From the IMG/VR virus record IMGVR_UViG_2671180454_000011: a stretch of DNA of 10,277 nucleotides; one strand, written 5' to 3'. The DNA comes from a virus (taxonomy: Duplodnaviria; Heunggongvirae; Uroviricota; Caudoviricetes). Below the pieces are notes generated by a model. The model did no database searches. It worked only from the letters and a program-made list of their open reading frames with translations, and was not told the origin of the DNA. Positions 1 to 10,277 of this stretch are shown here, piece by piece (position 1 is the first letter of the stretch; every line of letters starts with the position of its first letter). The translations under genes were made by a program, and so were the position numbers.

Positions 1-2
1 TT

Positions 3-320
3 CATCGTGCAGTTAAATACCTTCCACCAGCAGGCCATAACGGGCTTACTATTCGTTCACCGTTTCCTAGTGCAGTCGTTGTTTTTAAAAAAGAACCACG
101 TAAGCACGAAATTACACAGACGGTTTGCTGTGGTGACACGCTATTACCGTTAACCATCATTAACAGAGGAGGCTTGAGAGGAAGACCCACCATTTACCCA
201 CCTGAGACGCTCGACAGCTTCATAAAACTATACAGGCAAGGAAAACCCATTAAGTGCATTGCAGATGCTCTCAGAATGCCTCTGAGCACGTCATACAGGA
301 TTGCTCAAAGGTTGAGCTAA
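3..320 (+). CDS. 3' part of a gene entering from upstream of the window; product ends in a resolvase/invertase-type HTH DNA-binding motif
   Basis: Manual translation of + frame 3 gives 105 sense codons from the window edge to TAA 318-320 in AT-rich DNA (…TVCCGDTLLPLTIINRGGLRGRPTIYPPETLDSFIKLYRQGKPIKCIADALRMPLSTSYRIAQRLS*). Absent from the ORF track because it has no in-window start codon. The GRP-(linker)-…G.P…IA..L….STSYRI pattern matches the C-terminal DNA-binding domain of serine recombinases (Hin/Gin/Tn3 resolvase) from memory; residues before GRP do not obviously match a resolvase catalytic domain. Confidence 0.5.
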   Translation, partial: HRAVKYLPPAGHNGLTIRSPFPSAVVVFKKEPRKHEITQTVCCGDTLLPLTIINRGGLRGRPTIYPPETLDSFIKLYRQGKPIKCIADALRMPLSTSYRIAQRLS

Positions 321-411
321 AATTCTCATAAATATGGTCATTTACAAGATAGGTGATTCAGATATTAAGAAGTATCCCTGTGAACAATAAATGACCAATC
401 AGTAATTATTC

Positions 412-442
412 TGTGAAATAATTGTTGCAATTTATAATCACA
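412..442. promoter_or_regulatory. 31-bp imperfect palindrome TGTGAAATAATTGTTGCAATTTATAATCACA (perfect core AATTG-TTG-CAATT); candidate operator or recombination site; contains a perfect TATAAT hexamer at 433-438
   Basis: Read directly: TGTGA … TCACA outer arms and a perfect 13-bp central palindrome, inside the 380-bp non-coding gap between the HTH gene and the rep-like gene. Confidence 0.3.
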
Positions 443-519
443 TCTGTTATAGTTTTTATATGGGGTGATAAAAGAACTCAGAACATTAAGAGGTTACAAC
501 GTTGGGAGGCGTCAGGGTA

Positions 520-547
520 TTGACAGATTTTCACGGCCTCTTATTCA
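520..547 (+). promoter_or_regulatory. Putative sigma70-type promoter TTGACA-N16-TATTCA oriented toward the rep-like gene
   Basis: Perfect -35 hexamer TTGACA at 520-525, -10-like TATTCA at 542-547; about 150 bp upstream of ATG 703. The -10 is imperfect. Confidence 0.25.
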
Positions 548-702
548 ATCAAGGCTTTTCCTTTTGCTGTTAATACTCGCGTAATCGCTCAGGCTTCTGA
601 GTTCCTTTATCAGTCCATCTTCTAATTAATTCACTCCCTCTGGGGTTGGTCACTATACGTGGTCAGCCCTTTCTTTGTTTTATTTTTAAAAAGGAAAATA
701 TA

Positions 703-1656
703 ATGGAAAAATTCCACATGTTTGATGACCGTATTTATCAGATGACTAATGGCGTTAAAGCTGCCGACCGTATTATTTACACTGTCATGTTGAATGAACA
801 AAAGTTTTATCACGATAAGGGGCAATATTATACCCCTTCATATGCTCATCTTGGTCAGTATGCTGGAATCACAAGAACATCCGTGATTGCATGTATGAAA
901 CAACTTGAGGCACATGGTTTAATCAAGAAAACTAACGTTGCAAGCAATCAGTGTGTTATTAAAGTTTATTCACTTGATGAAGTACCGGAGGTTTTAACAG
1001 AGCTTACAGCTAAGGAAGCCAGAAAGGCAAAGCTGGAGTCTAAAGTTACTCAGTCAGTCAAGAAAGATGACCCACTGAGTCAAAATTCTTTACCCACTGA
1101 GTCAAAATTTTTTACTCAGTCAGTCAAAATCTTTGACACGTATAATAACAGTAATAACAAGAAAGAACTTATTAATAACAATAAAGAAGATGACTTTGAA
1201 GAAGAATATTTTAAGAAGGGAGCTTCGCTCTGTGATTCACATGAATGTGATTCTCTTGGTATTGAAGAGGCTATTAAAGAGACTGTTAAAACATCTGACT
1301 TAGATGACCTTGATAGTGAAGCTGCTAAAGAGGTCGTTAAAAAGGAAGATAAAATCTCTGATGTGATTGCTAGTAGTGACCATAAAAACACACAGTGCCC
1401 CGCCACTGATGATGAATTACCGGATGTTGACCTTGATGATGAAGAAGACCCTGAAAAGGAATTGAAACGTGAACAGCGTAAAGCAGAAATTAAAGAAAGA
1501 TTCAGAAATGCGAAGCTAAAGAACAAGGTTAGTGACCTCGATGACTTTGATGATAGTGACGATGATTTTACTTTTACACCAAAAAAGAAAACTCACACCG
1601 AGCCAAAGAAAGAAAAAGTTAAAGTCAGACGTGTTTATGGTGGAGGAATGTTTTAA
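703..1656 (+). CDS. Replication-initiator-like protein: N-terminal winged-helix/HTH-like domain (…YAHLGQYAGITRTSVIACMKQLEAHGLIKK…) followed by ~200 aa of acidic low-complexity sequence; iterons lie inside the gene
   Basis: ORF-track ORF 646..1656 (TTG start); ATG at 703 preferred because AAAGGAAAA lies 6-14 nt upstream. The N-terminal ~100 aa resemble wHTH DNA-binding domains of phage/plasmid initiators (lambda O-like or replisome-organizer-like) from memory; the rest is D/E/K-rich (DLDDLDSE, PDVDLDDEED, SDLDDFDDSDDDF). Functional call is inference from domain look and the internal iterons. Confidence 0.75.
   Translation: MEKFHMFDDRIYQMTNGVKAADRIIYTVMLNEQKFYHDKGQYYTPSYAHLGQYAGITRTSVIACMKQLEAHGLIKKTNVASNQCVIKVYSLDEVPEVLTELTAKEARKAKLESKVTQSVKKDDPLSQNSLPTESKFFTQSVKIFDTYNNSNNKKELINNNKEDDFEEEYFKKGASLCDSHECDSLGIEEAIKETVKTSDLDDLDSEAAKEVVKKEDKISDVIASSDHKNTQCPATDDELPDVDLDDEEDPEKELKREQRKAEIKERFRNAKLKNKVSDLDDFDDSDDDFTFTPKKKTHTEPKKEKVKVRRVYGGGMF
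1046..1133. repeat. Four tandem 22-bp iterons (A-B-B-A): TTACTCAGTCAGTCAAGAAAGA / TGACCCACTGAGTCAAAATTCT / TTACCCACTGAGTCAAAATTTT / TTACTCAGTCAGTCAAAATCTT
   Basis: Hexamer AGTCAA occurs at 1056, 1078, 1100, 1122 (exact 22-bp spacing, counted by hand). Units 1 and 4 are near-identical, as are units 2 and 3. Located within the rep-like ORF. Confidence 0.75.
1134..1200. other. AT-rich tract directly 3' of the iterons with three copies of TAATAACA (1143, 1152, 1173); candidate DNA-unwinding element of an intragenic origin
   Basis: Read directly; position relative to the iterons mirrors the ori-lambda layout (iterons followed by AT-rich region inside gene O). Confidence 0.4.
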
Positions 1657-1952
1657 TGAAAACTTATAATGGCGAGAGAAAATACCGTGACTATTTACTC
1701 AGACGTTACAGCATTTCTCGTGAAGGTTACTTGATGAAAGATACTCACGGGGAAGTTTACCGGATTCGACCGAAGAAAGAAGGGAGGGATTATTATTTCG
1801 TCGATGATGTGACAGATTTAAAGATTGACGCTTTGAAGTTTGCGGTGCTGTATCATTACGATTTATGGGATTCAGTCCACCAGCTACGATTAAAAGACGG
1901 TGACCCCGGTAATCTGAGGGCCACCAATATTATCAAGGGAAAGTGCCGGTAA
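1656..1952 (+). CDS. Hypothetical 98-aa protein, translationally coupled to the rep-like gene (TAATG overlap); faint resemblance to AP2/NUMOD4-HNH-like small phage proteins
   Basis: ORF track; ATG 1656 overlaps the rep TAA stop; GGTGGAGGA SD about 10 nt upstream. The motifs YSISREGYL and KDGDPGNLRATN loosely recall NUMOD4 and HNH segments, but the catalytic His placement does not fit, so this is not a confident call. Confidence 0.65.
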   Translation: MKTYNGERKYRDYLLRRYSISREGYLMKDTHGEVYRIRPKKEGRDYYFVDDVTDLKIDALKFAVLYHYDLWDSVHQLRLKDGDPGNLRATNIIKGKCR

Positions 1953-1961
1953 GGCCACCAG

Positions 1962-2138
1962 CTATTTATTTACTGAAATCTCTATCTCAACACGAAGAAG
2001 TTTAAGTCGAATTGTAAGCTTTGTCTTTTTTGTAATGACTCGATTCATAACGCAAAACACCAATAGCACAATAAATACCGCAAAGCCCAACGAGCTAAAA
2101 CGATGAGATTCAATAATTGCTGTGAAAAAATCATGCAT
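1962..2138 (-). CDS. Small single-pass membrane protein (58 aa: MHDFFTAIIESHRFSSLGFAVFIVLLVFCVMNRVITKKTKLTIRLKLLRVEIEISVNK)
   Basis: Minus-strand ORF 1962..2168 in the track (GTG start); the first ATG (plus 2136-2138) has AAGGA 7 nt upstream and a TTGTCA-N17-TACTAT promoter further upstream. One hydrophobic helix followed by a basic stretch. Lies convergent to the rep operon, with only 9 bp between the two stop codons. Confidence 0.45.
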   Translation of the reverse strand: MHDFFTAIIESHRFSSLGFAVFIVLLVFCVMNRVITKKTKLTIRLKLLRVEIEISVNK

Positions 2139-2188
2139 TAATTTTCCTTTTGTGAAAGGAAACAGCACCTGTATCAGCCCCTACAACC

Positions 2189-2217
2189 ATAGTATCATGT
2201 AAATGAGGTACTGACAA
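2189..2217 (-). promoter_or_regulatory. Putative promoter for the minus-strand small membrane-protein gene (TTGTCA-N17-TACTAT on the minus strand)
   Basis: Reverse complement of plus 2212-2217 (TGACAA) gives the -35 TTGTCA; reverse complement of plus 2189-2194 (ATAGTA) gives the -10 TACTAT; spacer is 17 nt. Confidence 0.3.
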
Positions 2218-2239
2218 TATGTTAAATAGATGTTAAGAT
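2211..2239 (+). promoter_or_regulatory. Putative promoter for the small-gene operon starting at 2276 (CTGACA-N17-TAAGAT); its -35 overlaps the -35 of the divergent minus-strand promoter
   Basis: Read directly: -35 at 2211-2216, -10 at 2234-2239, 17-nt spacer; ATG 2276 is ~30 nt downstream of the predicted start site. Confidence 0.3.
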
Positions 2240-2275
2240 TGTAGTATGAGTAAGAGATTTAAGGAGATTTTTACA

Positions 2276-2566
2276 ATGACTCACACAGTTACGCGCCTTT
2301 TGCCAGAGGCATTTGAACGACTGGCAGCAATCAAAGCCAAATATCCCGATATGAAGCACACAGCGCTTGTTGGGGAGATTTTAAAAGAGTCGGTAAACCT
2401 TAGCCCTTTCGATAACGTTAAGGGCGTCGCAGAGGGTTCTAAGGCCATCAGAATCACAACGGGCCAACTGGAACTACTCAAAGCACAGTCCGCAGTAGCA
2501 GGTTGCTCAATGATTCAGGTGTTAAGCGCTAAGGTCCATCAACTGGCGGATAGATTGGAGGTTTAA
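2276..2566 (+). CDS. Small DNA-binding protein with two consecutive ribbon-helix-helix-like segments (96 aa)
   Basis: ORF track 2246..2566; ATG 2276 preferred (AAGGAG SD 9 nt upstream). Segment 1 TVTRLLPEAFERLAAIKAKYPDMKHTALVGEILKESV and segment 2 IRITTGQLELLKAQSAVAGCSMIQVLSAKVHQLADRL each fit the RHH pattern of a beta-strand, helix, G-x-S/T-type turn and helix (Arc/CopG/MetJ-like), judged from memory. Confidence 0.7.
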   Translation: MTHTVTRLLPEAFERLAAIKAKYPDMKHTALVGEILKESVNLSPFDNVKGVAEGSKAIRITTGQLELLKAQSAVAGCSMIQVLSAKVHQLADRLEV

Positions 2567-2787
2567 TGTGTTATAGGTTCCAATATTCCACACTTGGCCG
2601 CCACCTAATCAGACAGAATTTAGCAGATGCTGAATTTGAAGATGTGACCCTCAAAGCAAACAAACGATTAAAACCCTCTCAAATCCACCAGCTTAAACAC
2701 GAATTAAAGCCACTGGTAATACTCGACTATAACGACCCTGAACAGCTTGAGCAGGGAATTAAGCTTATTTCTGAATGGGGTGCTTGA
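2566..2787 (+). CDS. Hypothetical 73-aa protein, translationally coupled (TAATG) to the RHH-like gene
   Basis: ORF track; ATG 2566 overlaps the upstream TAA stop; GGAGG SD at 2556-2560. Confidence 0.65.
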   Translation: MCYRFQYSTLGRHLIRQNLADAEFEDVTLKANKRLKPSQIHQLKHELKPLVILDYNDPEQLEQGIKLISEWGA

Positions 2788-3002
2788 TGAAAACTATCAC
2801 AGTACAACTTCAGACTAATAAAGCATTTCGTTATTTTGAAAACTTGCTTGAGTTATACGAAGGATGGGGAAGTATCCACGGCAAAGATGATATCTATCTT
2901 CACTTGTCAGCCCCTAACTATTCTCTGAAGACTCCGGTTAAGCAAAGCTGGTTAAAAGACTACGGTCACCAGATGGGGCTATTAGTCTCAGACTTGAGCT
3001 AA
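2787..3002 (+). CDS. Hypothetical 71-aa protein, start overlapping the upstream stop (TGATG); alternative start at ATG 2775
   Basis: ORF track 2775..3002; ATG 2787 overlaps the upstream TGA by 1 nt and has a G-rich SD-like stretch upstream; ATG 2775 lacks one. Confidence 0.6.
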   Translation: MKTITVQLQTNKAFRYFENLLELYEGWGSIHGKDDIYLHLSAPNYSLKTPVKQSWLKDYGHQMGLLVSDLS

Positions 3003-3044
3003 AAACAGCAAAACATATCTCTCAGGCTTTACCAGACGCACCAG

Positions 3045-3119
3045 AAACGTTTTTAAGCCCCTAATCAGGGTAACTTAGGGAATCGCCTTAAGTGGTCTAA
3101 AAAAGGGGTTAAAACGTCT
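3045..3119. promoter_or_regulatory. Nested inverted repeats in the 146-bp intergenic gap: AAACGTTTTTAAGCCCC (3045-3061) vs GGGGTTAAAACGT (3105-3117), enclosing hairpin CCCTAA-N10-TTAGGG (3058-3080)
   Basis: Read directly; AAACGTTT (3045-3052) is itself a perfect 8-bp palindrome. No classical GC stem plus U-run terminator is evident. Confidence 0.3.
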
Positions 3120-3148
3120 TAGAATGCGATACAGGAAGGATTTTAAAA

Positions 3149-3454
3149 ATGAATTACCCAATGCAAATTATGGTTGACCAAGAAACCATGAATTGGTTGA
3201 TTGACCTGAACAGGTCGGGCTTTAATATCTATTTCATGCATTGTTTTGAAGCGTCAACGTATATTGACAAGCATATAATCAACGAAATTAAACTTGGTGA
3301 CTATGTTCACAAGCTGGAAGTAACAGACCCATACAATAAGCGCTTTATCATTGAAGAGTGCAATCGACTTGATTTAAGCCCTGAGCAATTATTGAAGCTG
3401 AATGTATTCTTGACCTATCAGAATGAATTAAACCCTTACAGCGAGGTGATGTAA
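3149..3454 (+). CDS. Hypothetical 101-aa protein
   Basis: ORF track; ATG 3149 preceded by AGGAAGG. Confidence 0.7.
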   Translation: MNYPMQIMVDQETMNWLIDLNRSGFNIYFMHCFEASTYIDKHIINEIKLGDYVHKLEVTDPYNKRFIIEECNRLDLSPEQLLKLNVFLTYQNELNPYSEVM

Positions 3455-3531
3455 TGACACTCGTTATTCTCTGGATGACTTTAGGGTTATTTGTTGGTTG
3501 CTGGGTAGGTAATACGGTAAATAAGAATTGA
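3454..3531 (+). CDS. 25-aa hydrophobic micro-ORF (MTLVILWMTLGLFVGCWVGNTVNKN), translationally coupled (TAATG) to the 101-aa gene
   Basis: Not in the ORF track (too short). ATG 3454-3456 overlaps the upstream TAA stop; GAGGTG SD 5-10 nt upstream; product is one predicted TM helix. Manual translation to TGA 3529-3531. Confidence 0.4.
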   Translation: MTLVILWMTLGLFVGCWVGNTVNKN

Positions 3532-3650
3532 TGTTACCAATCTGTTAAAAAGCTGTTGACAAATAACCTTAAGCATGAGATGATGGTAATAGGGAAGAGC
3601 AACTCTTCCTGAATTAAACTATTAATCATTCTACATCAATGATAGTTATT

Positions 3651-3704
3651 CTGAAAGGTGCAATGCTTTTCGCTACATGACCTTTCAGGTTAGTCTGAGA
3701 GGTC
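3651..3704 (+). promoter_or_regulatory. Mutually exclusive stem-loops: CTGAAAGGT (3651-3659) or CTGAGAGGTC (3695-3704) can each pair with GACCTTTCAG (3679-3688); candidate RNA switch/attenuator-like element
   Basis: Read directly: a 9-bp perfect stem with 20-nt loop versus a 10-bp stem (1 mismatch) with 6-nt loop, sharing the central arm. Lies in a 398-bp non-coding region downstream of a TTGACA hexamer (3556-3561) and of hairpin GGAAGAG-caa-CTCTTCC (3593-3609). Confidence 0.35.
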
Positions 3705-3733
3705 ATCTCGAAAAGTACTCTTGTTCATTCGTT

Positions 3734-3755
3734 TGAATCCTTTTTGAATCCTTTA
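3734..3755. repeat. Tandem direct repeat TGAATCCTTTT / TGAATCCTTTA
   Basis: Read directly: two adjacent 11-bp units, 10 of 11 identical. Confidence 0.5.
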
Positions 3756-3784
3756 GATGTTTTAATTTCTTCACCTTATGAATG

Positions 3785-3810
3785 GCCCTTTATAAGAAAT
3801 TATCTAGGGC
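3785..3810. promoter_or_regulatory. Imperfect palindrome GCCCT-TTATAAGAAATTATCT-AGGGC about 120 bp upstream of the 236-aa gene; candidate operator
   Basis: Read directly: 5-bp perfect outer arms with partial inner symmetry (TATAA/TTAT). Confidence 0.25.
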
Positions 3811-3929
3811 TATTCAGCTTTTAAAAAGCATACTTGGCAAACCGCCTTTTAAGTCTCTTCTAAGTTTAGATAGGCTGTCAGGTGTGCTTTTTAAAAACTG
3901 AAACACTTCCGCTTAGAAGAGGAAAAGCA

Positions 3930-4640
3930 ATGACAAATGATATTTACATTAATGGCAAAGTGATTGATAGCTTCAGTGACTGGTCGCCACAGACTGAACA
4001 TCCAGCTATCACTATTCAGCGTAAAGAGCATGACAAGCGTATTGAGCTTGAGCAATCGCTAAAGATGTCACCAAAAACAACCATCTTTGTGTCTCCTGAG
4101 CCTCAAGAGATGCCTGATATTTGCAAGAGTGAAGCATTACTTGAGCTTGAAAAGAAATATTACCAACTGCTGAAAGAACAGCGCCTTAGATTAGATGACG
4201 CTTACAGCAAAGTTACCTTGATGCAATCAGCTATTGAGCCGTCAGAATTTGAGATTCAGGATGAATTGTCACAGAAACCATTTGTCTATTACCAATACGA
4301 AGATAATGATGGTTTTGGTACTTTTCAAGAAAACGTCGCAGCCGTGATTAGTAGTCTTCCTGCTGGACATCGAATTGTGAAGATGGTTAAGGCATCAAGA
4401 GGTGCTGGTCAGTTTATTTACATGACTAATAAGAGCGATGAAGAACTCGCTGAAATTGCTAGACAGAACATCTTGGCATCACGTAACAAGCAACTTGATA
4501 ATGTTAAGTTGTATCTCTCAAGAGAGCTTCAGGCTATGAAAGAGCTTGTGAAAGAATATGAAGATGCTAAGAAGATTGCTATGCAGGCTGATATTGAGCA
4601 GCTTACGAAGATTTCTAGCAAATATGCAAAGGCTATTTAA
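3930..4640 (+). CDS. Hypothetical 236-aa protein with a helical, charged (coiled-coil-like) C-terminal third
   Basis: ORF track 3882..4640 (GTG start); ATG 3930 preferred (AGAAGAGGA SD 7 nt upstream). No family recognised. Confidence 0.75.
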   Translation: MTNDIYINGKVIDSFSDWSPQTEHPAITIQRKEHDKRIELEQSLKMSPKTTIFVSPEPQEMPDICKSEALLELEKKYYQLLKEQRLRLDDAYSKVTLMQSAIEPSEFEIQDELSQKPFVYYQYEDNDGFGTFQENVAAVISSLPAGHRIVKMVKASRGAGQFIYMTNKSDEELAEIARQNILASRNKQLDNVKLYLSRELQAMKELVKEYEDAKKIAMQADIEQLTKISSKYAKAI

Positions 4641-4664
4641 TTAATAATTAAAAGGTGGTGGTGA

Positions 4665-4871
4665 ATGATTGATTTAACAGAACGCTATGAGCTTATTAAA
4701 GCAATTAGTGAACGATTGAAAGAACAACCCAACAAACCAAAACGAATCAAATCATTCACCTCCTCTAAGCAAAAGAATAGAATCAGGAAAATAGCTAAGT
4801 GGTGTCTTGATAAATTACCAAGTGATTGTCAGATTGTTGGTGAAGATGGTAATTATTATCTGGTTAGGTAA
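4665..4871 (+). CDS. Hypothetical 68-aa basic protein
   Basis: ORF track; AGGTGG SD 8 nt upstream of ATG 4665. Confidence 0.6.
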   Translation: MIDLTERYELIKAISERLKEQPNKPKRIKSFTSSKQKNRIRKIAKWCLDKLPSDCQIVGEDGNYYLVR

Positions 4872-4969
4872 CAAGATTGGTTGGGTGAAAATCTACGGGA
4901 GAGATTATCGAGTGATATCGGTAGTCTTTCCCTTTTTCGTATATGAACACTTAAAGAGGTGAAACATGA

Positions 4970-7150
4970 ATGAGCAAATTCACAGTTGATAGTTTTATCG
5001 TTGAACTTAGTTTCAGTGAAAACGTTATTAAGGGCTTGCAAAGAGTTGAAAAGGCAGCTTTGCAGTCAGCACAAAGAATTGAACGCAATTTGAATAGAGC
5101 GTTTAAGGTCGATACCAAGCAACTTGACAGCAATCTGACAAGTTCTTTAGGGCAGCTTGAAAGGAAGTTTAATAAGACCTTTGACAAGATTGAGCAGAGA
5201 GCAAGAAGCACAAAAGCATTTCAGTTTGCCACCAGATTTAATGACACTGTTAATCCTCCAAAACAATCAAGGCAACCACGAATTAGCGGAAACAGAGCAA
5301 TCACAGCAGCGCATAGCGTGAATATGTCTAAGCTTGGTGATATTAATCCGCTGATGGCTAAAATGTTTAAAGCACAGTATTACAGCTTAAGCGGTAAGGC
5401 TGGTAATATTGGAAGTGAAAAGTTTAACGCTGAACTTGCAAAATTAAATCAATCTCTTCGTGAAACGTTGAATAAACTCAGGTCACAGACAAAGACCGCC
5501 AGCATTAACAATACAAGCGACGCATTTAATAATCTTGCAAGCAATGCGATTAAATTATCTGGTGCATTTTACTCTGTGATGGGTGCTCTTAACGCTTACA
5601 AGGCCATTATGAATGCAGGTCTTAAACGAGATTCCGCACAGAGAGCCGCTAAGTTTGTACTTGGTGATAAAGCATCTGAAGCTGAGGTATTTATTCGAAA
5701 TTTAGCAGACAAGACAGGTCTTAATATCTCTGAAGGGCTATCAAGCTACGCTAAGTTTGCAGCAGGTGCTCAGGGTTCTATGTCACAGGAACAGACACAG
5801 GAGCTATTTGGTAATGCAACGGCTATGAGTCGCTTAATGGGGCTTTCTAACGATGAGCTAAACGGCATTTTGAGAGCATTTGAGCAGATGGCGAGCAAGG
5901 GCAAGATTCAGGCTGAGGAATTACGTGGGCAGTTAGGTGACCGTATGGCTGGTGCATTTAAGCTATTCGCTGAAGCATTGGGTATGACTGCTACAGAGCT
6001 TGATGCAGCCATGAAAAACGGGAAGGTACTTTCCGCTGATACTCTCCCTAAAGTCGCTAAACAGATGGGCTTGATGATTGATAAAGCGGGTGGCTGGGCT
6101 GAAGTCACTAAGAGCACTCAGACAGCTTTAGGTAAGTTAGCAAACAATTGGGATGATACGATGGTGAAAATCTTCTCAGGTTCACAGGATGAGCTAAACG
6201 GCTTCTTATCCAGCCTGAGTAACCTGCTTAGTGAAATGGGGATGAGTTCTTCTATCGCTGGTGATGCTATCGGTGGACTTATCGACATGCTTAAAGCTGG
6301 TGTAGATGATATTCGCGTATTCAATAACACCATTGAAGGCTGGATTTTACAGACTAAGAAGTTCTATTACAGCCTTGATGACACTAAACGAAAACTACTT
6401 GATGAAGTCGGTGATGGTTTTATCAACTTCGTCAAAGGTCTTGCTATAGCGTTATCTGCAAAGACGCTATTCAGTGCTACTACAGGGGTTATGAACCTGA
6501 CAAGAGCAATCACAACGTTAGGTACAAGAGCTAATCAGGTGGCTGGTCAGGTAGCTACTGGTAAAGGTGGTGGAAAACTGAAAGGTGTAGCTGGTGGTGT
6601 AGGTAGTGCTCTTGCAATTGGTTATGCTGATGACGGTTATGAAACAGCGTTAGCATTAGCTTCAATGATTCCACAAATCAGAGGCGTCACTCTTGGTTTA
6701 TATGCATTGAAGAAAGCACTGGATTTTATGAATCAGGAAGTAGTCAAAAACGCTAATATGCATCCGTCTGGGGTAGGTGTGGGTAGTGACTTTAATCCCG
6801 TGTATTCTGGTGACCCTAATAAACCGAATATGATTAACGAAGGATGGAGTAGAATTTTTAGTTCAATGGGTGAATTGTTTAACAATGCCACAATGAATAT
6901 TGCAAGATTCAATCATCCAGAGTTAAACAACATTAAGCAAGATTCAGCATTAACGAGTGCAGATATTCAGGGTCTGAGGGATGAAATTAGTGCTTTGAGT
7001 AAGCGTATTCAGGAGCCAGTGAAAGTTTCACTTGGTGGTCAAGTTGTCGTTCGACCAGATGAACCATCTTTCTTTACTTTCAATCAATCAGCTAATGACC
7101 AGTTCACGCAGGATATGCTCTTAAGTTCAAGCTATCCAGAGGAAGAATGA
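4970..7150 (+). CDS. Tail tape-measure-domain protein (726 aa)
   Basis: ORF track; AAGAGGTGA SD upstream of ATG 4970. Contains the conserved tape-measure core …FVLGDKASEAEVFIRNLADKTGL…ASKGKIQAEELRGQLGDRMAGAFKLFAEALGMTATELDAAMKNGKVLSADTLPKVAKQMG… recognised from memory, a coiled-coil-rich N-terminus and a Gly-rich hydrophobic middle (GKGGGKLKGVAGGVGSALAIGYADDGYE). Role as a true tail ruler is uncertain because no other tail or head genes are in the window. Confidence 0.8.
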   Translation: MSKFTVDSFIVELSFSENVIKGLQRVEKAALQSAQRIERNLNRAFKVDTKQLDSNLTSSLGQLERKFNKTFDKIEQRARSTKAFQFATRFNDTVNPPKQSRQPRISGNRAITAAHSVNMSKLGDINPLMAKMFKAQYYSLSGKAGNIGSEKFNAELAKLNQSLRETLNKLRSQTKTASINNTSDAFNNLASNAIKLSGAFYSVMGALNAYKAIMNAGLKRDSAQRAAKFVLGDKASEAEVFIRNLADKTGLNISEGLSSYAKFAAGAQGSMSQEQTQELFGNATAMSRLMGLSNDELNGILRAFEQMASKGKIQAEELRGQLGDRMAGAFKLFAEALGMTATELDAAMKNGKVLSADTLPKVAKQMGLMIDKAGGWAEVTKSTQTALGKLANNWDDTMVKIFSGSQDELNGFLSSLSNLLSEMGMSSSIAGDAIGGLIDMLKAGVDDIRVFNNTIEGWILQTKKFYYSLDDTKRKLLDEVGDGFINFVKGLAIALSAKTLFSATTGVMNLTRAITTLGTRANQVAGQVATGKGGGKLKGVAGGVGSALAIGYADDGYETALALASMIPQIRGVTLGLYALKKALDFMNQEVVKNANMHPSGVGVGSDFNPVYSGDPNKPNMINEGWSRIFSSMGELFNNATMNIARFNHPELNNIKQDSALTSADIQGLRDEISALSKRIQEPVKVSLGGQVVVRPDEPSFFTFNQSANDQFTQDMLLSSSYPEEE

Positions 7151-7157
7151 TTTAACG

Positions 7158-7998
<841 letters not shown>

Positions 7999-8020
7999 TG
8001 TGCAAAATGGCATCTGAATC

Positions 8021-8125
8021 GATCGCAGTTTGGCATTCGAATCGATCATGATTTGGCATCCATCTCCGATCACAGTTTGGCATCACAATCGATCACGATT
8101 TGGCATACTTCCGATCATTGATTGG
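8021..8125. repeat. Five direct repeats of GATC-N4-TTTGGCAT (last copy degenerate) with 22-24 bp spacing at the IS left end; candidate multiple transposase-binding sites
   Basis: GATC at 8021, 8044, 8068, 8091, 8113; TTTGGCAT at 8029, 8052, 8076, 8099; a sixth partial copy AAATGGCAT at 8005. Counted by hand. Multiple subterminal repeats are a known hallmark of IS21-family ends. Confidence 0.7.
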
Positions 8126-8201
8126 AATTCGCCAGTCACTCCGGGAATTAACTCTTTTCACCACAGTCTCCATTGCCGTGTTTAAACCAGTGGAGACGTC
8201 A

Positions 8202-9767
8202 ATGTCCAAAAAGAGAAAATCCAGGAGCACTATGGAAACTTGTTTTAAGATCCTTCAGCTCAAGTTCGATAAGAAGCTGACTAACCGTTGTATCGGACTG
8301 ACGTTACACATCAGCGCCTCAACCGTTTTTGAGGTTCTTGCCCGCTTCAAAGCCTCTTCTCTGTCATGGCCATTACCTGCGGATATATCCCATGACACGC
8401 TGGAGAAACTCATTTTCCCGCCCAAAGACACCTCTGCGTCAGAGCTTGTTATGCCTGACATGCTGTACTTCGATACGGAAATGAGAAAACCTGGCGTGAC
8501 GCGCCAACTGTTGTGGATGGAATACAAGGCACAGGCGGGTGACAAAGCGATGGGATACTCACACTTCTGCCGTTGCTACCGGAAGTGGAAAAAAACGCGA
8601 CGCCTCTCCATGCGACAGGAGCATCGTGCTGGCGAAAAGCTCTTTATCGACTTCTGTGGTCCTACGGTCCCTGTTATTAATCCGGACACCGGAGAGATAC
8701 GCCGCGTGGCAATCTTCGTGGCTGTAATGGGGGCGTCCAACTATACCTATGTTGAAGCGTGCGAAGGTCAGGACATGATGTCATGGTTAAATGCCCACAG
8801 CCGTTGCCTGACCTTCCTGGGCGGCGTACCGAAGCTGCTCATCCCCGATAACCTCAGAAGCGCAGTGAAAAAAGCCGATCGCTATGAGCCTGTCATCAAC
8901 GACAGTTATCAGGCGCTGGCTGAGCACTATGGCACGGTTATTATCCCGGCCCGCCCGCGCAAACCTAAAGATAAACCAAAAGCAGAAAACGGCGTCCTCA
9001 TCGTCGAGCGATGGCTTCTTGCCCGCATCCGTAATGAAACCTTCCACACGCTCAGGGCGCTGAATGCACGCCTTCGGGAGTTGCTGACGGACATGAATAA
9101 CCGACCAATGAAGGGATACGGTAATCAAACCCGCGCAGAACGCTTCCGCATGCTGGATGCACCAGCACTCTCTCCGCTGCCTCTGGAGCCTTATGAATAC
9201 ACGGAATACAAAGCCGTGAAGGTTGGCCCTGACTACCACGTTGAATATGCCCGTCACTGGTACTCCGTTCCACACGAACTGGTCGGTCAGCGTCTGTCAC
9301 TGAAGGTGGGGCAGTCGGTGGTACAGCTCTGGCACAAGGGGCAGTGTGTGGCGCAACATCCGCGCAGCACACATGAATATAAACACACAACCAATCCGCT
9401 TCACATGCCAGAACGCCACCGGCGGCATGGGACATGGACACCGGAACGCCTTATCGAGCAGGGAAACCGTACAGGTCCGTCCACAGGCCGGGTGGTTGAA
9501 TCCATGCTGAAAGCCAAACCCCATCCGGAGCTGGCTTACCGTGCAGTCCTGGGTCTGCTGGCACTTCAGAAAAAATACGGCCCGGAACGGCTGGAAAAGG
9601 CCTGTTACGTTGCCCTGCACTATAACGCCCCGGACAGACGCTTTATCGACAATCTGCTGCGTCATCATCGGGATAACGTTGAGCTTCCGTTATCCCGCCA
9701 GGGCGAACAACATCCGGCATATGCTTCAGAGCATGAAAACCTGCGTGGTCCTGGCTACTACCACTGA
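8202..9767 (+). CDS. istA: IS21-family transposase IstA (N-terminal HTH, DDE catalytic core)
   Basis: ORF track 8100..9767 (TTG start); ATG 8202 preferred (GGAGA SD 5 nt upstream). N-terminal HTH-like …LTNRCIGLTLHISASTVFEVL…, then a DDE-type core ending in the …PRKPKDKPKAENGV… block typical of IS21-family IstA, from memory. Confidence 0.85.
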   Translation: MSKKRKSRSTMETCFKILQLKFDKKLTNRCIGLTLHISASTVFEVLARFKASSLSWPLPADISHDTLEKLIFPPKDTSASELVMPDMLYFDTEMRKPGVTRQLLWMEYKAQAGDKAMGYSHFCRCYRKWKKTRRLSMRQEHRAGEKLFIDFCGPTVPVINPDTGEIRRVAIFVAVMGASNYTYVEACEGQDMMSWLNAHSRCLTFLGGVPKLLIPDNLRSAVKKADRYEPVINDSYQALAEHYGTVIIPARPRKPKDKPKAENGVLIVERWLLARIRNETFHTLRALNARLRELLTDMNNRPMKGYGNQTRAERFRMLDAPALSPLPLEPYEYTEYKAVKVGPDYHVEYARHWYSVPHELVGQRLSLKVGQSVVQLWHKGQCVAQHPRSTHEYKHTTNPLHMPERHRRHGTWTPERLIEQGNRTGPSTGRVVESMLKAKPHPELAYRAVLGLLALQKKYGPERLEKACYVALHYNAPDRRFIDNLLRHHRDNVELPLSRQGEQHPAYASEHENLRGPGYYH

Positions 9768-9783
9768 CAGAAGGAACAACCGT

Positions 9784-10277
9784 ATGAGTGATAATCTGTT
9801 AAACAAACTGACCCAACTGAAACTCCCGGCGATGGCCGGGAGCCTGATACGGCAACGGGAAACGCCTCAGACTTACGACGAACTGTCGTTCGAGGAAAGG
9901 CTGACACTGCTGGTTGATGACGAGCTTCTGAGCAGAGAAAACAGTCGTGTGGCACGGTTGAGAAAAAATGCCTGCCTGAAATATCAGGCAACACCGGAAG
10001 GGCTGCGTTATCCGGCCTCAAGAGGTCTGCGGGCTGAACAGATGAGGGAACTGCTGAACGGCCACTACATAATCCACAGGAAAAACCTACTGATAACCGG
10101 TCCGACAGGATGCGGTAAGAGCTGGATAGCCAATGCGCTGGGCGAACAGGCATGTCGACAGAAATACAGCGTCCGGTACTGTAGAACCGGGCGATTACTG
10201 GAACAGTTGGCTCAGGGACGTGTTGATGGCAGTTGGCTGAAATATCTGAAACAGTTGCAAAAAATACAGGTTCTAAT
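9784..10277 (+). CDS. istB: IS21-family helper ATPase IstB, 5' part (continues beyond window)
   Basis: Manual translation from ATG 9784 (AAGGA SD 9 nt upstream): MSDNLLNKLTQLKLPAMAGS…NLLITGPTGCGKSWIANALGEQA… with a Walker A motif (GPTGCGKS); open to the window end. Not in the ORF track because no stop is reached. Confidence 0.85.
   Translation, partial: MSDNLLNKLTQLKLPAMAGSLIRQRETPQTYDELSFEERLTLLVDDELLSRENSRVARLRKNACLKYQATPEGLRYPASRGLRAEQMRELLNGHYIIHRKNLLITGPTGCGKSWIANALGEQACRQKYSVRYCRTGRLLEQLAQGRVDGSWLKYLKQLQKIQVL

What the first reader, a model, noticed from the sequence alone, without database searches (positions are those of the whole stretch)
1046..1200. Origin-like iteron array embedded inside the initiator gene (A-B-B-A, exact 22-bp phasing) plus AT-rich tract
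AGTCAA recurs at 1056/1078/1100/1122. The outer units share TTACTCAGTCAGTCAA and the inner units share CCCACTGAGTCAAAATT, and three TAATAACA copies follow. The array lies just after the N-terminal wHTH-like domain coding region, the same topology as ori-lambda within gene O. The peptide encoded across the repeats is low complexity, suggesting selection acts on the DNA rather than the protein.
Basis: partly seen in the sequence, partly recalled or inferred. Interest (0 to 1): 0.55.

Follow-up and report, generated by a model that had tools for sequence, protein, structure and literature searches.

The report
Replication origin inside its initiator gene
Four evenly spaced DNA repeats plus an easily melted AT-rich stretch, lying inside the gene of a replication-initiator protein of a small E. 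coli/Shigella chromosomal island, look like that island's replication origin, an arrangement already known from phage lambda and some staphylococcal plasmids.

Summary
Four 15-16-bp imperfect palindromes start at 1046, 1068, 1090 and 1112, exactly 22 bp apart. A 77-82% AT tract with three TAATAACA copies follows.

The array lies in ORF 703-1656. Its N-terminal winged-helix domain is closest in fold and sequence profile to Vibrio PLE RepA, staphylococcal RepA_N initiators and DnaD. The repeats encode the start of a predicted disordered linker.

A 22-bp period puts the units in all three reading frames, so this is not a peptide duplication.

In 37 related loci there are three N-terminal-domain variants. 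Each carries its own four-unit, 22-23-bp array at the same codons, with no recombinants, although the C-terminal cassettes reassort freely.

Against the one diverged same-variant relative, repeat cores are 51/56 identical and spacers 18/32. Third-codon positions are conserved in the cores and AT tract but not in the domain-coding part.

Losing one unit frameshifts the gene. Gaining six keeps it in frame.

I read this as the island's origin, built like ori-lambda in gene O and like pSK41 rep. It is a new member of a known kind. Binding and replication remain untested.

Side finding: the island family has no GATC sites and looks like an undescribed PLE-like element.

The parts
703..1656 (+). Initiator gene (317 aa). 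It has an N-terminal winged-helix DNA-binding domain (about residues 1-121), a disordered linker (residues 125-244) and a C-terminal part with one predicted helix (residues 250-273) and acidic tracts.
1046..1061 (.). Iteron 1: TTACTCAGTCAGTCAA, an imperfect 15-bp palindrome plus A. It starts in reading frame 1 at codon 115.
1068..1083 (.). Iteron 2: TGACCCACTGAGTCAA. Six of its 7 symmetric positions pair. It starts in reading frame 2 at codon 122.
   Evidence: The terminator scan also flagged it as a hairpin on the minus strand.
1090..1105 (.). Iteron 3: TTACCCACTGAGTCAA. It starts in reading frame 0 at codon 130. It is identical in the diverged relative L012.
1112..1127 (.). Iteron 4: TTACTCAGTCAGTCAA. 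It starts in reading frame 1 at codon 137. Its 14-nt core is identical in L012.
1128..1200 (.). AT-rich tract and candidate DNA-unwinding element, with TAATAACA at 1143, 1152 and 1173. The 60-mer starting at 1141 is the least stable in the whole window.
   Evidence: AT content is 0.77 over the 70 nt after iteron 4, and the best 50-nt window is 0.82. Nearest-neighbour dG is -63.0 against a window mean of -78.2 (sd 5.6). Third-codon positions are 22/24 identical to L012.
516..1186 (+). Variant-specific 'specificity module': the leader, the N-terminal domain coding region, the iterons and the AT tract. DNA homology to the other two variants breaks at 516 and resumes at 1187 (variant 2) or 1241 (variant 3).
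   Evidence: Pairwise blastn against L004, L005, L007 and L009. The domain-to-iteron association holds in 37 of 37 loci.
425..453 (+). Promoter-like site TTGCAA-17-TATAGT with an extended-minus-10 TG. It is conserved in all three variants and is a candidate promoter reading through the initiator gene and the origin.
   Evidence: Consensus scans only. Function is not shown.
1656..1952 (+). 98-aa ORF whose start overlaps the initiator's stop codon (ATGA). It is conserved across variants and has unknown function. It is the only positional candidate for an initiator partner.
   Evidence: No hit in Pfam, PHROGs, NCBIfam or PDB sequences.

Best explanation
The array is the cognate binding-site cluster (iterons) of the initiator that contains it. 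Together with the adjacent AT-rich tract it forms the vegetative replication origin of an 11-12-kb integrative island of E. coli/Shigella.

Proposed mechanism:
- Dimers of the N-terminal winged-helix domain bind the four imperfect 15-bp palindromes. These sit 22 bp apart, about two helical turns, so they lie on roughly one face of the DNA.
- The bound proteins oligomerise and distort the DNA.
- The neighbouring 60-70-bp AT-rich tract (1128-1200) melts.
- The C-terminal part of the protein brings in a helicase or primase from the host or from a helper phage. The island encodes no helicase, primase or loader of its own.

The origin sits in the part of the gene that encodes a disordered, sequence-tolerant linker, so the DNA can be constrained there at little cost to the protein. 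Domain, iterons and AT tract are inherited as one specificity module.

Shown here: the repeats, their phasing and their non-randomness; their reading in three frames; the fold of the domain; the disordered linker; the lowest duplex stability; the domain-to-array co-variation; and the core-versus-spacer and synonymous-site conservation.

Inferred: binding, melting, helicase recruitment and actual origin activity.
For: 1. The array is real and non-random. The lag-22 score is 48/60, against 31.0 +/- 1.5 (maximum 37) in codon shuffles. The motif occurs only here in the window and in the L001 island.

2. The units are read in frames 1, 2, 0, 1, so the repeat is at the DNA level.

4. Known members of that fold class and lambda O have exactly this layout. 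In pSK41 Rep (319 aa), the NTD (residues 1-120) binds four Rep boxes placed centrally within rep, and the linker those boxes encode is dispensable (PMC5703833). In lambda the iterons lie at O residues 117-144 with 20/24/23-bp spacing (PMC7466680).

5. The three N-terminal variants are only 38-47% identical to one another in that domain. Each has its own four-unit, 22-23-bp array of palindromes at codons about 113-145, followed by a 76-77% AT tract. Two distant relatives (23-27% identity) have their own arrays at residues 136-167, followed by 70-73% AT.

6. The domain-to-array association holds in 13/13, 9/9 and 15/15 loci. C-terminal cassettes (KPK or VRR tails; CDSHEC and DDFLS segments) occur with all variants, so recombination is frequent next to the module but never inside it. 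Twenty-one of these loci were found through C-terminal peptide patterns, that is, blind to the array.

7. Window against L012 (72% aa identity): cores 51/56 identical and spacers 18/32 (Fisher p = 2.8e-4). Third-codon identity is 16/18 in cores and 22/24 in the AT tract, against 65/110 in the domain-coding part (p = 1.7e-4).

8. The AT tract holds the least stable 60-mer of the 10.3-kb window.

9. The downstream ORF and the C-terminal part do not co-vary with array type. The N-terminal domain is therefore the only product encoded in the variable module that could read the array.
Against: There is no experimental evidence of binding or replication.

The closest solved relative, PLE RepA, uses an intergenic origin (PMC7145576), so an intragenic origin is not a given for this lineage.

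The second least stable 60-mer (starting at 402) lies in the conserved intergenic region upstream. An origin there, with the array acting only as a control site, is not excluded.

The conservation statistics rest on a single diverged same-variant comparator (L012). E. coli copies of this variant are 98.5-99.7% identical. The even 89-90% identity over 1128-1260 could be a recombination patch rather than selection.

Domain and array are physically adjacent, so linkage alone explains part of their association.

The island copy in this window is decayed: it has an IS21-family insertion and an internal deletion in a tail gene. The origin may not be in use in this strain.

DnaA boxes are at chance level, and no partner helicase loader was identified.
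Confidence: 0.75

Rival explanations
1. The array is a control site, not the origin. The initiator binds inside its own gene to block transcription (autoregulation) or to pair copies (handcuffing). Replication starts elsewhere, for example in the AT-rich conserved intergenic region upstream.
For: The homologous PLE RepA acts at an intergenic origin (PMC7145576). The second least stable 60-mer starts at 402, in the conserved intergenic region beside a conserved promoter-like site. Iteron clusters of plasmids often serve for copy control as well.
Against: No second iteron cluster exists anywhere in the window or in the 12-kb L001 island, so an initiator-dependent origin elsewhere would have no binding sites. 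The array is followed directly by the least stable DNA of the window, which is conserved at synonymous sites. Every variant keeps the order iterons then AT tract. A control role is compatible with origin function and does not replace it.
Confidence: 0.12
2. The array is a packaging (pac) or recombination site. In this reading the repeats are bound by a terminase-like or recombinase protein for packaging or site-specific recombination. Some small-terminase genes contain their own pac site in this way.
For: Sites embedded in the gene of the protein that binds them are also known for pac sites (own knowledge). The island carries two serine recombinases. The window begins with the 3' end of a gene whose product has a resolvase-type HTH.
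Against: The protein's fold and profile matches are to replication initiators, not terminases. The array co-varies with the initiator's N-terminal domain only, while flanking genes stay homologous across variants. Four phased palindromes plus an AT tract is origin anatomy. Serine-recombinase att sites are single imperfect palindromes (own knowledge).
Confidence: 0.04
3. The array is neutral, slippage-prone repeat DNA, or an ordinary tandem duplication in a tolerant linker, with no DNA-level function.
For: The region encodes a disordered linker. Copy number varies in nature, with 3, 4 or 10 units. A neighbouring 9-bp repeat also varies.
Against: The period is not a multiple of 3, and single-unit changes destroy the gene (L022; also L011 and L021). 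Neutral slippage would therefore be costly, yet the arrays persist at four units. Cores are conserved while spacers diverge. Three unrelated repeat sequences sit at the same position with the same number, period and palindromic form, always paired with one domain type.
Confidence: 0.03

Closest known systems
pSK41-type RepA_N theta replicons of staphylococci and other Firmicutes (origin inside rep)
   Different: There is no Pfam RepA_N (PF06970) match even at E <= 1; only a weak DnaD_N hit at 8e-4, below the cut-off. The host is a Gram-negative chromosome-integrated island, not a Firmicute plasmid. In variant 1 the A-tract lies in the spacer rather than at the palindrome centre. Antisense-RNA copy control was not found or tested.
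ori-lambda within gene O of lambdoid and Stx phages
   Same: The origin lies in the middle of the initiator gene. There are four (six in Stx phages) palindromic iterons at a pitch of 20-24 bp, read in different frames, at residues 117-144 (here 115-142). An AT-rich tract lies on the 3' side. The N-terminal half binds the iterons. N-terminal domain and iterons form a type-specific module with an exchangeable C-terminal half (own knowledge of lambdoid O genes).
   Different: There is no detectable sequence relationship to lambda O (hhalign E 0.54). No P-like helicase-loader gene follows the initiator; the downstream 98-aa ORF has no known family. The spacing is exact at 22 bp rather than 20/24/23.
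RepA of Vibrio cholerae PLE phage satellites (PDB 4RO3)
   Different: The PLE origin is in a non-coding region (PMC7145576); here it is inside the gene. No other gene homology to PLE was established. The host is Escherichia/Shigella, whereas PLEs are reported as specific to V. cholerae (PMC10085698).

Membership tests
Lambdoid O / ori-lambda | Iteron cluster inside the initiator gene, between the DNA-binding half and the C-terminal half | tested here: met
   Iterons lie at codons 115-142 of 317. The confident domain runs to residue 121 and the linker is disordered from residue 125. In lambda they lie at codons 117-144 of 299.
Lambdoid O / ori-lambda | Four or more palindromic iterons at a pitch of about 20-24 bp, with an AT-rich tract on the 3' side | tested here: met
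   Four units at 22 bp that match on both strands. The next 70 nt are 77% AT and contain the least stable 60-mer of the window.
Lambdoid O / ori-lambda | Sequence homology to lambda O | tested here: not met
   hhalign of the family profile against lambda O gives probability 0.1 and E 0.54. There is no Pfam Phage_rep_O hit. The PHROG 'O-like' hits are to other families.
Lambdoid O / ori-lambda | P-like helicase loader encoded immediately downstream | tested here: not met
   The downstream ORF 1656-1952 (98 aa) has no hit in Pfam, PHROGs, NCBIfam or PDB sequences.
RepA_N replicons (pSK41 type) | N-terminal domain with the RepA_N / DnaD-NTD fold | tested here: met
RepA_N replicons (pSK41 type) | Sequence match to Pfam RepA_N (PF06970) | tested here: not met
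   No hit at E <= 1 with the isolated domain. DnaD_N scores 20 bits, below the 27-bit cut-off.
RepA_N replicons (pSK41 type) | Origin (four Rep boxes) placed centrally in rep and encoding a linker | tested here: met
   The anatomy matches the description in PMC5703833. Whether the linker is dispensable, as in pSK41, cannot be tested here.
RepA_N replicons (pSK41 type) | Semi-palindromic iterons whose half-sites converge on a poly-A tract | tested here: inconclusive
   This is clear for variant 2 (AACCAAAAATTGGTT) and variant 3 (GTGACAAAATGTCAC). In the window's variant the palindrome centre is CAC or CAG, and the A-tract (AAAATT) lies in the spacer.
PLE RepA (V. cholerae satellites) | Homology to the PLE RepA N-terminal domain | tested here: met
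PLE RepA (V. cholerae satellites) | Origin in a non-coding region; replication depends on a helper phage | tested here: not met
   The only iteron cluster is intragenic. Helper dependence cannot be tested here.
Rep_3 iteron plasmids (pSC101, F, R6K, pPS10 type) | Two-winged-helix Rep_3 initiator, iterons outside the gene, DnaA boxes at the origin | tested here: not met
   There is no Rep_3 hit. The model has a single winged-helix domain. DnaA-box matches are at chance level (11 found, 11.7 expected).

The most novel reading that the evidence does not exclude
The window belongs to an undescribed family of 11-12-kb Escherichia/Shigella islands. These are phage satellites, or satellite-like elements, distantly related to Vibrio PLEs.

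The evidence for that reading:
- They have a PLE-RepA-like initiator and a large serine recombinase, and they carry tape-measure and distal-tail (Dit-like) genes but no capsid or terminase genes.
- They are completely free of GATC sites.
- They exist as three replication-specificity (incompatibility) types, defined by swappable modules of initiator N-terminal domain plus intragenic origin.

Under this reading the origin is fired only during helper-phage infection, and the three variants exist to avoid cross-talk or phage-encoded interference.
Probability: 0.3. Interest if true: 0.65.

Novelty: new member of a known kind. Interest (0 to 1): 0.4.

Why it matters
An origin embedded in the linker-coding part of its initiator gene is a textbook arrangement, found in lambda O and in pSK41 rep. 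The finding itself is therefore an orderly new example, not a surprise.

Its value is practical and comparative. It gives a precise, testable origin and a specificity determinant for a widespread but uncharacterised island: relatives occur in 152 of 5,426 complete E. coli genomes. It extends RepA_N/PLE-RepA-like initiators with intragenic origins to enterobacterial chromosomes.

It also offers a clean natural system for studying how initiators and iterons co-evolve: three domain-iteron pairs on an otherwise shared backbone. The copy-number variants show how the reading frame limits origin evolution, since only gains or losses of three units keep the frame.

If the island proves to be a PLE-like satellite, the module would be the handle for studying its helper dependence.

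Tried and rejected
- Megablast and tblastn against phage and plasmid collections found no match.
- The search for related loci in viral contigs found nothing.
- Two genome-contig scans gave nothing, then one locus (L021). A wide alignment (A1) was too divergent to seed a scan.
- Rfam found no RNA family in the window.
- DnaA boxes are at chance level.
- I looked for extra iteron copies that could act as an operator or incompatibility locus. There are none in the window or in the L001 island. The one 3-mismatch match at 2277 is within chance.
- hhalign of the family profile against lambda O showed no relationship, so I do not file this as an O-family protein.
- NCBIfam gave no hits for any small island ORF.
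- The distant relatives L016, L018 and L020 gave weak or no arrays (L016 has only 2 x 21 bp). The intragenic array is therefore not demonstrable across all remote homologues.
- The minus-strand ORF 1116-1526 was rejected as a gene. It is the S/L-rich mirror image of the acidic and lysine-rich coding strand.
- Literature searches for this island (wrbA/ymdF, satellites with tape-measure genes, PLE-like elements in enterobacteria) found no description.

Full report
**1. The observation**

- AGTCAA occurs at 1056, 1078, 1100 and 1122.
- The repeat finder returns one four-copy family starting at 1046, 1068, 1090 and 1112, with start-to-start spacing of 22, 22 and 22. The outer copies are identical (TTACTCAGTCAGTCAA). 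The inner copies are TGACCCACTGAGTCAA and TTACCCACTGAGTCAA.
- Three TAATAACA copies follow, at 1143, 1152 and 1173.

The array is far beyond chance.
- The best lag-autocorrelation inside ORF 703-1656 is 48 matches of 60 at lag 22. In 300 codon shuffles the mean is 31.0, the sd 1.5 and the maximum 37. It is also the top score in the whole 10,277-bp window.
- A 15-mer consensus allowing 3 mismatches gives 9 matches against 0.44 expected. Eight of them are the four units read on both strands.

Each unit is therefore an imperfect 15-bp palindrome. In TGACCCACTGAGTCA, 6 of 7 symmetric positions pair. Each palindrome is followed by a 7-bp A/T-rich spacer. The outer units match the inner consensus slightly better in reverse complement, so 'A-B-B-A' is just four near-palindromes. 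The 9-mer core ACTSAGTCA occurs nowhere else in the window or in the 12-kb island of a relative.

**2. The gene that contains it**

ORF 703-1656 encodes 317 aa.
- It hits several PHROG families annotated as replication initiation protein or O-like, the best at E 1.9e-10.
- Pfam gives only sub-threshold HTH_Crp_2 and DnaD_N hits.
- An AlphaFold model built from a 13-sequence alignment is confident for residues about 10-120. This part has helices at 20-38, 47-54 and 58-70, a beta wing at 74-88 and a helix at 103-121.
- The model has pLDDT below 50 for residues 125-244, and one more predicted helix at 250-273.

The fold matches point to replication initiators.
- Foldseek agrees.
- A profile of the family hits 4ro3 by sequence at E 1.7e-4.
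- There is no detectable relationship to lambda O (hhalign E 0.54).

The iterons occupy codons 115-142 and the AT tract codons 142-166. They begin within the last confident helix (103-121) and run into the disordered linker that starts at residue 125.

**3. A DNA-level repeat, not a peptide repeat**

The units begin in reading frames 1, 2, 0 and 1. The peptide across them (VTQSVKKDDPLSQNSLPTESKFFTQSVK) repeats only where two units are 66 bp apart.

Natural variants make the same point.
- E. coli RM9088 (L022) has three units, and its gene is annotated as frameshifted.
- E. coli MDR_56 (L023) has ten units, that is four plus six, or 132 bp, and an intact 363-aa protein.
- Two variant-3 genes that have lost units (L011, L021) are also frameshifted.

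Only changes of three units at a time keep the frame.

**4. Comparative evidence**

The protein is found in Shigella sonnei and E. coli. Relatives of the region occur in 152 of 5,426 complete E. coli genomes, always on the chromosome.

I sampled 37 loci: E. coli genomes, one Logan contig, one Escherichia sp. genome and 21 metagenome contigs. The metagenome contigs were retrieved through C-terminal peptide patterns, so they were chosen blind to the array. The samples show three alternative N-terminal domains that are only 38-47% identical to one another. Each carries its own array at the same codons.
- Variant 1: 4 units at 22 bp, as in the window.
- Variant 2: 4 units at 22-23 bp, ACCCAACCAGAATTTGGTTACCT.
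- Variant 3: 4 units at 22-23 bp, AGTGACAAAATGTCAC.

The association is 13/13, 9/9 and 15/15 with no recombinant. Downstream cassettes (KPK or VRR tails; CDSHEC and DDFLS segments) occur with all three variants.

DNA homology between variants breaks at 516 and resumes at 1187 (variant 2) or 1241 (variant 3). Leader, domain, iterons and AT tract therefore form one exchangeable module, and the downstream ORF is outside it. The variant-1 array and the variant-1 domain coding region occur in the same 27-28 E. coli genomes.

Two remote relatives (23-27% identity) carry their own arrays at residues 136-167. L013 has 3 units at 23-24 bp, and L015 has 4 units at 22-23 bp. Each array is followed by 70-73% AT. 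Three still more remote proteins (L016, L018, L020) show little or nothing.

**5. Conservation pattern**

The only diverged same-variant sequence is L012 (72% aa identity).

| Region | All positions identical | Third-codon positions identical |
|---|---|---|
| Domain-coding part 703-1032 | 80% | 59% (65/110) |
| 14-nt iteron cores | 51/56 | 16/18 |
| 8-nt spacers | 18/32 | 6/11 |
| AT tract 1128-1200 | 89% | 22/24 |

The domain-coding part is 91% identical at codon positions 1 and 2, the normal protein-level pattern. Cores against spacers gives Fisher p = 2.8e-4. Cores plus AT tract against the domain, at third positions, gives p = 1.7e-4. The linker peptide is only 67% identical.

There are two cautions. 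This rests on one comparator. The even 89-90% identity over 1128-1260 could be a recombination patch.

**6. The AT tract**

The 70 nt after iteron 4 are 77% AT, against 63% for the gene, and the best 50-nt window is 82% AT. The 60-mer starting at 1141 has the weakest nearest-neighbour stability in the whole window: -63.0 kcal/mol against a mean of -78.2 (sd 5.6). All variants keep the order iterons then AT tract.

**7. Mechanism and rivals**

The best-supported reading is that this is the island's origin.
- Initiator dimers bind four phased palindromes through the winged-helix domain.
- They oligomerise and melt the adjacent AT tract.
- The C-terminal part recruits a host or helper-phage helicase.

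No helicase, primase or loader gene was found in the island. Binding, melting and recruitment are inferred, not shown.

The main rival is a control-only site with the true origin elsewhere. It is weakened because no other iteron copy exists in the island. It is not excluded, because PLE RepA uses an intergenic origin (PMC7145576) and the second least stable 60-mer lies in the conserved upstream intergenic region.

The pac-site or recombination-site reading and the neutral-repeat reading fit the data poorly. The array co-varies only with the initiator domain, its anatomy is that of an origin, and unit slippage is costly.

**8. Comparison with known systems**

Functionally the layout equals ori-lambda in gene O. 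In the lambda record the iterons lie at O codons 117-144 with spacing 20/24/23, in different frames, with an AT-rich tract on the 3' side (PMC7466680).

Structurally and architecturally the nearest precedent is pSK41 Rep. It has 319 aa. Its NTD (residues 1-120) binds four Rep boxes placed centrally within rep. The central residues 121-199 are encoded by the origin and are dispensable. Its CTD is lineage-specific (PMC5703833).

Membership in Pfam RepA_N fails by sequence but holds by fold. Homology to PLE RepA is supported at E 1.7e-4. I therefore class this as a new member of a known kind: a RepA_N-like initiator with an intragenic origin, in a Gram-negative chromosomal island.

**9. Context and side observations**

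In intact relatives the element is an 11-12-kb island between ymdF and wrbA (L001). In L012 it lies at another site. The gene order is:
- small serine recombinase;
- DNA N-6-adenine methyltransferase;
- initiator;
- small ORFs of unknown function;
- tape-measure protein;
- Dit-like baseplate protein;
- large serine recombinase.

The window's copy is decayed. The Dit-like gene has lost about 75-85 bp at 7454/7455. An IS21-family element, with roughly 23-bp terminal repeats at about 8021-8116 and its transposase gene ending at 9767 (ORF listed from 8100), is inserted from about 8000.

The island family is also devoid of GATC.
- Window 1-8000: 0 sites against 24.9 expected.
- L001 island: 0 against 43.1.
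- L012 island: 0 against 35.0.
- Distant relatives L013 and L015: 3 against 30.2, and 1 against 22.8.
- The chromosomal flanks have normal counts.

GATC avoidance is known from enterobacterial phages such as phiX174 (PMC5014478). It fits an element that replicates in bursts outside the chromosome. I found no description of this island in the searchable literature. PLEs are reported as specific to V. cholerae (PMC10085698).

**10. Verdict**

It is a new member of a known kind, of moderate interest (0.4). The more novel possibility is that this is an undescribed PLE-like satellite family with three replication-specificity types. I give that about 0.3 probability.

Noticed in passing
window 1-8000; L001 12500-24800; L012 5600-16954; L013; L015: GATC is completely absent from the island: 0 sites against 24.9, 43.1 and 35.0 expected in the window, L001 and L012. 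The distant relatives have 3 against 30.2 (L013) and 1 against 22.8 (L015). The chromosomal flanks have normal counts. The island relatives encode a DNA N-6-adenine methyltransferase just upstream of the initiator. GATC avoidance is known from enterobacterial phages (PMC5014478) and would fit burst replication outside the chromosome.
   Followed up: partly
L001 13365-24759; L012 5635-16954; window as a whole: The window is part of an 11-12-kb integrative island. In L001 it lies between ymdF and wrbA. It carries a small serine recombinase, an adenine methyltransferase, a PLE-RepA-like initiator, about 8 small unknown ORFs, a tape-measure protein, a Dit-like baseplate protein and a large serine recombinase. 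It has no capsid, terminase, helicase or primase genes. It may be an undescribed satellite-like element. I found no description in the literature searched.
   Followed up: partly
L022 1205-1292; L023 1063-1282; L011; L021: Iteron copy number varies in nature. RM9088 has 3 units and its gene is frameshifted. MDR_56 has 10 units and its gene is intact (363 aa). Variant-3 genes in L011 and L021 have lost units and are frameshifted. Only changes of three units (66-69 bp) preserve the frame.
   Followed up: yes
window 642-670 (also 587-602): A terminator-like hairpin (12 pairs, GGGGTTGGTCAC...GTGGTCAGCCC) followed by a T-run sits about 30 nt upstream of the initiator start codon, inside the variant-specific leader 516-702. 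Variants 2 and 3 have no such hairpin. It may be an attenuator or antisense-RNA target, as in pSK41-type rep control (PMC5703833). No Rfam family matches.
   Followed up: partly
window 1201-1260: The segment encoding GASLCDSHECDS contains the direct repeat TGTGATTCACATG / TGTGATTCTCTTG and an imperfect palindrome TCACAT-GA-ATGTGA at 1236-1249. It is 90% identical to L012 at all three codon positions and is shared by variants 1 and 2 but not variant 3. It could be a further origin element or a recombination junction.
   Followed up: no
window about 8000-10277: An IS21-family element is inserted at the 3' end of the Dit-like gene. It has five roughly 23-bp terminal repeats (CGATCAnnnTTTGGCAT) at about 8021-8116, an istA-like transposase gene ending at 9767 (ORF listed from 8100; rve and Mu-transposase C domains), and the start of a second gene cut by the window end.
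   Followed up: partly
window 7286-8051: The Dit-like baseplate gene is broken. About 75-85 bp are missing at 7454/7455 relative to L001 and L012, leaving two ORF fragments at 7286-7459 and 7740-8051. The island copy in this window is therefore partly decayed, although the replication module is intact.
   Followed up: partly
window 1143-1184; L003 1044-1079: The 9-bp unit TAATAACAG in the AT tract varies in copy number. L003 has two extra copies, which add NSNNSN to the protein in frame. This shows that the linker tolerates insertions.
   Followed up: no
window 1128-1142: The sequence AATCTTTGACACGTA directly after iteron 4 keeps the 22-bp phase and the TGAC half-site. It is conserved in L012 as AAACTTGACACGTA. 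It may be a fifth half-iteron at the edge of the AT tract.
   Followed up: no

What the first reader, a model, noticed from the sequence alone, without database searches (positions are those of the whole stretch)
703..1656. Initiator-like protein with an unusually long acidic, low-complexity C-terminal region
After the ~100-aa DNA-binding-like domain, roughly two thirds of the protein is D/E/K-rich repeats (DLDDLDSE, PDVDLDDEEDPEKE, SDLDDFDDSDDDF) ending in a short basic tail (KKEKVKVRRVYGGGMF). This does not resemble the helicase-loader-binding C-terminal domain of lambda O as I recall it. A poly-acidic tract could be a disordered recruitment region or a DNA mimic.
Basis: inference. Interest (0 to 1): 0.45.

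Follow-up and report, generated by a model that had tools for sequence, protein, structure and literature searches.

The report
Island initiator with origin inside gene
This gene encodes the replication starter protein of a small mobile island found in E. coli and Shigella chromosomes; its own replication origin lies inside the gene, and its acidic, unstructured tail is a conserved module that most likely recruits replication machinery, though the partner is unknown.

Summary
The ORF (703-1656, 317 aa) and the quoted acidic motifs are real. The protein has three parts. (1) aa 1-113 is a confidently predicted winged-helix domain. Its closest structures are RepA_N plasmid initiators and RepA of the Vibrio cholerae PLE phage satellite. 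(3) aa 163-317 is 30% D+E and predicted disordered except for one helix. Three N-domain types pair with three iteron types in 10 of 10 island copies and are swapped as cassettes. The C-terminal part is shared. Its last 87 aa are under purifying selection (dN/dS ~0.3), while aa 163-230 evolves almost neutrally. The gene sits on a ~10 kb island with a large serine recombinase, Felix-O1-like tail genes, and no helicase, primase or loader. The best reading is a disordered recruitment module, not a DNA mimic. The partner (host or helper-phage replisome) is not identified. This is a new variant of a known kind.

The parts
425..453 (+). Promoter-like site TTGCAA-17 nt-TATAGT (with TG), start of a ~250-nt leader
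   Evidence: Found by the consensus scan. The hexamers and spacing are conserved in all 10 island copies aligned. Activity not tested.
642..670 (+). 12-bp hairpin followed by a T-run (terminator/attenuator-like), directly upstream of the RBS
   Evidence: MFE -17.9 kcal/mol, z -2.3. A second leader allele in other islands has a different 11-bp hairpin plus U-run at the same place (z -3.5).
703..1656 (+). Initiator gene, 317 aa plus stop codon
   Evidence: Present in 149 of 5,426 complete E. coli genomes, always chromosomal.
703..1041 (+). N-terminal winged-helix DNA-binding domain (aa 1-113), type 'A'
   Evidence: AF2 pLDDT is 84-93 over aa 10-100, with a further helix at 103-117. Foldseek top hits are RepA_N N-domains 4PQL/4PT7/5KBJ and PLE RepA 4RO3 (E 3e-5, target TM 0.55-0.67). 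Profile against PDB sequences: 4RO3, E 2e-4. PHROG initiator families, E 2e-10. Within-type dN/dS is 0.09.
1046..1133 (+). Four iterons at an exact 22-bp period (cores ACTCAGTCAGTCAA 1048 and 1114; ACCCACTGAGTCAA 1070 and 1092), encoding aa 115-144
   Evidence: The pattern ACYCASTSAGTCAA gives 4 hits against 0.02 expected, and none elsewhere in the window. The same four sites occur in other type-A islands and are absent from types B and C.
1134..1193 (+). A+T-rich tract (candidate DNA-unwinding element), encoding aa ~145-162; contains the conserved 15-mer AACAAGAAAGAACTT at 1156-1170
   Evidence: It holds the most A+T-rich 40-mer of the gene (82.5% A+T) and follows the iterons directly in every family member. 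Gene nt 432-491 are 75-80% A+T against 63% for the whole gene. The 15-mer is shared with distant members L007 and L009. Recombination breakpoints cluster at gene nt ~485-491.
1189..1392 (+). Acidic spacer (aa 163-230), variable in length and allele, predicted disordered
   Evidence: pLDDT below 50. dN/dS ~0.85, with indels and alternative alleles. 31% D+E.
1393..1653 (+). Conserved C-terminal effector module (aa 231-317): acidic block TDDELPDVDLDDEEDPE (1405-1455), charged helix aa 251-273 (1453-1521), acidic-aromatic motif DLDDFDDSDDDFTF (1534-1578), basic tail PKKK...KVKVRRVYGGGMF (1579-1653)
   Evidence: dN/dS ~0.3. The motifs are invariant or nearly so across 69 sequences and across all alleles, and the charge blocks are conserved. 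It is retained at 60-80% identity where the N-domain is only 35-50% identical. The only predicted structure is the helix at 251-273.
1656..1952 (+). 98-aa ORF whose ATG overlaps the initiator's stop codon (TAATG); function unknown
   Evidence: Conserved at 84-88% identity in 9 island copies, absent from L005, L007 and L009. No hit in any family library. It is a candidate partner, not an obligatory one.

Best explanation
The gene encodes the replication initiator of a ~10 kb integrative island of Escherichia and Shigella. It is built on the same three-part plan as pSK41 Rep (RepA_N plasmids) and lambda O. (1) The N-terminal winged-helix domain (aa 1-113) binds four 22-bp-spaced iterons that lie inside its own gene (1046-1133). 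(2) The iterons and the adjacent A+T-rich tract (1134-1193) form the origin, and the peptide they encode (aa 114-162) is only a linker whose sequence is dictated by the DNA. (3) The acidic C-terminal half is an intrinsically disordered effector arm. It has a loosely constrained acidic spacer (aa 163-230), then a conserved module (aa 231-317) made of short linear motifs: DDELPD.., a charged helix, FDDSDDDF[TS][FY] and a basic tail. Once the N-domain has assembled on the origin, this arm most likely recruits replication proteins that the island does not encode (helicase, primase, polymerase). These could come from the host or, as in Vibrio PLE, from a lytic helper phage. The N-domain and iterons are exchanged together as specificity cassettes, while the effector arm is retained, as would be expected if it serves a common partner. 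Shown here: gene anatomy, iteron statistics, N-domain/iteron covariation, predicted fold, predicted disorder, selection pattern and island context. Inferred only: DNA binding, origin activity, the recruitment function and the identity of the partner.
For: Iterons: 4 hits against 0.02 expected, at an exact 22-bp period. Every family member has its own iteron array at codons ~115-165, followed by the gene's most A+T-rich segment. N-domain type and iteron type covary in 10 of 10 loci, and the iterons occur nowhere else in 10-32 kb of flanking DNA. In the iteron segment synonymous change is suppressed (pS 0.04 against 0.13 in the N-domain) while dN/dS is ~0.84, which indicates constraint on the DNA rather than the protein. 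Lambda's annotated iterons lie at gene O nt 349-433, against nt 344-431 here. pSK41 Rep (319 aa) has an NTD at 1-120 that binds four Rep boxes centrally within rep, an ori-encoded dispensable linker at 121-199, and an essential genus-specific CTD that binds DnaG (PMC5703833). Fold and profile matches go to RepA_N N-domains and to PLE RepA 4RO3 (the identity of 4RO3 comes from PMC7145576). In PLE, the N-domain and ori covary and swap while the C-terminal domain is conserved and is 'hypothesized to facilitate replisome recruitment' (PMC8263062). The same pattern appears here, and breakpoints cluster at the end of the origin. C-terminal region: two AF2 runs (25 and 69 sequences) show no folded domain, with pTM 0.19 for the region alone, and it falls on the disordered side of the charge-hydropathy boundary. 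The last 87 aa have dN/dS ~0.3 and invariant motifs. Distant members at 25-28% identity also end in acidic-aromatic tails containing DDELP or DDEEDP. The islands carry no helicase, primase or loader gene.
Against: There is no experimental evidence for DNA binding, origin firing or any protein partner. By sequence the protein belongs to neither Pfam RepA_N nor Phage_rep_O. The link to RepA_N rests on a predicted structure and one profile hit at E 2e-4. Part of the apparent 'conservation' of the C-terminal region across N-domain types reflects recombination history, not selection alone. The dN/dS estimates come from only 10 mosaic sequences, with pS near saturation in some pairs. Low AF2 confidence with a shallow, closely related alignment does not prove disorder. 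Many island copies carry a split gene, so the function may be dispensable in the integrated state. The island was not found in the virus collections, so its satellite lifestyle is unproven.
Confidence: 0.6

Rival explanations
1. Autoinhibition or nucleic-acid mimicry. The acidic arm folds back onto the basic DNA-binding surface of the N-domain, or onto its own basic helix and tail, and competes with DNA. This would tune iteron binding, prevent non-specific binding or control origin 'handcuffing', rather than recruit other proteins.
For: Alternating acidic and basic blocks are conserved in all alleles (about -10, +6, -8, +7). The acidic tail of T7 gp2.5 competes with ssDNA for the protein's own binding surface (PMC10359462 and the reference to Marintcheva 2008 in it). 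A disordered polyanion tethered next to a DNA-binding domain is a common autoinhibitory arrangement (general knowledge).
Against: A purely electrostatic role would not need invariant hydrophobic and aromatic positions (L239, P240, F282, F289, [FY]291) or the conserved SD[HQ]K.T.C and [YF][GA]GG motifs. In pSK41 and PLE the equivalent C-terminal part is an essential or conserved effector, not a regulator. The two roles are not mutually exclusive.
Confidence: 0.15
2. Interference decoy. The acidic motifs imitate the acidic C-terminal tails of the helper phage's own replication proteins. The main effect is to sequester the phage's T7-like polymerase or primase-helicase, giving phage defence, with island replication as a by-product.
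For: Felixounaviruses have a T7-like replication module. In phage garuso only two proteins carry acidic C-tails: the primase/helicase and the conserved gp29-like protein encoded between the primase/helicase and the exonuclease. That tail (TDHKPSNASDDGDDEDLPDPDDEEDEDFDTED) aligns with initiator aa 224-254 better than composition-matched shuffles do (score 56 against 41 +/- 6, p ~0.02). Its D-[LI]-P...F-x-T-[ED] features are conserved across Ounavirinae. PLE replication itself lowers ICP1 replication (PMC7145576).
Against: p ~0.02 on a low-complexity segment is weak evidence. The phage protein has no identified function. No helper relationship has been demonstrated. The presence of an origin argues that replication of the island is a selected function.
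Confidence: 0.1
3. Mostly non-functional filler. Beyond the linker, the acidic region is a tolerated low-complexity expansion with no specific role. Only tethering, solubility or the extreme C-terminus matters.
For: aa 163-230 has dN/dS ~0.85, indels and interchangeable alleles. pLDDT is below 50. The pSK41 central linker is dispensable.
Against: aa 231-317 has dN/dS ~0.3, and 21 columns are invariant across 69 sequences down to 53% identity. The charge-block order is preserved in both major alleles. Distant relatives independently keep acidic-aromatic C-termini.
Confidence: 0.1
4. Not a replication protein. It is a winged-helix transcription regulator, and the intragenic repeats are operator sites for autoregulation.
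For: PGAP names it only 'helix-turn-helix domain-containing protein'. The weak Pfam hits are to HTH_Crp_2 and MarR-type HTH domains. MarR/SlyA structures appear lower in the fold list.
Against: Four direct repeats at two helical turns, followed immediately by the gene's most A+T-rich tract, is an origin layout and not an operator layout. It sits at the same position as in lambda O and pSK41 rep. The best PHROG, fold and profile matches are to initiators. A mobile island with a recombinase and no other replication gene needs an initiator.
Confidence: 0.05

Closest known systems
pSK41 Rep and other RepA_N-family theta-plasmid initiators of Firmicutes (Pfam PF06970 + PF18008)
   Same: The size is almost the same (319 against 317 aa) and so is the three-part plan: an N-terminal winged-helix domain of ~115 aa, four repeats forming the origin in the centre of the rep gene and encoding a linker, and a C-terminal effector part that is lineage-specific (PMC5703833). 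The predicted N-domain fold is closest to RepA_N structures 4PQL/4PT7/5KBJ. Iterons with inverted sub-repeats around an A/T tract are seen in types B and C and in P0145. A natural chimera, pPR9, shows the same N-domain+ori cassette swapping, with a PF13730-type HTH; that Pfam family also gives weak hits in this family.
   Different: No sequence-level match to PF06970 or PF18008. The pSK41 C-domain is a compact five-helix DnaD-like fold that binds DnaG. Here the C-terminal half is acidic and predicted disordered with one helix. The host is a Gram-negative bacterium, and the element is an integrated island with a serine recombinase, not a plasmid.
RepA of the Vibrio cholerae phage satellite PLE (PDB 4RO3, N-domain)
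   Same: It is the best sequence-profile hit in the PDB (E 2e-4, aa 22-86) and a top fold hit (E 4.5e-5, target TM 0.66). It is encoded on a small chromosomal island that integrates with a large serine recombinase and lacks its own helicase, primase and polymerase. The N-domain and origin covary and are swapped, while the C-terminal part is conserved and has no detectable homologues (PMC7145576, PMC8263062; compare).
   Different: The PLE origin is intergenic, whereas here it lies inside the gene. Dependence on a helper phage is demonstrated for PLE and is only suspected here. I could not retrieve the PLE RepA C-domain to compare composition.
Bacteriophage lambda O protein and ori-lambda (Pfam PF04492)
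   Same: Four iterons plus an A+T-rich tract lie inside the initiator gene at almost the same codons (lambda gene nt 349-433; here 344-431). The N-terminal half is type-specific and DNA-binding, and the C-terminal half is the protein-recruitment part (the lambdoid pattern is from general knowledge). PHROG 'replication initiation O-like' families match the N-terminal part (E 4e-7 to 1e-5).
   Different: No match to PF04492, and hhalign gives E 0.43. No P- or DnaC-like loader gene follows. The next ORF is an unrelated 98-aa protein that some islands lack. The C-terminal half is unrelated and predicted disordered.
Acidic C-terminal tails of replication proteins (T7 gp2.5 and gp4; E. coli SSB tip DFDDDIPF)
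   Same: These are short, disordered acidic stretches with key aromatic residues that dock partners in a replisome (PMC10359462; the SSB tip sequence is from my own knowledge). The motif DFDDSDDDFTF resembles them. The Felixounavirus primase/helicase and gp29-like protein carry such tails.
   Different: Here the motifs are internal (28 and 67 residues from the C-terminus), not at a free carboxyl end, and they are attached to an origin-binding protein rather than an SSB or helicase. No binding has been tested.

Membership tests
RepA_N-type initiators (pSK41 Rep) | N-terminal domain with the RepA_N / DnaD-N-like winged-helix fold | tested here: met
   In the AF2 model, aa 10-100 have pLDDT 84-93. 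Foldseek top hits are 4PQL, 4PT7, 4PTA and 5KBJ (E 3e-5 to 8e-4, probability 1.00, target TM ~0.55). Weak Pfam DnaD_N hit (E 8e-4 on the N-domain alone). This rests on a predicted structure only.
RepA_N-type initiators (pSK41 Rep) | Sequence match to Pfam RepA_N (PF06970) | tested here: not met
   No PF06970 hit even at E <= 10 on the N-domain alone. The control, pSK41 Rep, hits at 2.5e-32. hhalign of the family profile against pSK41 Rep gives E 0.35.
RepA_N-type initiators (pSK41 Rep) | Origin iterons located centrally within the rep coding sequence, encoding a linker | tested here: met
   Four iterons at gene nt 344-431 followed by an A+T-rich tract. The same layout occurs in all family members examined. 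The segment shows constraint at the DNA level.
RepA_N-type initiators (pSK41 Rep) | Compact helical C-terminal domain (Bac_RepA_C, PF18008; DnaD-like) | tested here: not met
   No PF18008 hit. Two AF2 runs show no folded domain and only one helix.
PLE RepA-like satellite initiators | N-domain homologous to PLE RepA (4RO3) | tested here: met
   Family profile against PDB sequences: 4RO3 is the only hit below 1e-3 (E 2e-4, 67 aligned residues). Foldseek E 4.5e-5, target TM 0.66. The support is modest.
PLE RepA-like satellite initiators | N-domain and origin covary and are exchanged; the C-terminal part is shared | tested here: met
   Covariation in 10 of 10 loci. N- and C-terminal alleles are combined in a mosaic fashion. 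Most E. coli matches begin at gene nt ~485-491.
PLE RepA-like satellite initiators | Carried on an island with a large serine recombinase and lacking its own replisome genes | tested here: met
   Intact copies carry a 507-547 aa serine recombinase at the right end and no helicase or primase gene. In this window the recombinase has been lost to an IS21-like insertion.
PLE RepA-like satellite initiators | Replication depends on, and is triggered by, a lytic helper phage | not testable with these tools
   Circumstantial only. The island's tape-measure and baseplate-like genes share 88-93% nucleotide identity with Felixounaviruses. The island was not found in IMG/VR.
Lambda O family (Phage_rep_O) | N-terminal domain matches PF04492 | tested here: not met
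   No hit. The lambda O control hits at 5.7e-36. hhalign E 0.43. Only PHROG families labelled 'O-like' match.
Lambda O family (Phage_rep_O) | Origin (four iterons plus A+T-rich region) inside the gene | tested here: met
   The position agrees to within 5 nt.
Lambda O family (Phage_rep_O) | C-terminal domain paired with a downstream P/DnaC-type helicase loader gene | tested here: not met
   The downstream 98-aa ORF has no family match and is absent from some islands.
DNA-mimic proteins (Ocr, ArdA and similar) | A rigid folded scaffold displaying carboxylates with DNA-like spacing | tested here: not met
   The region is predicted disordered: pTM 0.19, and pLDDT mostly below 60. It is fused to an origin-binding domain. 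No PADLOC or anti-restriction family search was run.

The most novel reading that the evidence does not exclude
The island is an E. coli/Shigella counterpart of the Vibrio PLE: a satellite of virulent Felix-O1-like phages. The conserved acidic motifs of its initiator (DDELPD..DDEEDPE and FDDSDDDFTF) would then imitate the acidic C-terminal tails of the helper's own replication proteins (the gp29-like protein and the primase-helicase). This would dock the phage's T7-like polymerase or helicase onto the island's intragenic origin, replicating the island and at the same time starving the phage.
Probability: 0.2. Interest if true: 0.8.

Novelty: new variant of a known kind. Interest (0 to 1): 0.55.

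Why it matters
How RepA_N-type and satellite initiators hand an origin over to a replisome is still an open question (stated in PMC7145576). This protein offers a compact test case in E. coli. It has a ~950-bp self-contained replicon (promoter, leader, initiator and internal origin). It comes in three natural specificity cassettes. Its effector arm is reduced to a few short conserved motifs that can be mutated one at a time. If the partner proves to be the replisome of Felix-O1-like phages, which are used in Salmonella and E. coli typing and biocontrol, the island would be the first PLE-like satellite of a virulent coliphage and could be a source of phage resistance. The finding also has a practical side for annotation. 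'Low-complexity' stretches in initiator genes can be origins read as protein, and iteron gain or loss (22-23 bp) explains why many copies are annotated as split or partial genes.

Tried and rejected
1. tblastn of the whole protein against 50,697 phage genomes found no match, so it is not a phage gene in that collection.
2. A search with the C-terminal 118 aa alone returned only fragments of the same family. There is no sign of the module attached to a different kind of protein.
3. Pfam and NCBIfam searches on the C-terminal half at permissive thresholds found nothing.
4. hhalign of the family profile against lambda O and pSK41 Rep was not significant.
5. No DnaA boxes lie near the origin, so nothing suggests DnaA dependence.
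6. Rfam found no known RNA in the leader or elsewhere.
7. I could not identify Felixounavirus gp29-like protein as an SSB. PHROG lists it as unknown function, and there is no Pfam or PDB hit with a single sequence or with a 6-member profile. The 'SSB-tail mimicry' idea therefore stays a lead (p ~0.02).
8. I could not retrieve full-length PLE RepA to compare C-terminal domains.
9. Searches of IMG/VR by profile and by a conserved DNA pattern gave one remote N-domain relative and two unrelated hits.
10. A genome-contig search with the full-length alignments was not possible.
11. Four literature searches found no description of this island or of any satellite of Felix-O1-like phages.
12. I considered and rejected the 336-aa TTG start at 646, because homologues and annotation begin at MEKFH and the hairpin at 642-670 lies inside that extension. 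I also rejected the antisense ORF at 1116-1526, which is the serine-rich reverse reading of GAT/GAA codons.
Full report
**1. Observation**

The ORF is real. It runs from ATG 703 to the TAA stop at 1654-1656 and encodes 317 aa. An AAGGA ribosome-binding site precedes the ATG. The protein is 100% identical over its full length to a Shigella sonnei protein cluster with 193 members.

The acidity is far beyond chance: aa 163-317 is 29.7% D+E, against 11.6% in the other proteins of the window (binomial P ~1e-9), and 48% of its residues are charged.

Two corrections are needed.
- The acidic part is the last ~155 aa, not two thirds of the protein.
- The ~50 residues directly after the DNA-binding domain are not acidic at all (12% D+E).

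**2.

Positions 1046-1133 hold four repeats at an exact 22-bp period. The cores are ACTCAGTCAGTCAA at 1048 and 1114, and ACCCACTGAGTCAA at 1070 and 1092. The degenerate pattern occurs four times in the window where 0.02 hits are expected, and nowhere else.

The repeats are followed immediately by the most A+T-rich 40-mer of the gene (82.5% A+T). Together they encode aa 115-162, the Q/S/T/N/K-rich 'low-complexity' stretch.

This is the layout of ori-lambda inside gene O. Lambda's annotated iterons are at gene nt 349-433 and those here are at nt 344-431. It is also the layout of RepA_N plasmids. In pSK41 Rep (319 aa), the NTD (1-120) binds four Rep boxes located centrally within rep. Residues 121-199 are an ori-encoded dispensable linker. 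The CTD (200-319) is essential, genus-specific and binds DnaG (PMC5703833).

**3. The N-terminal domain**

Sequence evidence:
- Pfam gives only sub-threshold winged-helix and DnaD_N hits.
- PHROG families annotated as replication initiation or O-like match aa ~9-165 (E 2e-10 to 1e-5).

Structure evidence:
- AlphaFold2 with a 25-sequence alignment gives a confident winged-helix domain (pLDDT 84-93 over aa 10-100) and a helix at 103-117.
- Foldseek against the PDB ranks first the N-domains of staphylococcal RepA_N initiators (4PQL, 4PT7, 4PTA and the Rep-DNA complex 5KBJ) and 4RO3 (E 3e-5 to 8e-4, target TM 0.55-0.67).
- 4RO3 is also the only PDB sequence the family profile hits below 1e-3 (E 2e-4).
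- 4RO3 is the N-domain of RepA of the Vibrio cholerae phage satellite PLE, which its authors assigned to the RepA_N family by structure (PMC7145576).

Direct profile comparisons with lambda O and pSK41 Rep are not significant (E 0.43 and 0.35). The protein hits neither PF04492 nor PF06970, whereas both control proteins do. It therefore works like these initiators and shares the predicted fold, but it is not a sequence-level member of either Pfam family.

**4. The family and its modularity**

The family is narrow.
- Only 25 clusters at 50% identity reach E <= 1e-3 among 1.84 billion representatives.
- Full-length relatives at 73, 54 and 46% identity align end to end.
- More distant relatives (25-28% identity) share the N-domain and the layout.

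In every member examined, a distinct iteron array sits at codons ~115-165 and the most A+T-rich segment of the gene follows it.

Among ten island copies there are three N-domain types, and each pairs with its own iteron:

| N-domain type | Starts with | Iteron | Copies |
|---|---|---|---|
| A | MEKFHMF | ACYCASTSAGTCAA | 4 |
| B | MKKETNAF | AACCARAAWTTGGTTA | 3 |
| C | MSKYN | AGTGACAAAATG | 3 |

The pairing holds in 10 of 10 loci, and the iterons occur nowhere else in 10-32 kb of sequence. Types B and C, and the prophage member P0145, show inverted sub-repeats around an A/T tract, as described for RepA_N iterons.

N-domain types are combined in a mosaic fashion with alternative C-terminal alleles. 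The gene is present in 149 of 5,426 complete E. coli genomes. Only 17 share the whole gene, and most of the others match from gene nt ~485-491 onward, which is the end of the A+T-rich tract.

This is the behaviour reported for PLE. There the RepA_N domain and the origin covary and are swapped, and the C-terminal domain is conserved and 'hypothesized to facilitate replisome recruitment' (PMC8263062).

**5. The acidic C-terminal half**

Two AlphaFold2 runs were made, one on the whole protein with 25 sequences and one on aa 163-317 alone with 69 sequences. Neither shows a folded domain. pLDDT is mostly below 60, pTM is 0.19 for the region alone, and the only secondary structure is a charged helix at aa 251-273. 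The region lies on the disordered side of the charge-hydropathy boundary. No Pfam, NCBIfam or PDB relative was found.

The region is not uniform. A Nei-Gojobori analysis of ten copies gave the following:

| Segment | dN/dS | Reading |
|---|---|---|
| N-domain, within type | ~0.09 | Strong purifying selection |
| Iteron / A+T segment | ~0.84, with pS only 0.04 (0.13 in the N-domain) | Constraint on the DNA, not on the protein |
| aa 163-230 | ~0.85, with indels and alternative alleles | A loosely constrained spacer |
| aa 231-317 | ~0.3 | Purifying selection |

The constrained part carries these conserved elements:
- SD[HQ]K.T.C
- TDDE[LM], followed by an acidic block
- a basic helix
- FDD[SG]DDDF[ST][FY]
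- P[KR]KK
- KK..[VI]K.[RK]..[YF][GA]GG

The order of charge blocks (acidic spacer, about -10, +6, -8, +7) is kept in both major alleles. Distant members whose C-termini cannot be aligned still end in acidic-aromatic tails, such as ...DYDDELPAYEADVAF and ...FDDEEDPD...DDSEDW....

Caveats apply.
- The sample is small and mosaic.
- Some pS values approach saturation.
- Part of the cross-type 'conservation' reflects recombination history.

**6. Context**

The gene lies on a ~10 kb island found at several chromosomal sites (ymdF/wrbA, yciI/tonB, yecE, near lpxL). Its gene order is:
- a small serine recombinase,
- often a DNA adenine methyltransferase,
- the initiator,
- small ORFs of unknown function,
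- a 726-aa tape measure protein,
- a Dit-like 'baseplate' protein,
- a large serine recombinase at the right end.

There is no helicase, primase, loader or polymerase gene. The tail genes share 88-93% nucleotide identity with Felixounaviruses. Those phages carry a T7-like replication module: a family-A polymerase, a gp4-like primase/helicase, a 5'-3' exonuclease and a ligase.

The combination of a large serine recombinase, a RepA_N-like initiator and no replisome genes parallels PLE. I found no paper describing this island, and it is absent from IMG/VR as far as my two scans could tell. Its status as a satellite is therefore an inference.

**7. Mechanism proposed**

The N-domain, probably as a dimer or higher oligomer as in RepA_N proteins, binds the four iterons. 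The adjacent A+T-rich tract melts. The disordered C-terminal arm, tethered by the ori-encoded linker and the acidic spacer, presents short motifs that capture replication proteins the island lacks.

- Shown: the anatomy, the statistics, the covariation, the predicted fold and disorder, and the selection pattern.
- Inferred: binding, origin firing and recruitment.
- Unknown: the partner.

One lead points to the helper phage. In Felixounavirus garuso only two proteins have acidic C-tails: the primase/helicase and a conserved 285-aa protein encoded between the primase/helicase and the exonuclease. The tail of that protein (…TDHKPSNASDDGDDEDLPDPDDEEDEDFDTED) aligns with initiator aa 224-254 better than composition-preserving shuffles do (score 56 against 41 +/- 6, p ~0.02). 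In T7, such tails dock gp2.5 onto the polymerase and helicase (PMC10359462). The phage protein could not be identified as an SSB, and p ~0.02 on a low-complexity segment is weak. I give this reading about 20%.

**8. Rivals**

- Autoinhibition or ssDNA mimicry by the acidic arm is possible and is compatible with recruitment. It does not explain the invariant hydrophobic positions.
- A classical folded DNA mimic is not supported.
- 'Filler' fits aa 163-230 but not aa 231-317.
- A purely transcriptional role does not fit the iteron plus A+T layout or the initiator-type matches.

**9. Regulation and fragility (side observations)**

A conserved promoter-like site (425-453) drives a ~250-nt leader. 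The leader ends in a 12-bp hairpin plus T-run (642-670) directly before the ribosome-binding site. A second leader allele carries a different hairpin plus U-run at the same place. This suggests attenuation or antitermination control, loosely reminiscent of the leader-based control of pSK41 rep.

Iteron units are 22-23 bp, so gaining or losing one unit shifts the reading frame. In Escherichia sp. MOD1-EC7003, exactly one 23-bp unit is missing and the gene is split into 127-aa and 197-aa ORFs. At least 45 of the C-terminal-only protein clusters in the database start within the iteron-encoded stretch.

**10. Verdict**

The 'initiator-like, disordered recruitment region' interpretation is the best-supported one, and the DNA-mimic alternative is not supported. 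The real advance is the recognition of a lambda/pSK41-type intragenic origin and a PLE-like modular replicon on an undescribed enterobacterial island. The disordered acidic effector arm replaces the folded C-domains of the known families. This is a new variant of a known kind, with interest 0.55.

Noticed in passing
window 1-8000 (whole island); intact copies L001 10577-21741, L002, L013-L017: The window is a ~10 kb integrative island of E. coli and Shigella. It carries small and large serine recombinases, an adenine methyltransferase, the initiator, unknown small ORFs, a 726-aa tape measure protein and a Dit-like baseplate protein. It sits at several different chromosomal sites, and its tail genes are 88-93% identical in DNA to Felixounaviruses. 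It looks like an undescribed PLE-like satellite or tail-interference island of Felix-O1-like phages. No paper on it was found.
   Followed up: partly
window 425-702: A conserved promoter-like site (425-453) is followed by a ~250-nt leader ending in a terminator-like hairpin plus T-run (642-670), just before the initiator's RBS. Other islands carry a second leader allele with a different hairpin and U-run at the same place. This suggests attenuation or antitermination control. There is no Rfam match.
   Followed up: partly
L030 7442-8387; protein clusters P0151-P0257: Iteron units are 22-23 bp, so losing or gaining one unit shifts the frame of the initiator gene. L030 lacks exactly one 23-bp unit and has a split gene (127 aa + 197 aa). 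At least 45 C-terminal-only database clusters begin inside the iteron-encoded stretch (MSPVLDKL..., MVTC.TEY..., MTPLPVTK...). This could be decay or an on/off switch.
   Followed up: partly
window 7307-10277: This Shigella sonnei copy of the island is degraded. The Dit-like baseplate gene is frameshifted between 7453 and 7461 and cut at ~8000 by an IS21-family element (IstA ORF at 8100-9767). The large serine recombinase is missing.
   Followed up: yes
window 8008-8131: A 23-bp tandem repeat (~4 copies) lies at the left end of the IS21-like element. It matches many Shigella and E. coli plasmids at 95-98% identity. These are probably the multiple terminal repeats of the IS.
   Followed up: no
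window 1156-1170; L007 10520; L009 10512: An identical 15-mer, AACAAGAAAGAACTT, lies in the A+T-rich part of the origin in this gene and in two relatives whose proteins are only 25-28% identical. It is absent from type B and C origins. It may be a shared unwinding element or a host-factor site.
   Followed up: no
window 1656-1952: A 98-aa ORF has a start codon that overlaps the initiator's stop codon (TAATG). It is conserved at 84-88% identity in nine island copies but absent from L005, L007 and L009, and it has no match in any family library. It could be an accessory replication factor.
   Followed up: partly
L018 17003-17860 (Escherichia phage garuso gp29) and homologues L020-L024: A core Ounavirinae protein of unknown function (302 phage records, all annotated as hypothetical) is encoded between the primase/helicase and the exonuclease. 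It has a conserved acidic C-terminal tail (D-[LI]-P...F-x-T-[ED]). Its position and tail are reminiscent of T7 gp2.5, but no sequence-level identification was possible.
   Followed up: partly
L007 10933-11184: In the distant relative P0140's island, the gene directly after the initiator encodes a T5orf172 nuclease-domain protein. That is the domain which, fused to a RepA_N-like domain, forms the ICP1 origin-directed nuclease Odn that attacks PLE origins.
   Followed up: no
window 3930-4637: PGAP annotates this 236-aa ORF as 'transposase' in some genomes and 'hypothetical' in others. It has no Pfam, PHROG or NCBIfam match, so the name looks unsupported.
   Followed up: no
window 3-317: The 3' end of the island's DNA adenine methyltransferase gene encodes a resolvase-type HTH_7 motif (Pfam E 1e-5). 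This is an unusual C-terminal addition for a methyltransferase.
   Followed up: no

What the first reader, a model, noticed from the sequence alone, without database searches (positions are those of the whole stretch)
2276..3002. Three translationally coupled small genes headed by a tandem ribbon-helix-helix-like protein
The first gene product appears to contain two RHH units in one 96-aa chain (a single-chain pseudo-dimer), which is less common than dimeric single-RHH regulators. It is coupled by TAATG and TGATG overlaps to two unrecognised ~72-aa proteins. An RHH regulator followed by tightly coupled small ORFans is a layout seen in toxin-antitoxin and phage accessory or anti-defence cassettes, but the downstream proteins match no toxin family I can recognise.
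Basis: inference. Interest (0 to 1): 0.5.

Follow-up and report, generated by a model that had tools for sequence, protein, structure and literature searches.

The report
Tandem RHH regulator cassette in island
Three real, overlapping small genes sit in a roughly 10-kb Shigella/E. coli chromosomal island that carries phage tail genes: the first encodes a DNA-binding protein with two ribbon-helix-helix (RHH) units in one chain that probably controls the island's promoters, the other two are island-specific proteins of unknown role, and nothing supports a toxin-antitoxin pair.

Summary
Three ORFs (2276-2566, 2566-2787, 2787-3002) are joined by TAATG and TGATG overlaps, each has a Shine-Dalgarno site, and all are under purifying selection.

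**Genes 2 and 3.** Both families occur only in Escherichia, Shigella and Citrobacter. Gene 3 folds confidently (pLDDT 86) into a small beta-alpha-beta-beta-alpha domain with no structural relative. Gene 2 is homologous to the N-terminal domain of the 128-141-aa proteins that replace genes 2+3 in about 77% of related islands. Those proteins end in a helix-turn-helix.

**Regulatory sites.** Gene 1 alleles reassort freely with the four downstream variants. The motif TGTTA-N6-TGTTA occurs exactly twice in the window (0.04 expected): in gene 1's own promoter and next to a conserved strong promoter upstream of the tail-gene block. Both sites are kept in every island examined.

**Reading.** This is most likely the island's regulatory module, not a toxin-antitoxin or a proven anti-defence cassette. 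The island is an apparently undescribed, satellite-like element integrated by a serine recombinase, with Felixounavirus-type tape-measure and Dit genes. It is more interesting than the cassette itself.

The parts
2276..2566 (+). Gene 1: 96-aa tandem ribbon-helix-helix protein (RHH unit 1 about residues 3-35, conserved linker 36-56, RHH unit 2 about residues 57-93)
2566..2787 (+). Gene 2: 73-aa island-specific protein, homologous to the N-terminal domain of the 128-141-aa proteins that carry a C-terminal HTH in other islands
   Evidence: TAATG overlap and GGAGG Shine-Dalgarno site. Alignments A1 and A5. Only 13 relatives among 1.84 billion representatives. No Pfam, PHROG, NCBIfam, PADLOC or PDB match. 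dN 0.40 against saturated dS versus allele B.
2787..3002 (+). Gene 3: 71-aa island-specific protein with a small beta-alpha-beta-beta-alpha fold that has no detectable structural relative
2211..2239 (+). P1: sigma-70-like promoter of the gene 1-2-3 unit (CTGACA-17-TAAGAT with TG; TTGACA in most islands)
   Evidence: Promoter scan. About 110 bp upstream of gene 1 are nearly invariant across islands, although the neighbouring minus-strand gene has three alleles.
2220..2235 (+). Site 1: direct repeat TGTTA-N6-TGTTA (11-bp phasing) within the P1 spacer and extended -10; a third degenerate copy (TGTAA) lies 22 bp upstream at 2198-2202
   Evidence: Exact motif found twice in the window against 0.04 expected, with 0 of 200 shuffles reaching 2. 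Present in every locus that includes this region. Read from the sequence.
3532..3547 (+). Site 2: second TGTTA-N6-TGTTA, ending 8 nt upstream of the -35 of the conserved promoter P2
   Evidence: In 14 islands the half-sites are invariant while the 6-nt spacer varies.
3556..3584 (+). P2: near-consensus promoter (TTGACA-17-GATGAT; CATAAT in most islands; TG present) upstream of the 237-aa gene, 68-aa gene, tape-measure and Dit-like genes
   Evidence: Promoter scan, 10 of 12 matches. Nearly invariant in 14 islands.
1962..2138 (-). Divergent 58-aa single-pass membrane protein gene whose promoter-like site (2217 to 2189) overlaps P1
   Evidence: ORF. Minus-strand promoter. Conserved as a protein in three diverged alleles sharing the motif ESHRF. 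No Pfam match.

Best explanation
The cassette is the regulatory module of a mobile, satellite-like chromosomal island.

Gene 1 encodes a monomeric pseudo-dimer made of two fused RHH units. It binds DNA through an asymmetric two-stranded beta-ribbon. Its likely targets are the direct repeats TGTTA-N6-TGTTA. One site lies inside its own promoter P1, which would give autorepression and probably also control of the overlapping divergent promoter of a small membrane-protein gene. The other lies just upstream of the strong promoter P2, which heads the block that holds the tape-measure and Dit-like tail genes.

Genes 2 and 3 are translated in fixed proportion with gene 1 by start/stop overlap. They form an exchangeable partner module. 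The gene-2 domain is constant, while its output part is either a separately encoded small alpha/beta protein (gene 3, as here) or a fused C-terminal helix-turn-helix (in most islands). They most likely modulate or relay the switch, for example in response to an infecting helper phage.

**Shown**
- The three genes, their coupling and the selection acting on them.
- The predicted tandem RHH fold.
- The motif's statistics and conservation.
- The domain relationship between gene 2 and the fused proteins, and the reassortment of alleles.

**Inferred**
- That gene 1 is the protein binding the TGTTA repeats.
- The sign of the regulation.
- Any physical or functional link between genes 2 and 3 and the switch.
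For: **Fold**
- The AF2 model of gene 1 has two beta-alpha-alpha units.
- Unit 2 has the canonical G-x-S/T turn (G76-C77-S78, G76 and C77 invariant).

**DNA recognition**
- Both predicted beta-strands (H3-T4-V5-T6-R7 and K56-A57-x-R59-I60-T61) are invariant in 25 homologues that are 71-96% identical overall. This is expected if the ribbon reads an invariant operator.
- TGTTA-N6-TGTTA occurs exactly twice in 10.3 kb (0.04 expected, 0 of 200 shuffles). Both copies are on the + strand and both lie at promoter-like sites.
- Both sites are kept in all islands. The spacer of site 2 varies while its half-sites do not.
- A non-palindromic subsite in direct repeat fits an asymmetric monomeric pseudo-dimer.

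**Precedent**
- AvtR is a tandem RHH that binds as a monomer, represses its own gene and regulates the divergent neighbour (PMC5569661).
- TraY and DndE are monomeric tandem RHH DNA binders (PMC10853773).

**Partner module**
- Gene 2 aligns with the N-terminal domain of the 128-141-aa proteins. The C-termini of those proteins give repeated sub-threshold hits to HTH_28, HTH_7, HTH_23 and Sigma70_r4.
- Gene 3 and the HTH are mutually exclusive, and gene 3 never occurs without short gene 2.
- The one-base gene1/gene2 overlap is conserved in all variants.
Against: - The gene 1 model has only moderate confidence (pLDDT 61.5, linker below 50).
- Gene 1 has no sequence-level match to any RHH family or solved structure, and its two halves show no detectable sequence similarity to each other.
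- No binding data exist. The TGTTA repeats could be bound by another core island protein (Rep, the 98-aa protein or gene 4), and part of site 1 coincides with the extended -10 element itself.
- Gene 3 is near neutral (pI 6.8) and shows no sign of being a DNA-binding or regulatory domain.
- Nothing shows that genes 2 and 3 act on the switch rather than on a phage or on the host.
Confidence: 0.45

Rival explanations
1. Genes 2 and 3 are effector or cargo genes that act on the helper phage or the host (interference, anti-defence or takeover). They sit in a variable slot and are merely co-transcribed with the RHH regulator, so they are not part of the switch.
For: - The slot after gene 1 holds four alternative variants that reassort with every other module of a highly mosaic island.
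- Both families are lineage-restricted ORFans with no known domains.
- Gene 3 has a confident fold with no known relative.
- The island carries tail genes close to those of virulent Felixounavirus phages, so it has phage-directed functions.
Against: - The alternative variants are not unrelated cargo. All share the gene-2 domain, and most add an HTH, which points to a DNA-associated regulatory role.
- There are no PADLOC or PHROG matches and no homologues in 50,697 phage genomes.
- The tight translational coupling to gene 1 is conserved in all variants.
Confidence: 0.25
2. Gene 1 is a TraY-like architectural DNA-processing factor that bends DNA to assist replication initiation, excision or packaging of the island. 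It is not primarily a transcription factor, and genes 2 and 3 are co-factors.
For: - The best structural match is relaxosome protein TraY. TraY binds both oriT and its own promoter (PMC10853773).
- The cassette lies directly downstream of the Rep gene, which contains iteron-like repeats at 1046-1127.
- The island needs some way to be mobilised or packaged, but it has no terminase or capsid genes.
Against: - Both motif copies sit at promoters, not at the iterons or the island ends.
- Gene 1 stays 71-98% identical in islands whose large serine recombinases are only 29-35% identical to one another. This argues against a role as a recombinase-specific directionality factor.
- There is no relaxase or oriT context.
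Confidence: 0.15
3. The cassette is a type II toxin-antitoxin (or tripartite toxin-antitoxin-chaperone-like) module with the RHH protein as antitoxin and gene 2 and/or gene 3 as toxin.
For: - The gene order is RHH first, followed by tightly coupled small genes on a mobile element.
- A probable autoregulated promoter is present.
Against: - The model ends three residues after RHH unit 2, so there is no toxin-binding tail.
- No toxin family matches in Pfam, NCBIfam or PADLOC.
- The gene 3 fold matches no toxin.
- Gene 2 is a domain of HTH proteins.
- Gene 1 alleles (about 94% and about 71% identity groups) pair freely with all four downstream variants. L005, for example, has a gene 1 that is 71% identical alongside genes 2 and 3 that are 99% identical.
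- L006 has a frameshifted gene 1 with genes 2 and 3 intact.
- Gene 3's only plausible catalytic His (H31) is Asp in allele B.
Confidence: 0.07

Closest known systems
AvtR of Acidianus filamentous virus 6 (PDB 4hv0), a single-chain tandem RHH transcription regulator
   Same: - About 100 aa, with two RHH units joined by a linker in one chain.
- Encoded by a mobile or viral genome.
- Binds DNA as a monomer, represses its own gene and regulates the divergently transcribed neighbour (PMC5569661).
- Gene 1 likewise sits at a pair of overlapping divergent promoters that carry repeated subsites.
   Different: - It is an archaeal virus protein with no detectable sequence relationship.
- AvtR sites are imperfect inverted repeats, whereas the candidate sites here are direct repeats 11 bp apart.
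- DNA binding by gene 1 is untested.
TraY of the F plasmid (PDB 9f0x chain E), a tandem RHH relaxosome accessory protein
   Same: - An enterobacterial mobile-element protein with two RHH units in one chain.
- Binds DNA as a monomer, including at its own promoter (PMC10853773).
   Different: - 12% identity.
- TraY has a C-terminal extension and works with a relaxase at oriT. The island has no relaxase, and the candidate sites lie at promoters.
DndE (PDB 7x4e, 5wtu), the tandem RHH of the DNA phosphorothioation machinery
   Different: DndE works with an ABC-ATPase partner in dnd operons. There are no dnd genes here, and DndE has a C-terminal helical extension that gene 1 lacks.
RHH antitoxins of type II toxin-antitoxin systems (ParD, MazE, CopG/TacA-type, VapB)
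   Same: The RHH DNA-binding fold, position as first gene of a short coupled operon, and probable autoregulation.
   Different: - Antitoxins are single RHH units that dimerise and carry a toxin-binding tail. Gene 1 is a fused pseudo-dimer without a tail.
- The downstream genes match no toxin.
- There is no allele co-variation.
Regulatory modules of phage satellites (SaPI/PICI Stl and AlpA, PLE early regulators)
   Same: - A small integrase-bearing island with its own replication module and no capsid genes.
- A regulator cassette placed between the replication genes and the phage-directed genes.
- Like PLE, the island is integrated by a large serine recombinase and shows affinity to a virulent myovirus.
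   Different: - No homology to Stl, AlpA or PLE proteins.
- Induction by a helper phage is untested.
- The island carries tape-measure and Dit-like tail genes, which none of the described satellite families does (to my knowledge, and in the library searched).

Membership tests
Ribbon-helix-helix superfamily, single-chain tandem type (TraY / AvtR / DndE-like) | Two beta-alpha-alpha units in one polypeptide | tested here: met
   The AF2 secondary structure is E3-7 H10-22 H28-35, then E57-61 H62-75 H79-93. Confidence is moderate (pLDDT 61.5).
Ribbon-helix-helix superfamily, single-chain tandem type (TraY / AvtR / DndE-like) | The whole chain superposes on RHH dimers or pseudo-dimers | tested here: met
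   [not shown]
Ribbon-helix-helix superfamily, single-chain tandem type (TraY / AvtR / DndE-like) | G-x-S/T/N turn between helices A and B | tested here: inconclusive
   Unit 2 has G76-C77-S/T78, with G and C invariant. Unit 1 has a non-canonical Y23-P24-x-x-x-H28 loop.
Ribbon-helix-helix superfamily, single-chain tandem type (TraY / AvtR / DndE-like) | Match to a curated RHH sequence family (Pfam/NCBIfam) or to a solved RHH protein by sequence | tested here: not met
   No Pfam, NCBIfam or PHROG hit at E up to 1. A profile search against PDB sequences found no RHH. Gene 1 is therefore a structural member only, representing a new sequence family.
Ribbon-helix-helix superfamily, single-chain tandem type (TraY / AvtR / DndE-like) | Sequence-specific DNA binding through the beta-ribbon | not testable with these tools
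   The evidence is indirect only: invariant beta-strand residues and conserved, statistically unexpected TGTTA-N6-TGTTA sites at two promoters.
Type II toxin-antitoxin module with RHH antitoxin | Antitoxin has a toxin-neutralising region in addition to the RHH domain | tested here: not met
   The second RHH unit ends at residue 93 of 96. The only non-RHH segment is the internal linker, residues 36-56.
Type II toxin-antitoxin module with RHH antitoxin | Partner gene belongs to a known toxin fold or family | tested here: not met
   [not shown]
Type II toxin-antitoxin module with RHH antitoxin | Cognate pair is co-inherited and the antitoxin is not lost alone | tested here: not met
   The two gene 1 allele groups combine with all four downstream variants. 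L006 has a frameshifted gene 1 with genes 2 and 3 intact.
Type II toxin-antitoxin module with RHH antitoxin | Toxicity of one product, neutralised by the other | not testable with these tools
   This needs expression experiments.
Phage satellite / phage-inducible chromosomal island (context of the cassette) | Small integrated element with an integrase and its own replication module, lacking a full set of virion genes | tested here: met
   An island of about 10-11 kb lies between chromosomal genes at three or more sites. It carries a large serine recombinase, a Rep-like protein (PHROG replication initiators, E 2e-10), a Dam methylase, and only two virion genes, the tape-measure protein (TMP) and Dit-like gene.
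Phage satellite / phage-inducible chromosomal island (context of the cassette) | Induction, replication and packaging dependent on a helper phage | not testable with these tools
   Only circumstantial: the TMP and Dit-like genes are syntenic homologues of Felixounavirus genes, with the Dit-like protein 72% identical in amino acids and DNA patches 88-93% identical.

The most novel reading that the evidence does not exclude
The cassette is the helper-sensing switch of an undescribed class of enterobacterial phage satellite (or tail-assembly-interfering defence island) that parasitises virulent Felixounavirus phages. In this reading, the conserved tandem RHH holds the tail-gene promoter P2 and its own promoter through TGTTA repeats. 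The exchangeable gene-2 module, with either gene 3 or a fused HTH as output, sets which phage signal flips the switch. Gene 3 would then be a new small fold dedicated to that signalling.
Probability: 0.2. Interest if true: 0.7.

Novelty: new member of a known kind. Interest (0 to 1): 0.4.

Why it matters
By itself the cassette adds a new sequence family to the short list of single-chain tandem RHH proteins (TraY, DndE, AvtR). It also adds two lineage-restricted small proteins, one of them with an unmatched fold.

Its larger value is as the entry point to the control circuit of a widespread island. At least 239 of 5,426 complete E. coli genomes carry a variant, as does essentially the whole Shigella sonnei lineage. 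I found no paper that describes this island. It carries tape-measure and Dit-like genes close to those of virulent Felixounavirus phages, which are used in phage therapy and biocontrol.

If the RHH protein gates those tail genes, two short promoter fragments and one 96-aa protein give a directly testable handle on how such an element senses and exploits, or blocks, a lytic phage.

Tried and rejected
- **Internal repeat of gene 1 by sequence.** hhalign of the N-terminal half against the C-terminal half found nothing, so the duplication is visible only in the predicted structure.
- **Gene 4 (3149-3454) as a second tandem RHH.** I suspected this by eye from two beta-strand-plus-helix stretches and an "SPEQ" helix cap. 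Profile-profile comparison with gene 1 and a PDB profile search gave nothing.
- **Weak tblastn hit of gene 1 to a Shewanella Mu-like phage (E 0.01).** It lies inside the C-terminus of an 824-aa virion protein and was rejected as spurious.
- **Gene 1 as the recombination directionality factor.** This is unlikely because gene 1 is conserved across islands whose serine recombinases are only 29-35% identical.
- **Relatives outside the lineage.**
  - A GTDB species-representative scan found one locus.
  - IMG/VR gave four, all proviral regions of isolate genomes.
  - There was no DNA match to the cassette in phages and no match to its part of the window in plasmids.
  - Rfam found no known RNA in the window.
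- **afdb50 fold library.** It was unavailable.
- **Literature.** Six searches for a description of the island found none.
- **Unexplained count.** The blastn count of genomes with gene 1 (127) is lower than the sum of the four downstream-variant counts (239). Every locus I inspected nevertheless has gene 1, so I treat 127 as an undercount.

Full report
**1. The observation**

- Gene 1 runs 2276-2566 and encodes 96 aa.
- Gene 2 runs 2566-2787 and encodes 73 aa.
- Gene 3 runs 2787-3002 and encodes 71 aa.
- They are joined by one-base TAATG and TGATG overlaps.
- Each start has a Shine-Dalgarno-like sequence: AAGGAG at 2261-2266, GGAGG at 2555-2559, and a weaker GGGG before 2787.
- The longer mechanical ORF starts at 2246 and 2775 are not conserved in relatives.

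The three genes are real.
- Gene 1 has dN/dS of 0.15-0.33 in six of seven comparisons. The seventh, a near-identical pair with only nine differences, gives 0.63.
- Genes 2 and 3 have a diverged allele pair in other islands (L003, L007). It keeps 53% and 47-50% amino-acid identity although synonymous sites are saturated.

The coupling is conserved too. The gene1/gene2 one-base overlap is present in every variant. The second split allele couples genes 2 and 3 by ATGA. Annotation pipelines usually miss gene 2.

**2. Where the window comes from**

The exact gene 1 protein is encoded in Shigella sonnei chromosomes, in thousands of samples. The cassette lies in an island of about 10-11 kb between ymdF and wrbA. 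Related islands occur in E. coli at three or more sites: wrbA, yciI/tonB and yecN.

All share the same gene order:
- a small serine recombinase;
- a Dam methylase;
- a Rep-like protein;
- a 98-aa protein;
- a divergent small membrane-protein gene;
- gene 1;
- a variable slot;
- gene 4 (about 101-109 aa);
- a 237-aa protein;
- a 68-aa protein;
- the tape-measure protein (TMP);
- a Dit-like protein;
- a large serine recombinase.

The island is highly mosaic, and every module has alternative alleles that reassort. In S. sonnei the Dit-like gene is cut by ISSso4 and the recombinase is truncated.

**3. Gene 1**

No sequence method recognises gene 1. Its homologues are 71-96% identical and confined to Escherichia, Shigella and Citrobacter.

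AlphaFold2 with 25 homologues gives a moderate-confidence model (pLDDT 61.5). Its elements are E3-7, H10-22, H28-35, a low-confidence linker at 36-56, then E57-61, H62-75 and H79-93. That is beta-alpha-alpha repeated twice.

A long list of single RHH regulators and antitoxins follows, each aligning to about 42 residues. The literature confirms that TraY, DndE and AvtR are the known natural tandem RHH proteins, and that they bind DNA as monomers (PMC10853773, PMC5569661).

The caveats are that it rests on a prediction and that the two halves share no detectable sequence similarity.

Both predicted beta-strands are invariant across all homologues. So is much of the "linker" (F45, V51, E53-G54-S55-K56), which suggests that the linker also has a function.

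**4. Genes 2 and 3**

Both families are tiny and lineage-restricted.
- A profile search of 1.84 billion representative proteins found 13 relatives of gene 2, 12 of them island proteins or fragments of them. The 13th (P0113, E 5.7e-05) matches only the HTH part of the profile.
- Gene 3 has 20 homologues, all standalone and 54-75 aa long.
- Neither has relatives in 50,697 phage genomes or among PDB sequences.

Gene 2 is homologous to the N-terminal ~85 residues of the 128-141-aa proteins that occupy the same slot in most islands. The C-terminal ~45 residues of those proteins give repeated, sub-threshold hits to HTH_28, HTH_7, HTH_23 and Sigma70_r4 in several independent members.

Counts among 5,426 complete E. 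coli genomes are as follows:

| Variant in the slot after gene 1 | Genomes |
|---|---|
| Split allele A (as in the window) | 20 |
| Split allele B | 36 |
| Fused 141-aa form | 57 |
| Fused 128-aa form | 126 |

Short gene 2 and gene 3 always occur together, with no chimeras in 56 genomes. Gene 3 never co-occurs with the HTH form. The constant element is therefore gene 1 plus the gene-2 domain. Gene 3 is one of two alternative "second halves".

**5. Regulatory DNA**

About 110 bp upstream of gene 1 are nearly invariant across islands, although the adjacent minus-strand gene has three alleles. This stretch contains a promoter-like site P1 (-35 at 2211-2216, -10 at 2234-2239, with TG). It also contains an overlapping minus-strand promoter-like site for the small membrane-protein gene.

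Inside P1 lies TGTTA-N6-TGTTA (2220-2235), with a third degenerate copy 22 bp upstream. The exact motif occurs only once more in the window, at 3532-3547. That copy ends 8 nt upstream of the -35 of a near-consensus, highly conserved promoter P2 (3556-3584), which precedes the block running from the 237-aa gene to TMP and the Dit-like gene.

Two occurrences against 0.04 expected were reached by none of 200 shuffles. Every island locus that includes these regions has both sites. 27 kb of flanking chromosome adds only one more copy. At site 2 the half-sites are invariant while the spacer varies, which is the signature of a bipartite protein-binding site.

An asymmetric subsite in direct repeat, phased at 11 bp, is what a monomeric pseudo-dimer with two different beta-strands would be expected to read. 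Gene 1 is the core island protein whose predicted DNA-reading residues are invariant. That gene 1 binds these sites is nevertheless an inference and has not been shown.

**6. Interpretation**

The best-supported reading (confidence about 0.45) is that the cassette is the island's regulatory module. In this reading a tandem RHH autoregulator also addresses the promoter of the tail-gene block. It is co-translated with an exchangeable partner module, gene 2 with either gene 3 or a fused HTH.

The precedent closest in logic is AvtR, which represses its own gene and regulates its divergent neighbour (PMC5569661).

Several points argue against the toxin-antitoxin reading, which I put at about 0.07:
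- gene 1 has no neutralising tail;
- there are no toxin family or fold matches;
- gene 2 is kin to HTH proteins;
- gene 1 alleles reassort freely with the downstream variants;
- one island has a frameshifted gene 1 with genes 2 and 3 intact.

The reading that genes 2 and 3 are phage- or host-directed effectors, merely co-transcribed with the regulator, remains open (about 0.25). So does a TraY-like architectural role for gene 1 in DNA processing (about 0.15).

**7. Novelty and score**

Gene 1 is a new sequence family within a known and fairly rare structural kind. Genes 2 and 3 are ORFans. The cassette alone merits moderate interest (0.4).

The surrounding island is the more striking object. 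It is a widespread, mosaic, serine-recombinase-borne element with its own replication module. Its only virion genes are a TMP and a Dit-like protein, syntenic with and close to those of virulent Felixounavirus phages. I found no description of it in the searchable literature. That does not prove that none exists.

Noticed in passing
window 1-8000 (whole island); L001 13500-24800: The window is a Shigella sonnei copy of a mosaic island of about 10-11 kb. The island has a large serine recombinase, Rep and Dam genes, and only two virion genes, a tape-measure protein and a Dit-like protein (PF21821). It is inserted at three or more chromosomal sites in E. coli. The TMP and Dit-like genes are syntenic homologues of Felixounavirus genes (garuso_118/119), with the Dit-like protein 72% identical in amino acids and DNA patches 88-93% identical. 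It looks like an undescribed satellite or tail-interference element, and no paper was found.
   Followed up: partly
window 1962-2138 (- strand), promoter-like site 2217-2189: A 58-aa single-pass membrane protein is transcribed divergently from gene 1, from an overlapping promoter. It is conserved as a protein in three diverged alleles (58-61 aa) that share the motif ESHRF, and it has no family match. It may be a lysis, exclusion or toxic peptide under the same switch.
   Followed up: partly
window 3532-3584: A near-consensus, almost invariant promoter (TTGACA-17-(C/G)AT(A/G)AT with TG) is preceded by the second TGTTA-N6-TGTTA site. It lies upstream of the block running from the 237-aa gene to TMP and the Dit-like gene.
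   Followed up: yes
window 3592-3610 and 3677-3708: Two hairpins lie in the roughly 340-nt leader downstream of that promoter. The first (GGAAGAG-CAA-CTCTTCC) shows compensatory changes between islands. There is no Rfam match. They may be a regulatory leader or a small RNA.
   Followed up: partly
window 3813-3902: A large inverted repeat (27-nt arms, 85% complementary, 36-nt loop) lies just upstream of the 237-aa gene start (3927) and is conserved in several islands. Its function is unknown; it could be a terminator or attenuator, or a packaging or recombination site.
   Followed up: no
window 3455-3531: A 25-aa hydrophobic ORF (MTLVILWMTLGLFVGCWVGNTVNKN) starts directly after the stop codon of gene 4. 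Its stop overlaps the second TGTTA site by one base. It appears conserved at the protein level in several islands.
   Followed up: no
window 3149-3454: Gene 4 (101 aa, acidic, pI 4.7) has two alleles about 30% identical to each other that reassort independently of genes 2 and 3. By eye it has two strand-plus-helix stretches reminiscent of RHH units, but profile comparisons with gene 1 and with PDB sequences found nothing.
   Followed up: partly
window 1046-1127: Three copies of a 16-nt repeat (TTACTCAGTCAGTCAA; two exact, one 81% identical) lie inside the Rep-like gene. They are candidate origin iterons.
   Followed up: no
window 7993-10277: An IS21-family element (ISSso4, 99.9% identical to copies on the S. 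sonnei virulence plasmid) interrupts the Dit-like gene. The island's large serine recombinase is also truncated in S. sonnei, so this copy is probably immobile.
   Followed up: partly
gene 1 residues 42-57 (window about 2399-2446): The linker between the two RHH units is predicted with low confidence but is almost invariant (L42, F45, V51, E53, G54, S55, K56, A57). This suggests a conserved interaction surface rather than a passive tether.
   Followed up: no

What the first reader, a model, noticed from the sequence alone, without database searches (positions are those of the whole stretch)
3532..3929. 398-bp structured non-coding region with alternative hairpins, a tandem repeat and a palindrome
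There is no plausible ORF here, but the region is dense in signals: a TTGACA hexamer (3556-3561), a tight hairpin GGAAGAG-caa-CTCTTCC (3593-3609), a three-arm element in which GACCTTTCAG can pair with either an upstream or a downstream partner (3651-3704), a tandem TGAATCCTTT repeat (3734-3755) and palindrome GCCCT…AGGGC (3785-3810). Mutually exclusive stems are typical of attenuators or antitermination switches and of processed small RNAs. This may be a regulatory junction (for example early/late) or an undescribed non-coding RNA.
Basis: seen in the sequence. Interest (0 to 1): 0.5.

Follow-up and report, generated by a model that had tools for sequence, protein, structure and literature searches.

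The report
Regulatory RNA leader of satellite-like island
The 398-bp gap is a conserved control region (a strong promoter, a folded leader RNA with terminator hairpins, and a long hairpin that masks the next gene's ribosome-binding site) between the replication genes and the tail genes of an uncharacterised Shigella/E. coli island related to Felix-O1-type phages.

Summary
It lies in a roughly 11-14 kb Shigella sonnei/E. coli island, with relatives in about 9% of complete E. coli genomes. The island carries a replication initiator plus a tape-measure gene and the gene after it, both related to Felix-O1-like phages.

About 120 homologous copies show:
- a near-consensus sigma-70 promoter (TTGACA, 17 nt, TGnCATAAT; 120/121) overlapped by three ArcA-type direct repeats;
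- a plus-strand leader RNA with a 5' hairpin;
- a central hairpin (3677-3706; 6 of 12 pairs change on both sides);
- one or two terminator hairpins;
- a 25-27 bp hairpin (3813-3902; 14 of 25 pairs change on both sides) whose loop carries an anti-Shine-Dalgarno sequence (3855-3864) pairing with the ribosome-binding site of the ORF at 3930.

Four sequence types of this last module all keep that pairing. G·U pairs far outnumber A·C mismatches, which points to plus-strand RNA.

The "mutually exclusive stems" do not covary, the tandem repeat occurs only in this window, and the GCCCT…AGGGC hairpin lacks a good U-tract here.

Best reading: termination plus ribosome-binding-site occlusion keeps the tail-gene operon silent. 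No Rfam family matches. The hairpin loop resembles clade-specific non-coding repeats of Felix-O1-like phages, and I cannot explain that.

The parts
3454..3531 (+). Left boundary: unannotated 25-codon hydrophobic ORF (MTLVILWMTLGLFVGCWVGNTVNKN). Its start overlaps the stop of the 101-aa ORF (TAATG).
   Evidence: Kept as a 25-aa or a different 21-aa hydrophobic ORF in 115 of 118 copies. There are 47 peptide variants, and several DNA variants encode each common peptide (alignment A1).
3531..3562 (+). Three 10-bp direct repeats with 1-nt spacers: ATGTTACCAA t CTGTTAAAAA g CTGTTGACAA. This is a predicted ArcA-P type operator. The third repeat overlaps the -35 hexamer.
   Evidence: The repeats match the published ArcA repeat consensus ATGTTAAAAA (11 bp centre to centre; PMC4173790) at 8/10, 9/10 and 7/10. 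The three-repeat pattern is unique in the window, and 0 of 200 shuffles contain it. Spacing is 11/11 in 100 of 121 copies and 11/10 in 21. Binding was not tested.
3556..3584 (+). Sigma-70 promoter: -35 TTGACA (3556-3561), 17-nt spacer, TG at 3576-3577, -10 GATGAT (3579-3584). The predicted transcription start is near A3591.
   Evidence: Best promoter-like site in 3000-4700 (10 of 12 matches, with TG). The -35 is TTGACA in 120 of 121 copies. The -10 region is TG(A/G/C)CATAAT in 100 of 121, and the weaker GATGAT form of this window occurs in 18. The start site is inferred from spacing only.
3592..3610 (+). H1: hairpin at the 5' end of the predicted transcript (GGGAAGAG caa CUCUUCCU).
   Evidence: Present in the minimum-free-energy fold. 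All 37 distinct variants of this segment fold into a hairpin of at least 5 bp, with different stem sequences such as GGAAGAG/CTCTTCC, AGAGAGA/TCTCTCT, GGGAG/CTCCC and GGAAA/TTTCC. Seventeen copies carry an extra hairpin, GGATAG-tctt-CTATCC, 5' of it.
3611..3651 (+). H2: predicted hairpin in a mosaic segment that varies by insertions and deletions. Relatives replace it with other sequences, including (GATG)n runs and an optional 28-nt hairpin insert.
   Evidence: Found only in the single-sequence fold and as inverted repeat I15. The segment is not alignable across variants. It is not supported by covariation.
3653..3672 (+). Invariant block GAAAGGTGCAATGCTTTTCG. Its function is unknown. It can form a local hairpin (GAAAGGU/GCUUUUC), or its 3' half can pair with 3709-3716.
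   Evidence: Identical in 10 of 11 E. coli/Escherichia copies found by BLAST and protein search; the eleventh has a 1-nt insertion. It was then used as the exact search word, so its invariance in the metagenome set is by construction. No enterobacterial-phage match. Both candidate pairings are invariant, so they cannot be tested by covariation.
3677..3706 (+). H3: 12-bp hairpin AUGACCUUUCAG guuagu CUGAGAGGUCAU. A possible basal extension pairs 3665-3672 with 3709-3716.
   Evidence: Upper stem: 96.4% of cells are paired, 6 of 12 pairs change on both sides, 0 of 500 shuffles reach the covariation score, and slid controls give 35-58% paired. There are 115 G·U cells against 1 A·C cell. Basal stem: no covariation, and one pair is broken in 38 of 65 sequences.
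3732..3754 (+). Tandem duplication TTTGAATCCTT x2 inside the U-rich linker.
   Evidence: Tandem Repeats Finder reports period 11, 2.1 copies, 100% match. Only 1 of 109 copies, this window, has two units. It is a strain-specific duplication, not a conserved element.
3780..3815 (+). T2: terminator-like hairpin with core GCCCU (3785-3789) and AGGGC (3806-3810). In this window the stem extends to GAAUGGCCCU/AGGGCUAUUC, and no U-run follows directly.
   Evidence: Present in the fold. The GCCCT...AGGGC stem is kept in all copies, with loops of 11-45 nt. At least four T follow directly in 93 of 109 copies, whereas this window and 14 others have T/CATTCAG. Sixty-nine of 109 copies have a second canonical terminator upstream (GCCCTAA-n7-TTAGGGC followed by a T-rich run). 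The stems are invariant, so there is no covariation evidence.
3813..3902 (+). H5: long hairpin with arms 3813-3839 and 3876-3902 and an apical region of 36 nt.
   Evidence: Inverted repeat I1, 27-nt arms. Across 89 distinct sequences, 95.2% of cells are paired, 14 of 25 pairs change on both sides, 0 of 500 shuffles reach the score, and slid controls give 37-55% paired. There are 261 G·U cells against 85 A·C cells. All four sequence types fold into the same long hairpin.
3845..3864 (+). Apical-loop segment CCUUUUAAGUCUCUUCUAAG. Its last 10 nt (3855-3864, CUCUUCUAAG) are the anti-Shine-Dalgarno sequence.
   Evidence: The last 10 nt are complementary to 3912-3921 (I14, 10 of 10). The anti-Shine-Dalgarno stretch is 64% unpaired in the ensemble. 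The 20-mer matches unannotated DNA of about 40 Ounavirinae phages at 19/20. Nucleotides 3845-3860 match phage garuso at 16/16 in inverted orientation.
3912..3932 (+). Ribosome-binding region of the 236-aa ORF: CUUAGAAGAG (3912-3921) pairs with the loop, the Shine-Dalgarno GAGG is at 3919-3922, and the start ATG is at 3930.
   Evidence: Each of the four module types (A 57, B 38, C 13, D 1 copies) keeps a contiguous 8-13 bp loop-to-Shine-Dalgarno helix. Types A and B use CUUCUAAG:CUUAGAAG. Types C and D use UUCACCUC:GAGGUGAA. Cognate duplexes give -14 to -17 kcal/mol, against -6 to -12 across the A/B versus C/D divide and about -7 to -9 for shuffled partners.

Best explanation
The gap is the cis-regulatory junction between the replication (early) half and the tail-gene (late) half of a chromosomal island that looks like a satellite of Felix-O1-like (Ounavirinae) phages.

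Proposed mechanism:
1. A strong sigma-70 promoter fires rightward from about 3591. Its -35 is overlapped by three ArcA-type direct repeats, so host ArcA-P probably represses it when oxygen is low.
2. The transcript is a highly structured leader. It has a 5' hairpin that probably stabilises it, a conserved core (an invariant 20-mer plus hairpin H3) of unknown role, and a U-rich linker.
3. In most family members one or two intrinsic-terminator hairpins end most transcripts as an RNA of about 180-370 nt. In this window the predicted length is about 225 nt and the terminator is weak.
4. Transcripts that read through fold into a 25-27 bp hairpin (H5). Its loop carries an anti-Shine-Dalgarno sequence that pairs with the ribosome-binding site of the first late gene (the ORF at 3930, followed by a 68-aa ORF, the tape-measure gene and the gene after it).
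5. The late operon is therefore held off at two levels: termination and blocked translation initiation.
6. Relief presumably needs an antitermination or processing event, or a helper-phage factor.

Shown here: conservation of the promoter; plus-strand RNA structure of H1, H3 and H5, from covariation and G·U asymmetry; conserved terminator hairpins; type-specific loop-to-Shine-Dalgarno complementarity.

Inferred: the start site, ArcA binding, termination efficiency, translational repression, and whatever triggers relief.
For: Context:
- The replication-initiator-like gene (646-1656) carries its own iterons at 1046-1134.
- The tape-measure gene (4970-7150) hits Pfam TMP_3 and PHROG 4036.
- The tape-measure gene and the next gene share patches of 88-93% nucleotide identity with Felixounavirus phages and are syntenic with garuso genes 118-119.
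- Intact relatives are bounded by serine recombinases and split yecE, or lie between yciI and tonB.

Promoter.

ArcA-type repeats.

RNA and strand:
- Fold z-score is -8.5 on the plus strand against -4.9 on the minus strand.
- G·U against A·C cells: 115 to 1 in H3 and 261 to 85 in H5.

Covariation:
- H3 has 6 of 12 pairs and H5 has 14 of 25 pairs with changes on both sides. In both, 0 of 500 shuffles reach the score and both lie far above the slid controls.
- H1 folds in all 37 distinct variants.

Terminators: 93 of 109 copies have at least four T after T2, and 69 of 109 have an extra canonical terminator.

Ribosome-binding-site occlusion:
- Four module types keep an 8-13 bp helix using different sequences on different sides of GAGG.
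- The one variable pair is U-A or U·G, never A·C.
- The duplex is worth -18 kcal/mol, and the anti-Shine-Dalgarno stretch is mostly unpaired in the H5 apex.
- No sigma-70-like promoter lies between T2 and the start codon.
Against: - No expression data exist. The start site, termination and translational effect are all predictions.
- The loop-to-Shine-Dalgarno helix cannot coexist with H5 as a nested structure. The forced nested alternative is 16 kcal/mol worse (-27.5 against -43.3). It would therefore have to form as a pseudoknot, and I did not model whether that is sterically feasible.
- Only two truly independent sequence families (A/B and C/D) support that pairing.
- In types A and B the paired motif (CTTCTAAG and its inverse) is also a repeat motif of Ounavirinae non-coding DNA. 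Two inverted copies of a protein-binding site could mimic RNA covariation.
- In this window T2 lacks a U-run and the -10 is weaker than in relatives. The island is also damaged: an IS21-family element is inserted at 7993 and the gene before it is fragmented. The element may therefore be decaying here.
- Most homologues were collected with an exact 20-mer, and they are related to one another. The shuffle controls are not probabilities.
Confidence: 0.6

Rival explanations
1. The main product is a stand-alone, trans-acting small RNA running from the promoter to T2 (about 225 nt here, 183-368 nt in relatives). It would regulate island or helper-phage genes by base pairing, as SviR does in the Vibrio PLE satellites and as CI RNA does in P4 immunity. 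The downstream hairpin would be a separate element. This is compatible with the leader model; the two are not exclusive.
For: - A strong constitutive-type promoter feeds straight into terminators, which makes little sense unless the short RNA has a use.
- The predicted RNA has a 5' hairpin, an invariant partly single-stranded block, a U-rich linker and a terminator, which is a typical small-RNA layout.
- SviR is likewise a roughly 210-nt RNA from an ORF-free gap of a satellite of a lytic myovirus, with a conserved promoter, seed regions and terminator.
- The leader has six exact matches of at least 13 nt to phage garuso, against 1.7 in dinucleotide shuffles (about 1 in 300 shuffles reach six). 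These include 14-mers complementary to the terminase and gene-17 mRNAs.
Against: - Other island windows of the same length reach 5 such matches, so the excess is weak.
- No target is validated or conserved.
- The invariant block has no match in enterobacterial phages, and only a weak 2-mismatch match elsewhere in the window.
- In this window the terminator is poor.
- No RNA data exist.
Confidence: 0.25
2. The conserved elements act mainly at the DNA level, as binding sites for a helper-phage or host protein that the island copies from the helper's large non-coding region. They could be a promoter or operator mimic, a packaging site or an origin. On this view the inverted repeats are paired protein sites rather than RNA helices.
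For: - The H5 loop 20-mer matches unannotated DNA of about 40 Ounavirinae phages at 19/20 and phage garuso at 16/16.
- The type B loop matches a different Ounavirinae set (Mooglevirus, Suspvirus) at 21/23.
- Those phage regions are dense in CTTNNAAG-type repeats and in TGTTA repeats phased at 11 bp. In garuso there are 27 same-strand TGTTA in 1650 nt, against 1.5 per kb elsewhere.
- The island has three phased TGTT(A/G) repeats at its promoter.
Against: - G·U pairs are tolerated and A·C mismatches avoided in H3 (115 to 1) and H5 (261 to 85). That is expected for plus-strand RNA, not for DNA sites.
- The arms of H3 and H5 change sequence freely while keeping complementarity.
- Types C and D keep the loop-to-Shine-Dalgarno pairing with no phage match.
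- The island's own origin-like iterons lie inside the replication gene, not in this gap.
- One partner of the pair is the Shine-Dalgarno sequence itself.
- For the TGTTA repeats alone, a DNA-level role as an operator is already part of the best explanation.
Confidence: 0.12
3. One reading: a transcription attenuator or antitermination switch built on mutually exclusive stems, in which 3680-3688 pairs either with 3651-3659 or with 3695-3703.
For: - Both complementarities exist in this window (I19 9/9 and I7 11/12).
- A related but untestable alternative exists. CUUUUC (3666-3671) can pair with GAAAGG (3653-3658) or with GAAAAG (3710-3715).
Against: - The upstream pairing is not maintained. It is 82% paired, which equals the shuffle mean, and 377 of 500 shuffles reach that value. 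Its outer pairs are broken in 31-33 of 65 sequences and an inner pair in 39 of 65.
- When H3 changes to the CCUAUUUAG/CUAGAUAGG version, the upstream arm stays CUGAAAGG.
- H3 is not followed by a U-run, so it is not a terminator.
Confidence: 0.07

Closest known systems
Lambdoid late switch: constitutive pR' promoter, short terminated 6S RNA (tR'), and Q antitermination upstream of the late operon
   Same: A strong constitutive-type promoter lies at the early/late boundary and feeds into one or two intrinsic terminators just upstream of the morphogenetic genes. By default a short RNA is made and the late genes stay off. The lambda side of this comparison rests on my own knowledge.
   Different: No Q-like protein or Q-binding element was found, and the neighbouring small ORFs have no Pfam, PHROG or NCBIfam hits. 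The leader is longer and more structured. It adds a translational block (H5 plus the anti-Shine-Dalgarno sequence). The promoter carries ArcA-type repeats.
Leaders that occlude the ribosome-binding site through a long hairpin processed by RNase III (phage lambda N leader; E. coli adhE 5' UTR)
   Same: A long, nearly perfect double-stranded RNA stem of 25-27 bp lies immediately upstream of a Shine-Dalgarno sequence that is base-paired to an upstream complementary segment. The examples come from my own knowledge and are not tested here.
   Different: Here the anti-Shine-Dalgarno sequence sits in the apical loop, so pairing needs a pseudoknot. RNase III cleavage is only a conjecture. There is no sequence similarity to those leaders.
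SviR, the small RNA of the Vibrio cholerae PLE satellites of the lytic phage ICP1 (bioRxiv 10.1101/2022.04.08.487710)
   Same: It is an RNA of about 200 nt encoded in an ORF-free gap of a small island that is integrated by a serine recombinase and depends on a lytic myovirus. Its promoter and terminator are the conserved parts. That PLE integrates by a serine recombinase is from my own knowledge.
   Different: The SviR promoter is activated by ICP1 infection, whereas this one looks constitutive for sigma-70. The compensating inverted repeats that flank SviR have no counterpart here: the upstream arm 3542-3555 stays the same whatever the H5 type. No trans target is known here. There is no sequence relationship.
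ArcA-P repressed promoters with three direct repeats, such as icdA P1 (PMC4173790)
   Same: There are three 10-bp repeats with a TGTTA core at 11-bp centre-to-centre spacing, overlapping core promoter elements.
   Different: Binding and regulation are untested. The same phased TGTTA arrays occur in far larger numbers in the non-coding regions of Ounavirinae phages. A phage-encoded protein with similar specificity therefore cannot be excluded.
P4 satellite immunity RNA (CI RNA; Rfam C4 antisense RNA family)
   Same: RNA-based control in the leader of a satellite's operon, transcribed from a constitutive promoter with premature termination (my own knowledge).
   Different: No match to any Rfam family, even at E up to 1.

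Membership tests
Any described RNA family (Rfam 15, 4227 models) | Covariance-model match at or near the family's gathering score | tested here: not met
   A search of the whole window on both strands at E up to 1 gave only five chance-level hits (eukaryotic snoRNA and miRNA models and a CRISPR repeat), all far below their gathering scores.
Sigma-70 promoter | -35 and -10 hexamers with a 16-18 nt spacer, conserved among relatives | tested here: met
   TTGACA, 17 nt, TGaGATGAT in the window. TTGACA occurs in 120 of 121 copies and TGnCATAAT in 100 of 121.
Sigma-70 promoter | Transcription initiates there | not testable with these tools
   No transcript data are available. The start near 3591 is inferred from spacing.
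ArcA-P binding site | At least two 10-bp direct repeats resembling ATGTTAAAAA at 11-bp centre-to-centre spacing, often with a third or fourth repeat (PMC4173790) | tested here: met
   ATGTTACCAA t CTGTTAAAAA g CTGTTGACAA at 3531-3562, matching the consensus at 8/10, 9/10 and 7/10. Zero of 200 shuffles contain the pattern. It is kept in all 121 copies.
ArcA-P binding site | Phosphorylation-dependent ArcA binding and anaerobic regulation | not testable with these tools
   Needs a footprint assay and arcA genetics.
Intrinsic (Rho-independent) terminator | G+C-rich stem-loop followed directly by a U-run | tested here: inconclusive
   In the window the stem is present but is followed by UAUUCAGC, and the terminator scan does not call it. 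Among relatives, 93 of 109 have at least four T after the same stem, and 69 of 109 have a second canonical terminator.
Translational operator that sequesters the Shine-Dalgarno sequence | An upstream segment complementary to the Shine-Dalgarno region, with the complementarity maintained when the sequences change | tested here: met
   10 of 10 complementarity in the window. Four module types keep an 8-13 bp helix. Cognate duplexes are more stable than non-cognate and shuffled ones.
Translational operator that sequesters the Shine-Dalgarno sequence | Reduced translation that is relieved by mutating the anti-Shine-Dalgarno sequence | not testable with these tools
   Needs reporter fusions. Folding shows that the pairing requires a pseudoknot.
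   The downstream helix covaries. The upstream alternative does not exceed shuffled columns and is broken in about half of the sequences.
Replication origin of the island | Iterons and an A+T-rich stretch recognised by the island's initiator | tested here: not met
   The only iteron array (22-bp period, three or more copies) lies at 1046-1134 inside the initiator gene, followed by an A+T-rich repeat. Nothing comparable lies in 3532-3929.
SviR-like satellite small RNA | Flanking inverted repeats (upstream of the promoter and after the terminator) that compensate each other's changes | tested here: not met
   A candidate pair exists (3542-3555 with 3815-3828). The upstream arm is the same for all H5 types.
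Type I toxin-antitoxin locus (small hydrophobic peptide plus antisense RNA) | An RNA complementary to the peptide's mRNA | tested here: not met
   The predicted RNA is on the same strand and lies downstream of the peptide ORF. The only complementarity to the ORF (3481-3494 with 3559-3572) lies upstream of the predicted start site.

The most novel reading that the evidence does not exclude
The H5 apical loop is the point where the island and its helper phage communicate through RNA or a shared recognition motif.
- The loop sequence is specific to a helper clade. Type A resembles Kolesnikvirus-like phages and Felixounavirus garuso. Type B resembles Mooglevirus and Suspvirus.
- One possibility is that a helper transcript or factor binds the loop, frees the ribosome-binding site and switches on the island's tail genes at infection.
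- Another is that the abundant loop-bearing RNA acts in trans on helper messages. For example, it is complementary to 12 nt that lie 15-26 nt upstream of the garuso tape-measure start codon.

Either way, this would be RNA-level helper sensing or sabotage in a new, common family of E. coli/Shigella satellites of virulent Felix-O1-like phages.
Probability: 0.2. Interest if true: 0.85.

Novelty: new member of a known kind. Interest (0 to 1): 0.6.

Why it matters
The island family is common: about 9% of complete E. coli genomes carry it, and it also occurs in Shigella sonnei, Salmonella, E. albertii and E. marmotae. I found no description of it in the literature I could search. It carries its own tape-measure gene and neighbouring tail gene, both closely related to those of virulent Felix-O1-like phages, which are used for Salmonella typing and biocontrol.

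The gap studied here is its most conserved non-coding part and is the obvious switch for those genes. It gives three directly testable handles:
- a predicted oxygen-responsive (ArcA) operator;
- a new structured RNA with solid covariation support;
- an occluded ribosome-binding site whose masking loop resembles clade-specific phage DNA.

If the switch responds to phage infection, it would show how a satellite of a lytic coliphage senses its helper. Even on the ordinary reading, it adds an unannotated cis-regulatory RNA family and a small membrane-peptide gene to enterobacterial annotation.

Tried and rejected
- **Known RNA family.** Rfam gave nothing.
- **Homology of the gap to phages.** Searches at ordinary sensitivity gave nothing for 3400-4000. 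The invariant core 3640-3720 gave only chance hits in unrelated phages. The invariant block is therefore not a copy of a helper packaging site.
- **Origin of replication.** The iterons lie inside the initiator gene, not in this gap.
- **Conserved leader peptide.** The AUG inside the invariant block opens ORFs of 5 to 23 codons in different frames among variants, and a 1-nt insertion in one copy shifts the frame. I rejected it as coding.
- **SviR-style flanking inverted repeats.** There is no compensation between the arms.
There is no covariation.
- **Basal extension of H3 and the local GAAAGG/CUUUUC hairpin.** Both are invariant, so they cannot be tested. One basal pair is broken in 38 of 65 sequences.
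- **A second anti-Shine-Dalgarno sequence upstream of T2.** RNAalifold proposed UUUCUUC (3766-3772) pairing with GAGGAAA. It is invariant in that subset, so it remains unsupported.
- **Antisense targets in phage garuso.** Six matches of at least 13 nt were found against 1.7 expected, but other island windows reach 5. I kept this only as a lead.
- **Identity of the 236-aa protein.** It has no Pfam, PHROG, NCBIfam, PDB-sequence or phage tblastn hit. The database label 'transposase' is unsupported. I did not run a structure prediction because only near-identical homologues were available for the alignment.
- **Antiterminator in the upstream 101-aa ORF.** It has no arginine-rich motif and no family hit.
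- **Literature.** Searches for a described satellite of Felix-O1-like phages found none.
- **One genome-contig scan.** It gave only two loci. The first whole-length MAFFT run timed out, and the second was too gapped to use, so I analysed modules separately.
Full report
**Where the window comes from**

The right end of the window (7993-10277) is an IS21-family element, ISSso4, 99.9% identical to copies on Shigella sonnei plasmids. The 236-aa protein encoded at 3930-4640 is 100% identical to a Shigella sonnei protein cluster of 161 members.

The rest of the window is a chromosomal island. Relatives at 70-92% identity occur in 502 of 5426 complete E. coli genomes, always on the chromosome.

In an intact E. 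coli copy the island is about 11 kb and splits yecE. Its gene order is:
- small serine recombinase;
- Dam-type methyltransferase;
- helix-turn-helix protein;
- several small ORFs;
- a gap of about 0.5 kb;
- 236-aa ORF;
- 69-aa ORF;
- tape-measure protein;
- 'baseplate' protein;
- large serine recombinase.

Another copy lies between yciI and tonB.

The helix-turn-helix protein (646-1656) matches phage replication-initiator families. It contains a 22-bp iteron array at 1046-1134 followed by an A+T-rich repeat.

The tape-measure gene (4970-7150) matches Pfam TMP_3 and PHROG 4036. It and the following gene share patches of 88-93% nucleotide identity with Felixounavirus genomes. They are syntenic with genes 118 and 119 of phage garuso.

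I read the island as a satellite-like or decoy element tied to Felix-O1-like (Ounavirinae) phages. That reading is an inference. I found no paper describing it.

**Checking the observation**

No ORF of 40 aa or more lies in 3532-3881.

The left boundary is exact. A 25-codon hydrophobic ORF (3454-3531) overlaps the stop of the 101-aa ORF. It is kept as a 25-aa or an unrelated 21-aa hydrophobic ORF in 115 of 118 copies, with synonymous variation.

The region is far more structured than chance. RNA 3591-3945 folds at -112.9 kcal/mol on the plus strand (z = -8.5) and -95.5 on the minus strand (z = -4.9).

**Collecting relatives**

blastn finds the gap in 478 E. coli genomes. I aligned eleven copies. 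I then used the one block that was invariant among them, GAAAGGTGCAATGCTTTTCG (3653-3672), as an exact search word. That returned 99 metagenome stretches and 13 viral-collection stretches.

This choice makes the block invariant by construction in the larger set. The copies are also related to one another, so the shuffle controls below are not probabilities. The region is mosaic, with optional inserts, so I analysed it module by module.

**Promoter and operator**

The -35 is TTGACA in 120 of 121 copies. The -10 region is TG(A/G/C)CATAAT in 100 of 121. This window has the weaker TGaGATGAT form.

Directly upstream, and overlapping the -35, lie three 10-bp direct repeats with 1-nt spacers: ATGTTACCAA t CTGTTAAAAA g CTGTTGACAA (3531-3562). 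The published minimal ArcA-P site is two copies of ATGTTAAAAA at 11 bp centre to centre, and most sites have one to three further repeats (PMC4173790).

The three-repeat pattern occurs once in the window and in none of 200 shuffles. It is kept in all copies, with 11/11 spacing in 100 and 11/10 in 21.

I therefore predict ArcA-P control, most simply repression, because the promoter is otherwise near consensus. Binding is untested.

**The leader RNA**

The predicted transcript starts near 3591.
- **H1 (3592-3610)** sits at the very 5' end. All 37 distinct variants of this segment fold into a hairpin even though the stems differ in sequence.
- **The next roughly 40 nt** are mosaic and not alignable.
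- **H3 (3677-3688 paired with 3695-3706)** follows the invariant block. On 65 distinct sequences, 96.4% of cells are paired and 6 of 12 pairs change on both sides. None of 500 shuffles reaches the covariation score, and slid controls give 35-58% paired.
- **G·U cells outnumber A·C cells** by 115 to 1 in H3. That is what a plus-strand RNA helix predicts. A DNA site or a minus-strand RNA would not give this pattern.
It is 82% paired, equal to the shuffle mean (377 of 500 shuffles reach it), and several pairs are broken in half of the sequences. When H3 switches to CCUAUUUAG/CUAGAUAGG, the upstream arm does not follow.
- **A basal extension of H3 (3665-3672 with 3709-3716) and a competing local hairpin in the invariant block** are both possible. 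Both are invariant, so they cannot be tested.

**Terminators**

The GCCCU...AGGGC hairpin (T2) is kept everywhere, with loops of 11-45 nt. At least four T follow it directly in 93 of 109 copies. Sixty-nine of 109 also have a canonical terminator (GCCCTAA-n7-TTAGGGC plus a T-rich run) about 100-150 nt upstream.

The distance from the predicted start to T2 is 183-368 nt, and 225 nt here. This window belongs to the minority in which the stem is extended (GAAUGGCCCU/AGGGCUAUUC) and no U-run follows. Termination here is doubtful.

The tandem TTTGAATCCTT repeat is a duplication found only in this window.

**H5 and the ribosome-binding site**

Arms 3813-3839 and 3876-3902 form a hairpin of 25-27 bp.

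On 89 distinct sequences, 95.2% of cells are paired and 14 of 25 pairs change on both sides. None of 500 shuffles reaches the score, slid controls give 37-55% paired, and G·U exceeds A·C by 261 to 85.

Its apical region carries CUCUUCUAAG (3855-3864). This is perfectly complementary to CUUAGAAGAG (3912-3921), which overlaps the Shine-Dalgarno GAGG located 7 nt before the ATG at 3930.

The module exists in four sequence types:

| Type | Copies |
|---|---|
| A | 57 |
| B | 38 |
| C | 13 |
| D | 1 |

All four fold into a long hairpin. All keep a contiguous 8-13 bp helix between the apex and the Shine-Dalgarno region. Types A and B use CUUCUAAG:CUUAGAAG, which extends upstream of GAGG. Types C and D use UUCACCUC:GAGGUGAA, which extends downstream of it.

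Cognate duplexes give -14 to -17 kcal/mol. Across the A/B versus C/D divide they give -6 to -12, and shuffled partners give about -7 to -9.

The pairing cannot be nested with H5. Forcing it costs 16 kcal/mol (-27.5 against -43.3). It would therefore have to form as a loop-to-tail pseudoknot worth up to -18 kcal/mol. The anti-Shine-Dalgarno stretch is 64% unpaired in the H5 apex. I did not model whether the pseudoknot is sterically feasible.

No sigma-70-like promoter lies between T2 and the start codon.

**How it most likely works**

The gap is the early/late junction of the island.
1. A strong promoter, probably damped by ArcA-P, makes a stable structured leader.
2. Most transcripts end at T1/T2.
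3. Those that continue carry H5, whose loop masks the ribosome-binding site of the first late gene.

The tail-gene operon is thus held off at two levels.

The relief mechanism is unknown. Candidates are antitermination, RNase III cleavage of the long H5 stem (which would detach the anti-Shine-Dalgarno sequence from the message), or a helper factor.

The structure and conservation are shown here. Transcription, termination, repression and relief are all inferred.

**An unexpected link to the helper phages**

Exact-match scanning against phage garuso showed that 3845-3860, in the H5 loop, is a 16/16 inverted match to a site in the phage's 1.65-kb ORF-free region. A second 13-nt copy lies nearby.

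blastn of the loop (3836-3880) against 50,697 phage records returned mostly Ounavirinae. The 20-mer 3845-3864 matches at 19/20 in Erwinia phiEa21-4-like phages and in several Salmonella, Hafnia and Enterobacter phages, always in unannotated DNA.

The type B loop matches a different Ounavirinae set (Mooglevirus, Suspvirus, some Shigella phages) at 21/23, again in unannotated DNA. The type C loop has no phage match.

Each E-value is poor on its own. The restriction to one phage subfamily, to its non-coding DNA and to type-specific clades makes chance unlikely.

These phage regions hold two dense repeat arrays:
- CTTNNAAG-type motifs;
- TGTTA motifs on one strand with a modal 11-bp spacing. Garuso has 27 in 1650 nt, against 1.5 per kb elsewhere.

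The second array has the same architecture as the island's three promoter repeats and as ArcA sites.

I cannot tell whether this reflects shared protein-binding sites, RNA mimicry or recombination. It also weakens the independence of the A/B evidence for RNA pairing, because two inverted copies of a DNA motif would look the same. The C/D types, the G·U pattern, and the fact that one partner is the Shine-Dalgarno sequence all favour RNA.

Garuso also has AACTTAGAAGAG 15-26 nt upstream of its tape-measure start. That sequence is complementary to the island loop. It is a lead only.

**Comparison with known systems**

No Rfam family matches.

In architecture, the closest analogue is the lambdoid pR'-tR' late switch combined with a ribosome-binding-site-occluding hairpin of the lambda N-leader or adhE kind. 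Both comparisons rest on my own knowledge.

By genomic role, the closest analogue is SviR of the Vibrio PLE satellites. SviR's defining flanking repeats have no counterpart here.

The promoter repeats meet the sequence definition of an ArcA-P site.

I file the element as a new, undescribed member of the class of structured cis-regulatory leaders, not as a member of any named family.

**Verdict**

- Confidence is about 0.6 in the composite mechanism, and about 0.8 that this is a transcribed, selected, plus-strand structured regulatory RNA region.
- Interest is 0.6. The kinds of parts are ordinary, but they form a well-supported new RNA element at the control point of a common, uncharacterised phage-related island, and the similarity to the presumed helper phages is unexplained and can be tested directly.

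Noticed in passing
window 3454-3531 (+): An unannotated 25-codon ORF encodes a hydrophobic peptide (MTLVILWMTLGLFVGCWVGNTVNKN). Its start overlaps the stop codon of the 101-aa ORF (TAATG). It is kept in 115 of 118 copies, and in about 25 of them an unrelated 21-aa hydrophobic ORF (MELVIICFVLIGMIAGASIKV) occupies the same place. It is probably a real small membrane protein.
   Followed up: partly
window 1046-1290 (+), inside ORF 646-1656: An iteron array with a 22-bp period (TTACTCAGTCAGTCAA, three or more copies) is followed by an A+T-rich direct repeat (TAATAACAAGAAAGAA x2). It lies inside the replication-initiator-like gene, as in lambda O-type origins, and is the likely origin of the island.
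   Followed up: partly
window 4970-8051 and phage garuso 77022-80029 (L123 4025-7032): The island carries its own tape-measure gene and the gene after it. They are syntenic with Felixounavirus genes 118 and 119 and share patches of 88-93% nucleotide identity. In place of the phage's two tape-measure chaperones, the island has unrelated 236-aa and 68-aa ORFs. A small island that carries only these tail genes is unusual. It may be a satellite or a tail-assembly decoy.
   Followed up: partly
window 7286-8051 and 7993-10277: In this Shigella copy the gene after the tape-measure gene is broken into several short ORFs and cut by an IS21-family ISSso4 insertion. Relatives have an intact 257-262 aa gene followed by a large serine recombinase. 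The island is decaying in this strain.
   Followed up: partly
L125 3953-5602 (garuso 48953-50602); L126 1158-2345 (phiEa21-4 16472-17659): The large ORF-free regions of Ounavirinae phages hold 17-27 same-strand TGTTA repeats with a modal 11-bp spacing, often next to TTGACA hexamers, and a second array of CTTNNAAG-type repeats. The first array has the architecture of ArcA-P direct repeats. I found no description of this in the papers I searched.
   Followed up: partly
relatives of window 3611-3651 and 3716-3735 (for example L030, L070, L067): Two tetranucleotide runs in the leader vary in copy number among copies: (GATG)n with n = 0-5 upstream of the invariant block, and (CATT)n with n = 1-4 after H3. 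Two optional hairpin-forming inserts of 27-28 nt also come and go: GAGGATAGTCTTCTATCCGAAGTCTAT, and the GGTATGTTCTATACC-containing insert.
   Followed up: no
window 3930-4640 (+): The 236-aa ORF is named 'transposase' in RefSeq and NCBI records. It has no Pfam, NCBIfam, PHROG, PDB-sequence or phage tblastn match. The label appears unfounded.
   Followed up: partly
window 3631-3644, 3658-3671, 3788-3801 versus garuso 66909, 8300, 80824: Three 14-nt stretches of the leader are perfectly complementary to the sense strand of the garuso terminase gene, gene 17 and gene 121. The total count of such matches is only modestly above background.
   Followed up: partly
L084 (metagenome contig SAMEA104315424__coassemble_308): The invariant 20-mer occurs once in an unrelated context, with neither the promoter nor H3. 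About one chance match is expected for a 20-mer in a collection of this size.
   Followed up: no

What the first reader, a model, noticed from the sequence alone, without database searches (positions are those of the whole stretch)
3930..7150. Tape-measure-domain protein sits ~3 kb from a replication module with no head, terminase or tail-tube genes between them
In tailed phages the tape-measure gene normally lies deep in a late structural operon, far from the replication genes and flanked by major tail and chaperone genes. Here a lambda-O-like ori/initiator is followed by about nine small ORFans, then a 236-aa and a 68-aa ORF and a 726-aa tape-measure-domain protein, and then a decayed gene. 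Possible explanations are a deletion-scarred cryptic prophage, a satellite or phage-plasmid-like element that kept only selected virion components, or a non-tail use of the tape-measure fold. The 236-aa and 68-aa proteins could be chaperone-like partners, but I cannot support that from sequence.
Basis: partly seen in the sequence, partly recalled or inferred. Interest (0 to 1): 0.6.

Follow-up and report, generated by a model that had tools for sequence, protein, structure and literature searches.

The report
Phage satellite carrying tail-core genes
This is a decayed Shigella sonnei copy of a compact (~11 kb) mobile island, common in E. coli, that looks like a parasite ("satellite") of Felix O1-type phages and carries its own versions of two tail-core proteins, probably to build hybrid tails from the phage's other parts.

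Summary
A 726-aa tape-measure protein (TMP) gene lies 3.3 kb downstream of a Rep/iteron module, with no head, terminase or tube genes between them. The flanks are chromosomal genes (rutEFG–ymdF and wrbA), not a prophage.

The window is the core of an ~11.4-kb island bounded by a small resolvase and a large serine recombinase (LSR). About 9% of complete E. coli genomes carry related islands, at three or more att sites, each with its own LSR allele.

The TMP and the "decayed gene" after it are homologues of gp17 (TMP) and gp18 (tube initiator) of virulent Felix O1-like myophages (Ounavirinae). Two non-coding stretches upstream of the island's operon match Ounavirinae DNA only. The island's GC (39%) matches these phages.

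The attP junction I predicted occurs in one 11,473-bp metagenome contig that is a circular permutation of a whole element, so an excised form exists.

Best reading: a satellite of Felix O1-like phages that substitutes its own TMP and tube initiator into chimeric tails, as shown experimentally for Vibrio PLEs in 2026. The S. sonnei copy is crippled by a 74-bp deletion and IS insertions. The 236-aa and 68-aa proteins remain orphans. This is a new variant of a known kind.

The parts
1..320 (+). 3' end of a Dam-type N6-adenine methyltransferase gene with a C-terminal resolvase-type HTH. It is the first gene of the island's rightward operon and starts 342 nt upstream of the window.
   Evidence: L005:4689-5351 product hits PF05869 Dam at 1.4e-14 and PF02796 HTH_7. 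Window offset.
703..1656 (+). Replication initiator (317 aa from the ATG at 703; the mechanical ORF starts at TTG 646). Winged-helix N-terminal domain and acidic, low-complexity C-terminus.
   Evidence: phrog_8102/428 'replication initiation protein' at ~1e-10 and phrog_678 'O-like' at 4e-7; weak Pfam HTH/DnaD_N. Gene calls. Alleles in relatives are only 40-47% identical.
1046..1127 (.). Three 16-nt direct repeats, TTACTCAGTCAGTCAA (two identical copies and one 81% copy; spacing 44 and 22 nt), inside the rep gene. Putative iteron origin, laid out as in lambda O.
   Evidence: the repeat finder family D5 at L005:6077/6121/6143, equal to window 1046/1090/1112.
1656..3454 (+). Five small ORFs of unknown function (98, 96, 73, 71 and 101 aa at 1656-1952, 2276-2566, 2566-2787, 2787-3002 and 3149-3454), plus a 58-aa call on the minus strand (1962-2138).
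   Evidence: No Pfam, PHROG, NCBIfam or PADLOC hits. Conserved at 81-98% in E. coli relatives.
3813..3902 (+). Long imperfect hairpin just upstream of the ribosome-binding site of the 236-aa gene.
   Evidence: Inverted repeat I3, 27-nt arms, 85% complementary. RNA fold -44.1 kcal/mol, z = -4.8, 0 of 200 shuffles as stable.
3930..4640 (+). 236-aa orphan protein: coiled-coil hairpin plus a small alpha/beta domain. Function unknown. NCBI labels it 'transposase', which nothing here supports.
4665..4871 (+). 68-aa orphan protein: N-terminal helix, basic linker, small C-terminal beta/alpha unit. It always sits immediately upstream of the TMP gene.
   Evidence: 59 clusters, those with a source name being E. 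coli or E. albertii. Alleles are 43-93% identical with invariant W46, C47, D49, P52, D54, Q56 and G59. AF2 pLDDT 74, pTM 0.29, with no fold or sequence match.
4897..4932 (+). Intrinsic-terminator-like hairpin (15-bp stem followed by TTTTT) between the 68-aa gene and the TMP gene.
   Evidence: z = -3.0.
4970..7150 (+). Intact tape-measure protein (726 aa), a divergent homologue of Felixounavirus gp17. Similarity to the phage protein is concentrated in residues 1-45, about 290-400 and the last 10 residues.
   Evidence: dN/dS of 0.12-0.31 among island alleles.
7152..7226 (+). Hairpin in the 156-nt spacer after the TMP stop codon. The phage has no such spacer: its TMP and tube-initiator genes abut.
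   Evidence: Inverted repeat I10, fold z = -3.1, alignment A1.
7307..8000 (+). Pseudogene of the tube initiator (annotated 'phage baseplate protein', homologue of Bas63 gp18). It has a 74-bp deletion at 7454|7455 (frameshift, stop at 7459). Its last 21 nt are separated from it by the IS21 insertion.
   Evidence: Alignment with the intact E. coli copy and phage garuso. The intact relative hits PDB 9ndy_A 'Tube initiator protein (gp018)' at E 3.6e-114. Megablast 92-93% identity to about 200 Felixounavirus records over 7331-7766.
8001..10277 (+). IS21-family insertion sequence (istA 8232-9767; istB from 9784, cut by the window end). It is not part of the island proper.
   Evidence: PF00665 and PF22483 in IstA; IstB_IS21. 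GC is 52.5% against 39.3% for positions 1-8004.

Best explanation
The window is the central part of an integrative ~11.4-kb island. Its gene order is: small resolvase, Dam-HTH methylase, Rep with internal iterons, small ORFs, 236 aa, 68 aa, TMP, tube initiator, large serine recombinase. The island belongs to a family best read as satellites of virulent Felix O1-like myophages (Ounavirinae).

Proposed cycle. Shown: site-specific integration by an LSR with a 7-bp core, at yecE in L013; copies at wrbA and yciI-tonB carry different LSR alleles. Shown: an excised circular or concatemeric form exists. Inferred: infection by a Felix O1-like helper switches on the rightward operon, whose upstream region carries two helper-derived non-coding segments. 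Inferred: the island excises and replicates from its own Rep/iteron origin. Inferred: its TMP and tube initiator replace the helper's gp17 and gp18 at the first step of tail assembly on the helper's hub. The satellite proteins keep similarity to the helper proteins mainly in these parts: the TMP C-terminal tip (which in Bas63 contacts the hub and puncture apparatus), the TMP N-terminal 45 residues and core domain, and the tube-like N-domain of the initiator. The result would be chimeric tails built otherwise from helper parts, to the helper's cost. This is the mechanism demonstrated experimentally for Vibrio PLE and phage ICP1.

The S. sonnei copy in this window can no longer do this. Its tube-initiator gene is frameshifted and hit by an IS, and its integrase is split by an IS. 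Only the TMP, the 236-aa and 68-aa genes, Rep and dam remain intact.
For: Compact, conserved mobile element. The same gene order occurs at yciI-tonB, inside yecE and at wrbA, with intact LSRs of 507 and 547 aa carrying Resolvase, Recombinase and Zn_ribbon domains. The LSR alleles are 28-34% identical, one per site. The junctions in yecE are precise: attB, attL and attR share the core AAAATCA, and the reconstructed attP has flanking inverted repeats TAGTGTATTTA / TAAATACACTA. Matches occur in 468-506 of 5426 complete E. coli genomes, all chromosomal, with up to 3-4 places per genome.

Excised form. The predicted attP 24-mer occurs once in metagenome contigs. The contig is 11,473 bp, 39.5% GC and has no chromosomal flank. 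It is a circular permutation of a whole element, and its rep ORF is continuous across the contig ends.

Helper link, four independent lines. (1) The TMP is 33-36% identical to Felixounavirus TMP. It is 726 aa against 735-742 aa, with about 78% identity over residues 1-45, 73-87% over about 299-345, and an identical C-terminal LLSSSYPEEE. (2) The N-terminal ~185 aa of the tube initiator are about 97% identical to the phage protein despite dS = 0.55 (dN = 0.07), while the C-terminal ~75 aa have diverged. (3) Two non-coding segments upstream of dam match Ounavirinae records only. One is 63 nt at 86% identity in 253 records, located in the phage's divergent intergenic control region. The other is 42 nt at 88%, located in a CDS-free repeat region. 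(4) GC is 39.3%, against 38.9-39.2% reported for the Ounavirinae cluster that is almost entirely felixounaviruses (preprint 10.1101/2020.01.19.911818).

Contacts. In Bas63 the C-terminal 25 residues of the TMP contact the hub and puncture apparatus, and gp18 is the hexameric tube initiator (PMC12609058).

Precedent. PLEs encode a chaperone, a TMP and a hub protein, and PLE11 virions were shown to carry the PLE TMP while excluding ICP1's TMP and hub protein (PMC12987554). Putative E. coli satellites with a TMP and a baseplate gene were described in 2023 (PMC10448857).

Functional constraint. TMP dN/dS is 0.12-0.31.
Against: No helper-dependent induction, packaging or transfer has been shown. 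The excised form rests on one contig from a sample of unknown type, and integration of a dimer could mimic it. No packaging signal, small terminase or capsid-size factor was recognised, so it is unclear how 11 kb would be packaged into an 86-kb-genome capsid. Island TMP alleles differ greatly from each other (39%) and from every sequenced phage (<40%), so compatibility with helper parts is inferred only from the conserved termini and core. No Felix-type phage carries an Odn-like nuclease with this Rep's DNA-binding domain (no tblastn hit), so the arms-race signature seen for other satellites is absent. The function of the shared non-coding segments is unknown. The copy in this window is partly dead.
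Confidence: 0.62

Rival explanations
1. Tail-assembly interference (defence) rather than hitch-hiking. The island's TMP and/or tube initiator, or the 68-aa or 236-aa proteins, act as dominant-negative decoys or inhibitors. They would poison tail assembly of infecting Felix O1-like phages and protect the clone, without the island necessarily being packaged.
For: Tail-assembly blockers are an established defence class on prophages and satellites: Tai (PMC11364771), and Rta of PLE11, an 80-aa protein that acts through the helper's TMP. The island keeps helper-like contact ends on otherwise divergent proteins, which is what a poison subunit would need. A conserved orphan 68-aa gene always sits next to the TMP gene. 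S. sonnei retains an intact TMP although the tube initiator and integrase are dead.
Against: A pure defence island would not need Rep with iterons, an LSR with attP, a second resolvase and an excised circular form. There are no PADLOC hits. The intact TMP in S. sonnei may only reflect how recent the decay is. In PLE11, defence and chimeric tails coexist, so this is partly a complement rather than an alternative.
Confidence: 0.22
2. Deletion-scarred cryptic prophage: the remnant of a larger temperate phage whose head, terminase and remaining tail genes were lost.
For: This copy does carry scars: a 74-bp deletion, IS21, IS3-family and, in some isolates, IS1. IMG/VR lists six isolate-derived 'viral' regions containing the 236-aa homologue.
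Against: The same ~11-kb content recurs at three att sites with intact integrases and precise junctions, flanked by core genes. A complete 11.5-kb circle has the same gene set. No remnants of other structural genes were found. The only phage relatives of the TMP and tube initiator are virulent Ounavirinae of ~86 kb.
Confidence: 0.04
3. Phage-plasmid or autonomous mini-replicon that merely captured two phage genes by recombination, with no functional dependence on a helper.
For: The element has its own Rep and iterons, and a circular form exists.
Against: There are no plasmid matches among 72,556 plasmids, and all E. coli copies are chromosomal. Strong purifying selection keeps the initiator's tube-like domain about 97% identical to the phage protein at dS 0.55. 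Phage-specific non-coding DNA lies in the operon's control region.
Confidence: 0.05

Closest known systems
[quoted passage not shown]
   Same: Both are small integrative islands with an LSR-type integrase logic and their own Rep/ori, and both parasitise a virulent myophage. Both carry only a partial tail module centred on their own TMP plus one baseplate-core protein. The satellite proteins are divergent homologues of the helper's. A small orphan gene sits in the tail region (Rta in PLE11).
   Different: The host and helper differ (Enterobacteriaceae and Ounavirinae). The second tail gene is the tube initiator (gp18-like), not the hub (BhuB). No recognisable tail assembly chaperone is present. 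The TMP is nearly the same length as the helper's (726 vs 735-742 aa), so no tail-length change is expected, whereas PLE11's TMP is 95 aa shorter and its tails 10 nm shorter. Nothing here has been tested experimentally. No direct sequence comparison with PLE proteins was made.
Putative E. coli satellites of Stephanstirmvirinae phages (Inny, Muut, Mt1B1_P17) described by Barth, Dunham & Seed 2023 (NAR Genom Bioinform lqad076, PMC10448857)
   Same: Same hosts and a similar size (10-14 kb). The layout runs in parallel: Rep, small ORFs, a protein of unknown or capsid role, a ~65-aa ORF, TMP, 'phage baseplate protein', integrase. A small resolvase is present. Rep and integrase modules are swapped between members.
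   Different: BLASTP finds no similarity between the TMP, baseplate, ~65-aa or 236-aa/MCP proteins of the two families. There is only 29% identity over the Rep winged helix and 30% between the resolvases. The 2023 elements carry a major capsid protein and a decoration protein, mostly use tyrosine integrases at tRNA genes, and are linked to ~150-kb phages through Odn-like nucleases. The present family has no capsid gene and no Odn-like counterpart in phages. None of the five accessions checked is in that paper's Table S6.
Felixounavirus tail core: TMP gp17 and tube initiator gp18 of phage Bas63 (PDB 9NDY; PMC12609058)
   Same: Direct homologues: E 3.4e-74 and 3.6e-114. The same gene order, TMP then initiator. 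The TMP C-terminal tip is identical and the initiator's tube-like domain is nearly identical.
   Different: The genes lie in a chromosomal island without sheath, tube, hub, wedge or head genes. The middle and C-terminal third of the TMP, and the initiator's C-terminal extension, are unrelated or strongly diverged. A 156-nt hairpin-containing spacer separates the two genes, and a terminator-like hairpin precedes the TMP.
[quoted passage not shown]
   Same: All are integrative satellites of Enterobacteria. Some carry a predicted tmp gene.
   Different: cf-PICIs are defined by their own capsid and packaging genes, and PICIs by alpA, pri-rep and terS or capsid-redirection genes. None of these was detected here by Pfam or PHROG.
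Tail-assembly inhibitors Tai, Tab and Rta
   Same: Encoded on mobile elements and acting at tail assembly. Rta is a small orphan protein that acts through the helper's TMP.
   Different: No sequence or fold relationship could be established for the 68-aa or 236-aa proteins. No Rta, Tai or Tab sequence was available for a direct comparison.

Membership tests
Tape measure protein (Pfam PF20155 TMP_3 / TIGR02675) | Score above the curated threshold for the TMP core domain | tested here: met
   PF20155 at 77 bits (cutoff 41), E 2e-21, residues 234-398. TIGR02675 at 57 bits (cutoff 21.35). Eleven of 13 PHROG hits are annotated 'tail length tape measure protein', the best at 4e-93.
Felixounavirus gp17-type TMP | Full-length homology with a virion-verified Felixounavirus TMP, including the C-terminal tip that contacts the hub and puncture apparatus | tested here: met
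   PDB 9ndy_F (Bas63 gp017) at E 3.4e-74. Stretches 1-81 and 151-553 match, and the last 10 residues, LLSSSYPEEE, are identical. Overall identity is only 33-36%.
Tube initiator (Bas63 gp18-type 'phage baseplate protein') | Intact ORF homologous to gp18 immediately downstream of the TMP | tested here: not met
   In this window the gene is a pseudogene (74-bp deletion, IS21 insertion). In E. coli relatives it is intact (262 aa) and matches 9ndy_A at E 3.6e-114.
Phage satellite (general definition) | Integrase and att sites; precise integration and excision | tested here: met
   Three-domain LSRs. attB/attL/attR core AAAATCA in yecE. An attP-containing circular 11,473-bp contig. In this window's genome the LSR is split by an IS.
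Phage satellite (general definition) | Own replication module | tested here: met
   Rep hits PHROG initiator families, and there are three iterons inside the gene. This is a prediction only; replication was not assayed.
Phage satellite (general definition) | Lacks the gene set for autonomous virion production | tested here: met
   About 12 genes in total; only the TMP and tube initiator are virion-related.
Phage satellite (general definition) | Sequence ties to a specific helper lineage | tested here: met
   The TMP, the tube initiator and two non-coding segments find their closest matches in Ounavirinae; the non-coding segments match Ounavirinae records only. GC also matches.
Phage satellite (general definition) | Helper-dependent induction, packaging and transfer | not testable with these tools
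   Needs infection experiments. The only hint is one excised circle in a metagenome of unknown type.
Barth et al. 2023 E. coli satellites | Homologous core proteins (RepA_N Rep, MCP, Dec, TMP, baseplate) | tested here: not met
   No BLASTP similarity for the TMP, baseplate, MCP-position or small ORF. tblastn of island proteins against L003 and L004 finds only the resolvase at 30%. Rep winged helix is 29% identical over 69 aa.
PLE | Sequence homology to PLE core genes; Vibrio host; ICP1 helper | not tested
   No PLE sequence was at hand. The host and helper clearly differ. The analogy is functional only.
cf-PICI / PICI / P4-like | Capsid and packaging genes (cf-PICI); alpA, pri-rep, terS or ppi (PICI); sid, psu, delta, cos (P4) | tested here: not met
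   No Pfam or PHROG hits of these kinds in any ORF of the island.
Tail assembly chaperone (gpG/GT-like) for the 236-aa and 68-aa proteins | Homology or fold similarity to TACs; overlapping ORFs with a -1 frameshift | tested here: not met
Cryptic or defective prophage | Remnants of a phage genome in phage gene order within prophage-sized DNA | tested here: not met
   The flanks are core genes. The element's content is conserved and complete at about 11 kb.

The most novel reading that the evidence does not exclude
An undescribed, widespread family of satellites (about 9% of complete E. coli genomes, and also reported from Shigella, Salmonella, E. albertii and E. marmotae) that parasitises virulent Felix O1-like phages. 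It would re-seed tail assembly with its own tape measure and tube initiator, and it is wired to the helper through copied helper control DNA. It makes no capsid proteins of its own. If so, tail-core substitution evolved independently in E. coli and in Vibrio PLEs, and a genetically tractable E. coli/Salmonella model for it exists.
Probability: 0.45. Interest if true: 0.75.

Novelty: new variant of a known kind. Interest (0 to 1): 0.6.

Why it matters
Felix O1-like phages are classic Salmonella typing phages. They are abundant coliphages and frequent components of biocontrol and therapy cocktails. A common chromosomal island that hijacks or sabotages their tails would affect host range, efficacy and resistance in practice.

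Conceptually, satellites were long thought to remodel capsids and steal complete tails. Substitution of tail-core proteins was demonstrated only in 2026, for Vibrio PLEs. An independent, sequence-unrelated lineage doing the same in E. coli, Shigella and Salmonella would show that this is a general satellite strategy. It would also provide a tractable system, with a solved helper baseplate structure (Bas63, PDB 9NDY), for asking which TMP and initiator surfaces decide which tails get built.

For annotation, the finding explains thousands of 'tape measure protein', 'phage baseplate protein' and 'transposase' calls that appear outside prophages.

Tried and rejected
- Plasmid origin: megablast against 72,556 plasmids found nothing.
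- Membership of the 2023 Barth satellite family: the protein comparisons were negative, and five of my accessions are absent from their Table S6. Two Table S6 start sequences were not found in L002.
- Odn-like anti-satellite nuclease in phages carrying this Rep's DNA-binding domain: tblastn of Rep against all phage records found nothing.
- Phage homologues of the 236-aa protein: none.
- Rfam: no RNA family in the window.
- A repeated 'CTTTTAAG' promoter motif shared by phage and island: counts were too low and too scattered to support it. The longer shared element occurs once per phage genome, so it is not a repeated promoter consensus.
- Whether the shared non-coding element marks the phage genome end: phage Si3's record starts 32 nt from it, but this is uninformative, and the literature gave no termini.
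- Species-representative genomes: only E. albertii and one Enterobacter fragment were found.
- The attP 30-mer in IMG/VR: no hit.
- A closer phage match for the divergent TMP allele of the metagenome circle: none above 40% identity.

Full report
**Observation.** The 726-aa product is a tape-measure protein by every test applied. It hits Pfam TMP_3 (E 2e-21, above the curated cutoff), TIGR02675, and 11 PHROG families annotated as tape measure, the best at 4e-93. It also matches the virion-verified TMP gp017 of phage Bas63 in PDB entry 9NDY (E 3.4e-74). The upstream 317-aa protein (703-1656) matches PHROG replication-initiator and 'O-like' families and contains three 16-nt iterons at 1046-1127. 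Between Rep and the TMP (3.3 kb) there are five or six small ORFs rather than nine, and none of the ORFs in that stretch hits any family library.

**Source and context.** The 236-aa protein is 100% identical to a Shigella sonnei entry. The exact TMP sequence is listed in more than 5,600 blocks of the assembly collection. The window is identical to L006:5032-15308, part of a ~4.8-Mb chromosome. The island is inserted in the 5' end of wrbA: the left junction retains ATGGCTAAAGTTCTGGTGCTTT.

The S. sonnei copy is damaged in three ways.
- The gene after the TMP has a 74-bp deletion at 7454|7455.
- An IS21-family element is inserted at 8000|8001, 21 nt before that gene's end.
- The large serine recombinase (LSR) is split by an IS3-family element, and some isolates carry an additional IS1.

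**The element family.** Megablast finds related DNA in 468-506 of 5,426 complete E. coli genomes. All hits are chromosomal, none is on a plasmid, and some genomes have three or four places. Three annotated examples share one architecture of about 11 kb: (resolvase), Dam-HTH, Rep, small ORFs, ~236 aa, ~68 aa, TMP, 262-aa 'phage baseplate protein', LSR. They sit at three loci: yciI-tonB, inside yecE, and ymdF-wrbA. The LSRs have the canonical Resolvase, Recombinase and Zn-ribbon domains. They are only 28-34% identical between sites, and Rep alleles are 40-47% identical. This modular swapping is typical of satellites.

For the yecE copy I compared the junctions with an empty site. attB, attL and attR share the core AAAATCA, and the reconstructed attP has inverted repeats TAGTGTATTTA / TAAATACACTA around it. 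Among island alleles the TMP has dN/dS of 0.12-0.31, so it is under purifying selection. This is a conserved, self-contained mobile element and not a deletion remnant.

**An excised form exists.** I searched metagenome contigs for the predicted attP junction as a 24-mer spanning the core. There was one hit, ERZ1090866 NODE-760, 11,473 bp, 39.5% GC. The contig has no chromosomal flank. It joins the element's left end directly to its right end. It carries the full gene set:
- resolvase
- dam (90% identical to the ECONIH2 copy)
- rep
- three small ORFs
- the 236-aa homologue (58%)
- the 68-aa homologue (93%)
- a divergent TMP (39%)
- the tube initiator (68%)
- the LSR (92%)

Its rep ORF aligns in a single HSP across the contig ends. 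The molecule was therefore a circle or a head-to-tail concatemer. This is a single observation from a sample of unknown type, and integration of a dimer could in principle mimic it. Even so, it is direct evidence that the LSR/att system works.

**Link to Felix O1-like phages.** The only phage DNA similar to the window is Ounavirinae DNA, in 213 records, and it covers the TMP gene and the gene after it. Four lines tie the island to this subfamily.

1. *The TMP.* It is 33-36% identical overall to Felixounavirus TMPs and almost the same length (726 vs 735-742 aa). Similarity is concentrated in residues 1-45 (about 78%), in the core (73-87% over about 299-345), and in the last ten residues, LLSSSYPEEE, which are identical. 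The cryo-EM study of Bas63 could model only the last 25 residues of its TMP, where they contact the puncture-apparatus helices and the hub (PMC12609058).

2. *The downstream gene.* It is the homologue of Bas63 gp18, the hexameric tube initiator (PDB 9ndy_A, E 3.6e-114). The first ~185 residues, the tube-like domain, are about 97% identical to the phage protein. Synonymous divergence is substantial (dS 0.55, dN 0.07), so this reflects long-term constraint rather than recent transfer. The last ~75 residues are strongly diverged. In Bas63 this part is an extension that lies next to the spacer proteins.

3. *Non-coding DNA.* Just outside the window, in the divergent intergenic region between the resolvase and dam, two segments match Ounavirinae records and nothing else. 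One is 63 nt at about 86% identity (about 140 nt at 72%) in 253 records. In the phages it lies in the divergent intergenic region that separates the leftward cluster (vWFA protein, tRNAs, terminase, head genes) from the rightward cluster (tail protein, lysin). The other is 42 nt at 88% and lies in a ~1.6-kb CDS-free region with annotated repeats. The first segment is present in islands at all three att sites.

4. *Base composition.* The island is 39.3% GC. The Ounavirinae cluster in the Danish wastewater study, almost entirely felixounaviruses, is reported at 38.9-39.2%.

The 68-aa protein forms 59 clusters; those with a source name are from E. coli or E. albertii. It has an N-terminal helix, a basic linker and a small C-terminal unit, and it has no fold or sequence match. 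Neither protein resembles the two chaperone genes that precede the TMP in Felix-type phages. The two ORFs do not overlap as G/GT chaperone pairs do. Their roles remain open. Candidates are an Rta-like inhibitor, a TMP chaperone or a capsid-size factor. All of these are speculation.

**Most likely mechanism.** Shown: a compact integrative element with a working att system, its own initiator and iterons, and exactly two virion genes that are constrained homologues of the first two proteins laid down on the helper's baseplate hub. Inferred: a Felix O1-like phage activates the island, possibly through the copied control DNA. The island then excises and replicates. Its TMP and tube initiator take the place of gp17 and gp18, so that tails are chimeric and serve the island.

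This mirrors what was demonstrated for PLEs and ICP1. PLE11 virions were shown to carry the PLE TMP and to exclude ICP1's TMP and hub protein, and PLE11 adds the 80-aa Rta, which blocks helper-TMP-dependent tail assembly (PMC12987554). Because the island and helper TMPs are nearly equal in length, tail length is unlikely to be the point. Selectivity, or escape from an island-encoded inhibitor, is more plausible. How 11 kb would be packaged is unexplained, since no terminase subunit, pac site or capsid-size factor was recognised.

**Rivals.** Pure tail-assembly interference (defence) is the serious rival, and it may coexist with hitch-hiking as it does in PLE11. It is favoured by the poison-subunit look of the proteins. 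It does not explain the replication and excision machinery. A cryptic prophage and a phage-plasmid are both poorly supported.

**Relation to what is known.** Satellites with their own tmp and baseplate genes were predicted in E. coli in 2023 (PMC10448857) and proven for PLEs in 2026. The 2023 E. coli elements have a parallel layout. They differ in having no detectable protein similarity to this family beyond weak Rep and resolvase matches, in carrying capsid genes, and in being tied to ~150-kb Stephanstirmvirinae. Full-text searches found no paper linking satellites to Felixounavirus or Ounavirinae. The library is incomplete, so prior description elsewhere cannot be excluded. I therefore classify this as a new variant of a known kind.

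**Limits.** No experiment supports helper dependence. The excised form is a single observation. The function of the shared non-coding DNA is unknown. The copy in this particular window is partly dead, so whatever the family does, S. sonnei probably retains at most a residual activity.

Noticed in passing
L005:4561-4623 and 4490-4530 (about 410-540 nt upstream of window position 1): Two non-coding segments in the resolvase-dam intergenic region match Ounavirinae phages only. One is 63 nt at 86% identity in 253 records, in the phage's divergent intergenic control region. The other is 42 nt at 88% in a CDS-free repeat region. In S. sonnei the first lies within a perfect 18-bp inverted repeat (CTTTTAAGATAAGAGATA / TATCTCTTATCTTAAAAG). 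It could be a promoter/operator or a packaging signal.
   Followed up: partly
window 3813-3902: Very stable long hairpin (-44 kcal/mol, z = -4.8) directly upstream of the 236-aa gene, in a 475-nt intergenic region. No Rfam family matches. It could be an attenuator, an operator or a small RNA.
   Followed up: partly
window 4897-4932 and 7152-7226: A canonical terminator-like hairpin lies between the 68-aa gene and the TMP gene, and another hairpin lies in a 156-nt spacer after the TMP. In the phage the corresponding genes abut. The two helper-type genes therefore look like separately insulated cassettes.
   Followed up: partly
L005/L006 left junction (~3249-3270) and L014:16440-16520: The island is inserted in the 5' end of wrbA, a locus also used by Stx-converting prophages. 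The first ~22 nt of wrbA stay at the left junction, and the downstream wrbA is annotated with a different N-terminus (MSV...).
   Followed up: partly
L017:4-2751 (E. albertii NBRC 107761, second contig): A second, divergent TMP and tube-initiator pair (41% and 64% identical to the ECONIH2 pair) in a genome that also carries a 95%-type copy. It is followed directly by chromosomal genes, with no integrase seen.
   Followed up: partly
L031 (ERZ1090866 NODE-760, 11,473 bp): The circular metagenome element carries a TMP allele only 39% identical to other island TMPs and less than 40% identical to any sequenced phage TMP. Its LSR, dam and 68-aa genes are 90-93% identical to the ECONIH2 copies. The TMP is thus the fastest-diversifying module of the family.
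   Followed up: partly
window 3930-4640: NCBI records name this 236-aa protein 'transposase' in many Escherichia, Shigella and Salmonella records. No Pfam, NCBIfam or PHROG model or fold match supports that name.
   Followed up: yes
window 1-320 (gene L005:4689-5351): The island's first operon gene is a phage-type Dam methyltransferase fused to a resolvase-type HTH (PF05869 + PF02796), an unusual domain combination.
   Followed up: no
window 8001-8130: The left end of the IS21-family element carries several copies of a TTTGGCAT-containing repeat, typical of the multiple terminal repeats of IS21-like elements. The IS is 52.5% GC against 39.3% for the island.
   Followed up: no
L025-L030 (IMG/VR UViGs): Six IMG/VR 'viral' contigs of 13-50 kb encode 82-89% identical homologues of the 236-aa protein. 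I did not check whether they are islands mis-called as prophages or lie next to real prophages.
   Followed up: no

Follow-up and report, generated by a model that had tools for sequence, protein, structure and literature searches.

The window (the whole stretch of DNA analysed here, 10,277 nucleotides from IMGVR_UViG_2671180454_000011) consists of an 8 kb flank with phage-like genes and, to the right of it, an insertion sequence that continues beyond the last base (Table 1). The insertion sequence is a known, catalogued element, ISSso4 of the IS21 family, which was first named in Shigella sonnei. Positions 8001-10277 are identical to the copy on Shigella sonnei pINV (0 mismatches in 2277 bp; L001 1509-4146), and RefSeq/PGAP names the istA of identical copies 'IS21-like element ISSso4 family transposase' and their istB 'helper ATPase IstB'. 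A megablast search with 7990-10277 returned hundreds of copies on plasmids and in E. coli chromosomes, and of 5,426 complete E. coli genomes about 1,700 gave a match to ISSso4-like elements, as did more than 400 plasmids.

The left tip of the element lies at 8001 (TGCAAAATGGCAT / TGCAAAATGG). We place the start there because an uninterrupted target in E. coli TUM1881 reads ...agtactcagtg/aatcctaac and two other copies have unrelated flanks that run up to the same TG. Full copies (L001, L002) have the right terminus ...GGAATACGCA, such that the element reads TG...CA, and target duplications of 5-7 bp flank four copies (AATAA in L002, CTCAGGC in L001, GCCAGA in L005 and AGGCT in L102). With istA and istB, these termini, subterminal repeats at both ends and short target duplications, together with the RefSeq names and the IstA and IstB domains, the assignment to an IS21-family left end made in an earlier note on this DNA holds. 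The sequence ACTCAG stands directly left of the element in two independent insertions, those of the window (7993-8000) and of pINV (L001 1501-1508), and several E. coli matches run 4-6 bp past the terminus; the common flank may reflect a weak target preference or coincidence.

The IstA protein has a Mu-transposase-C domain (PF22483, 7e-20, above the curated cutoff) and an rve match (1.4e-7) that, at 32.2 bits, falls just below the cutoff of 32.6. The top Foldseek matches of its AF2 model (mean pLDDT 79) are the IS5376 IstA structures 8q4d and 8b4h (E = 1e-15), and the model has an N-terminal three-helix helix-turn-helix (HTH) fold with helices at residues 2-13, 18-25 and 29-41. By sequence, IS5376 IstA aligns over residues 73-373 of ISSso4 IstA only (phmmer from 73, profile from 107). 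The alignment begins past the HTH, and the N-terminal HTH is therefore matched by fold and by the covariation described below only. A residue-level mapping of HTH-1 to R31/K32 of IS5376 failed, with the alignments starting at residue 73 or 107.

Two in-frame ATGs, 10 codons apart, could begin istA, the upstream one adding MSKKRKSRST. The GGAG ahead of the upstream ATG sits in the 3' arm of a hairpin, and an outer stem, CTCTTTT/AAAAGAG (8152-8158 with 8211-8217), encloses this start; distant relatives have two starts and a stem at the same place, with different stem sequences. The double start resembles that of IS21, in which the transposase and cointegrase are the products of two in-frame starts. 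A consensus scan of 7900-8300 found no σ70-like promoter and no GATC-bearing promoter in the left end; by eye there are weak candidates only, on which we do not rely. Scanning the window for Rfam families and tRNA genes gave no matches.

Table 1. Features of the window, with coordinates counted from its first base.
Feature	Position	Strand	Description
Replication-initiator-like protein	646-1656
Tape-measure protein	4970-7150
Region of the baseplate-like gene	7233-8051		Broken twice
ISSso4 (IS21 family)	8001-10277	+	First 2277 of 2638 bp; runs off the window end
Unit L1	8001-8024	+	TGCAAAATGGCATCTGAATCGATC; terminal 5'-TG; CS1-like ATGGCAT at 8007-8013; CS2-like TCGATC, GATC at 8021-8024; repeat copy GATCGCAGTTTGGCAT from 8021
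Unit L2	8025-8047	+	GCAGTTTGGCATTCGAATCGATC; GCAG-TTTGGCAT-TCGAA-TCGATC; GATC and repeat copy GATCATGATTTGGCAT from 8044
Unit L3	8048-8071	+	ATGATTTGGCATCCATCTCCGATC; ATGA-TTTGGCAT-CCATCTCC-GATC; GATC and repeat copy GATCACAGTTTGGCAT from 8068
Unit L4	8072-8094	+	ACAGTTTGGCATCACAATCGATC; ACAG-TTTGGCAT-CACAA-TCGATC; GATC and repeat copy GATCACGATTTGGCAT from 8091
Unit L5	8095-8116	+	ACGATTTGGCATACTTCCGATC; ACGA-TTTGGCAT-ACTTCC-GATC; GATC and repeat copy GATCATTGATTGGAAT from 8113
Unit L6, degenerate	8117-8139	+	ATTGATTGGAATTCGCCAGTCAC; ATTG-ATTGGAAT-TCGCCAGTCAC; without GATC
Hairpin	8166-8197	+	GTCTCCATTG...CAGTGGAGAC; inverted repeat I3; RNA fold -23.2 kcal/mol, z = -2.4
istA, transposase	8232-9767	+	511 aa as annotated; alternative in-frame start at 8202 adds 10 residues
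istB, helper AAA+ ATPase, 5' part	9784-10277	+	PF01695 IstB_IS21, E = 1.9e-31; runs off the window

The 8 kb left of the element has no GATC, against 28 expected from base composition, and 5 CTAG, also against 28. The nearest phage relatives of its tape-measure and baseplate genes are Felix O1-like; Felixounaviruses are without GATC (PMC5477317), and phage garuso has none in 28.8 kb. A virulent Felix O1-like phage was considered as the source of the flank and dropped: the flank is an E. coli chromosomal island of about 10 kb. The same GATC-free block of about 10 kb is found in E. coli chromosomes; the comparison covered 1-8000 of the window, L100 12400-22100 and L099. A probe from 6000-8000 has at least 80% of its 2 kb covered in 75 E. 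coli genomes, with a best identity of about 94%. In TUM1881 the block splits a DUF72 gene in two and adjoins a serine recombinase. ISSso4 is inserted 21 bp ahead of the stop codon of the baseplate-like gene, which also has a 73 bp deletion near 7454 relative to TUM1881, and the open reading frame at 7740-8051 is a fusion that runs into the end of the element. The island looks to be decaying.

Immediately inside the left tip, 8021-8128 holds five copies of GATC-N4-(A/T)TTGG(C/A)AT, 22-24 bp apart (start-to-start spacings of 23, 24, 23 and 22). Repeat finding returned five 19-nt copies, starting at 8018, 8041, 8065, 8088 and 8110, and TRF reported a period-23 array in the window. The pattern GATCNNNNWTTGGMAT, with at most one mismatch, has five matches in the whole window, all in the left-end array; 200 dinucleotide shuffles gave 0.28 ± 0.53 matches and none gave five. 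All seven GATC sites of the window are inside the element, five of them in this array, and the depletion of GATC in the body of the element is not significant (5 observed versus 9.1 expected, P = 0.11).

Every full unit has a tip-proximal (A/T)TTGGCAT box (TTTGGCAT) and, about one helical turn away, a tip-distal (T/C)CGATC(A) box. The CS1-like ATGGCAT of L1 is an extra terminal half-copy, and the terminus of L1 is the same in three copies with differing flanks. For the right end, which the window does not reach, we used L001, L002 and other copies: three inverted units are present there, TGCGTATTCCGCTCTATTCGATC / ACGGATTGGCATCGAAGTTCGATC / AGCGATTCGCATCCATTCGATC, all with GATC. With five of five units on the left and three of three on the right, GATC is present in 8/8 full units of the whole element. 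The sixth position on the left varies: relatives L006, L007 and L010 read ...GTCGATCAC or ...GCCGATCAC there, which makes a sixth GATC, and the site missing from L6 of the window is present in relatives from Edwardsiella, Enterobacter and Yersinia. At base 8126, the window and the S. sonnei pINV copy have ATTGGAAT, and most others (L002-L005) have ATTGGCAT.

These results uphold much of what the earlier note had described and amend some of its details. The GATC-bearing direct repeats every 22-24 bp are real, at five copies against 0.28 by chance; the statement that each copy carries GATC extends to all eight full units, with the degenerate L6 as the one unit lacking it; and the right end, which the note had proposed to inspect, has the site in each of its three units. 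The bounds of 7999-8125 have to be moved, as the element starts at 8001 and the array, with the terminal half-copy and the degenerate sixth unit, occupies 8001-8139. The description of the repeats as helically phased has to be given up in its same-face sense: at 10.5 bp per turn the GATCs lie at 0, 69, 171, 240 and 274 degrees, a spiral that rules out a common face. A spacing of about 23 bp, as is usual in the family, means that successive sites spiral round the helix.

A period of about 23 bp with a GATC in each repeat superficially resembles iterons and the GATC clusters of oriC-type origins, and the repeats could in principle be iterons, an origin or an operator array belonging to the flanking phage-like island or to a plasmid rather than to the insertion sequence. 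The array, however, begins exactly where similarity to the uninterrupted island stops, accompanies istAB at hundreds of unrelated sites on plasmids and chromosomes, and has an inverted counterpart at the other end of the element, whereas the island itself is without any GATC. The boundary, the co-movement with istAB and the mirrored right end rule this reading out, and we give it almost no weight.

The layout matches that of the predicted binding sites of the transposase. IS21-family ends are composed of direct repeats, each with two conserved boxes, CS1 and CS2, about 10 bp apart (PMC10122671), and the multiple subterminal repeats that the earlier note expected of such ends fit this IstA-site layout. 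In the cryo-EM structure of IS5376 IstA, HTH-1 is on CS2 and HTH-2 on CS1, both through the major groove; integration in vitro needs two complete repeats, and the repeat spacing of 23 bp fits a supercoiled, plectonemic wrapping of both ends (PMC10122671). We therefore read 8001-8139 as the left terminal repeat region of ISSso4, a predicted array of IstA sites in which GATC is the core of the recognition word, and put the probability of this reading at roughly 85%. We take the units to be IstA binding sites on the strength of family homology and of the covariation between IstA and the boxes described below.

We compared the left ends of ten plasmid-borne relatives from Escherichia, Salmonella, Enterobacter, Edwardsiella, Yersinia and Serratia (77-98% DNA identity), together with that of L094 (73% IstA identity). 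CGATC is kept in every full unit of the intact relatives, whereas the 4-nt and 5-8-nt spacers vary freely. The search for close relatives without GATC, which the earlier note had named as a check, turned up none among intact Enterobacterales elements down to 73% IstA identity. The aligned left ends of L009 and L011 look degraded and have lost most of their GATCs; the incomplete gene tables of these plasmids list no istA. Because degraded copies lose their GATCs and intact ones keep all of them, the boxes appear to be maintained through selection on the function of the element.

The number of units is much less constant than their sequence. Left ends have two full units plus L6 in L102, three in L005 and L101, five in ISSso4 and six in L006 and L007, and the range of 2-6 units occurs although the left ends concerned are more than 85% identical; some of these copies are flanked by target site duplications (TSDs). 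Copies with only two or three full units have istAB intact and target duplications present; a Citrobacter relative at 56% IstA identity (L096) has nine left units. The unit number probably changes when the 23 bp units recombine unequally. Since it is labile in intact, TSD-flanked elements, the inner units would be accessory. ISSso4 has more units on the left (5-6) than on the right (3), and every element of the ISSso4 group with both ends read shows this left/right asymmetry.

We scanned 185,579 species genomes with a profile-guided search, which yielded 80 loci with IstA at 44-54% identity; six intermediate homologues (55-73% IstA identity) were added singly. Nearly all are built alike: in more than 60 loci (IstA 44-73%) the terminus TGCRTATTYCGG leads into direct repeats, of which there are typically 4-5 and at most about 9, at a period of about 22-23 bp. 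What varies by lineage is the distal box. It is CCGGACA in Idiomarina, Marinomonas, Alteromonas and Stutzerimonas, and CCGGCCA in Alishewanella, Neptunomonas, Pseudomonas and Thiocapsa; CGTGACC, GTGAAC/GTGAGC, CTGCCAC and TCCGAAC also occur. CCGATCA or TTGATCA is found in Vibrio (L017/L018), an Oceanospirillaceae metagenome-assembled genome (MAG; L020) and Brumicola (L062), in Colwellia, Cognaticolwellia and Algibacillus (L084/L078/L089), in Sodalis ISSoEn3 and Citrobacter (L097/L096), and in the three MAGs L031/L041/L064. For the GATC, GGCC and GGAC boxes, which all follow CCG-NN-CA, the central dinucleotide is the sole difference, and a neighbour-joining tree of IstA spreads the GATC-type elements over at least seven separate clades, which have non-GATC sisters. 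Many distant relatives have, after the direct repeats, one to three inverted unit copies (for example, CCGAAATCGGTGATCGG); in L017, L018, L020, L031, L041, L062, L078, L084 and L089 they lie some 90-150 bp from the left tip. With the last direct unit these copies form palindromic arrangements; ISSso4 has no such inverted copies.

The variety of boxes allowed a search for the residues of IstA that vary with them. We sorted 58 IstA sequences into box classes and put all alignment columns in order of their mutual information with the class. Residue 29 (counted from the ATG at 8232; codon 8316-8318) was the top column in both the binary and the multi-class comparison, and its value was reached by the maximum of 0 of 1000 label shuffles, which ignore phylogeny. 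Elements with a GATC box have alanine (4), proline (8), tyrosine (3) or cysteine (2) at this position. Those with GG(C/A)CA have mostly arginine (11), with histidine (3), lysine (1), serine (2) and proline (1), and those with GACCA have arginine (2) or histidine (1). Lysine accompanies GTGACC (4) and arginine CTGCCA (8), and the GTGAAC box goes with valine, isoleucine or threonine. The pattern suggests that a basic residue 29 pairs with a central G, and a small or hydrophobic one with a central A, the adenine that is the target of Dam. Given the AF2 helix at 29-41, residue 29 would be the first residue of the recognition helix of HTH-1, and its covariation with the box supports the view that HTH-1 reads the distal GATC box. 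Residue 29 is thus a candidate single-residue specificity determinant, and a code of this kind could help to predict the cross-reactivity of co-resident IS21-family elements.

By analogy with IS5376, each unit would bind one IstA monomer, with HTH-2 seated on the proximal box and HTH-1 on the distal one with its GATC, both through the major groove. The spacing of about 23 bp would set the sites on a spiral and favour the supercoil-like wrapping seen in the IS5376 structure. The transpososome would most likely be built on the outer two units, with the inner units as accessory sites of variable number. In the ISSso4 lineage HTH-1 would read a word with GATC as its core, and related lineages have CCG-GC-CA or CCG-GA-CA at that position; the difference from GGCC and GGAC lies in the central dinucleotide, and the first base of its AT is the adenine that Dam methylates.

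What the inner units do is a separate question. Units L3-L6 might serve mainly as an autoregulatory operator, at which bound IstA would occlude or modulate the transcription of istA, or read-through into it, without a part in catalysis. The units are placed between the terminus and istA; ISSso4 has 5-6 of them on the left and 3 on the right, an asymmetry shared by its group; inner units are gained and lost freely while istAB and the TSDs stay intact; and integration of IS5376 in vitro requires only two repeats (PMC10122671). However, the scan of 7900-8300 gave no σ70-like promoter, and extra sites could equally serve cooperative assembly or discrimination between the ends. We consider an operator role rather unlikely, and it would be compatible both with the reading as transpososome sites and with a coupling to Dam.

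The second question is why the word should be GATC. E. coli and Shigella, in which identical copies of ISSso4 are present, carry Dam; with GATC also at the right end and in the intact close relatives, none of the refuting conditions named in the earlier note has arisen. In a Dam+ host all eight boxes would be N6-methylated on the surface that IstA is predicted to read, and IstA must then at least tolerate methylation. A stronger proposal, which we hold only tentatively, is that the state of methylation gates IstA binding and that GATC is kept for this reason. Fully methylated ends could be poor substrates, or the sole good ones, with the hemimethylated state after passage of the fork acting as the switch, and five GATCs in 96 bp could recruit SeqA and tie transposition to replication in the manner of IS10, IS50 and IS903. 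This proposal would account for GATC in 8/8 full units at both ends and for its invariance, amid variable spacers, in the full units of intact close relatives. It also agrees with the distribution of the box: of the at least seven separate GATC-type IstA clades, five belong to orders that carry Dam, SeqA and MutH, namely Enterobacterales, Vibrionales or Alteromonadales. GATC is distinguished from GGCC and GGAC by a methylatable adenine, and the change at residue 29 from Arg/His/Lys to Ala/Pro/Cys/Tyr is compatible with a contact to the N6-methyl group or with room for it. HTH contacts in the family are in the major groove (PMC10122671).

Several observations weigh on the other side. Lineages that are not known for Dam have GATC-type elements too, as seen in MAGs of Oceanospirillaceae, Spongiibacteraceae and 'Pseudomonadales' (L020, L064, L041, L031), and many relatives from Dam-carrying orders have non-GATC boxes (Idiomarina, Alishewanella, Alteromonas, Vibrio sp. 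nBUS_14, Rahnella and Glaciecola). The G+C content of GATC-type elements is lower (mean 0.52, compared with 0.60 for the GG(C/A)CA type), so that composition confounds the association with hosts. Neither the 23 bp spacing, which does not put the sites on one face, nor the GATC content of the element body, which is not significantly depleted, nor the scan for a GATC-bearing promoter lends the proposal support, and in the literature searched we found no paper linking IS21 or IstA to Dam; a 2025 comparative paper on IS21 structure is silent on the repeats. On balance, GATC is primarily a transposase recognition word, one of several alternatives in this IstA clade, and a coupling of ISSso4 to Dam, though plausible, seems to us less likely than not. 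A role as recognition word only, however, does not by itself explain GATC boxes in at least seven clades, five of them in Dam-carrying orders. We hypothesize, against our own leaning, that ISSso4-type elements and the other IS21-family lineages that took up a CGATC distal box independently may use Dam methylation of the adenine that residue 29 would read, so as to time the assembly of the transpososome to the hemimethylated interval that follows replication; SeqA on the dense GATC cluster might add to such gating.

The finding is largely explained by a catalogued insertion sequence with an end typical of its family. The object is already known, and what is worth keeping is a testable Dam hypothesis and a candidate specificity residue. 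As all eight predicted IstA sites have a methylatable adenine, ISSso4 is a clean system in which to test Dam sensing by an IS21-family transposase.

In sequence, the copy in the window is the same as known ISSso4, and only its place of insertion is particular, in the 3' end of the gene for a baseplate-like protein on a phage-like island free of GATC. ISSso4 shares with IS5376 and IS21 the direct repeats of about 23 bp at both ends, with two boxes per repeat about one turn apart, an IstA with two N-terminal HTH domains, and left repeats at least as numerous as right repeats. It differs in the number of units (5-6 left and 3 right, compared with 2-3 left and 2 right) and in its boxes, which are TTTGGCAT and CGATC in ISSso4 and GC-rich CS1 and CS2 in IS5376; the two IstA proteins are about 20% identical over the aligned structure. 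ISSoEn3 of Sodalis and unnamed IS21 elements of Vibrio, Colwellia and Brumicola have ISSso4-like ends in which each unit has CCGATCA as its distal box, on both sides wherever both could be read, but their IstA is 45-56% identical, their proximal box is ATTCCG or ATTTCGG, and they have 4-9 units.

Insertion sequences known to be regulated by Dam include IS10, IS50 and IS903 (summarised in PMC9296519). Like these, ISSso4 has GATC inside the terminal (here predicted) transposase-binding sequence and a Dam+ enterobacterial host. In IS10, IS50 and IS903, one or two GATCs are located in the -10 of the transposase promoter and at one end, with proven dam effects, whereas in ISSso4 GATC is in all eight predicted binding units and in no evident promoter. 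If the hypothesis were true, ISSso4 would be the first Dam-controlled element of the IS21 family, and the first case of a methylation switch in every transposase-binding repeat at both ends, with a code that relates residue 29 to the central dinucleotide.
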